DNA of 63,583 bases, counting the filler, from Reticulomyxa filosa (taxonomy: Eukaryota; Protista; Foraminifera): NCBI GenBank assembly GCA_000512085.1. It is 11 parts of 11 records of this genome, joined end to end, with 100 filler letters (N's around TTAATTAATTAA, not from the genome) between each part and the next. Parts side by side here need not be neighbours in the genome. Positions count along the whole stretch, not along the records: positions 12,094 to 39,076 come from ASPP01038724.1; 10 more parts are not named here. The stretch is one strand, 5' to 3'. Positions within the stretch are counted from its first letter, which is position 1; each line of letters starts with the position of its first letter. The notes under the pieces are model-generated. The model made no database searches. It was not told the origin of the DNA and saw nothing but the letters and a program-made list of their open reading frames with translations. This document shows, piece after piece, positions 1-63,583 of the stretch. A program made the position numbers and the translations under genes.

Positions 1-1096
1 TTCGTCGTCGTCGTCGTCGTTATCATCATCATGTCCATCCCCTTCCTCTCCTCCTCCAGTCGCTTCATCCGTATCTGGCCCTTTCTGTGTCGGTGGCTGT
101 GTTTGTGTTTGCATTTGCAATTGCATTTGCATTTGTGGTGTTGTGTTATCTGCAACGCCACCTGCAAGATAGGCCAGCGTTGTATTGTCCCCACCCATGC
201 CATTTATGACATTTGCGTGCTTCATCTCGCCGGGCGTTGTCGTGTTCGCCATCATGACTGCATCTGCAACAAACAAGCAAACAAGTGTGCTTTTTTTTTT
301 TCCAAAGAGAGAGAGAGAGAGAGAAAAACAAAACGGAAAAAAAAAAACCACCAAAGAAGGGGTCTTAAGTTAACAAAAAGCGTATTAGTGCCCAAGAATT
401 GACAAACGCTCGGAAATAGTATACCATTGCACAATCATAAACAAATTGAAAACAAATTGTGTGTTCTATGTTTCTCCTCTCTCTCCTCACTTAGCCAATG
501 TCTGACACTGGTATAGCGAATAATAATAATAATAATAATCACAAAAAAAAATAAACATAGAATAAAAATGATGGTCATCATAACAATAATTTTTTTCCAT
601 TTGAGAAATTTCGCACCCCGACCAAAAAAAAAAAAAAAAAAAAAAAGCAACAACAACAAACAAAAACAGCAACAACATAACACAACACAATCACATAAAA
701 ATTCCTTTTTTTTTTTTTTCTTTTTTTTTTTTTTTTCTCAAGTTTTCAATCCAAACCTGTCATGTTTGTGTTCCCGGAGGAAAATTCCGAATTGACAAAC
801 GATTGTGTTCCGCCTTGCGTTTCCTCTGGCATTTGCTGTGCTTGGTTGTAGTACTGCTGCGCGTACGCAGCATATTGGCCGTATGGATCATACGTCGTGG
901 AGTGGTAGGGGTAGTATTGCGCGTACTGTTGGTACAACTGTGCGTAAAATTGAGGATAATTACTGTACGCGGCTGTTAGTGCGGCGTTGTTATTGCCATT
1001 ACTGGCCGCTGTTGCTGCGGCCAATAGACTATCATTTGTGACATTTGTTGAGGTCTTGGATTCTCCTGCGCTATCATTAGCAAGCTGAGACATTGT
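1..1096 (-). CDS. 5' part of a multi-exon low-complexity protein (Y/Q/A-rich N-terminus, acidic tract); runs off the window
   Basis: Exon MSQLANDSAG...YAQQYYNQAQQ (1096 to ~757) ends at a GTTT donor. A later exon (~262-1) reads DAVMMANTTTPGEMKH...DDDNDDDDDE. Confidence 0.55.
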
Positions 1097-2586
1097 GCAC
1101 TGTGAACTATTATTTAAACAGATCGGGGCTAGAATCTTCAAAAAATTGGGAAAGAGGCTTTCGCAGTGTTTTGCATGGTTGTGATAGATTATGTGCTTCC
1201 CAAAAATTGCTACTGTATTGACGAAACTCCAAAGGAAGTGGAGTCCAGTGCGTTAAACTTTCTCCTATTCTTTTCTTTTTTTGTCTTTGTGAATTATCTT
1301 TATCTAATTTATTCGTGTTACTGAAATTTTGTTTTTGAAACAAAGCTCCTTTGTATTTATCCAATTTTTACAAACTTTCTATATTTGTCACTGTATTCTT
1401 TGAAAAGATTCACTGAAAATGGCAATACTTCAAAATTTTAAATAATATTTTGTGCTCTTCAAAACAGAAAAGATGCTTATCACAAATTACACATAATAAA
1501 TACATTTAAAAAAGACGACAAATTTTTTAAAAGCTAGTTGTGTTGAAGTTTGCTTCCAGTTGCCAAGAGTTTTCATTTTTCAACTTCTTTTGTTTTTTGC
1601 TTAAGATCGTTTTTGATGATGTAAAATGGAAGATGACCGAGTCTTTTTTTCTCTCAAGAGCAGTGAAAAGATATTATGAAAATGGAATTCAAAACACATG
1701 TGATTTCTTCACTTTCAAAATTGACTATGATAGCAAAATATATTAAACAAACTGTTGAAACGAAAAGCATACCAACTGTGATGTTTTATTTTAAATTCAA
1801 ATGTCTAAGTTTAAACAAACAAAAAAATAATTATCCTTCCCAATGGATATTCAATAATTTACAATGTAAGAAACAGGAGACCAAAGAAGGAATGATTTGG
1901 CAATGAAACACATGAGTGTCAAAATAAAATCGAACTCGTTGATTATCAATTTTTTTGAAATCTTTAATAAGTTTTGGAAATTAGAATTGGTATCAAAACA
2001 TCATTTGTTTGCTTTTATTTTTGCCATGAAATTTTTTTGATTTATTACACATTCCTAACATAAAAAATCGCTTTTCCTGCAATAAACATAATAACTTTGT
2101 AACATAATGACCATTTCTTGTTATTCATTTTCTTTTGGATTATTTGGTTCTATCCTCGACTTAATTCATAAAATAAATAGATTTTTGATTACAGCACAAT
2201 GTTCCAAGGTTGTTTGCATCAATATAAGCATTGTGTTTCGAACATATTGTGTTTTTGATTGTTTCAAGGCAATTCTTAATTTCAACTACAATTATTGTTG
2301 TGGTAATAGTATAAATATGATATAATATACAGATATTGCATAGTGTTTTGCCGCTAATTTATACATATTCAACACTTTTCTTCTTTCTCAAAATCATTGT
2401 TTTAATTTTTTAATAAATAATAAAAAGAGTAATGTTGAATTATCTTACATCATCCAAGACAATCTCAAGAAAAAAACAAGAATAATTAATTTTTGTCACA
2501 GCTGGTTTGCTGAGAGTAACTGTATTTAACAAAAACACTTAAAAAAAAGAATTCTATTTACACAAGTAAAAAGGACAAAAAAAACA

Positions 2587-5299
2587 TCAAAGTATTCCAC
2601 CACGTTGTTTCACAAGCATTTTTTGTTCATCTTCCAAACCTTTTGTATCCTTCCAAATACTTCCTTTCATTGATAAAACACTTTGAGTGCCTACTTTCCA
2701 AATATTATTTACCACACTAGTCTCAGTTACATCAACAATTTTACCATTATCACTACTCCATAATCGCATTGTTTTATCATCAGAACATGACACTAGTTTT
2801 GAACCATCGGGTGATAAATGAATACAATTAATATTTCTATTATGTCCTTCTAATACTTGAATTTGTTTTCCTGAAGAAATATCCCATATTCGAATCGTTT
2901 TGTCTGAATATGAAATAATTTTAGAACCATCCAATGAAAATTTTATTCCACGTATATCATCAGAATGCCCATTTAATATTTGAATTTGCTTTCCAGTCAA
3001 TACATCACATAATTCAATTATTTTATCAACGCAAATCGCAATTATATTACCATCCGGAGAAAATATTGCATCAATTACACGTTCACTTGCCTGGTATGAA
3101 AAAAGCTGTTTTCCAGATGATATATCACACACTAGAATATTATCCCATGAACACAATACAAATTTAGAATCATTTGGTGAAATTTGTATCATATTTGTGT
3201 AATGTGTATATCCTTCAAATATCTGAATTTGTTCATTAGATAATATATTCCATAATTTGATTGTATTATCTGAAAGAAATAGCATTCTATATCCATCTGA
3301 CAACAGTTGTGTATTAGGTATAGTATTTAATAATTGAATTTGTCTTCCTGATGATATATCCCATATTCGAATTTCATCAAGTGAGCGTGTTACAAGTTTG
3401 GAACTGTCTGATGAAAATAGCGCTTTTTTCACCCAATTTGAATGTCCTTCCAATAATTGAAGTTGTTTTCCTGATAATACATCCCATATTCGGATTGTTT
3501 TATCATCTGAATATGATGCAACTTTAAAACCATCTGGAGAAAATAATATTCCATTTATACTACCTGAATGGCCTTCAAATACTTGAATTTGTCTCCCTGA
3601 TTGTGCATCCCACAATCTAATTGTTTTATCCCCTGAACTTGATACAATTTTAGAACCATCAGGAGAAAATTGTACTGCTGTTATAACGTCTAGATAATCT
3701 CCTGTTAACTGAACTTTTCTTTCTAAAGAAATGTCCCATATTCGAATAGTACCATCTCTTGAACATGACAAAATTTTTGCTTCATTTGGAAAAAATTTCA
3801 CATTGAATATATACGATAAATGTCCTTCTAATAATTGAATTTGTTTTCCAGATGATACATCCCATAATCGAATTGTACCATCCCCTGAACCAGATACAAT
3901 TTTGGAACCATCAAGTGAAAAACTTGCTGTAGTCAAATCGCTTGTATTATCCTCAAGAACTTGCAATTGTTTTCCAGATAACAAATCCCATATTCGTATT
4001 GTTTTATCTTCTGAATAGGATAAGATATTTAAACCATCTGGTGATAATTGAATTCCATGTATATCATCTGTATGTTCCAATAATTGAAGTTGTTGACCTG
4101 TTAATGCATCCCATATTCGAACAGTTTTATCGTCTGAATATGATATAATCTTTGATCCATTGAATATGAATTGCACTCCAATTACCGTATCTTCATGTCC
4201 TTCTAATAATAGAAGTTGTGTTCCAGAAAATACATCCCATATTCGAATGGAGTTATCAGTTGAACATGAAACAATTTTAGAATCATCTGGTGAAAATTTT
4301 GCATTAACCACCCAACCTGAATGTCCACTTAATAATTGAGTTTCTTTCTCAGATGATACATCCCATATTCGAACAGTTTTGTCTTTTGAACAAGATACAA
4401 TCTTAGAATCATCTGATGAAAACTCTACTGAATTTACTTGATTTGAATGTCCTTTCAATAGTTGAATTTGTTGACCTGATAATACATCCCATATTCGAAT
4501 CGTATTTTCTGATGAATTTGATACAATTTTGGAACTATCGTGTGAAAACTGAACTGCGTTTATTTCATTTAAATTATATAGTACATGAAGTTGTTTTCTT
4601 GAGGATGTGTCCCATATTCTAATTGTGTCATCATTTGAATAAGATAGTATTTTCGTTCCATCTGGTGAAAATTGAATTCCCTTTATTGCATCTGAATGTC
4701 CTTCTAAATATGCATATTCTCCAAAGTAAGTATCGCTCATTGATGCATTTGTGAAATTAACCTTGGTTAAGCAAGATTGACGAAAATGCACATGATCCAA
4801 AATCGCATTGCTAAAATTAGTTCCTTCAAGAAATGCACAATCTAAAATTGCATAAGGAATTTTTATACTATTCCAATTTTGATAGCCCATATCAACATTA
4901 GCCGAATTGAGTATTGTGATCGCATTTGCTGCTGCAATACTAACGTTTTTATTATTCTTTGATGATTCAATAATCCTAAATAATCTTGATTTTAAATTTA
5001 CAAATATTGGATTTATGTCATGAATTCTCTCTGCAATAAATTGAATAATCCCCAATTCTTCGTTTAATAATTTATGATTGACACATAATTTTTGAACATG
5101 TTTTTCAAATTGTTGTTGAAATTGTTGATTATCGGCAGTAACAATATCAGGTTTCCATGAAATGATATCAAATATGATTTTTTGTGAAGCATAATATTCT
5201 TGACATGATTTATGTACAAATTGATATTTATTATCACCAACTCTTTTCAATACGAATTTTGCAATACTATCACCATTGAAATATTGTTCCCAAATATCA
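2587..5299 (-). CDS. NACHT/STAND-type protein, C-terminal part: winged-helix motif, pentapeptide repeats, ~15 WD40 repeats; 5' end cut by contig gap
   Basis: 887-aa intronless ORF. FVHKSCQEYYAS matches the NACHT-associated FxHxSxQEY motif. AILDCAFLEGTNFSNAIL... are pentapeptide repeats. LEGHS..V..V.FSPDGSKIVS.S.DKTIRIWD units recur. Confidence 0.9.
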
Positions 5300-5399
5300 N
5301 NNNNNNNNNNNNNNNNNNNNNNNNNNNNNNNNNNNNNNNNNNNTTAATTAATTAANNNNNNNNNNNNNNNNNNNNNNNNNNNNNNNNNNNNNNNNNNNN
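5300..5399. other. Artificial contig spacer. Identical spacers at 11994-12093, 39077-39176, 40701-40800, 41975-42074, 44528-44627, 45683-45782, 52537-52636, 53649-53748, 55314-55413
   Basis: Ten identical 100-nt N-run/TTAATTAATTAA/N-run blocks; the 12-mer gives stops in all six frames. Confidence 0.98.
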
Positions 5400-8300
5400 A
5401 AAAAATAAGTCGAATGCAGACTCCAAATATTTTATTTCGATACTTTGGAGTCTTGTCATAAAGCGGAAGAAGAGAAAAAGGGAATACTTGCCAATGGAGC
5501 CATAAAGCACGGAAAAATGGATTTACAATATTGGATATTGACTTGCAAGATATTATGGTGCTGGTGCAATTATGTAGTATTCGATTTTTTGGGTCTTTTT
5601 CTTGCACGTTGTCAATCTTCTTTATCAGTTTGAAAAAAGAAGGGATGTCAATTGAAAAGTTACAAACGTGCCAACAAAACTGTTCTCATTATCATGATTT
5701 CATCCAATATTTTCCAAATGAGTCTCAATTAAAAACGAAATTAAACAATAGAAGATAATATTTTTTTGAGCTTACAATTACTGTAAAAAAGCATCATTGA
5801 ATCATTACCTGTGTCAAATTCGTTATAGAATAATACATTTTTTTTAGAATTTTCCATTTGATACAAAAAAGGCTATTAAATTGGTTCTTGCAAAACATTT
5901 ATCCTTTTTTAGTTTGAAAATTTTGTTCTATTGAATATTACAAAGAAAAGAATGGAAGAAAAATTTAGTTTTCCAATCACTGTTGGAACGGTTACCATCG
6001 ATCAAAAAAAAAAAAAAATACAATAGATTAAACATCATTTACGATTCCTTTAAACAAACAAGCATGCAAATTGAGAGGCAGCATTTTGCTTTTTTTCCAA
6101 TTGTGCAATGCCCCGCCGTGATCAAGATGTGTCATTGCGGTAAACTTGTTCAAAGAATATCGGGCACTGTTAACCAATATTAAATAATTGGTGTTGGCAG
6201 GATTGTCAACCGCACACTTTCACCGATTTGTGAGCTTATCCGTCCAGCGCCTTGCGTTGTTGCACAAATATTACTCCAGTGCCTTATTAAGTTCTTGAAT
6301 TCAATCATTTTCAAGCGAAGTTTACTCTCCACCAACTTTATCAATATCGTCGTTTTCGACTTTTATCTTGTAATTAAAAAAAGGAAGTGTATCTCATACA
6401 ACATTTTTTATCTTATTTTATTCGAGGTTTACTTTTTTAAAAAAGGATCTGCTCTTTCTATTGATGCAACTTTGAATTTATTTAAAAAAAAAAAAGAAAG
6501 AAATTAAAACTTACTCCAATGAACTGGTGACTAAGACACTTCCAAAGTGTGCTGACTAAGCTCCAGTCACTGTCAGTCTTTTTGGTTTGTTCAATTGCTC
6601 AAGTTCTACCAAGTTGTCTTTTTTTTTCCAACGAAACACGTCTGTTCCAAACAACTATCAGCAAAATATTCTCTTTGAAAAGATCCATTTGGACGATGAA
6701 TTGACAACAGAAGAAGAGAAGCGAGACTTTGATAACTGCATAGAAAAAGCATTAACACAAGAATTTTTTTTTTTGCAAAAACGAAAACGAAACACGCGTC
6801 TTTCGTACAAGTCTTTTTAAAGTAACAAAAATACTATCGCATTAAATTGTGTCAAGGAGATTGTGTTTTTTTTGCTTTATTCAAGTTTTTAGAGCAAAAA
6901 GGACTAATTATGTCAATAAAAGTAAAAACAAGAGTTTTTTCATCTTTTTGATTTCTCCCTCCAATATTATCCGTTTTCATAGGAACTGACCAAGTTCAAA
7001 TATTGAGAAATGATATAATAAACAAACAAATTTGATACAAAATAAATTTTTATTTTTTTTCCATTAGATACTGAATAACTTTACTTGGAAAAAATCATAA
7101 AACATCAAAAGACCCTAAGTTGAAGGTAAAAAAAAACCCCTTGCATCATCAAACTTATCATTAAAAGACAGGCTGTTATCATTTGGATCATATGTTGCCC
7201 AAGAAGAAATTGAAGATGAATCTCTTTACAAGCTTCTTTGTTGGAGAATAATAAAAAAGAAACGACGAAAGAACAAAGACAACTCAGAATTATCTCACAA
7301 CTTGAAAGAAGAAAAAAACGAAACAAGCATTGGATGAAGTGGACATGTCAAAGAGTGTTGAAGCGAATGTGAAAAAAAAAAAAACGAAGCTATGGTGACT
7401 ATTATTCACTTCTTCTCTTTTTTATGGATATCAATTGCTTCGAGGCGTCAATGCTGTGATGACTTGGTTTGTTAAATTTTTTTTTCTTTGTTGTTTGCAT
7501 TGACGATAATAATGATTGGATAAACAAACAACAGAAACAGACTTTCGATTTTCAGTTTTGACGACCCCCAAGGGACTTGAACGCACGTGCTTATTTCTAT
7601 TGATTATATCCAATGTGTGGATAGCAAGTTGAAGTTTTATTGTATACGCATAATTTGATCACAGAATAAAGCAATAATCTGAAGATAGAAGAGCGCTGGA
7701 TCTGGAGAGAATTGTCATTAAATTATTAATTTAAACTTAAAATTAATTAATTAAATAAAAATTCAAATATAATCAAATTCAAGTAAAGAAAAAGAAGACA
7801 AACAAAAGAAGAAAATGAACGCCATCGATGGAATGACCAGTAGTCTGGAAAATGCATATTTATCTAACTATTCAAGTAAACAAGGCCATAAGTGTAGTTG
7901 TGTGATGAAATGGAAACAACATATAGAACAAAAAAAAAAATTGGCAAAGATTATACAAAACTGGGACAATCAGAGCATCTCGCCATGACGGCCGTAAGTG
8001 TTCGTGTTGTTGGCCACTATGAAGGATTGCAAGCGATCCCACAACGCAAGTGGTTGCTTGCAGACCCTCCATTCATTAATAAAATTGTAGACCACTAAAT
8101 AATGTGATCCAATGCACCCCTGAGCGAGTCAATACCTATTGACACAAGCCACATGGCTGGTCATAAATAAGCCTCGTCGTGTGGAGTCGTCGCCTTTGAC
8201 TTGTTTACATGAGTGGACGATTTTCCTTGCAGGACTAGTGGCAAGGACGACTCATGTTGATGCAATTCCTGCATCAAATGCTTGGTCTACGGCGTGCGAA

Positions 8301-11300
8301 CAACACGTGAAAATGGAGGAGCCCACTTACACCAACAGGAACCAGGAACAGGAATAAAATCACATATCTGCAATAGCCATTGATAACACCAAACAAGATA
8401 TCAATGCCCAATAAATTCAATGAAAAAAAGCAAAAAAAAAAAGGATTGAACTCTACACTGCAAGCAACACAAATGGTGATCCCCCCCACTCGTCATTAAC
8501 AAAACAGTACGAAAAAAGATTTTAAAAAAGGTAAGTAAAAAAAAATAAACTTACAAAAAAAAATTGCAACGAGTGCAACTTAGCAACTTAGCAACAGGTG
8601 AAAAGGTACAAAGGGGACAACAGGAAGCAAGGAGTGGGAAATAAATGCAAAAGGGAAAAGCAATTAGTACCCTCCACCCAAAAAAAACAAAAACCAACAG
8701 GAATAATCGAAATACCAATTATCGACACCATTATTCCAAATAACAATCCATGCCAATCTGTTAACAGACAAACAACAGATTTATTATATATATGAAATAC
8801 AAATATTAATTAACGAAAATAACTTTGAATTCGAATTGATATAGTAAAACAGCCGTCGTCAGCCTGGTAATCAATGTAGGCACATTGTCATGTGTAGCCT
8901 CTACATCCATCTGTTAACACAGCACACTGCCTGTAACACCAAGGGGGAGGCTGTATACCATGTCCATCCACGATTGACATTGCCACATTAGTCCTGCAAG
9001 GAACTAATATCGGTGCTGCGATAATGTAAACCTTTCACGTTGCCTTGGTTTGCCGCAAACACCGACGCGCCTGTGTCGACGCATTTTGCGATAATAAATC
9101 GCAATCGTAATCAGCGCTGAGTAGTGCGCTGCTGCTGACTTGGCTCCAACATTAACAGGAACACATGACACAGGAACACATGAATACACCCAACACAGGA
9201 ACCCATAATCGATAATTGCCTTATATCCATCCACAATCAAAATGAAATGACCACATCCGAAGCGACGCCATTCTAAAATACCTCAGCTTCGAACCATTCT
9301 TGCTTTTTTTTTTGAAGTGGTGTTTTTCTCAACTCCAAATTTTTGGTATTTAAAAAGGCCAAGAAAAAAAGAAAAGAGTTGTTTGACTAACTCTTTTGAA
9401 ACGAAATTGATGTTGTAATCACCAATATTTTCACCACGGCGCCGGCACTGGAACGAACTTGTTACAAAACTGTAGAAAAAAGGTAGAAAAAGTTCTTCAC
9501 TGACACATTTTAATTTTCTTTAGCTGAGATGAAATGAAATTTTGTAATATTTAAATTCATTCAATTTCAAATTAGAAAACATATAAGTTCACAATTTGGT
9601 GCAGAATAAGTAAATGTAGAAAAGAATTTGACTATGCTGCAACAAGAATTTTTTTGAATAAACAAAGATTGGATATTTGATGCAAATTAATGGGGTTTCA
9701 AGAATATCTTGCTATCACAACTTGTTTTTAAGGAATAGTTTTTGCCTATTCCCGTTGGTGTTGTTGGTTTGTATTGCGATATTTTTGAAACAAAAGCAAA
9801 AAGTAAAAATCGAACTTTCATCGATTGTGTGTCAAACAGACATCAGCCGTTTTTTATTTTAAAAAATATTGTTCATTAGCATAAAATATTACATTTATGT
9901 GATTAACCCAAAATACATTTCCTTGCTTGAATGAAAGGCACAATCACTTCTATCAAATGATGGATGGTCGATGTGTTTTTTTCCTTTTAACAAAATTTGA
10001 TAAACTTCCACTAGTGCAATCTATTATCTAACCTGGTACGAAGCATTTGAGATGATTGAAACGGGAATTATAATCGCTTAATCCTTTCATTTTTATGCAA
10101 ATATTACTTTTTTTTTCTTTCGATTATGCTGCTCATTATTTAAACACAAAAATAGAAATGAAAAAGAATAGCATCATCACTTTTTTCCATTGAAAACAAT
10201 TTTTAGCTTGTCTGCTCGTGTACAAATTATTGGGATTTTTTATTTAAAAATTAATTATACTTGTGTTTGAGGTTTACATTGGGCGCTATAGAACATTAGT
10301 TTGGTTCACACAAAATCAAAAAGTTTTCAATTATTTTTTACCAATAATTAAGAAATATAGTCTTATGAAATTATTTCATCGTTTTTAAATTTGTAGTTTT
10401 TCTGTTTGAAATCTTATCTTTTAATAACATATAACTGCCAAAAGTACTTACAAAACAGAGAAATAGCGAATTGTATTCCATAGAGTAAATAAAAAATATA
10501 AAAAGTTTATTTGATGTCAATCAGTACAAAAAAAATATTCAATCAATCAATTTTCATAAATTGTCAAACATTAATTGATATGATGTACAAAATTTAGTTT
10601 CACCTTGCAAATCAAAAAGTAGTTAAAATATTGAAAATGCGGACCAGTTTAAAAAAACAGTGAAACGGAGGAGTATGTATTGAAAAAAGGCTTAGATTTT
10701 TTACAGATGGATACTCTGTCCTTAACAACTCGTTATTCGTTATTGAGAGACAGGCATTTAGCCTTGGAAAAGTATTTGCTCATTCGACATGGCAAAGACC
10801 AAGCAAAAATCAAGGAATTAGATTGTGTTTGTCACTGTGCTTGCTGCAATAGTGACAGCAATATGACATGTAACAAACATTAACAAACAATTGAGACAAG
10901 AAAAGACCTCCATAAATACACAGTTGTGTGTATCTATCAATATCGGCAATATTTCAATTATCAATGCATATGTCAATAATAATCCGATTGAAACGATGAA
11001 CAAAGAATCAATTTAATTATTGTTACGAAAATGGCTTTGACTGCTAACCATTTATTATTACACATCATCACATGTTTAATAATACAAGATAGCTTTCTTC
11101 ACCCGCATCATGTGCATTATTCGCGATCTCAAAAGCACATCATAATTGTAGAACACAAAGAAAATGCTAATGATGTGATCTTTGCGCAAGTAGATACAAC
11201 GAACGCTGTGATCTTACAATAAGATGGCATTATTCTCGCCTCTTACGAAAAAGACAGCATTTCTCGTGACAAGCTTTTGCATTGGATAGGTTGAAGGTTA

Positions 11301-12152
11301 ATTACATCATATGCAAGTGTTTTATATACACGTTTACACATATATGTTTGTATATGTGTGTATGTGTCTATACTTAATTTAGTAAATTTTTTTAAAAATA
11401 AAAAAATAAGGTATTATTGAAATCAAACAATAAACTCGCGGAATCAGAAAGTATTATTATGATAGCGCGATTGTGCACCAAACGTATGGCAATAGTGGCG
11501 ATGTGAATATGAGTTATCTATATCTTTCAAAAATAGTACGATCACCGCACTTCTCAAAGACGGCATGCAGCTGTTGGCCAATGCAAATCTGTTTTTAGAA
11601 TAAAACAAAAAAGCGTCGATCACGTCGCAAAAGACAAAAAAACAAAGTTTGTAACTCCATTGGCGATGAGGACAAAGTGGTGGATGAGTTGGAAAATGGA
11701 GTTTTTGGAAAGTCTAGATCGACCATTTTCCAATGCTACCAACAGCAAATCCAGAGGAGCTACGACCAGCACCACAGGCTTGTCCAGTGTTGCCACAAAG
11801 TCTTTTGGGCCATATAGCATCACTTTAGGTAAAATGCTATTGATTGAAAAAGCACAAGTATTCTATCCATAAAATAATTCTCCAGCAGCCACTTTATCAA
11901 ATGTAATGGCAACACACAATAGAGATAGATATAATTGAATTGTCTTTGGCAAGTGACAACTATTGCAATCTTCATGTTGGTATTAACTACTTTNNNNNNN
12001 NNNNNNNNNNNNNNNNNNNNNNNNNNNNNNNNNNNNNTTAATTAATTAANNNNNNNNNNNNNNNNNNNNNNNNNNNNNNNNNNNNNNNNNNNNCTTGAGT
12101 GGTCAATGTATTGAAGCGTTGTTTGCGTTGGAAAAAAAAAAAAAAAAAAAAG

Positions 12153-14691
12153 ATTGTCCAATTGCTGTCGCTGTATCATGCCGTTCTCTTAACACATTTT
12201 GATGTGACATATTACCCAATGCTGTCATTGCTGATCAATGGGTCCAACCCAAAACGTTATTACATTCCATGGCGTGACAATGAACACTGGAATTCTCGTC
12301 GAAACAAACCCAATCTGCCACCTGTGGAGGAACAGTTGCCATTTTTGAAACAAAAATATCTTCGAACCCAAGAAATATATCACGAATACCTGCGCAAATC
12401 GCCAAGTCATATTCCAATCAAAAATCTGAGCGAGTTAAAAAAAACAGACTATGGAGTCGCCGCTATGGTCAGTGAGGAAGAAATACAACAGCTATTTAGT
12501 CAAAATTCGTGGTGCGAAATGAACACCAAATGCAAATTGTGGGCTTTGCTTCAACAAGTCCTTACTGTAAAAGCTGAAATTCGAAATAGAGATTTACAAA
12601 TTGATGTCACTACTGCCCATTTGGTTAATTTCACCTTTTTTTTTTAAAAAAAAAAAAAAAGAAAAAAATTGAATGAATCGTATATGTACATATATATGTA
12701 TGTGTATGTGTATATGAATATGTATATTGTAACATATACAGATCGTAAAAGACAAAATATCTGTCAGCAACGATCTGCTGTTGCATACATTATTTACTCA
12801 AATGTTTGTGAAGCAATTGCACCAATTGAAATGTGTGCCAAAAACACAAGCGCTAGTACAAACAATTGACAGTCTACGCGAGTTTTGCGTGGGCCTGCAG
12901 TCCATCATTGACCAATGCATGGACGACATGCAGACGTACTACTTTACAATGGATTTGAATTTGGACTTGGACCAAGCAAGACATGAATATTCTCAAAACA
13001 CCGAAATGATATCGTATTTTGAAAACATAAGAAAGGTGGTGCAATCCTTGTGTCAATGCTACGCATTGGTGCAAAAGAGTCATGACCATCGTTTGAACTC
13101 GTTCAACAAAGAGTTTCGAGACCATTGGAAAGAGTGTGTGAATGGATTGGACGAATTGCGGTCGTTCATCAAACAACACACCGAACTTGCCTCTTCTCCA
13201 AGCGCAACAACTTGGAAAACGCCTCAAATCTCCAAACTGTCCGACGTCAACCTGTCCTTCGAGGCCGGCGATGACAACAGTGACGATGAAGAAGAGGCAG
13301 ACGAAGAAGATGACGAAGACGATGGCGACGACGAAGAGGAATTGGACGTAGCTAACGAAAATGAAAAGACTAGTCAAGAACAACAAAAACAAAAGCGCAA
13401 GCATGTGTCTCCCGAACTCGACAGTCAAGAAAGTAAGACGCAAACTTTGGCCATTGAAGCTATGACAAAAGAAACCGATAAGAAAATGGGTCGCTTGGTG
13501 TTGCAATCTATGTGGTTATTGTTACATGCTATCGTTGAAAAATTTGAACATTTGCAAAAATTATATGATGAAATTACTAAAAATTTATTGCGCTTGGTAT
13601 GTGTATATGTATATATGCATATACATATATATATATATATATATATATGCATATATATATTAGTATGATTTCAAACATAGAAACAAAAGAAATTGCCAAG
13701 CAACAATGAACAACATATCTCTCCAGTACTGTTAGTGAAAGGCCTGGAAGTAGTGATGCTGATTATAACGACGTTGCAATTGGATTCGAAGGTGATGAAA
13801 CATAAATTGGAAGACAGCGAAACAGACAAAGAAAAGGCCAATACCACAAAAAAACCTGCGTCATCTTCTTCGAGCTCTTCATTTGCAATTCCAAAACAAA
13901 TACTCCATCCCAATCTAGTTCGCGATTGGATTGCCAAAACGATTTTGAACGACTTGGATTGTTGGCTGCACACGTATGGACATAACAATGGAAGTCGACA
14001 TGAGCCCAACAAAGATATTGTTCACAAGCATATTTGGTCATCATTTTTTCCAGATATTTTGGACGACAGTTTGAGTTTGTGCGTGGACATGATCTCCAAG
14101 TCATTGGATAAAATGCTGCCAAAGAACGACCCCATCACGATATCCTCGATGAAATTGTCGAGTTATCACGGCAGTGAGATCCAGAACCGACTCCAAACGA
14201 TCAGCAACAGCAACAAGATATTCAGTGGAAGAGCAGAAGAGCGACCGTTTAAGGACTTTAGCAATCACATTCAAACGTGGCTGCGGAACAAATATCAAGA
14301 ATTAGCGCATGAGTGTATTGTTAAGCAATGTCAGGCGGCATTACGTTGCTATCAATGGATAATTCCATGCATGAGTAAGCAAGCGACCATTTGTGAGTGG
14401 TTGCAAATTGACAGTGGTGTTCCGTGCCATCATATCAACGCCGCCGGTGTCGCTTCGGCTACTTCTTTGCAAAGATCATCGTCGTTGGCAGGATTTGCAG
14501 CACCACCCGTTGTCACTGCTGCCGCACTGCCGCAGAACATGACTTCCAATCCGCGCGACGATATTCATTCCGACATGCTGCACTTGCCATTCCACAGCAG
14601 TGATCGTGCAGAGTCTATTCATCCCAACAGCAACACGAACACAAACGCTACCAATAGCAATAACAATAATAATGGCAACAATAACAACAAC

Positions 14692-14730
<39 letters not shown>

Positions 14731-17164
14731 GCGAATAACAATAACAACAATTCAACCAATAACAGTAATGGCAGCGCACAACATAATGTGCTATCCTTTT
14801 CATATTTGGATCAGTTGCTGAATTATGAAGAACATCCATTGGATAGCTATTATCCTCTTCATCTCAACACCAATCGCTTTTTGCAGTACTTGCACCATTT
14901 GCAAAAGCAATGCAAATTGAATATCAATGATATGAATAAATTCAAAGAAAATGTCTATGCGACATTGGAGAAGGAAATCATGTCTGGACTGGATGACTGG
15001 GACAACGACATAAATCACAGAATGCAAAAGTACGAGAGCAATTCGAGCTTAAAAGTGGCGGAGAAAACCGTGCTATCAGTCCAGCAATCTGCATTTTTAC
15101 AAGTCAACCCACCACTGCTCCCAGAGTCCAAATCAGGGAAAACCAACGTACACTCGTCTTCGATGACAACATCAGCAGACAATGCCAAAGTCCAGGCCTT
15201 GGACACAGCCGATCTTCGCAATGAAAATGAAAAGCAAGGAGGTAACAACTCAGCTTCGAAGAAAGTGGCGAAAACGGAAAAAAAAATTGGATCGACAAAG
15301 GGAAAAGAGTGATGTTAAAAGAGGTGATGGTGATGATGACGATGAAGAAGAAGAAGAAGAAGAAGACGAAGAGGAAGAGGAAGAAGACGACGACGAGGTC
15401 GATGATAATAACAATGGAGATAATGCATTTGTCACTACAAATGAAAACGACGAACGTGTGGAAGTGACAATTCGCGAATGTTTGCAAGATATGAGTAAGC
15501 ACAAAAAGAATTGGAATGACCGAATGTCGCGCAGCGAAGAGTTATTACATGTTGTGGAAACTGTAGGTGATTTGGAGAGTAGCAGATGCTCCCATTACAA
15601 GCCTTTCAAAGTGATATTATGCATCATGGAGCATTTGAAATGCAACAAAAAATCGTGGTTTGAAAAAGCTGAAAACGACAATCTTGTGACATTACATAGT
15701 GTCAATGAAAGTGGTGGTTCCTCTTTGCTGGCCAAAAAGAAACACAAACGTTCCAGAAAGCGCAAGGCCAACAACAACAATGCCAACCCCACCACTCCTT
15801 TGTTCAGTGCAATTGTTCCCAATAACGAGGAGGCCATTCCCTCGAGCGATCTCATTGCAGATATCAATTCCAGCGCGACAGAAGACGCCAGTACCAGCGG
15901 CGAAGCCAAGACCTGGTTCAATTTCAGTCATAACGGAGCGGAAATTGATTCGTTTGTAAATCATCATTGCAAAGAGCTGGAAGAGTACATGAGCGAAATG
16001 ACAAAGGAATTCAATCAATTGCAACCGTTGCTCGACTTGTGCTGCAAATTTGTGGACAGCGAATGCTATTTGTATTTGCTGAGTATGAGGGTGTCGTCCA
16101 ATTACAAGAAGATCACAACCAAATACAAAATTATGACCAAGTCGATTTTGGAGAATTGGTCCAGCTTATCCCCAGAAGACAAAAATAAAAATGCCAATAA
16201 ACAAAAAGCGTTAGAAATTTTGTTTAAAGAGTGTTGTCATTTCCCATTCATTTTTGTTTGGAAGGACAACAATCCATCCGCAATTACCGCAATGGAACGA
16301 TTTCTCTCCAGTGAAAATGCTCGACCTTTTTCATAGCTAAGCAATATATATATATATATATGTATATATATGTACATTTTTTTTTTTTTTTTTTTGAGAC
16401 GTTCCTTTTTCAAAATATTGATATTTTATTTATGTATATATAATTTTTTTTTTTTTTTTTTTCCTCTCTCTCCCACTCTCCTCCTTTCAAACAGCTCTTC
16501 TGGAGGCCTGATGGACACACTTCTCGATTTCAGCCAAGACTTGGAAAACTTACAAATTGGTATTTCGTTTGTGCTGCTGAGAGGCTTGAAAGATCGAAGT
16601 GAAACAGGCATTGCCACAAACGCTGCTCGCGAGGTCGACGACAACGATGACGAGGACGATGACTTGGGAGAAGACGCAGACGAAGAACAAAAGGACGAAT
16701 CGCACGTGAAAAAAGAAGGAACATCTTCTTCCAACGCACATTCGAATCGTGAAAAGCACGTTTCTCCCACCAACATCAACAAAGACATCATTTCTTATTA
16801 TATCACTTTAAATCGAGACTGGGACGAAAACAATCTTCGAAGTGAACGAGGCTTTGATGCCGTGAAAACCATCGGCTACAAACTACACGGTCTGGACGTC
16901 TGTGCTGCGGAAAACGAGTCCAATCCCACCGCTGTGCTTGGTGTAAAACATCAACTCAACACCAAACTGTCGTTGCTTATGGGGTGCTATGAAATGATTG
17001 GAAATCAAATACCCTTTTCTTCCACTGATCATTCCCAAATTAACAATACTTGGACCAAGGATGCCAAGAGTCGTGCTAAGAAGCAATTGGATCAAATGAT
17101 CACCCATGCAATGGATCCCACACGATTATGTCAAATGTACGAAGGATGGACTCCTTGGGTGTAA
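12153..17164 (+). CDS. SMG1: SMG1-like PIKK, C-terminal part (post-kinase insertion and FATC domain), multi-exon
   Basis: Exons at about 12153-12624, 12742-13596, 13681-16335 (probable poly-A frameshift near 15280) and 16495-17164. Ends LDQMITHAMDPTRLCQMYEGWTPWV*, an SMG1-type FATC. Confidence 0.8.
14655..14752 (+). repeat. (AAT/AAC)n microsatellite encoding poly-Asn
   Basis: Visible triplet run inside the coding exon. Confidence 0.9.
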
Positions 17165-17673
17165 TACTTCTCATCGCATTCACTGCTTCTTTCTCACTAT
17201 TTGAGCTCGGCCTGGTGAGAAATGAAACATTATCCAAAAAAAAAAAAATAAAAAAATACTAAGACATAAAAACAAATGAAGGGCAAGAGGAGGAACAAGA
17301 AACGTGAAATCACAGATATCACGAAGACGAAAACTTTAATACAATTGAGCCCAAAAAAAAAAAAGGTGAAATGGATGGAAATCTCCAAATACAACATTCG
17401 AACGATGAATCATAGAGGATCATAAAGAAACAAAAAAATGGAAAAAACAAAACCTGGTTATGATTTTATCATGATACTTTGACTTTTTTTACCCCTCTCA
17501 AATTCAATAAAGCAAAAAGTACATTTTAAAAAAAGCATTTGTTTTGTTTTTTCTCTGAATCAATTTTCAATTGCTCGTTACAAGCTTTTTAAAAAAAAAC
17601 TGTTACCACATTTACATTCAAAAATAGCTATTATAAACATGTTTACTTTCATTTCTGAATCATAAGGATCTAG

Positions 17674-19230
17674 ATGATGAAAAGTTTACAGCAAAATGTT
17701 ACGATACTGAGGCGAATGGATATCTCCCAACTGTAAGCTCTGAATTTTCAAAAAAACAATATGGTACCTGCACAAGTGTTGTTAATTGATACATCAGGCA
17801 TTATTGTGCGCGAAGTATTGCATCGATCATCTGCAGCACTCGACAAGTTAGAGAATAATAGTTTGTCATATTTAAAAAAAGGCCAAGAACGGGCTTGTGT
17901 GCACACTCAGTTTGAGTATTGTGGTTGTGTTCTGTCTGTTCAGTTACTGTCATGCTGTCATAAGCACAATTCTTCGAACGAAACCAAATTATATATTTTC
18001 AGCGCAAGCGGCTCCAATGCAAACACTGTATCGTAAACAATTGTGGAATTATGTGCCTTGGATCGAGGAGAGAGCAAAAGATGAGATTCAGAAATGCAAC
18101 GACTATCTGCATCAAGACGAGAAAACCAAAGAAAGTAAAAGTGGTTTACCAATTCATTGTCTGAAGGCGTCCGATACGTACGACGGCATTGATATTTGTG
18201 CATCTCTCATTCGAGAATGTGCGCGACAAATGACCCCAGCGCCAAACGTTTACTTTTTTAAAAAAACGAGACAAAACAGTGTTTTTTCAAAAATACAAAG
18301 AGTTTGATCAAATGTTATGTGTGTGTGTGTGTATGTGTATGTTGTTTTTTCCTTGCTAAATTGATTATTTGTAACTTTGTCTTCAGATTTATGTATTGTC
18401 ATTTTCAGAACGTTTCGAACAACTGTTGGCGATCCCAAGTCCACCAAATATAGTGCTAATCCGCAGAAATCCATTCACTTGTTCAGCCGAAGAACGATGG
18501 TGCTTTGCGAACAATGAATCACTTTTGCATACATTCGTCGGAGATGAAAGACAAAACAATGCAAAAAACGACAGCCAAAACAAACAGGCTGGTTTCACTC
18601 ATGACAAAAAACAATCCCAAGAATACAAATCGGCAACGGCTGTGAGTTCAATGAGCGTGGAGAATGTCAATTATATTCGTGATTATTTGGTGATAACCAG
18701 GGGTGTCAGTGGACTCGGAGAAAAAAAAGCCGCACTTTTGGTGAATCATCCATTGTGGCCAGGATTTCAAGAATTTATCCCTCCCAACGGTCCTTGCACT
18801 TTGGAAGAAGCTACCACGAAACCGCAATGGGCCCAATTGTATTCCCAAAAAAAAATTTCTTCAATCAGTTGACCTGTTCTACAAATACTTTTTTTTTTTT
18901 TTTTTTTCCCCCCCCCCACTTTTTTGAGTTTTGCTTCTCTGAAGTTATTAATCACTTTTGTATGTACAATGTTACACACACACACACACAGTGAAAACTT
19001 TGGAAAATCAATGGGGTAGTGTGGTGGAATATTACCAAAAGATTATTCCGTATTGTGATGATTTATTTGACAAAAAGGTAATGGATAATTCTCATTTATT
19101 TGATCACAATATCCCTGATAACTTTTATCGTACTGAATTTTTTCGAGAGCAGATACTGCACAAAAATTTGATCCCGATCTGCAATAAACTTAGACTAATA
19201 CAAACCAACTCATTTATCCATCTTCGGTAA
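17674..19230 (+). CDS. 5'-3' exonuclease-like protein (PolI N-terminal/FEN PIN fold plus H3TH), catalytically degenerate, multi-exon
   Basis: VLLIDTSGIIVREVLH (N-terminal PIN strand), DGIDICASL, VLSFSERFEQLL, and DYLVITRGVSGLGEKKAALLV (H3TH motif). Gene ends are approximate. Confidence 0.6.
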
Positions 19231-19941
19231 CTTATTCGTACTTCTGTCTCTCACATCACAAAACTAACGAGAGAAGGAAACAGAAAGGCTAAATTCCATT
19301 TTAAAATATTGTTCTTCAAAACATTTTTAGACTCGTTATTTTTTCTTGTATTCGTTCCGCTAATCTTTTTAAGATTTTTTGGAAATTTCTTGGCCACGAA
19401 AATGCAAATTAAAGAAAGTTCTTGTGTTTGTCTTTTTCCTTCTTATATCTCGATAATGAAAATAATCTAAATTATTTTTTCTCATTAACCTGAAAGCGCG
19501 AGTTGTTGAAAACATACGAAAATTTTTATCGTTTTTTTATTTTAATGATTTTTATTAGCTGGCTCCTCGGTATTCTTTTCAATCACAAAATTTGTTATAA
19601 AATTGCTGTTATTACCGTAAACATTCGTCACCTTAATGATTATACGTGCACGAAAACAATCTTTAGATAATTAACTACATTAAAAAACACTGAAATCTAG
19701 TATATTTGGGTAAACACTTCTTTCTCTTGAATTCTTTCAAAGAGCAAGAATTTACCAAAAGCAATAACTAAAAAAGTAACATCTCAAAGATACAGTTAGG
19801 AAAATTCACTCGTACAAATCTTTGCTATTAACTAAGAATCGGGGAGTCTTTGAGAAGATACGTATGATATTGGAAAAGTCACTTGTGTAGGGTTTCTTTG
19901 AGTGTCGCTAAAAAAAAGGAAAATTTTGAAGTAATAAGGAT

Positions 19942-21161
19942 ATGCGCTCTTCTTCCTCTTGTTTGATACGCTATACATCTGTTAACCTTGACCATTGTAT
20001 CTCAACCAAAAAACAAATTTTGTTAGGAAATATTTTAAGAGTTGTGCATGTCCACAAGCTAAAAAAATTTGAAGTTTTGAAAACACAATACATTAGATAT
20101 TCCAATTAAGCAAGGGCAATTTTTTACATAACAAAAAATCGTTCCATACTATCGCGTCTAACTTAAATTTTTGGACTCATGGCAAACGTGCTGTACAATA
20201 TATACAAAATGTGAACACACCGAAATTATCCGCGCACACCACAATAATAAGAAATTTCACAACACGCATTGATACAAGTAAAGACTACTATGCAACATTA
20301 GGTATTTCAAGGTCGTCATCAACAAAAGACGTGCGAAGCGCTTACATTAAACTAGCAAAAGAATGGCATCCAGATGTGCATATGACAAAATCCGAAAGAG
20401 AAAAGGAAACCGTGAAGCGAAAATTTCAGTTAAAAAAAGAAACGAAAATATACGAATAACCATACAATATAATGTAACTCAATACAATAAAAACATTCAA
20501 TTAGAGAAATTCAAGAAGCGTATGAAATTTTAAGTGACGAATCACTTCGAAAAAAATATGATGAGATGCGACGATTGGAAACACGTTTTCATTATCGCAA
20601 TACGAACTCAAATAATAGTGGTTACAAAACATCGTACACTCGAAATGCAGAGAACGATTGGGAGCGGCTATTTCGGTCTCAAATGCAAGCGGAATGGGAA
20701 AAAATGCGCTCTCAACAACAACAACAACGTTATAATCGTTACTATTCTAATCCTTTTTTTGGTACAAATTTATATTTTGGCCAGGGATTGGGCTCTGCAT
20801 TGGGTCTCTTCATGTCCGTGTTTGTGATCATATTTGTGACCCGGTTTGTCGTCGACCTCTTTTTGCTTTCGAGGCAACCACGTCCTGAAACCAATCGAAC
20901 TCGAGATAAACCTAGGTAAATATTTATTTCTGGATGTTTTGAGTTGTATCAAATGACCATTGTGTTTTTTTGGGAAGACTTCAAAATCCATGGGATGAAT
21001 GGAAGATAAATGGGCCTGCATCATCTTCCGACTCACCGCAGACACAACTGCGAAGACATCGAGAAGAACAAGATAGAAAAAATGACCAGGAAAATCGAGG
21101 TTCTCGGTTTGAACCACCACCTCCAGCATTTACTCCAGTTTCAAGGAAAAACAATTCATAA
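19942..21161 (+). CDS. DnaJ/Hsp40 J-domain protein with putative organellar presequence and a C-terminal TM helix
   Basis: [12 protein letters not shown]...[12 protein letters not shown]...KFQ|[19 protein letters not shown]; hydrophobic [17 protein letters not shown]. First exon [13 protein letters not shown] inferred from phase-0 splice sites. Confidence 0.85.
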
Positions 21162-21534
21162 CCAACAATGCAAAAAATTTGTTGTCAATGTCATTTTTTT
21201 GAAAGAATTACAATTTGTTTTTTCTTATACTGAATTTTGTTGGTTCTTGTCGTAATATGTTTGTCGGACGAGTAAACAAGTGATCGCATCTTCTACCTTT
21301 TTTTTTAGATCGAAACAAAAAATTTGCAACATCAATAACTGTTTTGTCACCAAAATTGTTTTTAGGAGAAAACTTTAAAAAGAGAAGGGACAAATTACAT
21401 CTGATGTAACGAAATTTATTTTTACGGATTTTGGTTGCACAACTTATGGACAATATAAATGATTAAAAAATTGTTACGATCACACATAAAAAACTAATCT
21501 CTGTCAGTGGACAAGCACAAATCAAACATATAAA

Positions 21535-21607
21535 GTACCCCTACTTTTTTTTAAATGGTTCAGGAAAAACACCACAAAGGTGGATTTCCGTCATTTTGTA
21601 GGTGTAC
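21535..21607 (-). promoter_or_regulatory. Candidate SECIS element in the 3' UTR of the deiodinase-like gene
   Basis: Minus strand reads GUACACCUAC-AAA-AUGAC-GGAAAUCCACC-UUUGU-GGUGUUUUUCC-UGAA-CCAUUU(A)8-GUAGGGGUAC. It has a UGAN/UGAA core, an ~11-bp upper helix and a 9/10-bp lower helix, ~75 nt after the stop. Confidence 0.6.
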
Positions 21608-21681
21608 AATTTTGTAATTTCCAAATGGAAAATATGTTTGGCAAGAGCAAGCAACACTGAACAAGTTTGGCCATGTTTGTC

Positions 21682-23147
21682 TTACTCAAATCTGTGACTC
21701 AATTCCAGATACAAATCGTTCAGATCGTAATAGCCTGGATTTTTAGGTTCAAGAATGAACGAAATGTGGTTATCTTCAATGATAAAAGCTCGAAGTGGCC
21801 AAGCGGCATACGTTTGTTCAAAGTTATTCTCCATCGTGTCAACGAATACAGGAAATGCAAATTTGTGTTCCTTTTTGAATGTCGTGGCCATGGAACATCT
21901 GTCTTGGGATGTTCGATGTTGTTTGATGCACAATTCGGATTTGGTTCGAATGGGCCATTCATCCACGGCATGCGCTTCAGTGATGTAAACGCACACAAAA
22001 TTGCACACGTCCCCGAATACATCTAGCATTGCATTCAAGAACGGTACGTTGACACGAAAGGGTGGTCAGGTCACACTGCCGCTAATGACCACTGTCGGCT
22101 TTCTGTCGACGAGTTCGCTCAATCTTATCTCTTGCTGTGAGCATGTTAAAAGCGGTACGTCTTTGTATATGTCTCCAACGCGCAGTTCACCGCGACGAGC
22201 TCGATTGTATTTCAGATAAAAAGCAGCATTTTTGATCTCCACATCATTTGGATACAGAGTGCGAGCAGCTCGTAACATCTGCAAAGCATAGGTCACTTCG
22301 GTGTCCGTCTTGTAACCGAATTCGTGTACGACCTTCTTTTGAAATGTCTCAATACTCCAAGGGATGAACACCTCATTTGACGACTCACCCAGCTTTTTTG
22401 TCCGTTCGTATTGCGAGGACTCATCTTCCAAGCAGTCCAACATTTCCTTGCCCAATCTTATCTCATTCTCACGTTTCAACATCTTCAATAACGTTTCTCG
22501 TGTTATTGCAGAGCAAGTTTCGGGACATTTGGTTGGCTGTATAGGAGCGTACATTTTGATATGATACATTTGCCCCCCCCCTTTTTTTTTGTTCATAACA
22601 TATACGTATTTTTATAAAATTTTTTTTTTTTTGAACTGCAGAACAAAAATCAAAATTGATCCTCCCGTTCATTGACGCCATCATCAGGGCCATCATCATC
22701 CTTCCGCTCGAACGTTTTTCTTTCACTTCCAAAATACTAGGATTGCTGCTGCAAAGAGCACGCAATGACCTAGAAATTAAGGTTATATTGTTGAATTTTG
22801 TCACACTGGCGGCAACTGTTTTCTTGTCGAGTTGCACGGTTACGGTCCTGTCATTTTCGTTAACTGTTATTTTTAGTACTTGTTCTTTTTCTTCTTCGCC
22901 AATCCAAAAGACGAGCGGATATTTCGTTGAATACCACTAATGCATGCATTTTTTTTTTTTGTATACGTACTTTTTCTTGTTTGTTTAGACCTCGTTCCAA
23001 ACATTTTTTACTAACCTTTTTGTCCCCTTTTGTGAAATTCCATCTGTTTTTGTTGTTATCTGGTAAAAAGGACAAAGTGTCTTCATCAGATTTCATTTTG
23101 CTGTCAACAGGCTTTTCTACTTCTTTGGTCTCATCAAAAGTGGCCAT
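21682..23147 (-). CDS. Iodothyronine-deiodinase-like selenoprotein with in-frame UGA at 22066-22068; three exons
   Basis: ORFs 22066..22596 and 21682..22038 are one frame separated only by TGA: KPTVVISGSVT-U-PPFRVNV...FVCVYITEAHAVDEWP...DTMENNFEQTYAAWPLRAFII. This matches the deiodinase motifs GSCTUPPF, YIxEAH..DxW and DxMxN...Y.A.PxR. Confidence 0.88.
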
Positions 23148-24126
23148 CTTGTTCACTCTGGCTCTGCACTTCCTTCAAAATCCAGAAATGCAGGCAGAAT
23201 GCGCAATAGGAAAAAAATTTGGCACTAAAACGCACAATCGAAAACAAAAGACAAGGCAGTTACTCAAAAAAAATTAAAAGTTTTCAACTTTTTCGGGACC
23301 AAGCAGTAGTCGCTGTACTAAACAAAAAATTATCACGAATGAAACAAACTTTGGTGTAATATAAATTGCATAAGTAAAGGAAATATATGCATACACTAAA
23401 AAGGATCTTTATAAAGAAAATGTCGGTACATATCAACTACCACATTATCAAAAACTATCAATTGAAGATTAGAAGCAATATTAAAACATCGGAATTGAAA
23501 AATTATTGTAACTCACGAAAGCTATCGATATCCAATAATATGCAAAAATTCGATGCAAATAGCAATGTTATAATGTGTATGAAAATTAATGAAAAGGATT
23601 ATGAAAATACTATTAATTAAATATATAATTAACACACGATATCGTGTTGCAAGTTGATTAGACTTAAAATGAGAAATGACTTTAAATTAGACTGTAAATT
23701 ATATTTATGGATTGACAATTTTTTTATGCGATAGAATAGTAAATATTGTCATAAATGGAATCAATTCATTAATATACAAATTTAACGCTAGAGCACATCG
23801 AGATCATCTTTGTTAAAGTGTTTATATTTTACATTAATGATATCACACACGAAGTCTATGAAAAAATTGAATGTAGAATATTGCAGATGATGTAACATTG
23901 TGAGCACTAATTTATACGCTTGCCGTTGACAATTATAAAAATGGATAGTGTATATAAGTTTCATTTAATATTCATTCTATTAGCTAATTGCTTTCGAAAT
24001 GTTGCTTTAACTTAAGCGAGCGCTTTTAGTGAAGAAATTTATTATTCACAAAGTTGTGTGACAGTCCAAATAAAGAGGATAAATTATGTGCACGCCCTGT
24101 TCAAAAAAAAAGCAACGATAATATCA

Positions 24127-25193
24127 ATGGAGAATTGTTGCCAGAAAAGTAAAGCAAATGAAATGTGGTTTGAGTGGTTTAAATGGGGACTAAACATTAA
24201 TTATTCCATCATGTTTTTTCTATGGACAATTCTTGTTGTACTGGGTTGTGTTTTTATTGTTCATGATGGAAAGTGGTATTTGGCATTGTTACCTTTGCTT
24301 ATTAGTTTGTTTTTTTTGACGATTTCTGGAGGCTGTTATGCATCTATATTACACATATGTGCACACATATATGCATATGTTATGGGTGGAGAAAATAGAT
24401 TATCGAGCTGACACACATAAACAGTATGGTTGAGAATTAAGGCGACCACAGATGACATCGTCGTGGTGAATGGATGTTGCGCAAATGCATGTTACCGTAG
24501 TAAAATGATTGGTCGTTTATCACAATTAACAAAAGTTGAAATAATAAAACCAGGTGACACATGTTGTTTTTGTTTTTTTTTTTATTTTCTCCTTTATAAA
24601 AATTTGAAATGTGCAACAAACAAAAAAAGATGCAAACACTTTCAATGTTGGATTAACATTCGGACATGACCGAATGGCCTTGCTTGCAACAAAGCCTCAA
24701 CGTGTTCCGGTAACATTCCTGGAACCATTAAAGACTTGGTTTGACACATATCGGCCTCGTCAAGAGATATTAATTGTAGGTATTCCAAAGTCAGAAGTGT
24801 CAGAGAAGAAAAAAGAGGAGAAATTCCCAACTCAGAAAGACGAAGAAAAGCTTCCGATTGAGAAACAAGAGGATGAATTTCCGACTAAAAAAAAAAACTG
24901 ACGAAGGTCCAAGCAAAAATACAGAATCTCCATTGCTGGCACAGACTGAGTTGCAACAACTCATTGTTAAAAATGAACCACAAGGACCAAATACCACAGA
25001 CTCGAGTCGTGAAGATTTGGCCAAAAAGAAAGCTGAAAGTCTGAGCTTAGCAATTGAATACACTAAACTTAGCTTAGCGATTGAGAACCAAAATGCTATG
25101 CTTGACACGTTGGAAGATGGAAATCAATCGCTGAAAAACAAAAATGACAATGACACTTCAGGGAAAGGGGAGGGATCGAATAACTCTCATTAA
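24127..25193 (+). CDS. Hypothetical membrane protein (two TM helices, charged C-terminal tail), multi-exon
   Basis: Hydrophobic SIMFFLWTILVVLGCVFIV / YLALLPLLISLFFLTI exon followed by co-oriented ORFs 24430, 24611 and 24858. Confidence 0.6.
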
Positions 25194-25504
25194 AATTTTT
25201 TTTTTTCTCCCAATTTAATCGTAACGTTCGCAATATACGTGAAGATGTCTGTTTGGGTCCAACGTAAAAATCTTCAAAACGTGTCGCAATATAATCCTAT
25301 TGCAAATTTGCTTTTTTCAACATTGTCTTCCTTTTTGCCTTGTTTTCTCCTACGAGAGCCAATTCGCTGTGTGTTTCAAGTTTGTAACAATCGAACATTT
25401 TTCTTACGAAAAATTTTAATTCGGTTCAATTTTGCAAAATAAATATTCGCAAAAAAGTTATTTCACTGCACCGCAAACCAGCACTGGTTTGTGGTATAGT
25501 AAAC

Positions 25505-26471
25505 ATGTTTGACAGCCGACAGAACGTAAGTAGACCTCCACGTGACAACAGTTGGGTTAGTGTCAGCAAAAAAAAACTCAGTTTAAAACGCGTAAGTGAG
25601 TTTTAAAATTGCAGAAAATAAATTGATAAACCTTGTAAACGAATCGTACCTAAGACTGTTTTGTGTGAATATGCAGAAGAATTCCCAAGAACGTGATCCG
25701 CTTGGCTCTTTATATCTTGAACTGAAGAAACACTTGCCAGGAGACCTGGTCGAAGATCGTATCGTGTTGACGGTATTGTCTTTCATTGGATATTCAGAGG
25801 ACGTACTCACATCTTATGCCGTGCAAAAAGATACACCTTTTTTCAAAGCGACGAAGGAGAGCAAGCAACCGAATTTGAAACTGCATTACAAAGTGATGTC
25901 GTCGGATCCGACTCCCACTTATGGTAGTGAGCTTTGCATTTTGGTGACATTGCCAGCGCATACGGCGTTACCATCGCCGCATCAGTACCGATTGCAAAAC
26001 GTTGAATTCTTATGTGGATGTTTTCCCATTGACGAGCTTAAACTGTGGAAAGGAGGAAAATGCGAATTCTTGGCTGGGTTTCAAATATACGATAAAAAGC
26101 ATCATCCTGGATTGGTTTGGAAGCTCAGCAAAGCAGCAACTTTGGAGGCATTCGAAAAAGAAAAGAATAACAGTCTATTATGGACCGAGGCGCGATCACA
26201 AGATTTCCGCGAGGATCAACTTGTGACATTCCATAATTTGAACATTGCTCTGAATCCTGGCACGAAATACATATTTTGGGTGAGACGCTTAGAAGATGAG
26301 GGCGTTCCTTTGCACGCTCCGTTGTTGGATATCTACCACGAATATACCAAGAGTCAAATGGTCAAGAATTGCGTTATTTCGCAAGGGCTCAACTACACTG
26401 TCCGAATTGAGCGAACTACTGTCGAAAAGCCGTATACGATGAGTTATCGCTTGGACTTCACTGTCACATAA
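25505..26471 (+). CDS. Hypothetical protein (~290 aa)
   Basis: Short first exon MFDSRQN|GTAAGT plus a 291-codon ORF with coding-like GC content; family not recognised. Confidence 0.7.
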
Positions 26472-27010
26472 TTGTTTTTAAAAAAATTGTTGTAAGAGAA
26501 TAAGGTTTGGGTTTTACATTTTGAGAATCCGATTTTTTTTTAAGCACATTTTTATTTTATTTTTTTTGAGTACAGTTCATCGAGAAAAATTTTTCATGCA
26601 CAATTTTTTTTTAAAAAAAAGGGCAAAAGGGGAATTGCTGACACGAGAACATTCTATCACTCCATTGAAATATGCAATTATATGGATCAACTAAAAAGTG
26701 ATATAAAAAAAAACTGAACATCCTTCTAAGTAACAAACAACTAGCCTCTTTTACATCAAAAACAATGATTTTTTTAGTCTAAATCTTCGATTAAATAAAA
26801 TATAAACATAAAACTTTTGTTACTGAGCTTGTAAAAAGATTGTGATATACGTATAGTTGGAGAAGTACATGGAGAGTATGTGGTCTCATTTAATAAATGC
26901 TATTAACGTTGTCCATGAACGATCAATGTTTAATATTTCAGGCTATCTTGAGGAAGATGCAATTTCTATGGCATTTTATCCCATCAACCCATTCGCTTTA
27001 AAATTTTAGA

Positions 27011-27572
27011 GTTTGAAACACATGTGCGTCTTTCGTTCACTCTTTTTGCTGTTTTCAATGTAACTTATTAAGACGAAAATTCATTTGACAAAATGTCATA
27101 TTTATTGATTGTCAATTTGTAAAATAAATAATGATTAATGTGTAAAAAAAATGTTTTTTAAAGTATTTTGTAATGGAATGCCGTTATTTGTTAGAATATA
27201 TCTTTTTTTTGGCTTCTTACTTAAATCTAACACTTTACTCTCTCACACAAGAGCAGGTACGCACTATAACCAGAATGGTGACACGCACACAAGAGAGTCA
27301 AATACAATGACTTTGTGAGAGCGTGTGCATTTTAATGCTTTGTGTTTTTTTGGATGTTTATTTGCTTGTTGTTTTTTTAAAAAACTGTTTTTTATTGTAA
27401 CGTAGTCGTTCAAAATTAAATTTTGAAATTTTTGATACAACAATATGTACTTTATCTAAATTATTTTCGAAAAAAACAATTGAATCTTTTTTCAGTTTAA
27501 ATATTACGATCAACTAGCGAGATGAAACAATTTTTGATTATAAAATGAAATTAACTATTTAATGTTTGCCAT
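27011..27572 (+). repeat. Direct repeat, copy 1 (~560 bp)
   Basis: Collinear near-identity with 28872-29493, e.g. cgtctttcgttca...taacttattaagacgaaaattca and gatgaaacaatttttgatt. Confidence 0.9.
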
Positions 27573-28401
27573 AAAAGGAAAATTCAACATTGTTCGCTAA
27601 CTCATTTATTGGTCAAAAACGTAAAAGTAAATTTTTTAAAAATAAATAAAAGAATTTTATTGAAATAACTTTTTATTTATAAGATATTTTTATTTTTATG
27701 ATTTGTATGTGACTTTTGTTCAAATTAAAAAAAAGATTATTTCATAGTCAGAAACAGTTGTCGTATTAGTTCCATTAAGAACTTATTGATACAACTAATG
27801 GATCAACAGTAGCAATGTTGTGTCTGGTGCTACAAAACATAATACTGTTGCAGATTAAGTCTTCAATAAGGCTATCCTTTCTGAGGTCTCACCAGCTTAT
27901 TTAACTTTATTTTTTAAAATCTTTTTCATTTTCAAAATCTTAAAAAAAAATAAAAAATTTCAAGCATTTAAATATACGATATTATTAGCATTATGATAAT
28001 GATAACGAAAAATCTTTGAAAATTTTAAGTGAAAAAATTGAATGTAATAAAGAAAAAGTATAAGTAAAAGAAATAAGATTTAGCAAAAATAAGTGCAATA
28101 TCACAAAGAAAAAAGCAAAACAAGACAAAAAACTGTGTTGTATCGTTAACAAAGTTTAATCAGGTGGGTGCGAACAATGTTCAATTTTACTTTTATGGCA
28201 AACTTTCAAGATATTTAAAATGAATTTTTTTTTATGTATAAGCTTTTTCGCGATCATTCGGATTTGACAAATCAAATTTAAGAAAAAAAAAAAGCAGAAT
28301 AAACAACACACTAAGCAAATTACAAAAAGACTAGCGTGTAAGTTTGCTTGAAAAGAAAACAACTGCACGAAAGTAAAGATTTCAAATCAACATGTTGATA
28401 A

Positions 28402-28884
28402 TCATTCTACACACCAAACTTCAACATTACGAATTTCAAAGTCACCGTTTGTATTGTCAACTAAGCGAGGGCAGCGCAATCCAGCACATTTAGTTGATGT
28501 GCCGTGATTTAGATGTTTGTCCAAATAAATGGCAGTACTAGTGCTTTTTGATTTGTATAATGTGTGACGCAATAATTGTCATCCAGTCTGTTGTAAGCAC
28601 AAGTATACATAACACTTGACGCAAAGAAAAACAAAGACATACCTATCTCCAATTGCCATGTAATCTTTATTGGCAAATATTACACTCATTTGATTTTCAA
28701 TATGTATTGATTTTGGTATTCCAGATCGCCTCTTTTTTTTAACATTTATATTTTTGTTCCATGCTTCCAGTTGTTTGTTGTCTTCCTCATTTTCATGAGT
28801 GCGCTTGCTATTTGGCACAGAAGCCGACAAATTATCAAATTTGTGGATGTCTGTGAAAGAATCATGATTGTGTTTGAAATACAT
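28402..28884 (-). pseudogene. TLDc-domain gene fragment; 5' part degraded or lying in the repeat
   Basis: IFANKDYMAIGD| then TAIYLDKHLNHGTSTKCAGLRCPRLVDNTNGDFEIRNVEVWCVE*, the typical TLDc C-terminus (LxLDxxLxxGxS..C...L...F.I..VEVW). Confidence 0.65.
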
Positions 28885-29493
28885 GTACGTCTTTCGTTCA
28901 TCTTTTTGCTGTTTTCAATTTAACTTATTAAGACGAAAATTCATGTGACAAAATATCACTTGTAATATTTATTGATTGTCAATTTGTGAAATAAATAATG
29001 ATCAATATTTTTTTTAAAAAAATTTTTTAAAGTATTTTGTAATGGAATGCCGTTATTTGTTGGAATAGATCTTTTTGTGGCTTCTTACTTAAATCTAACA
29101 CTTTACTCACTCACACAAGAGCTGGCACGCATTATAACCAGAATGGTGATAGTTCGTCGTTCAAAATGCATACACACAAGGTAGTCAAACACAATGACGT
29201 TGTGAGAACGTGTGCATTTTGACGCATTGTGTTTTTTTGGGGGTTTACCTGCTTGTTGTTTTTTTTTTAGAACCTGTTTTTTGTGTGAGTTTTTCGTTGT
29301 TGTAACGTAATTATTCAAAATTAATGTTTTGAACTTTTTACTTTACTATTTTTGATAAAACAATATATATTTCTCTAAATGTTTTTCGAAAAAAAACATT
29401 GAATCTTTTTTCAGTATAAATATTAACTGCAACTAGTGAGATGAAACAATTTTTGATTGTAAAAAAAATTAAATATCTTGAAAGTTTGCCACA
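28872..29493 (+). repeat. Direct repeat, copy 2 (~620 bp)
   Basis: Matches copy 1 with small indels and substitutions. Confidence 0.9.
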
Positions 29494-29809
29494 ACGAATT
29501 TAAACTATAATATAGCACAGTAAAAGAATAATACTGTTTAATGTTGGCATTGTAATACCGTAGAGGCCAAGTTCTCAGATACCCGACTTGAAACAGGTAA
29601 ACTTAAACGTTTTCTGAACGTTCACAGGGATGGCGAAATTATTTCTATTTTGTAATTATCCTTCATCATTATTTTTTGTTTTATGTGGAACTGATGTCTG
29701 GCCGATCTTATTTCACAGAGACTCAGTGGAGACAAGAACAAGAGAGAATTCCTCTTGTGAGGATTAGAGCAAGCCTACATTTGTTTGGTTATAGAGTAAA
29801 TATGTTGAC

Positions 29810-31401
29810 ATGATGAAAAGTAATTTTTTGTTTTGTGTGATTTACATTCAGGAAAGCATTCAAAATACATTACATGAATATCTTTTGGGGATGTTGGACC
29901 CCAGCATTAAAAATGTTCGCATCCATGAGTGTGTAGAAAAATTATTGAAAGTGAATAGCGAATGGTCGAAGCTTTGTGACGATCGTGCGGCAGTTACCTT
30001 ACTGTCAAAGGAAGAAGCAACATTTGAATATGTACTATTTGAACAATCGGTAAAAGGTATGAAATGTTTAGTGACCTTCCATGAAAAACTGCGAGCATTG
30101 ATTGAGAGCAAATCTCATCCCACTATCCCCACAACTCCTACTATCGCAACACCTCCTATCAATCATGCAACTTCAAAAGTTGATCTGAAACAATTGGCTT
30201 CTTTTTACAAGACAATTTACCCAAAGACGATTTCCAATGACCAAAGTGCTGATATCGATTACCTGCAATTCATTGGTTTGTTGTTGTTGTTGTTATATAT
30301 TTTGAAACTTTTTTTTTTAAAAAAAAAGGACTGAAAAAAAAAAAAAAAAAAAAAAAAGATATAAAGTATATTGAATTATTGATAAAAACGATTGAACTGC
30401 TGACAAAGAGCTTTGAGAGGTTGCCAGAAATAAGTGAGAATGAAATAGATCTATGTGACCAAGTGTTGAAAGAGTGGACGAAACTGGATGGCTGGTACTT
30501 ACGCCAAGTGCCCAATGGCAGTGTGTGGAAACAACACTTATTGCAAAGTATGTATCAATGGCTCATTCGATTTCTCAACAAAGTCCCGTGGTCGAATGTT
30601 GCCTCGAACATCAATGTGAAATGGAAATTTTGTGAGTCGATCAACAAAATCATTAACATACACTTGTCACCCAATTTGTTACTATCGCGAAATCCAATCG
30701 ATGTTTGGATTAAGGCAGACACTGAAAGAAATATCACTCGCGATGATGTGGTCCACGAGGGACACATTCATGGCAATCAAGACTCGACTCATCACCAATC
30801 CAACGATGGAGTGTTGTGGTGCACTTTTATGCAATTTATCGATGCGTATATCTATCAACTCGGATTTTGCACGGGTGTTAACATCATCCATCAACTCTTT
30901 GTGGAAGACATTACGTACATGGATTACATCATTCTTGTTTCCATCTCTTTTCGAGCTTTGCTTATTCAATACTTTTGCAAATGGCTGTGTCACAAAGGTA
31001 GATTGGGTGGTGCCCCCTCTTTTTCTATGCGCCGCTCCTCAATCACACGTGTTTGTGTCCTTGCACTTGCAATAGACACGCACGACGAAAAAATCGCATT
31101 ATTTGTCAGCAAGCAGGCAATCCAATGCGTTGGGTACAAACTGCATGAACTGAGTCATCAGACTCCAGAGTGGTACAGTCGAGAGGAAAGAGAAACGCTG
31201 TTCTGCTTTTTTTTACAAATTTTGGGAAATGTCATGTCAAGTCAACCATCCGCACAAGCAAACAATATCGTTGTACGCGACATTGTCCAAATATTGGTGT
31301 CTATTTTGTATCGTTGTGAATTGGGCAGTACTGTGAAAAATAAAAAATATGCTGCTTGGAATGTCCAATCGAGTCATTACAATACCAACGTCAATAATAA
31401 C

Positions 31402-31496
<95 letters not shown>

Positions 31497-34400
31497 TGAA
31501 AATGTAATGAATAAAGCATCACTAGTCACAAATGACACATTGGCCAATGTGAATGTTCAATCCTCTTTTCTCGCAGTCGAAAATAAAAACACAAAAAGCA
31601 AAAAGAAAAAAAAGAATAACAGTGTGTTATTGTTATCCAACGCATTTTCAAAACGAAGCATTGCGATTATTCAAAATGGTGAAATTTACCAACATGTGGA
31701 GTCTTTGTTCCTGTTGCCAACTTGGTTCAGTTGTTTTTTTTGTTGTATGCTATAAGACAAGAACAAAATGTAAAACAAACAAATAAACAGTCCTTTGATT
31801 CGAGAAAACGGACGATTAATGGAATTACTTGTTCGCATATTGTACAAATTTCGAGTTTGTAATATTTGGAATCGAATAGAAAATAGTCAGGACATGCTAT
31901 CACAATTGTCTGTATGTTTGTCATTGTTGTCGTTATCATGGCTGCCATATGCAGCCCGTTGCGGCAGCAACAGCCAAAGCATTACGACGCTTTCGACTAG
32001 TGGGACAGTGCACAGTGCACTGGCAAACTTGGGGTCGGAGGATGCGACGCATGCGTCGTTGCACCATCACAGCAATGTACTGATGATCGATTTGCTGGTG
32101 AGATGGGTGGACACCATTGTGCAGAAGCGATCGAATCGCATATCCTATTGTCAATTGGATCAATTGGCACAAGTGTTTAGTCATTTGTCATTGTTCCCTG
32201 ATGACAACGTGCGGATTCGAGTGGCCATGTCGATGAAAGAGATATTGCAAGACCTGTGTGTGAATCTCAAAGTATTTGATCACAGTCGCATTTTTTCCGT
32301 TTGGGCCGAAACAGCGTTGGCGAGAATATCCGACTCCAACGCCAAAGTTGTCAAAGTTTTTTTGAAAATTTTGGAGTTTAGTGGAATGGCAGTGGTGCAA
32401 AGAGAGCCCTTTTATCGATATGTCTCCACGCATCCAAGTTTAATTTTTTTGTTTTCTTCAAACTAACTTTGTTACAAAGTAACAAATAACAATAATAATA
32501 ATAATAATAATAATTCGCACTGCTTTGTTTTAAACTTAAACACATATCAATGCAACACAAAGATGGAGTAATTCCGTCGATGCGACAAATAATGATTCAG
32601 CCATTGTCAAACAAGTTCCAAAGTCGTGACTTTCCCGAGCTGTTGCAGTACTTTGTCTCCAACGTCGACACAAAAAAGAACTTGCAGTCGTTTGACATCT
32701 ATTCCGTGTCCAATTCGTGGGGATCGAAAAGCAAGCATTACGGCAATGTGCCGTCGGACGAAAAAGTGTTGCAAAAAAAGGCAGTGCAGTTCAAGAATGA
32801 GGAGTCAAAGGAGTACTTTGTGAATTTGTGCACCTATTGGTACGAGCAGATGGATGACAGTTCGTCTAGCACCAATGCTTTGCGAAAAAACTTTGGAAAC
32901 AAAAACGTCAGTTACAATAGCAGTCACAATGCAATTGTGTCGCAAAGTGTTCGCAATGACTGCATTACGTATCATTGGTTGGCACACAACATGGTGCAGT
33001 TTATGATCCAAAATAATTTGCAAACTCCTTTAGGAGACGCGGTTAAATCGCTACGAACATTGCAACAATATTTGAAAGGTTTTGATCCAATTTTTTTTTT
33101 TCCTCCCACGTAAATGATATGACAAACAAATGTGCTCAGCAAATATGTAAAATATAAACAATACCACAAATACAGCCAATCGTCCCAATAGTCATCGCTA
33201 CTGGCACTACATTCAGTTCTTAGACTTGATCGAAAAATACATGTTTGACATTTACAATGGAAGCACCAGTTTGCGGACGTATCATTGGATTTGTGCGCTG
33301 TCTCCACAAAGCAATGACAGCAACAATAACGTGGTAATGTTTTTTATCGGAAATCGCAAAATGTGTGAGCTGTTTTTCAATCGTGACTTGCGACCTTTGA
33401 TCGTCGAGCAGTGCAGTAAGCACTTGTTCTCACAAGCGCCGTTGATCTATCATGCCACCGAACACGTGCTGTACGTCTTTGCGCGGTTTCACAAGACGTG
33501 CTCGAATACGTCTGATGGCAATGACGTCACCGAAAAACACATTGCAGCATATGAGGCTTTGAATCAAGGCCTGTATCATCTGTGTCACGCTTTGTTGCTC
33601 TGCAAGGACTCCAATGCTTTGTGCGGCGTCAAAGACTGGTTTCTCAAAAAATTAACTCCAAAGTCGGACACGCTGGCCCAAATGAAATGGTTCGATCTAA
33701 CGTGGATTCAAGGCATGATTTGTCAGGCCAACGAACAATTGGACGATGCTATTGTTCATTACCAACAATTCATGAGCAATTGTAAAGCAAAAGAGCAATC
33801 CTCTTCCATTTACTCTGATTATTTGTTCCAAAAATGTGCACAACTGATGTATCAAGTTAATCCGACAAAGTATTCTTTTTTTTTTTTTTTTAACTTTTTT
33901 CAAAAATTTATTTTATTTTATTTTATTTTATTTTATTTAAAGTGCCATTTCGGATTAATGAATTGGGCAAAGTTAAACGAAATCCTAATGGATTTATCCG
34001 ATACATTTGAATTGCAATCCAAGTCGATGAATGAATCATTGAGACTGTTTGATAAATACGAACTCAAACAAGCAAATGATCTGCTTTCGCAATGGGAAAT
34101 TGACAGTACCATCAATCCAATCAAAGGCAACGTTGACATCAGCCAATGCGATAAGTTATATGACCTAACCAATAAATATCATTTGCAGTCCTTATTGTAT
34201 CTGCATGAATTGGAAGCATTGCACGACAACAAGAACAATCAAAAGGAAGTGTTGATTCAAAAATTACGCAATTCTATCAAACACACCAAAGTCATTTTGA
34301 AAGACCCTTTGAAAGTAGCTTCTCATGGATCTTTTCAGGTCAGTGCTATTCTTTGACACTTGTCTTTGTTTAGTGTTACAATTAGCGTCTTTGACATCCA

Positions 34401-36821
34401 AATAAACAAACCAATAAAAAAAAAGGATCATTTTCCATTGCTAATTCGATTACAATGCATGCGAGCAATTGAACTAAAAGATATGAACGTGTTGAATCCT
34501 TTGATTCATCAAGTCGACATCAATGAAGCCATGGTATTTAATGACCATTGTAATTTTGACAAATTTTCAGTGATCAACGGCTGTGATAACCACGGTATGC
34601 TTTGGGTATGGCGCACCATGCGAGGCTTATCAAGTTTGAAAAGCGTTGACAGCACCATGACCGATGAACAAAAGATTGCGTGTCGTAACTTTCATGACAG
34701 TTTGGTGAGATGGAATATCATACGTGGTAATTTCGAAATGGCCACGGGATTGCTTCCAAAGTCGATTATCGACTCCCCTGCGAGGTTGTTTTTACTACAT
34801 ATTTAAATGTTACCAGCAACAACAAAGAAAAATTCGATATCCTGTCCTCGTGGATTGGAGCCATCCATTTCCTGAACACTTCCATGGCCCAACATCCAGA
34901 CTGTGTCCGATATACCAATTACATGCACTTACATGTCGGAGAGTTATTGAAGTATTGGAGTCTAAAGGTATTCACGAAACATATAATGTGTGCAATTTTC
35001 TTTTGGTGACACATTTCGTTATCTTGTGTATGTGTAGTAAATGAAACACAACATCCAATAAAACTACATTACCTATAAAAAAAAAAGGAAAACAAAGGAT
35101 TGGAATTTTGGCAACAAGTATTGACGTTATTATCTGGAAATGCGATAGACGGTGTGAAGGAGTTTGAAAGTAAATTGAGCCTTTGTAGTAACGACGTAGA
35201 GAAGAAGTCAGATATCGAGGTGGTGCGCAGTAAAGCAATTGGTATTTGCTGGTTCGAAGCGGTGACAAAGTATAACTTGGGCAAAGGCAATTGGCTGCGA
35301 TTGGCAACATACAGCAGAGATTTGGCAGAAAAGCTGTGCTTTTCGACGTATATGGACCAAACATGTTCCATTGAAATGGCATTGAGTCATTTGTCAATGG
35401 AAAATCGCAAGGAAAATGAAGCGTCGAATGAAGAGAAAATCGCATCAATCGACTTGGATAAAAAAAAAATCGTTCGAATCAATGAAATTATGATCGACGT
35501 CATGAATGAAGTGTACTTCAAAAACAATTATCAGCCTTCGCAAAACCCAGAAACATTAGTATTTGGTGTGTGTGTATTTTTTTTAAAAATGTATTACAAA
35601 TATAATATAATTCAAGTTTGCAACATTATGACAAGAAGATATTTTGTTTTTTTTCTCCTCAAAGCAACACTAAGACGGCAATTAAATGATTACAACCTAA
35701 CGCCAATGCAATTGGAAAAACTCCACAGTATGCTGATGAATCGCATGCGACTAAAAACCCAATGCTTGAATGTTTGTGTGGAGAGCTATGGAAATATACT
35801 GTCACGTGGGTCGTACGACTCCTATCCATTGAAGGACCCGGGGACATTGGAAACGGACGTCGATGCCATGAGCATGTGTTTGGAATTGTTTACCATATTG
35901 TGTAATCATGGCAATGATTTGCAACAGTCCTTTGTTATCAATTCCATAGTGGAAAATACGCCTTCGAATGTGTGGTCGAAACTGACTCCGCAGTTGTTTT
36001 CACGATTGTCTCACAGCCATCCGTTTATTCGTCAATGCATCGAACAATTGGTTATGCGGGTCGCACATTTCCATCCCTCCGAAGTCATGTTCCCAGTGTT
36101 GTCTCGACTCTCTCAAAACACTTTGGTGACCAAAAATAAACGAAAGGCGAGGGATGGACATACCAATACCGTGGTGGATTCACATCAGGATCCGAACAAC
36201 AGTCATCACAACTCGTCTTTGCAAACAGCTTTGATAAGGACATTGAACAAATTGAAGGAAGACGTGAGATTGAGACATGTTCTGCACGAGGTCTTTGATA
36301 TGCTCCAAGAGCTATTGCGGATCTCTATTTTATGGGAGGATCAGTGGATACAATCTTTGAATGAAATCAAACACATGGTACCCTCGAGACTGAAGATTTT
36401 GGCTAACGAATTGGACTTGGTTAAAAAGCGAGGAGTGGGTAAGGATCACACCTGCGGCAATCTAATTAGCAGTGGCAAAGACTCGTACGTCATCGTCTCG
36501 CGACAACAAGAGAAGGAGCTTGAATTATTTAAGGAAAGGTATCACTTGGTGATGGCTCCAATTTTAGACATTTTCAATGTGTTGGAAAGAGAAACATTGT
36601 TCGTGAATGCAACCACTCCACATGAACGCTCGTTCCAGCATCGACATGGCAAAGACATTGGACATTTGCTAAAATGCGTTCGTAATCCCAGTTGGGAGGA
36701 GCTGTCTGCAAACAATATCTATCAACAATTTTGGGAAAATCATATTTTGCCAATGATCAATGATCTGTTATTCCAATTCCAATTTCCGAATTATTCTTAT
36801 CACTTTCAACCCAATGATAAC

Positions 36822-36853
<32 letters not shown>

Positions 36854-39027
36854 TAATAATAACAACACTCATGTCAATCCAAGTTTACACAAAAATCCTG
36901 AAAAAAAAGGAGGGCGCACGGTTGGAACAACCAATGCAGCGCAGCCACCAATGGTTGCAAGTGGTCATTGTATTTGGAGTTTGGCAGACATTAGTCCGAA
37001 ATTAGCGCAAATTCAGGGCTCCTCCATCTCCTTGCCCGGAATGGAACACTCGAGTGGGACCTTGATGATGTCCGCAGGGGTCAATTATTCTTATTCCGAT
37101 AGTATCCACAATGGCAACAACCTTAGCAAAACCACTCAAGAGTGGTTAGATGGAGCGGAAGAATCTGAGGACGTGATAAGATTATATTCCATTGCCAGTG
37201 CTGTCGAGGTCATCAAATCCAAAGTTATAACGTATACATTTCGTCTCCATGCACACACATATTGTTACTTTTTATTTATGATTCGACTTCATATGTCTGA
37301 ATATTATATACACATATAAATATACCTAACTTTAAAAAAAAAGACACGTCCCAAAAAAATGACGTTTCTTGGAGAAAATGGCAAGCAATTTCAATATCTA
37401 TTAAAATCCCGAGAGGACTTGAATTTGGATGAACGTGTTATGCAATTTTTACAAATAACGAATGGTTATTTGGAAAACCGTAAACGAACCGGAGGAATCC
37501 AATATCCGTTAACAGCCAAAAAATCCTCAAGCACGACCAAAGAAGAGCTACTCCCAGGATCGCACTTGTCACGAGCATTAGACGTTCGAACAAGGTGGTA
37601 TTCGGTGATTCCTTTGGATAAGAAAACGGGTTTAATTCGATTTGTGGATCATTGCACGCCATTATTTTCGATTTACAAGGCGTGGCAAGACAACTTTGGT
37701 CGTAATCTACAAGATATCGAGCAAATGTCGAAAAAAGAGAAAACCGAGTACAAAAAAAACAAAGGAACAGCAATGGATACATTTCGCTTGCTTGTGAACG
37801 AAGAATTGAAACAGGCCAATCCCTCGTGGAGCGTGGACACATTGCCACGCGATAAATGGCCATTCGAAATATTGATGAAAGTTTTTAACGAGTTGTCTTC
37901 CCGTGTTCCCAAGGATTTGTTGGCAAAAGAGTTGTGGTGTTCCAGTGCTCTCATTGAAGATTATATGCAAAAGTCAACCAGTACGTTTTTTTCAAATTCA
38001 AACAACACACACAAATATATATATGTATATATATTTATATATATTATATACATATATATATATATATATATGTCCATAACTAATGGTCCAAATGTCTGCT
38101 CACAGCCTTCAGTCGGTCCGTTGCCGTGTCGAGTGTTTTGGGATGGCTAATCGGCTTGGGAGACAGACACATCGGAAACATTCTATTAGATTTTCGCACC
38201 GGTGAAGTGATTCATATTGATTACAATGTGTGCTTTGAAAAAGGAATGAGTCTCCGAATTCCGGAGTTGGTTCCATTTCGATTGACTCGCACCATCCATG
38301 GCGCATTAGGATTAAATGGAATGACCAATACGTATGGACATTTTTATGCGACCGCAAGTCAAATGTTGATACTTTTGCAAGACCATTGGCGTGTATTTGT
38401 TCAATTGTTTTCCGCTTTTGTCTACGACCCGATATCGGAGTGGCTATCCACTGCTTCCGCAGACTATGTGCAAAGACAAATCTTGGATTTGACGATGAGT
38501 TTGGAATTAATTTATTCGCGATTGTCCGCGACGAGTATAGAAACACACAACCGAGTCGCTCACGCCACCAATGCCAGCAAGACAGCCACGACCAGGCCTA
38601 TCCAAAGTCCATCCATGACAAAACTGGTTGACAAAGCATGGGAAGTATTGTTTAAAATGGTTACCAAAGGTCTTGTTTTATTTTTAAGTTGTGTCTGTTT
38701 TTTCGGAACAAACCAATGTGTAACCTTTGTGTATGTGTACAACTAGTCCATCAATGGAGTAAGTATTCGCTCTATCCACAATCGTTGATTTTGTCGGCTC
38801 TCGAAAAAACCAAAAAGCGTATTTGTGGCGCCTTAAATGATCTGAGCTATGGTCGCTTGGAGTCCTTTGATACAATGTTAAGACAAACAAGTTACGGGTT
38901 TGTTCGACTCAAGACTGTGACCAATCGAATGCCGGCAAAATACGGCGGCTTAGTGCAAGAGCGAGCGGAAGAGGCTGATGTGACCTTGTCTAAATTAATG
39001 AATATTAATACTGACATTACTTCCAAA
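29810..39027 (+). CDS. SMG1: SMG1-like PI3K-related kinase: N-terminal HEAT/FAT region and kinase domain, multi-exon; cut at contig end; true start uncertain
   Basis: VWSKLTPQLFSRLSHSHPFIR, ELLRISILWEDQW, SK|TRPKKMTFLGENGKQFQYLLKSREDLNLDERVMQFL, DLLAKELW, GWLIGLGDRHIGNILLDFRTGEVIHIDYNVCFEKG..LRIPELVPFRLT, AFVYDPISEW. Confidence 0.88.
31393..31497 (+). repeat. (AAT)n microsatellite, ~35 Asn codons
   Basis: Visible in the sequence; a shorter run lies at ~36817-36866. Confidence 0.95.
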
Positions 39028-39036
39028 GTTTGGTGT

Positions 39037-39076
<40 letters not shown>

Positions 39077-39403
39077 NNNNNNNNNNNNNNNNNNNNNNNN
39101 NNNNNNNNNNNNNNNNNNNNTTAATTAATTAANNNNNNNNNNNNNNNNNNNNNNNNNNNNNNNNNNNNNNNNNNNNTATATATATATATAGGTCGTACCA
39201 TGTTGTGGGTCGTTGTGCAACTTGTGCGACGGAGGGGGTTCTCTTCGAATTGTTCGATTGTCTTTAATAGGTTCAACAAGATATGGATTTGTGATGCGAT
39301 TTGCTACAGGCTCCGCTTCTTTTGTTTTTTCCGATAGCAGCACATTTCTTTGGCTATGTACCTTTTCGGCATTTCTTTTTTGTGGATTTTCATCACACAT
39401 TAC

Positions 39404-40470
39404 TCACATCTCCAAACATTCCTTTTTTTTTTTTTTTTTTTTTTCCCCAAAGAAAAACAAATACACGAAACTGGACGCGAGGTATGTTGACAATATCATT
39501 TCTATCGGATACCATTTGGGCTTGGTCGACGCGCGCGGTAGATGAAACAAATCGTTTGTTCGGAGTTGGGATCGGTTCGGACACTTGCGCAGTGAGCAGC
39601 AAGTGCGAGTAGGGATGCCCAGCGGATATGGGTGTTGTGGATGATAGATGGCGTGTGGTTGAGATTGCGCCGTTTGCAAGGCGAGAAGAGGGAGAGTCTT
39701 GGGAGAGATAGAATTACTGGGCGTGGGGGATTGCTCGCTGCCATTACTCGTTGTACTTTTCGCCATTTCCAATTGTGGCTGAGGTCGAGGACGATAAGAA
39801 AATCGTTTGCCAACGGGTTGCAAGGTATTATTATTTGGATTATTGTTTTCATTATTATTACTATTGTTGTTATTTTGTCGAAGTGAAATTGGTTTGGACG
39901 TTTTGTCTTTTGTCAATGTGGACTGATTGCCGCCATTATTGCCATTGAACTTGTTACTCTTTGCATTTGTGTTATTTCCTTCACTTCGGCTGATATAATT
40001 TAGACTTTCACTGCCATTGCCATCTCTGTCCTCGTTCTCTTCGTTGTCACCGCTATTGCCGTTTCCATTATTGTCTGCGTTGTTATTATCATCATCATCA
40101 TCATCGTCATCATTATCGTCATCATTATCATCATCATCATCATCATCATTTCCATCATCTTCTTTTTTTTTTACATCCTCGCTCTCATCTCCGCTGTCCA
40201 CTCGATTGGAACGATTTGTTGTCGGCCGTTGGTTGCTCGGACCGGTAAGAGGCGCAAAAGATCCTATTCCATTCCTCCAAGTCTCACTGTCTAGTATTCG
40301 TGCTTGCGGATTGACATTGGTCTCAATATCACTATACTCGCTCTTGTTTTCATCCATGCTTTCGGTATCATTTGGACTTGTCACCGAAATGGCTGGATGG
40401 TTCTGTACAGTCAGTGCAATTAGCCGAGTGCCTGTGTTTTTGTTATTGCTATTACTGTTACTATTGTTAC

Positions 40471-40501
<31 letters not shown>

Positions 40502-40660
40502 GTTGCTGGTATTGATATTGTTGTGATTGTTGTTAGCATTGACATTGTTTCTTGTTTTGGCAATTCGATTAGTGTGCTCATCATCACTGAACATCCCCCC
40601 ATCTGCCAACGTGGTCACCGTATTTGTCAATAGCACGCCAGATCTGTTTTTCTCGGGCCC
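39404..40660 (-). CDS. Internal exon of an Asn/Asp-rich low-complexity protein
   Basis: 410-codon ORF with poly-N and poly-D tracts; gene truncated by gaps on both sides. Confidence 0.6.
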
Positions 40661-43600
40661 TTTGTCTTCATTTTTCTTTTTTTTTTTTTTTTTTTTTTCC
40701 NNNNNNNNNNNNNNNNNNNNNNNNNNNNNNNNNNNNNNNNNNNNTTAATTAATTAANNNNNNNNNNNNNNNNNNNNNNNNNNNNNNNNNNNNNNNNNNNN
40801 ACTTCCGGAACCGCTTGTATCTGTGGACATAATGCATAAGACGCCCAACAACACTGAAAATGTGACGATTTCACAAAAACCAGCAGCTGGAATTGGTGCC
40901 ACGAATCAACTTCAACAAACGGACACGTTCGATAATCACTTACAAACAAACCTGTCTCCAAACAAAAACAAAGACAGCGAAAGAAAAAATGACAGCACTT
41001 CCATTGGTCCAATCAACAACACTGGCAATAGGGCACCAGAAGAAAGTATATATATATTTTTTTTTTGTAAAAAAAGATTGAAGTGGTGACGTTTTTTGCT
41101 GACTGTGCAAAATCTGCTGACTATGAAAAAAAAATGGGGGTGAAACCTTTTAGAAAAAGGAGCAGAAACGGGAAATGAGCAACGAATTGGTTGTTTGATC
41201 GAATGTCACTATGTGGAGACGATGCAATGGATTTGGCAACGATTTATATCCGTGTTCGTGTGGACAAGAGACAAAAGGAGAAAACATGATTTGGTATGTG
41301 ATAGAATCAAAGGATGATAATCTGATGGAATTGTTGCGACATGATTTGATTGTGAACAGTGGAATAAAAATGTAAGAAAAAGTTTTTAAGAAATCGACAC
41401 AAATCAATTGGGGCAAATTTTTGCATTCACTTGGAACACACATGAATATCCAAAACATGGACAATGTCTCGAATTGAAAGAATGTCCCTGGTAGTAGCAT
41501 TACATACTGCAACAGCGACAGCAACAGCAGTCAGGTCGCACTGCAAGACAATCATCCTCTTTGCTCCAACTGTCCCACCACGCTACAGCTGACCACAACG
41601 TGTCGGCCAACGACCCACTCGCATGGGGGGGAAGAAAGAGAAATAATAGTGCTTGAAGAAGGAGAGGTACCTGAAACAACGCAGACAATTGACAAGGCAA
41701 ATTCAAAACACTTGACTTGGCCGAATGAGAAAGCTGCAAATAAATCCCTCGTCGGAAATTGCCGACCCGATTTTGTGACGCGGACAATCCGCAGACAAGC
41801 CATCCGACACTGGCCAATAGCACTCCTTTGTCCTTGACATATGGCAGTCTTCAATCTCATTCCAGCACCTAGTGCTGCATTGTCCCAGACATCGCATCTT
41901 CATCTTTACAAAACGGATCCAAAAGAGCTCGTGAAGGGTAATACTTTTTTTGTTTGCTTTTTTTCCTCTCTCTCNNNNNNNNNNNNNNNNNNNNNNNNNN
42001 NNNNNNNNNNNNNNNNNNTTAATTAATTAANNNNNNNNNNNNNNNNNNNNNNNNNNNNNNNNNNNNNNNNNNNNTGCTGTTCGCAGACACTAGACAATAT
42101 CGCCGCTCAAATTGCTTGTTCGCCAAATTCGTGCTACCACAGGCAATCAAATACCAAATATGATCAACCAACTTATTATAATACAACTTCAAATTTGTCA
42201 ATATCATCGTCGTCGGATAAGTGTATTATTGGGTAAAGGTACTTCTGGAATACTATTTGGATGTAATTGCACGTAGCAACGTTCTGCGAACAGAGGGATC
42301 GAAATCAGGCAAAGCAATTTTAGAAATTTCTTAACAAATTAGCCAATTTGTAGCTCGGGAGCAAGTAACAATTACATCGCTGCCACATCGAGGTGAAGGA
42401 AGTGGCATAAATCCATATATGTCGACAGAACGCAGCGCAATTGTATCATTACTCAAATCGGTCTTTTCTTGATGCTTATCACAATTACATATCAAAAGTG
42501 TATTTTGTGATAAAATTACACAGTCAAAGAAAGGAACGAGAAAACAGTTGTACCAGAGTTGTTATAGTGGATACGCCTTTAGACAATGATGGAGATATTC
42601 AAGTGGGTGCATATTCAATGGGTGGAAACTTCCTTGGGCATGCAATCCTGCAATTATTCAAATTCAAACAATGAATAACCCAGAATAATGGGGGACTGAG
42701 AGAGGGAAAGCATAGAAAATAGAAAGAAAATAAAAGAAAGAGATCAGAAGTGAAGGAATCAGCTCTATTTGAATGTTGGTGTTATGTATGTTGTTTGCAT
42801 CCTATTTTCAGTGGTTGTAATATACAATGTGAACATTGACTCTTTCATTGTGAAGTTTTTTGCTTTAGATAGTGAGAAGGAAAAAAGAAACGAAAGAGAA
42901 GAGGCAAAAGTATCGACAAATAGCGACAATGTGAAAATTGCAATAAATCTTATGGAAGTGAAACAACGATAACAACGTATCGATAAAAGAAGTATGAACC
43001 TATTGTGAGAAGCAAGTCATATGCCCACGTCCACACGGAGACAATGTGGATGAAGATGACAACACAATAATCCCTTGGATGTGCGTCGCGTTTTTTATCA
43101 AGCCCATATATGCGTTATCGAAATTGATCAAGAGCAAAACTTTCCAAATTCATTGCAGTTAAACATTTATTACTGTTGTCTTTTTAAGCAATTTAAATTA
43201 ATTGATGTTTTCTCTATCTAATATTACAAAAACTAGGATATACTAACTTTCGCAGATGTTATAATAGAAACGAAATCTCAACAAATTGAAAGTGCAGGAA
43301 TATTTGGCAGCCTCCACTTTGCAATGAAACAGCATGAACAAAAAATACTCGTCGTGGAATTAGTGCAAAGATGCAGCTTGGATTTTCATAATTATAAACT
43401 TTGGCTTTTGTTGTGAGATTTGGCATGCTCCAAGATGCTAAAATCAGCTATAAGTCACTACAAGTATTTAATGTCGAGTGCATTTAGTGGAAAATGCAAC
43501 TCAATATACAGCAAGTGAAAAAGAATGTATTATCCTTGTTTTTGAAATAGTAAAAGTGAGATTTAATGTTAAGTAATATATGTTAATACACTTTATTTCT

Positions 43601-44627
43601 CTTTCTCTTTCTCTATCTGTCTCTGATATTCTGATGTAAGAAGGTATATCACATTTGATTAATATAAAGATATCATTAAGAAGCGAATGAATATCGTCTC
43701 TAATCAAGTGAAACAGCATCAGATGACGATGCGTGCAGCTATTACAATCAAAAGGGCCTGGTTGTGCGATCCTTTAATCAAGTGAAAAAGAAAAGAGTTC
43801 AAGGAAAGATACTTGTTTATTCCATCAAATAACTCAACAAAATTCAATTATCGATCATATGAAAAATTAAATATTTAATCTAAAATTTTGTAATTTTTGA
43901 AAAAAAAAGAACTAATTTTGATTGTTTTTTGTTTGAAAACATAATCTGTTTTTCTGGAGATTCCCAAATTGATTGAACATCTAAATTACTCAAAGCATTC
44001 GGAAAAAATATTTACAGAGAATATACAAGATAATATTTCAAGAAGCATTGTGAATCCATTTAATTTTTTTATATGAAAGCCTTAACAAAACCAAAATCAT
44101 AACCAATCTTTAAAAAGCACAAATCATGTTGAGCTCATATGCCAAAATTTACTTCGTCAAGATTAGTTCAAATTGTTCGGCCTATCTTCAAAAAAAAAGA
44201 CTTTCTCTCTACACAAACTAGATATTTAACAACGTAATTTACAAAGCGTTGAAAAAATGAAAGGATAAAAATGGAATGTTTTCAAAGAAAAAACAAAATG
44301 TTAACAAGAAAAAAAAAATCAAGTAATTCATCACTGAGTGACAAACAAAATGAAATTGATTTTTATCAAAATAAATTAAAAACGCACCAAAAATTTCAAA
44401 TAAGTATTTTTACTGATTTGTCTAACGACAATGTTTTGTTTAATTAAATCAAAACGTTATTTGCTTCAGTGTCGTTTTAATTGCACATTTCTTGTTGGAA
44501 AATTTATCTTATCCCCAAATACGAATTNNNNNNNNNNNNNNNNNNNNNNNNNNNNNNNNNNNNNNNNNNNNTTAATTAATTAANNNNNNNNNNNNNNNNN
44601 NNNNNNNNNNNNNNNNNNNNNNNNNNN

Positions 44628-44662
<35 letters not shown>

Positions 44663-44675
44663 ACAAAGACAAAAC

Positions 44676-45635
44676 ATTTTGGACAGCAGTGTCTCTTTTT
44701 GTGATTTGATGAGTTCGTTCATTCGAGGCGTGAAGTCACCGTCTCTTATCGTTTCTCTTTCCATCTCCCTATTTGTTTGTTGTATTGCGTCTCGCGTTTT
44801 GTCACGCGTGTATGTGGAACACGCGAGTTTTTAATTGCAAACAATGTGATGCGTATATACCTTTGTGCTACTTGTTGTTGAAGCATAACTCGGGCACTGT
44901 TCAATCACACGCATTCATTTTATTTTTTTTAAAACAACGGAGTTTTCTTTTTTTTTTTTTAAAAAAAAAAATTTTAAAAAAATAAAATACACTCGTACTC
45001 GCGCTCTTTTTCCAGCTCTGCTTGAATGCTTTATGATAACGGTTGATCACATGCACGCACCACATATAAATCAAACCATGTTGCGAGAAAACGTGTGTGT
45101 GTATATGTGGTGGACAGTTATTATTATTGGAAAGGGAAGGAAGGAAGGAAGAGAACAAGACAAAAAGAAGAAAAAGAAATAAAGTGTCAACTCGGAATAA
45201 TTTTGTTGCAGTTGTTCTAATTTGGCCTCATAACTTTCAGAGAGATTTGTCAACGATGTTTGATGCTCACTTTTTTTCATTTCAAAAAAAAACAAATCAA
45301 TATATACACATATATATATATATGTTATATACATATATATATATACACACATATTGATTTGTTTTGTTTTTTTTTTTCAAACCAATCTTTTTTTTAAGGG
45401 CAAAGACCGACCCTTTCCTTCTTTTGAGTCTCAGGAGATATTAGTGAACAGTAACAAGGGGACCCCCCCCCTTCGTTACCACCGACAAAAAAGTAAAAAA
45501 AAAAAAAAAAAAAATTTAACGAGTCGCTTTCATGTTCTTCGTCTTCCTCCTCGTCGTGTTCGTGACTTCCATCTTTGTCGGCTTGATCTGTTTCCGTCAC
45601 TGTGTCCGCTTCTTTACTGTCTTCATTCAATGACT
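44676..45635 (-). CDS. Fragment of a multi-exon acidic/coiled-coil protein
   Basis: Exon-like pieces MNEDSKEADTVTET...EEEDEEHESDS, SEHQTSLTNLSESYEAKLEQLQQNYSE and MERETIRDGDFTPRMNELIKSQKETLLSKMF, separated by poly-A/T introns. Confidence 0.45.
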
Positions 45636-45782
45636 GACATTTTTTATTTGTTCATTTTTTTTTTTTTTTTTTTTTTTTTTTTNNNNNNNNNNNNNNNNNN
45701 NNNNNNNNNNNNNNNNNNNNNNNNNNTTAATTAATTAANNNNNNNNNNNNNNNNNNNNNNNNNNNNNNNNNNNNNNNNNNNN

Positions 45783-46841
45783 TATTGAACAAGAGTTAAA
45801 AACCAGGCTTGAGAACATTAATAAATATATCAATACATATACTTATATGTGTGAGAAAAAAAACCAATTAAGATAATTATTACAAATAAAGGAATATGTT
45901 AAGGTGACTCTGACTCACCAATTGTTGCTCAACTTGTCCGTCTATACTTCGAAATGGAGTATTTCTCAAGGAAACAAACAAATAATAAAACATCGCCTAT
46001 CAAAATATATGGATATTTAGACGATGTCATCTTTATTATTAACAAGGAAATACCATTTAAAACATTCATTAACGAAACATTAAAAGATCTATACGATCCG
46101 TTATGGCAAGTTAAAGTCGCAATATCCAACAAGACAAAATTTCTAGATATAATTCTAGAGACATCATACAAAAATCTATCATTGGAAATAAACTTTCCCG
46201 AAATTGCCAAGGAAGTTCAAGAAGCACCAAAAAACTTCCCGAAAAAATTTCAAGAAATAAATACATCAATGATTATTTCATATGAAATCGTCATAAAAGA
46301 AAACGCTCCAATGACAATAATATATTCCCCACATACAAAGCCGGAATTAAACAACAAGCAACGATATGCACATCCAGCATCTTATGGAAAAAAGTCATGG
46401 TACAAGCAAAATTGTTACAATTCTGCACTGAGAATGTACCGGCTATCTCGAAATAAAGAAGTATTCGATAAAGCCATACATGAGACAAGGCTCCAATTAA
46501 TTAATTGTGGCTTCAACCTCTTCAATACTACTAAATTTACATATAAATTCTTTTTAACTCAAAAACCAAAGCTCAAGAAAGAATATAAAAATTATAGTGA
46601 ATGTTTACGAATCTACATCCCATTTGACACAAATACTGATCGTACATTTATAAAGAACACAATAAAGAAATATAATCCACTAACTCAGACACAGATCTCA
46701 TATAGAAAAAATACAAATGTATCGCAAATAATCAAAAACATTTTAAATCAAATAAATAAAAAATCAAAAGATAAAAATAAAGCAAAACTAGACTTTATTA
46801 TATCAATCATCCATCAAGATAATATAAACTGGGAAAGCTGA
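45783..46841 (+). mobile_element. Penelope-like retroelement RT, 3' half, without GIY-YIG endonuclease; inactivated
   Basis: NKGIC*GDSDSPIVAQL (motif B', TAA at 45900 where Q is expected), YGYLDDVIFI (catalytic), KFLDI (motif E), HPASYGKK...SALRMYRLS...LINCGF (PLE thumb), IYIPFD. Stop at 46841 with no nuclease domain. Confidence 0.8.
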
Positions 46842-47282
46842 ACCTCTTGACCAAAGGGTCTCACCAAAGAAAAAACAAACTCTTAACTTTTTTGTTACTT
46901 TTTTTATTACCTTTTGCAATTGTCTGAAAAGACAAAATTGCCTTCAAACCAGCTAAATCATTGGTAGGCCAGAACTAAAAACTTAAAAGGAGATGACAAA
47001 GACCATGTCTCTTGCCATCCCTTTGTTTTTGTTTGTTATTTTGTTTTGTTTTGATTTGACTAGCTTATGGTTTATTATACCTTCAAAGCTATGAAGTAAA
47101 AAATACGTTTTTCTCGTTTTGTTTTGAAACATGTTGTTATAACATGTTATGTGTGTATGTTTTCTTTTCCTTTTTTAATTAAAAATATTGGCCCAAAAGT
47201 TGTAAAGTCGTCACCGACGAAGGCCTAACAAAAAGAATTTAAAGAAAAAAGAATTTTTCTACCGCTCTCCCGCAAAATCGCA

Positions 47283-48996
47283 ATGACTTCAAAGTCAACT
47301 ACTCCAAAAGCCGCTGGTCCTGCCAACGCTGACAGTACCATGCAAGAAAAAAATTTGCAATTGTTGCAAGCACAGCCAGAACCACTGGTTCAGTCCTTGC
47401 CGTTAGGAAAAAACCCTTCTGGCAATGCTCTTGAGTCTAGTGGAAAAAAGGTACTCGTGGAACACATGGATCAAGATGATACACTAAGTACAACTGTGCC
47501 CTTGACTCCGCCTAGTAAAAATGACAACGGAGATGACGATGATGAAGACTTCATCGAAGCAGAAGAAGCAAAAGATGCTGAAAAAGACAAAGAAAATCAA
47601 GATGCCATTTTCTTTGTCTCAAGCATCATGTCATCTTTGTTTGAAAATTTCCCACCTGCCTACCAGACCCAAGTCATTGAACAAAATTGCGACCCCATGG
47701 TTAACACTATTTTTTACCAAAAAAGTGTTAACATTATTACCTTTGAACAAGAAATAGAGATCTCCAAAGAATACGAACAACACTCCGGTATGATTGAAGC
47801 TCTATCATTTGATATCCTGACTCAATTATCGTCTGTCGAAGGAACCAGCTTACTTCGACAAGATTTTTCACGGGTCATGAAGCTATATGACGCTGTTCGC
47901 AAATATCAAAAGAAAACACAAAGATAATTACTGAAAAAATCCAAAGTATTAATCATTCAGGAAGCAACAAAAAAGATGCTGAAAGTCGGCTTCTCGAATT
48001 ATCCAAATCCGAAGAACAAACAAGTGGAAAAACCAATAAAGAAACAGCTTTGATCCAACAATGTCAAGCTATTATCGATGGTGACAACAAAGTGCTAGAC
48101 TGTCTCAAAGCCTTCGATAAATTCATGAAAAGCCTTATGCTTCGATATATTACTATTCAGACAAACCTGCTTTTCATTATTCAATTATTACTATTATATA
48201 AAGAAATACAAGACCTGATTGACAAAACCAAAAGATTTCCAAAATTTAATCCCAATATTTTGGTGATTGACTCAACGGAAATTAAAAAGTCCATTATCGA
48301 AGAAATTAAAAATTATCATAAATTTAACCGACAAATCCCAGAAGGAATTATCAACTTTACCGTGTCCCCTGTCAACATCGCATTATCAAAAGAATTTGCT
48401 CAAATAGGCACCAGCTTATCTACAACAGATCATCCCATATCGCAATATCAACGGACCACCAAATTTAAAGAAAGTTTCTTTCTTTTACAAAAGCAAAAAA
48501 ATGCCGTCTCTACATGTCCATTAATATTCTCAAACAACTTGCCAAGAATCCAACCCCCGAAATGCTACAAAAATACAAGGAAAATATCTTCGCCGCATTT
48601 GAAATTCAACAATGGGAAAAGAGTTTCTCGGAAATAGAAATGTTTCCGCAATTGTTGATTAACTTTGGGGAAAAGCCCGGAAGTCTCCCGAAAAGGCAAA
48701 CTGGGTTTATCGATAGCGAGTTTCGCGCTCGAAGCATCCCGTTTACTGGCAAACGACATTATCCAGAAAATTTGACCGATTTGCCGCGATTGTCCCGATG
48801 ATTGGCGGAAACATTTGACGTGGTCAGTAAAAAATTGAACAACAAATTTTGTGATTATGTCAAGAGTCGTTCCGCAATTGACGAGAACTCGTTCTTACAA
48901 GATGTATGTCCTTTGATTCTGGAAAATTTCTTTGATCCTTACGCCAAAGTCGAAGCCAATTATTTTGAAGGGTTATTGGAGTCTCATGGAATGTAG
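47283..48996 (+). pseudogene. Intronless ~570-codon ORF broken by two frameshifts (~47910, ~48480) and a TGA (48799); probable accessory ORF of the retroelement
   Basis: ORFs 47283, 48050 (frame open from ~47900), 48514 and 48802 chain together without splice signals; co-oriented with the RT, 440 bp downstream. Confidence 0.55.
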
Positions 48997-50278
48997 TACT
49001 ATCATCTTTAAAATATAGTTTTTTTAGGAAACATGTATGCATCAAATGAATTAGAAAATACGATATTATCTGCATCAGTTAATAGTTTTTCTTTTTTGAA
49101 AAAAAAAGGTGACTTACAAGAACCATACAAAATCTTATTGACTTGTGATATGTAAACCAACAGACACTAAATTAAACAAAGTCATAAGCAATAAAAAATA
49201 GCATATACAAAAAAATATCATCAACAACTACAACAAATTATACTAAGTTTTTAATTGAACATGTAAAAATAAAAAATCGTCTAGCACTACAACAAAAAGT
49301 AAATATGCATCAATTATTCAAATACGAGCAAATACGACAAAAAAAAAAACCAACCACAACTTTCAACTATTATTACTAAAATATACAAATTTAAAAATAA
49401 AAAAAAAACAAAAAAAAAGAAAAATTAGTCATGCGAACCAATTTTTTAATTTTTGGCGTTATTTAAGTTTTTTTTTTTGCAATGTAAAAAGTAAGCTTAA
49501 TGAAAAAACGCATTTTTATTGATAATAGAGATTCCAAAAAGGTTTTTTTGTTTGATATTCGGATTCTCCACGAAAAATTGCACTAGAAAATACTTTTTAT
49601 TTTTATAAATATAAAAATTAATAATAGAAGTTATATTTAGTTACGTGCAAGCGGATTTTGCAATGATAAGTTTATTGCGTTTAAATTGCAGAAGTTGATG
49701 TTTAAAGTGCAAGACTGTACGTTAGTATTTGAGTAGTTGCTGAATTTGTGAATATAAAAAGCAGATTGGTGATGTGTAAGCAAAAGCACAAGAAAGAATG
49801 CATTGTTTTTTTTTTTGTTTTCAAAGCCAACAACTTATTTTTATATATAAATGGAATGAACAAATTGCAGACTTTTCAAGATAAAAAAAAATTATTAATT
49901 TACGTGAACGTGAATTGTCTGATGATTTTTATGTCACGAGTATGTGTTTTGATAATAAAGAGGTAATTTATATTTTGGATAACAGAAACACAATTTATTG
50001 CATTGCTTTGAATACTGACTTGTTCAATCATGAATGGATGTAAATGAAAGCAAATCATCATGGGTTTCGAAGGAAAGACTTACACGCATGCACTAAGGTA
50101 AATCGTGACACTAAAAAATATTTACTTCTTTGGATTGATAATGTGAGCCCCCTTATGATTGATTGAACAAACAAGCAAATTCACCTAAAAGATGTTTTTA
50201 AATTAGTGAAAAATCATAGTTCTTCCAGAAATTAAATCGATTTTATAAGGCAAATGATTATGCAATTTCCAATGCAAA

Positions 50279-50720
50279 TTGCCAGCGTATCTGGCGGCGA
50301 CTTTGTTACTTCACAATGACGAAAATTATCAGGCACGTTATACACGTTGCACCACAAACAGCAGTTTTGTTGAATGTGTTCGATCTGGAAGTTATGATGC
50401 ACTAATCAACTCGTGGCAAGGCAAAATTCGAGTAATAACTAGTATGGGAAACAATCCACTGGCAAGTCTTACATGTTAAATCATTTGCTTGGATGCAAAT
50501 TCAGTATTTCTTGGTTTGGGTTACTACAAGGATTATTGGAGATATGTTATACGTCATTTTAGAATTTGAAGGATTATGATAATTTGAACGATCTCCTCAA
50601 GAAGATGCTCTTTTATCTTTATTTAATGCATCTATTTCGAATTGCACTGTATTCAAATGTAAAAATCGTTTTAGTCAAGATATTACCAAAATATTTGAGA
50701 ACATGATGACAGTGGCAAAT
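50279..50720 (+). pseudogene. Decayed GBP/RHD3/VLIG-type large GTPase
   Basis: Across frameshifts: IRVITSMG/KQSTGKSYMLNHLLGCKF (P-loop) ... YVILEFEGL**FERSPQEDALLSLFNASISN (G3-like DxEG region). Confidence 0.75.
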
Positions 50721-50924
50721 TGTTCAGATGTTATTTGTCATTGTCGTCAAAGAACAAAGTAGTGAAATTGAACATAATTGCTTGACTGTTGTCAATTGCG
50801 TGCTCTGCGCAATATTGTCCAAGGTGGCATTTCCTAGTTGTATGCCAGCTTGGCTGACCTCAATTGTGAGAATTTCTCTCATTTTATTTGTAAAAATTAA
50901 ACGACATATGAAAATAAACCAGAA

Positions 50925-51390
50925 AAAACGAACAAAAAAAAAAGGAACTTATAAACTCCCTTTCTTTTAAAAAACTAAAGGATGTTATAGGAAAAGTGTG
51001 TTAGTACTTTCAGCACACGCATTTTACATGGGCGATGGTGATAATGTGTCTGATCCGTGATCGGTTGTTGTTAATTTGTTTGTATCTTATTGTAAAACAA
51101 ACTCAAATAAAATCCCCAAAAAAACAAAACCAAAGGGGGGTACCCGTTTAGAATATGTAAATGAAAGCAATATCAAAAAGATGAAATACGATGAAATAAT
51201 GGCATTGGTTGGTACTGAAGTGATACAACAGTTTTCATTTTTTGTAAGTATGTTGTTAATCACTTATTTGTATTTGTGTACACATGCATATACAAATCGT
51301 ACGTATATATAATATTTTGTTTTTTTTGCACGTATAATAAAAAAAGGCACACCAAATAAAAAACAGAATTGGAGCAACAGCGCAGGCGAA
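50925..51390 (+). pseudogene. PDZ-like gene copy with two internal deletions
   Basis: KGGTRLEYVNESNIKKMKYDEIMALVG; collinear with 52680-53620 but missing two blocks. Confidence 0.55.
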
Positions 51391-52079
51391 AGAATAAAAC
51401 AAATGGAAGGTGATGTGTAATGGTGTAATAAATAAATCTTGCACCCAAAAACGATAATTAAATAAACCAATTGAAGCCTTTAATTTGGAAATTTTTAATA
51501 CAATTGCCGAAATTAACAATGACTTTCTGTCGAAAGCACCTGTCAAAAATACAAGAAAATCCCGATGTGGCTGTGCGTTTATGGTTGATTATCGATCGTT
51601 CATTGCAATTGACATCAGTCGCTCCACACAGTCGTTGATTAGAATATCTTGGTGTTTGTGGAGATCCACCAGAGGCATCTAGTAGAAAGCAATATTGCGA
51701 TGAGGGGTTTATTGTTTTTTGCAAAAGGGGCAAGAAAATATGAACGAAAAAGAAAACGAAGATTGTACGACCACGGAATTTGTAGAGACCAATGATTGAA
51801 GTGAAAAGTGAAAAACTATCACCACATTTCCTCTTTATTTTTGTTACTGTTTTCCTATCCATTGGCATTAGCATTGGCATTTGTATTTGTATTTACACTT
51901 GTTTTTTTTTAGCTGCTTTGTCTTTGCTATTCTTTTTGTCGACGGCTGCGTCATTGTCATTATTCTTGTACTTACCTTTCATTGCCTTCATCTTATTGTC
52001 TTCTTCATCATTCAAGGCCATGGCCTTCTTGTACTCGGGCGTGCTCATAGTCATCGCACCAGCTCTTTTATGTGCGCAT

Positions 52080-52536
52080 TGAGATATGCTTCTCCGTTTC
52101 CATCTGCTTAATCTACGCGAAGCAGCAACTTGGAGCACGTCACTGCGCCTCGAGGAACACTGTCACAGTTTGGCGAATGAAATGCAGCACGTTCACGTCG
52201 ACGTCGGGCAGTTGAATATGGCCAATGCGCGAAGCGCAAGTTTTATCAGTTCGGGTGGGGGTGAGGGACTGTACTTTATTGTTGTGGCGAAACAAGCTGG
52301 ACTAGTTTAATGGAGACTTGTAGACAATGAGTCTTCACTGACTCGTGCGACTAATCTTTTGGTTTTTAAAAAAGATTTAAAGATATATATATACATATAT
52401 ATACATGTACATGCATGTACATTTTGCACCTGCTGATGCGGAGGACAAACGGCAAATACGACTGTTCCAATACTTTTTCAGATGCTTTCAGCAACTGCGT
52501 CAAGTCAGAAGCGTTCAATAGATATTCATCAGTGTC
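52080..52536 (-). pseudogene. Possible TOR-like HEAT-repeat fragment, degenerate
   Basis: With one frameshift it reads PELIKLALRALAIFN/LPDVDVNVLHFIRQTVTVFLEAQ*, resembling the TOR segment LALRTLGSF...FVR....FL; flanked by stops. Confidence 0.4.
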
Positions 52537-53013
52537 NNNNNNNNNNNNNNNNNNNNNNNNNNNNNNNNNNNNNNNNNNNNTTAATTAATTAANNNNNNNN
52601 NNNNNNNNNNNNNNNNNNNNNNNNNNNNNNNNNNNNTAGTTGTAATAAAAACAACAACAATTAAAGGACACTAAAAAAAAACCAAACGAGCAAAAAAAAA
52701 GGAACTCAAAAACTCCCCTTCTTTTCAAAAACTAAGGGGGGAGTTCTTCCAGATTGAGACTAAACTGCACTGTTGTTTGTTTCATACAACTTACAAAAAA
52801 AAATACTTTTTCAAGTACTCTTGACGTTTTCACGTCTTTCTTTTATTTTTCTTTTTTCTGCGCACTTTTTTACTATTTATTTAGTTGCCACTGCATAATT
52901 TGGGCTATATGAAAAGTGTGTTAGTACTTTTAGCACACAAAGTGTTTTTACAGTTTCGACGTTAGCCCTTTTGAAAGCTTTCAGCAAGTGACGATCTGCT
53001 AACGTGGAAATCT

Positions 53014-53648
53014 ATGCGTTTTGAAAATGAACTTGTGGAACATTTTTCTTTTTCCAACAATGAGGATTTGGCAGCAAACGATTTTGATTCAACTAACGAC
53101 ACCAAACTTGACCAAGTGCCCAAAAAAACGTACAAAGTTACCGTTGAGCGCCCTCAGCTGCGCCGCTTGCAGTTGTTGCTTTATCCCGAATTTGAGCATT
53201 GCGACGCATTTTAGATGGGCGATGGTGATGACGTGTCTGACCCGTGGTCGAGTGTTCCTTGTTAATTTGTTTGTATCTTATTGTAAAACAAACTCAAATA
53301 AAATCCCCAAAAAAACAAAGGGGGTGCCCGTTTAGAATATGTAAATGAAAGCAATGTCGAAAAGATGAAATACGAGGAAATAATGGCATTGATCGGTACT
53401 AAAGTGATACAACGATCAAAAATCCAGTTTTCATTTTCTGTGAGTATGTTGTCAATCACTTATTTGTACTTGTGCATACATGTATATGTATATGTGTATA
53501 TGTACATATGCATATACACATCATATGCCTATATAATGTTTTGTTTTTTTTTTGCACGTACAATAAAAAAAAAAAAAAGGTGCATCAAATAAGAAACAGA
53601 ATTTGCGCAACAGCGCCAGGTGTGTTAAAGGTATACCACGTGAAAGAG
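53014..53648 (+). pseudogene. PDZ-like domain gene with in-frame TAG at 53212-53214
   Basis: YKVTVERPQLRRLQLLLYPEFEHCDAF*MGDGDDVSDPW..|GARLEYVNESNVEKMKYEEIMALIG; the paralog at ~51025 has TAC at the stop position. Confidence 0.55.
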
Positions 53649-54544
53649 NNNNNNNNNNNNNNNNNNNNNNNNNNNNNNNNNNNNNNNNNNNNTTAATTAA
53701 TTAANNNNNNNNNNNNNNNNNNNNNNNNNNNNNNNNNNNNNNNNNNNNAATAGTGGATGGTTTGCATGTTTGTTCAACCTTGTCATACGTGTTGGCTCTT
53801 ATTTGCTGATCCAATGTTTGTTTGTTATCTTTTTTAATTTTGGTTATTGTGGTTGCTGTCTTGCCTTTTTTACTCTTTTTTTTACTTTTTTTCTTTGAGT
53901 CGCTCTTGCTGCCTGTTTTCTTGGACCGTTTGCATTCTCCTTTTTTGTACGATTTACTGTTTGTACTTCCTTCCTCTTTGTGGTTTGTCATTTTGTTACT
54001 CTTTTGACGCGATTGAGGGTCAAAATATGTTTCGACTCCATTGGGTGTCGCTGGTGAAATTATTATGCAAAGTCGAGCTGAGGACATTATTTTGCAGAAC
54101 AAAACCTTAAAGCACTTTCTTTCTCCCGAAATTTCGCTTTCAAAAGCGTGTTTTAGTGTACTGGTACAACAGTCCAAACTTTTACAGATGTAGAAACATT
54201 GGAAGTGCTTATACTGTCTTTGTTCAATCGTATCAATTGTGACAGAAAGTTTAAAATATTTTCTTGCACTAATTTAATTAGGCACTTTTAAAATACTAAG
54301 TACTATGACTTTGGTGTTCAAATTTCATATTGCTTATCTTTAAAAAATGTTAATGATTATCATTTGGTTTGTGTTAAGTGTTTTTAAGCAAATCTTTCTT
54401 ACGGTTGCTCTGAGGTTGAAGGAACAAAAGACAAATGAACGGCAAGAGTTTGGAACCAATAAAAACGACTTTTCATCCTTCTCGACAAACCATTCGCTTT
54501 TGTGACGTTTACAAATATATAAGCAAAGTAAATTATTTTCAAAA

Positions 54545-55295
54545 ATGGGGATGAATATGGGTACATTGAATTCTGATGCTCCAACAAAGGTGGAAGACAT
54601 TGACAGTTCACTGCTGTGGCTAAAGCACGTGCGTAGCACAAGGAGGCGAGAAGAATATAAATTACTTCGAAAAATAGGGCGAATGGGTTGTCAAGGAGAA
54701 GACCGCAAAATAGTTTGGTCAAAAGCAACAAATGCAACTCAAAAAGATATTGAAAGTTATGAAAGATGGAGCAAAAGTTTGTTTGAAGGCATAGAAATGC
54801 GAGATTTCCCACAGTTTCCGATGTTCGGAAGCAAATGCCGTTTCAAAACCTTGTCACCAGAAAAGAAATATAATGCACGAAAAATATTAGTTGTTTTGGC
54901 AGTCGAACACGATTCATTGCGGTATTGTCCTCAAATTCCATTTGTCGTGGTAATTGATTACTATTACTATTATACACACATGATAAAATAATAATATATA
55001 TATATAATTATACGTACTATTTTTTTTTTTAGGAAAAAAAAATACCTTTCCCACAACCCTCTCTTCCCCTTTGCCGTTCATTTTCTTTTCCTCTTTGGCA
55101 AAAAAAAGCCAAATGAAAATAACCAACCCCTAAGGAAACGATGGTCCATCACGTCGATGAAGCAACAGCATTTGCGATAGTGAACGCCATGGTCACGATT
55201 TCGAAAAAAAATCATTGGTACTTTCGAACCGATTTTTTTCATTTTCGTGTTCGATTACGCGCGTTTTTGGATCTGTTTGCCGATCAAGTGAAAGT
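54545..55295 (+). CDS. Rab-GAP TBC-domain protein, N-terminal part (TBC1D24-like); truncated by gap
   Basis: LLRKIGRMGCQGEDRKIVW, ARKILVVLAVEHDSLRYCPQIPFVV, and the next exon VDEATAFAIVNAMV. Confidence 0.7.
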
Positions 55296-55517
55296 GTGAG
55301 TGTGTGTGTGTGTNNNNNNNNNNNNNNNNNNNNNNNNNNNNNNNNNNNNNNNNNNNNTTAATTAATTAANNNNNNNNNNNNNNNNNNNNNNNNNNNNNNN
55401 NNNNNNNNNNNNNAAAAAAAAAAAAAAAAAAGGGGGAGAGTAGAATGTATACGTTTCATTATTTATTTGCATGAGAGATGTGCATACATGTGACTACGAT
55501 CACAATATAAAAAAATA

Positions 55518-55934
55518 GTGGGCCACAAACGATCCGAATTACAAACCATGCCTGATTTTAAGATAGTGAATTTGGAATTGTGTATGCCCCATGAGGTGTG
55601 GTGGTGCACAGGAGAACAAAAAGATGATATTGTTGAGAACGACGGATTGAATAGCAACGGCTCAGTCGTAAAAGAATCCAAGGCACAAATTCATGAACGC
55701 ATCAAACAGTTTAAAGACTTTATCGTCAATCAAAGAGAAGAAGATAATATTCTGCTTGTTGGACATTCACGCTGGTTTCGTGAACTGGTCGGCAGCAAAG
55801 AAAAATTAAATAACTGTGAAATGATGCGTGTAGTCGTCGACAAGAAAACGGGTGATGTCATTTCGTACCAAGTTGTCAATTTCAAACTTCATACAAATTT
55901 TGATTCTTTTACCCAAAACTCAACATCAGACTAA
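55518..55934 (+). CDS. Histidine phosphatase/phosphoglycerate-mutase-like protein, C-terminal exon
   Basis: ESKAQIHERIKQFKDFI...NILLVGHSRWFREL...LNNCEM. Confidence 0.75.
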   Translation: MGHKRSELQTMPDFKIVNLELCMPHEVWWCTGEQKDDIVENDGLNSNGSVVKESKAQIHERIKQFKDFIVNQREEDNILLVGHSRWFRELVGSKEKLNNCEMMRVVVDKKTGDVISYQVVNFKLHTNFDSFTQNSTSD

Positions 55935-56764
55935 CCAGTTTTTTTTTTTGCTTTGCCTTGTTTTATAGCTGAACTCATTTTCTTTAATTGTGTTAAACAC
56001 ATTCCCTGTTATCCTTAGTTTTTTATCTGTCGTGATTTTTTTTCCCATCTCTTTTTTTTTTCCCTTTATTTCGCTTTTTTTCCAAAGCTACGAAACGATA
56101 ACGATCAAAAGTGTTTTACTTGCAAGCAACTCAGTCTTTTTTTTGTTAGTTTCATTTGTACAGAAGATATTGTTTTTTGTATCATTTGTTTCAATTACTT
56201 TCACACACAAGCTCTGGAAAATTATGATCCAAATGTTCGATTTTTTAGTGGCTGTTTCAGTCATTGATGTGAGAAAATGTTTAATCCCCTTAATGCAATC
56301 CTTGACTGAAATTAATATCTATGCATTGCCATTCTTGGCGATCGGATACTTTTACAATTTTGTAAAGTTATAAATTAAAATATATGAAACTTTCGTTCTT
56401 TTACTTTATGGAGTAAGAACAAGATTCATGTATTTCTAGGCACATGAATCTATTATTACGCAGTTTCACTTTCACATTTCAATTTTTTGCACCAAAGGAT
56501 TATATTTAACTTAAAAAGTCGTATTGGTTTGTGTTAAAAAACTTCTGGGCTCTGAGCTCATGCAAAACGTTGTCCGAAGTATCGCGTGCGGCAATTCGCA
56601 AAGCAGGGCTTTGAGAAGGGATTAAAAAAAAAGATGAAATAGCCCAGCGAAGTCATTAAATCTCCTTTTCATAATTCAGGAGTTAAGTTCTCAAGTTAAA
56701 AAAAAAAGAGCAAATCAAAATAGCTTCCAAAAAAAGGATAACGTTTCTTTTTTCTGGAGTGAAA

Positions 56765-57614
56765 TTAGTTCAACTCTTCTATTTCCTCATTGGCTTGTCC
56801 CTGTTGTGCAGCGGTCTCTGGTTTAGCAGTTTCTTCTTGTTTAGCAGTTTCTTCTTGTTTGTGTGAATGATCATGTGTGCAATGCTCATGTCCAGCGTGA
56901 GAATGATCATGAGCATGATCGTGGGCATGGTCATGGGGATGATTGTGGTCATGAGCGTGATCATGAGCGTGGTCATGGACATGCTCTGCGCTTTGGGCAT
57001 CTTTTTGTTCATTTAATTCATCGTCAATTCCGTCAATTGGCGCGTCATCATCTTCCTCATTGTCTTCACTGTCACTGTCATCCTCTGGTAGTTCATCATT
57101 TGCACCACCGCCCATCTCTTCCATGCCAGGTAAACCACCTTGATAGTTTTGCCAATCGTCTTGTGACGTGTCCAAACCTTTCTTTTGGTATCGTCTTCGT
57201 CAATAAATTTTTCCCAATCAATTTTGCATGCCATCTTTTTTTTTTTTTTTTTTAAAGAAAATTTTATACGGACTTTCGCAATGGTGAGAACAAACAAAAA
57301 TTAACTTTGTATTTTTTTTTGTCTTGTTCTGATAACAAATGTGGCCACCAAGAGTTTGCATCTTCCTTTTCCAATAAGAATGACACCAATCTTTTGATCG
57401 AGTAACGTGCTGTCTTGGGATTGATTGGAAAACGAAATTTGAATGACAAAGTATAGAGTTTATCGTGGGATGTGCCGGAAAACTCTAATCCTTCTTTCGT
57501 TATTTCTACTTTCAAATCTTTTTCATTAACATCGGTCAAGTCGATTTTAACGTACACATTTTTTTTGTCTTGGGCCCATAAAAAATTAGGAACTAAAGCT
57601 TTTGATTGTGCCAT
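56765..57614 (-). CDS. p23/Sba1 (CS-domain) Hsp90 co-chaperone with acidic and His-rich tail
   Basis: PNFLWAQDKKNVYVKIDL, WWPHLL, CKIDWEKFIDEDD. One intron at ~57305-57236 and a probable homopolymer frameshift at ~57185. Confidence 0.85.
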
Positions 57615-58305
57615 ATTTTTTTTAAGTTTCAGCTATCTAATTAAAGAAAAAACCTAATTGCTGAATTTTTTTTTCCTTTTTTCTGAAAAAAAGTTTGGTA
57701 CTTTGGGCTGTCTGTAACATTTTTAATCACAACATTTTGATATCTAACATTTGCTGTAGTGCAATATTATACAAATACATATAAGTTGTATTAACTTTCA
57801 TTGTATGCTATTTCTGAAGAAAAAGAATGATATTATCCATAGATCGTGGCACAGTGGTACAGTAAAAGGATAAACGTTGTACAATTAACCTTAAATTTTA
57901 ATCATTGAACTCAAAAAACCTACTAGAATAACTTACATAAACAGATACAGATGTTTCAAATTATTTCGTTCATATTAATCACTGATTCATGATTAAGCAT
58001 ATTCAAACAACTGTATTTGTTAAAAAATATCATAGCACAGGAAAATAAACTACCTATTTTATGTTATTTAAATGATTCCTTTTTTTGCTTTGATAATTCT
58101 TTTTTTATTTGGTATATCGGTCAAAAATGCGAGTTAAACAAATACTTTCGCATAAGTTCAAAAAAGTTAATGTAAATGACTGTGAAGTGAAATGGCAAAT
58201 AAACATGTTCGCTTAAAGATATGGAAGAGCGCCGAGTAAAAAGTGTAGAAAAACCCTTTTAAGAGATCTTTTCTTTTTCTGAAATAAATCTACTTAGAAC
58301 GTGCA

Positions 58306-59231
58306 ATGTCTCAGGCACCTCATACAGCTCCACTCCGAAAGGACGATCAGCTGCAAGTAGGCGATCGCGTAGTAGTGGATAAAGATAAGAACGGACAGGT
58401 CAAATGGATCGGCGAACACCAAGTACTAGGCACTGGAAAGCACTATGGTATTCGTTTGACGGAAAAACGTGGCCTGTGCAATGGAACGTATAAAGAAGTG
58501 AAATTTTTTTGGTGTCCGGATAACTATGGGGTATTAGTACCTGCAAACCGTATTACCGGTCGCTATTTGGATGCCGACTTTGATTTCCGGGACGAAAAGG
58601 AACCAGTCAAAGTTGACCCTGCCATTGAGCAAATTCGACAAAAGCGAAAGGAGATACAAAATTTGAAAAAAAGTAAAAAAAAAAAAAAAAACTTTTTTTT
58701 AAATATAAAAAAAAAGGAATATTTTGGGGACCTATATGGCAACGATGAACAAACTTGTATTTATTTATTCACTTATTTTTTTATTTTAAAAAAAAAAAGA
58801 AATTTCGAGCATTGGACAAAAGTGGAGACTTGTTAGTGGACCAAGCGGAATTCTATAAATTGGTAACAGGCAGTGAAGGATTGTTTCCAAAAATGACAAC
58901 ATTGGAAGTAAAAAAATTATTTGAAGAAATTGATGTGACAAAATCGGGAAAAATAAGCTTTGCGGAATTTGACGCCTGGGTGCAATCGCTTGGTGGAATC
59001 CATGTGATGGAACATAAAGACTTTGCCAAAATTCGACAACAATTTATTGAGATGGACATTAATAAAGATAAAAAAATCTCATTGGAAGAATTCTCTGTCG
59101 CTTTTCAAAAGGTGTTCCCCAAACTGAGTAAAGTGGATGTTACGCAGCTGTTCCGTGAAATTGATGCAAGTGGCAATGGCACTATCGAGTTCAGTGAATT
59201 CGATGCTTGGGTGAAACTTCAAGAGTTATAA
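58306..59231 (+). CDS. CAP-Gly domain plus four EF-hands
   Basis: VGDRVVV...GQVKWIG...YGIRL..KRGLCNGTYKEVKFFWC...GVLV. EF loops DKSGDLLVDQAE, DVTKSGKISFAE, DINKDKKISLEE, DASGNGTIEFSE. Intron at ~58673-58799. Confidence 0.88.
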
Positions 59232-60147
59232 TGACATATCTTTTTTTAAAGGGAGGATATGTTGTTTTTTTTTAACCTTGGCGAAACATTGTAGAGGGGG
59301 GCGCAGCAAAGTTAAAAAAAAGGTAAAATAAATTTTAAATTTTTTCCCCCTTCTTTTAGTGGGATTTCATGTAATTACATTGTTGATCCTGCAAATAATT
59401 TTTTAAACCACTTATTTCACACGTTTGGATTTGATTACATTGTTTACCATGGAATATGATCGACTCACGCTTTTTTCAAATGTCTTATGAGAGGGGAATG
59501 TAAGGGTTCTTCTGTCATTTTCTTTAGTGTTTTGGATATCTGTGTTGTATCACTTTGCAACAGTGGCTCATTCAGCCAAGAATTTTTTTTGAAAGGATAT
59601 CTGATGACTAGCATGAACCTTTTCAGGCTCAAAAATTCCTAATGTTGAAATCAATGTGTAAAGAAAATTTTTTGTTTGAACGAAATTGCAATTGGGTAGA
59701 TGTAAAACAATCGTTTGGAGGATGCAATAAATGGAGAATATACGCTATAAAAAAGGACGAAAAAAATTAACCACTTTATCTTACAAAAAAAAAATATGGC
59801 ACGCCAAAACAAAAGGAGCGAAATTGTCTCAACATAATGATAGATAATAAAGTTTAAACTATTAAAAATTATTTTATTTTCAGATACTCTTTTAACAGCC
59901 AAAACTTAACAACCATTTTTCAAATGAGAGGCAAACGTTATTTATGTCTGTTTGTATAAAAATTATATTTAAAGCTTATTCTTTTGAACAATAATATTTT
60001 AAAGAAATTCTTCTACATATTCTTACTATTTCCACGCAAAGCAAAACAATATCTCACAAAAAAAGCGTCGGTGCGAGAAGGGCAAGATTTTTAATTTTTT
60101 TTTGAATATAATCGACCAACAGGATTTTATCTTTTTTTCAATAACTA

Positions 60148-61164
60148 ATGGCTTCCTTGATAACTTTTTGTGCATGGTGGTGTTTTATGCTTTGGTTGTT
60201 TTGTTTTTTTGTGTTTTGTTTTGGAATCTACGCACAGTTTGAAGTAGTATTTGAAAAACTTTCAGCTTGTGAACTAACGGTTGAAGAAAGACTGCAGATA
60301 ATAAAAAGACATTATAAAACTACTATGATATATTTTTGTGAAGAATTTGCTTTGCCAATGGAATTGTCTCAACTCATTGTTCAACAATATTTACCAGAAC
60401 CGCATAATTTTATCAATTTGTGCCCATCAAATGAAAATAATTTATGGTTTGAGACACAATTTTATTGTTATGCGCAGATGGTTTTGCAAATTGTCAAATT
60501 TCTATTGCTTTGTATGCTAGGAGTGAGCATTTTATTAATCCCACTGTTGGGATTTGAAATTGTTGCATTTTTGGATCTTTTAATGAGTCAAAAGGGGATG
60601 ATCTACACAGATGGCATCTGTTCTGCAGATTTTAATACATTTTTTGAATTTTGTTGTCCTGTCTATGTGCTCATATGGCTAACATTTGGTTGGAAAAAAG
60701 CGAATCATGAGAGCTTTTGCAAGGAGTACTCACGTGTTCAAGAAGTTGTTCAAGCTTTAGGAAACAATTGCATGAATGTAAATTATAAACATCTTCCAAA
60801 ACTATTTTACACGTGTGAAGCAATTTTCTGGGGACATATGTACCACATATATTCAGTATTAATGGTGACATGGTTTTGGCTATACTGTATAATCACGGAA
60901 AAATATACAATAACGAGTATTTGGACAGAGAATTGGTGGAATTTTGGATCTACCTGCTTTGCGTATAATTTTTTACCAATTATATGTGCTGTCTCGTTTT
61001 ATCAATGGATGTGGAATGCACACGAGTCCAGTTGTACCAAAGCTAGTAGGCTAACAATGCGACAATTGATGTTAAATCGCTTAAATATCAATTGGTTGGG
61101 CGTACATTTGCAGCTGTACTTCTGCGTAGGCACTGTGATGATGGCCGTAGCTTTTTTTTTGTGA
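60148..61164 (+). CDS. Hypothetical multi-pass membrane protein (338 aa)
   Basis: Intronless ORF with about six hydrophobic segments. Confidence 0.7.
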   Translation: MASLITFCAWWCFMLWLFCFFVFCFGIYAQFEVVFEKLSACELTVEERLQIIKRHYKTTMIYFCEEFALPMELSQLIVQQYLPEPHNFINLCPSNENNLWFETQFYCYAQMVLQIVKFLLLCMLGVSILLIPLLGFEIVAFLDLLMSQKGMIYTDGICSADFNTFFEFCCPVYVLIWLTFGWKKANHESFCKEYSRVQEVVQALGNNCMNVNYKHLPKLFYTCEAIFWGHMYHIYSVLMVTWFWLYCIITEKYTITSIWTENWWNFGSTCFAYNFLPIICAVSFYQWMWNAHESSCTKASRLTMRQLMLNRLNINWLGVHLQLYFCVGTVMMAVAFFL

Positions 61165-61388
61165 CTGAGTCACTTTGCATTGTCAAAGCATGTTTGTTGG
61201 CGTTATGAACTACAAGCAACTTATTTGATGTTTTCATAAATGTAATAACTATTTGAATCATTTTTGATATGTAAGTAAAGGTAAATACACCAGTTTAATC
61301 TTTAAATATAGTAAAGAAGACTCAAATCTCATCACACCCCTTCAATTGTAAGTTCCCACCCTAATGTATTTACATTGACTTAAATTAT

Positions 61389-63535
61389 TCACTCATTCTC
61401 AAGGTCTTCAATACGTAACATTTCTGTCAAGCTGTTGATAACATCTTCACTGGAACTGTCTTGCAATGAAAGGTTAGTCTCTTCATTAAATCGCAATTCT
61501 TCATTAATACTTGCTATCTTTTCAAGGAATTCATTCTCTTCAGTTTCAATACACGATAAACTCTTACCCTTGAACGAAGCAAGCTTATGGGTTTGGAGCT
61601 GACACACGGAATCAGCATCGATTTCCTCAATTATCTCTTCGCCAATACAAAAATTGAGTGATTCAACATCACTATCCAAAAGTAGTCTTGCTGTGGCGAA
61701 CGGACGATGAGCTTGATCTTTTAGTTTCTGCCAACAATCAAACGAATGCACGAAGCAAACATCACATAAAAAAAAAGTATTTGGATCTGTTGAAACTTTG
61801 TAATCAGTCTTGAGTTTCAGGTATTCATTTCGGCTAGTATTTTCTCTTTTGTGACTCACTTCTAATTGTTTTGATAATTCTTCGCATCGTATGGTTTTAT
61901 GTAATAACTGATCTTGTATCGTTGCTAACTCGTGCTTGAGATCTTCTCTTTGCATTTTTAATTGTTGAACTGCACAAATTAATTTTTCCAACTGTCGCTC
62001 ACAATTTTTCACTTCTTGTGTTTTTATTTTTAGCTCTGCATCCTTGAGAATGCCTTTTTTGTAATGCTGCGCTTTGTGCTAAGTTTATTTTATTTTGTCA
62101 TGTTTTCCATCTTCCTTTGATAAAACAAAGAAGTAAGAAACAAATGATCAACTTGTTCAAATTCAGAACACATTGATTGCATTTTATTCTGCAATTGTTG
62201 AGACACTTCTGCCAGTTTTCGATTTTGAGTTTGGCATTCGCGTAACTGACTTTCTAACTGTTACACACCAAATTATCAAACCTTTTCTGTTGTTGTGTGC
62301 ACATCAAGCAAATATATATTTTTATTTTTTTTTAAAGACCTTGTTAATCTCTTTGGCCATTTGTAAATTTTCTTTCTTGCAGGTTTCCAGTTTCTCCAAA
62401 CTTTGTTCTACTCTTTGTTTTTCTTTTTCTAATTCCACTTTTATTGCCTCGTGTTTGCTTTTGTCCTACTCAATTTAAGTAACAGAGATCAAAGAAAATT
62501 ATATTTAAAAAAAGTGTCAAAAGCTTAACAATGTGTTGATTTTGGCAAAGATTCTCCAATAATGCTATCTTTTCTGTCATTTGTTGTAGCGATTTCTGCG
62601 ACAACCAAAACATTTTTTTGGGTGTTGTTTCTTTGTCTGATCACATATAAGTAAACAGACGTACAATATTCATTGCACATCACTTGAGTTTCCTCTGGAA
62701 TAATCAATTCTTTCTCGTTGTAGTTTTTATTTTGTTCCTACGCGAAAAGACATTCGTAGACAAAAAAAAATCAATCAATAAAAAAAGATCAATTTTTCAG
62801 ATGTAACGTCTTTTTTTTTTATTGCCTCCCTCTAGCACAACAAACTTCAGCATTTTGTTTCAACTGTTTGATATTCAACTTTAATTCATCGATATCCACA
62901 TCCGATTTCTGTTAAAAAATAACATCTTGTTTTATTTTTGGTTTGAGTATGTAACAAAATTCAAACATTTTTTTAAAAAACCAGTCTTTGCTGCTTTTCA
63001 GCTTTGAGCAATATGTTGAGATTCTCCATTTCTTTTAATAATTCATTCTGTCTTCTTTCTGTAGCTTGTTTTTCTTGCACCAATGCATCAACTTCTTGTT
63101 CATATATTTTTTTAATTTGTTTCATCTCTTTCTGGCACTCATCGACACGTTTGTGTTCTTTTTCCAGCTTTTTCAATTGATGACATGTCAAAAAGTTATT
63201 CTGTCTTTTACTTTTTTTTGCCATTGTTGTTTGTGCTATGCTAAACTGTTTCCGAATAGATTTGATTTTGCTGATTAATCTTTTTTAGCAACAGGATTTC
63301 ATTGGTCAACTTCCCGTTTTCTAACTGCACGTGTTGTTATATGTATAAATATTTTTTTTTTCTTAACTGTAATAAGAAAAAAAAAAAAAGGTACTAAACT
63401 TTCAGCTGTTCCATTGCAACGGTAGTTTCTTCACATAGATTATTATATTGCTGAGCCTTCATTTGTAGTAAAGTTTTTTCTTCTTTGGACTTGATTTTGA
63501 GCTCATTGATCTATTTTTAAACAATAAGACATCCT
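61389..63535 (-). CDS. Coiled-coil protein, multi-exon, 5' end beyond window
   Basis: E/K/Q-rich heptad ORFs 61389..62012 and 62973..63224 plus intervening exon-like segments. Confidence 0.6.
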
Positions 63536-63583
63536 AAGTTTGCAACCAAAAAAAAAAAAAAAAATTAAAGTTTCTTTTTTTTT

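Follow-up and report, generated by a model that had tools for sequence, protein, structure and literature searches.

A putative soluble deiodinase-like selenoprotein with a C10-like helical bundle in Reticulomyxa filosa, and its relatives in eukaryotes and giant viruses

Deiodinase-like (DI-like) selenoproteins of Dictyostelium, fungi, protists and bacteria have already been published alongside the animal iodothyronine deiodinases, DIO1-3 (PF00837; PDB 4TR3, 9H48), in which a linker and a membrane helix stabilise the dimer (PMC11592359). The protein encoded by the Reticulomyxa filosa gene described here is like DIO1-3 in its fold with the deiodinase insertion, in S-x-T-U-P-P-F, in the relay residues and in the SECIS core, yet it has no membrane helix, carrying a C10-like bundle and an M-x4-[SN]GR motif there instead, shows Pro for the Phe gate and no proximal Cys, comes from a host without known thyroid hormone, and its putative compact SECIS is without the conserved apical AA. 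The bacterial deiodinase-like proteins, which are of the UxxC type (PMC13188914; NCBIfam NF038285), have an equal catalytic fold, whereas the R. filosa protein has U-P-P-F. With the DI-like selenoproteins of Dictyostelium (PMC2375036) and of the chytrid Gonapodya prolifera (bioRxiv 10.1101/314781), as they appear in the accessible portions of the two reports, it has in common that all are Sec-containing deiodinase homologs outside animals; those portions do not describe the N-terminal domain, the C10 relation, the motif, viral members or a compact SECIS.

A preliminary description of the locus had presented it as a distinct selenoprotein of a protist, of which the Sec read-through and the solubility have stood, whereas the distinctness was overstated in view of the protist/fungal deiodinase-like selenoproteins already described (PMC2375036; bioRxiv 10.1101/314781). 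It also read the gene correctly as far as the TGA is concerned, without touching on the splicing, the relation to C10 or the SECIS, or on the motif upstream and the viral representatives of the family. Neither the C10-like fusion, the motif partner, giant-virus copies of a deiodinase-like selenoprotein nor the compact SECIS were found in the open literature searched, the coverage of which is incomplete. We offer, tentatively and at odds below even, the reading that these genes belong to a selenoenzyme system that is widespread in eukaryotes and giant viruses but has so far escaped recognition, in which a C12orf57-like and a deiodinase-like Sec domain work with an M-x4-[SN]GR peptide, present in cis or provided by a ubiquitin fusion, and which is translated in foraminifera by means of a minimal AA-less SECIS. 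If true, C12orf57 would have been an ancestral partner of redox/dehalogenase chemistry, and giant viruses would exploit the Sec recoding of their host.

Gene model and spread of the family

The window, i.e., the whole stretch of 63,583 nt that was analysed, consists of joined parts of the R. filosa assembly GCA_000512085.1, one of which is the 27-kb piece (ASPP01038724.1) carrying the gene (Table 1). A minus-strand ORF (22596-22066) ends in GSVT-TGA, and the same frame then continues with PPF up to the TAA, which bears out the original claim of two same-frame ORFs split by one TGA at the deiodinase Sec site (GSVT-U-PPF). Since a paralog in the same assembly (L010; NCBI ETO22704.1, “deiodinase”) agrees with it in the positions of both introns and in the TGA, we infer a model of 428 aa from three exons, in which the choice of the exon-1 donor is probable rather than certain: a later in-frame donor at 22970 would yield 443 aa instead. 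The NCBI model of this paralog bypasses the TGA by means of an invented intron, an instance of gene callers splitting, as had been expected, or mangling such a gene. The window gene, the paralog and soil-derived sequences form one clade in the tree (support 100/99), and the ~100-aa module of exon 2 gave no match against Pfam and PDB. As the top 19-residue hydropathy before the TGA is 0.8, the protein has no membrane helix ahead of its catalytic domain, in agreement with the anchorless protein proposed initially.

Table 1. Features of the deiodinase-like gene (window positions).
Feature	Position	Strand	Description
Whole gene	23147-21682	(-)	Three exons, ~428 aa, one in-frame TGA (codon 301)
Exon 1	23016..23147	(-)	Starts with the ATG at 23147; would reach 22971 with an alternative in-frame donor; main donor position common with the R. 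filosa paralog
Intron 1	22937..23015	(-)	GT-AG, 79 nt; predicted from homology
Exon 2	22637..22936	(-)	~100-aa clade-specific N-terminal module
M-x4-[SN]GRxxF motif	22652..22681	(-)	Here MASMNGRINF; conserved in homologs
Intron 2	22537..22636	(-)	GT-AG, 100 nt; position shared with the R. filosa paralog; lacking in those homolog contigs that have no introns
Exon 3	21682..22536	(-)	C10-like helical domain and deiodinase-like catalytic domain; TAA end at 21684-21682
C10/C12orf57-like helical bundle	22204..22506	(-)	~100 aa; Pfam P_C10 through homologs; AF2 model
Deiodinase-like catalytic domain	21685..22194	(-)	Thioredoxin/peroxiredoxin fold; S-x-T-U-P-P-F and Y/E/H/W/H relay residues
In-frame TGA	22066..22068	(-)	Codon 301, putative selenocysteine
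Compact SECIS-like hairpin	21559..21594	(-)	88 nt 3' of the stop: AUGAC core, 27-nt stem-loop, UGAA; without apical AA

A profile search for the upstream block returned 931 clusters at 50% identity, and ~900 such sequence clusters are stored in databases as truncated hypothetical proteins. The block can hence no longer be regarded as novel to the organism, as was initially proposed: it is a widespread domain, apparently related to Pfam P_C10. Carriers that could be named are R. filosa, Euglypha rotunda, Physarum and the chytrid G. prolifera, in addition to foraminiferan relatives and two giant viruses, and no relatives were found in GTDB genomes and phages by a search of limited sensitivity. 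In G. prolifera (L014:2501-4075, KQ965736.1), what is annotated as a hypothetical protein with a ZZ domain corresponds to the 5' half of a Sec gene laid out as ZZ domain, helical block, TGA and deiodinase half, and this gene is probably the DI-like one of bioRxiv 10.1101/314781. A long SECIS-like stem of canonical appearance begins at 3991 of the same locus.

Catalytic half, in-frame TGA and SECIS-like hairpin

Downstream of the TGA, the deiodinase motifs reported initially are intact (EAH, DEW, DTMEN and WPLR are all present), and this half matches the Pfam T4_deiodinase family, as had been anticipated, with 73.1 bits (gathering score 27, E 2.7e-20) and the solved mouse structures of Dio2 (E 1e-11) and Dio3 (E 1e-9). 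Residues S127, T129, Y157, E160, H162, W167, H182 and K241 of Dio2 correspond to S298, T300, Y328, E331, H333, W338, H351 and K409 of the window protein, in which the deiodinase insertion and the proton-relay residues are kept; the last (second) His and the Lys vary within the family and are not universal, and the gate residue (F224 in Dio2, F258 in Dio3) is Pro in all aligned family members. For a natural Cys homolog of full length, the AlphaFold2 model (pLDDT 85.7, pTM 0.80) shows the helical domain joined to a thioredoxin fold, and Foldseek placed it closest to Dio3 (E 4e-14) and Dio2 (E 3e-13), other thioredoxin-fold proteins scoring far worse. The window domain would thus seem to work like a deiodinase core, yet it falls outside DIO1-3 proper. 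NCBIfam NF038285 matches the C-terminal half of the window protein with E 5e-17 and 62 bits, against a cut-off of 250; in the Cys homolog P0095, the match envelope of this model covers the helical block (10-237 on 99-321/347).

The first nine homologs of the upstream block that were looked at all end at GS[VI]T (9/9), and 203/223 of those retrieved terminate at the same motif, so that homologs stopping at the Sec site, as well as the Cys forms that also exist, were encountered much as the preliminary description had envisaged. The TGA and an in-frame deiodinase half were seen in every Sec-type locus opened (L001-L006, L009-L011, L014-L016, L019 and L023, among them nine intron-free or metagenomic contigs, R. 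filosa, G. prolifera and two viral contigs), with a frameshift further downstream of the TGA in L006 and one intron in L003. Over the 60 codons after the TGA, mismatches among seven homologous loci fall mostly on third codon positions, and this bias, together with the 203/223 sequences ending at the motif, argues that the arrangement is not due to chance. The natural Cys homologs carry C-P-P-C, one of them sitting on a eukaryotic contig. A tRNA search of the 27-kb piece found none, and literature searches for the Sec machinery of the host (tRNA-Sec, eEFSec, SBP2) returned nothing.

Judging by these comparisons, the UGA is almost certainly read as selenocysteine. It is highly improbable that translation really ends at the TGA or that splicing removes the codon, which would leave two proteins, a pseudogene, or an intron in the manner of NCBI, whose paralog model indeed omits the codon, as the TGA and the frame are kept in members as far apart as foraminiferan relatives, a chytrid and viruses, the TGA is present in intron-free contigs as well, the third-position bias sets in directly past it, and it falls on the catalytic position. 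More improbable still is a variant genetic code, with TGA decoded as Trp or Cys: a few database entries do have W at the site, but these are best explained as the code-4 output of a gene caller, because cluster mates of the same protein stop there, and such a code is further at odds with the TGA of the window gene being its only one, its conserved Trp codons being TGG, and SECIS-like elements lying downstream.

With regard to these elements, a strict hairpin rule derived from the window gene and L001 also fits L004, L006 and L011, and on both strands of the 27-kb piece the window hairpin is its sole match. The rule missed both of two prospective UTRs (L015 and L016) and was then relaxed, each of these UTRs having one near variant of the strict hairpin (38-nt stem; G-U first pair). 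Under the relaxed rule, the element is found 62-132 nt past the stop in 7/7 complete UTRs of the clade and in none of their antisense strands, shuffled UTRs match at rates of 0.3-4% each, and the whole 27-kb piece holds three matches; two UTRs contain a second SECIS-like hairpin ~325 nt after the stop (L001:1349 and L015:1721), the two being alike. The core of the compact hairpins is UGAN/KGAW, and its 3' part is KGAW, the published SECIS 3' core consensus (PMC3753652), in 9/9 hairpins, although the rule itself demanded only NGAN. Each of the first ten positions of the stem forms a pair in 7-9 of the nine, with up to five pair types, and the pairs covary. None of the hairpins of the clade has a conserved apical AA, Rfam SECIS_1 does not recognise the compact ones, and a search for such a hairpin in L003 found none. 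Since an AA-less SECIS is noted for G. prolifera in bioRxiv 10.1101/314781, the AA-less state is unusual, not unprecedented. The compact hairpin may well be what directs Sec insertion. Escaping the standard models, this SECIS type could reveal the foraminiferan selenoproteome and serve for testing which SECIS features are truly required.

Helical block, upstream motif and giant-virus copies

C12orf57, for which the present family supplies a fusion context, is the human Temtamy syndrome protein and is poorly understood. It has been described as lacking homology to known proteins and reported to bind CAMK4 (PMC11838199), and it is predicted to be a five-helix bundle and to bind ANKRD50 (PMC13478489). 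C12orf57/GRCC10 (PF14974) and the window protein both have a ~100-aa helical bundle, and profile matches are significant in family members, but C12orf57 is a stand-alone protein of 126 aa, whereas the domain described here is part of a selenoenzyme fusion. Pfam scans of family members retrieved P_C10 in 11/91 and 4/64, other families hitting the block once each. The best of these, P0039, reaches 31.6 bits (cut-off 27, E 1.8e-7) over positions 9-89 of 103 (~80% of the model), and shares 35% identity with the window block (E 3e-28); the matches of 14 further members are weak, and the window protein gave no match to P_C10 in Pfam. The AF2 model of the window block is a compact helical bundle (pLDDT 90.8) that agrees in helix count with the five predicted for C12orf57; the block gave no match among solved structures, the nearest shape in the Atlas being a rotifer cluster. 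Through its homologs, the block is thus very probably homologous to C10/C12orf57.

What lies upstream of the block varies between F-box, ZZ, SAM, C1, ubiquitin, ribosomal S30, membrane segments or the exon-2 module. L003:3001-4229 (P0008) and P0007 have gained two predicted membrane segments ahead of the motif. Of 77 homologs whose N-termini are long, 45 have the motif itself, M-x4-[SN]GRxxF, ahead of the bundle (0.15% in shuffles), mostly at a distance of 26-45 aa from the helical block.

Among the viral contigs, L019 (IMGVR_UViG_3300038696_000475; a contig of 118 kb from IMG/VR, which has a giant-virus capsid gene nearby) carries the enzyme (5962-6930) with its TGA and a canonical SECIS-like element (Rfam SECIS_1 E 0.007, under the gathering score), and the two genes adjoining the enzyme are ubiquitin fusions ending in GG-M[FL]HxTSGR. 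L023 (giant-virus MAG GVMAG-M-3300014493-9), found by a DNA search for the ubiquitin-GG-motif alone, carries the enzyme (3730-4710) with its TGA, an AAA-type SECIS-like element, and a motif gene 1-1.5 kb from the enzyme; of the four viral contigs returned by that search, two other motif-bearing ones had no enzyme in the DNA retrieved. The viral SECIS-like elements have the apical AA. Both viral enzymes are without the motif, and a motif-bearing ubiquitin fusion lies within 1.5 kb of each; that the two enzymes are only 38-48% identical and differ in orientation to the partner gene argues for a retained linkage (on two contigs only). In the cellular member P0017, ubiquitin, motif and enzyme form a single chain.

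The glutathione peroxidases of poxviruses are viral selenoproteins whose UGA-Sec genes depend on the host machinery. The genes of L019 and L023 are of a different family and lie on contigs of Nucleocytoviricota-type giant viruses, in which selenoprotein genes with a SECIS would thereby be indicated. A motif-less clade (support 100/98; P0184, P0189, P0194, P0196, P0197, P0200, P0203, P0206, P0211, P0213 and P0215) groups with the viral gene of L019 and lies on DNA-type contigs, its members being probably further viral copies. Directly after ubiquitin, GG-M[FYL]HxTSGR is recurrent in giant viruses (L019:3862-5827, L021:1813, L022:1867 and 3060, L023:5524, L025:1274). In L019, a AAAATTGA-type motif lies upstream as well.

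Possible chemistry and neighbouring genes

That all of this amounts to one soluble Sec enzyme with deiodinase-like dehalogenase chemistry, a C10-like lid and motif docking is the reading we favour, at a probability of roughly 0.6. The spliced mRNA would be translated through the UGA as Sec by way of the compact SECIS-like 3'-UTR hairpin, and the selenolate would attack the substrate, the protons coming from the conserved Ser/Thr/Tyr/Glu/His/His network, the residues of which are present and the chemistry of which is presumed. The outcome would be reductive halogen removal from a phenolic ring other than that of thyroid hormone (e.g., halophenols, halotyrosines), and such halo-aromatic reductive dehalogenation is the most likely single reaction, if at odds just short of even. 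The C10-like bundle would replace the membrane helix and linker of DIOs and act as a dimerisation lid and docking site, a role suggested by its occupying their position. The M-x4-[SN]GRxxF peptide might dock in cis, linking the variable modules (F-box, ubiquitin, membrane segments, clade-specific module), or in trans from a neighbouring ubiquitin fusion, as in the two giant viruses; we give such docking an even chance. A soluble deiodinase-like enzyme would be an easier object of study than the membrane-bound DIOs, which makes the pre-thyroid-hormone role of deiodinases testable.

Two parts of this reading have competitors. The block could merely resemble C10/C12orf57 by convergence and be an independent domain, which is in line with most members, the window protein included, falling below significance, with the ease at which small helical bundles are matched, and with the relation resting on sequence profiles; nevertheless, P_C10 is the only family matched repeatedly on the block (15 members in two sets), one member exceeds the curated cut-off across most of the model, and convergence is accordingly quite unlikely. 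Less so, if still on the unlikely side, is the option of the same selenoprotein being a protein-directed or general oxidoreductase (disulfide, peroxide, methionine-sulfoxide) tied to the ubiquitin system, for which M-x4-[SN]GR, exposed by cleavage behind ubiquitin-GG, would be a substrate or recruitment tag and not a structural dock. The CxxC of the Cys homologs (C-P-P-C) fits a general oxidoreductase, Pro stands at the thioredoxin cis-Pro position where deiodinases have the Phe gate, ubiquitin, F-box, ZZ and ribosomal S30 are among the modules to which the enzyme is fused, the motif sits straight after ubiquitin-GG in the viral neighbours, and dehalogenation has no obvious use to a giant virus. 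Against this option, the deiodinase-specific insertion and relay residues, which general thioredoxin-fold reductases are without, have been kept, and the motif is internal in most cellular members, not behind GG.

As for the surroundings of the gene, its convergent neighbour at window ~20400-20919 (+) looks by eye like the terminal part of a J-domain protein that has a membrane segment, and a Pfam scan of the ORF gave no match. The end of the piece (28500-39076, +) is taken up by a large PIKK kinase gene of several exons (HEAT, FRB-like, PI3/4-kinase), with an SMG1-like layout, and the FATC-ending C-terminal part of such a PIKK gene lies at its start (12094-17164, +), the two parts at opposite ends representing either tandem copies or a permuted assembly.
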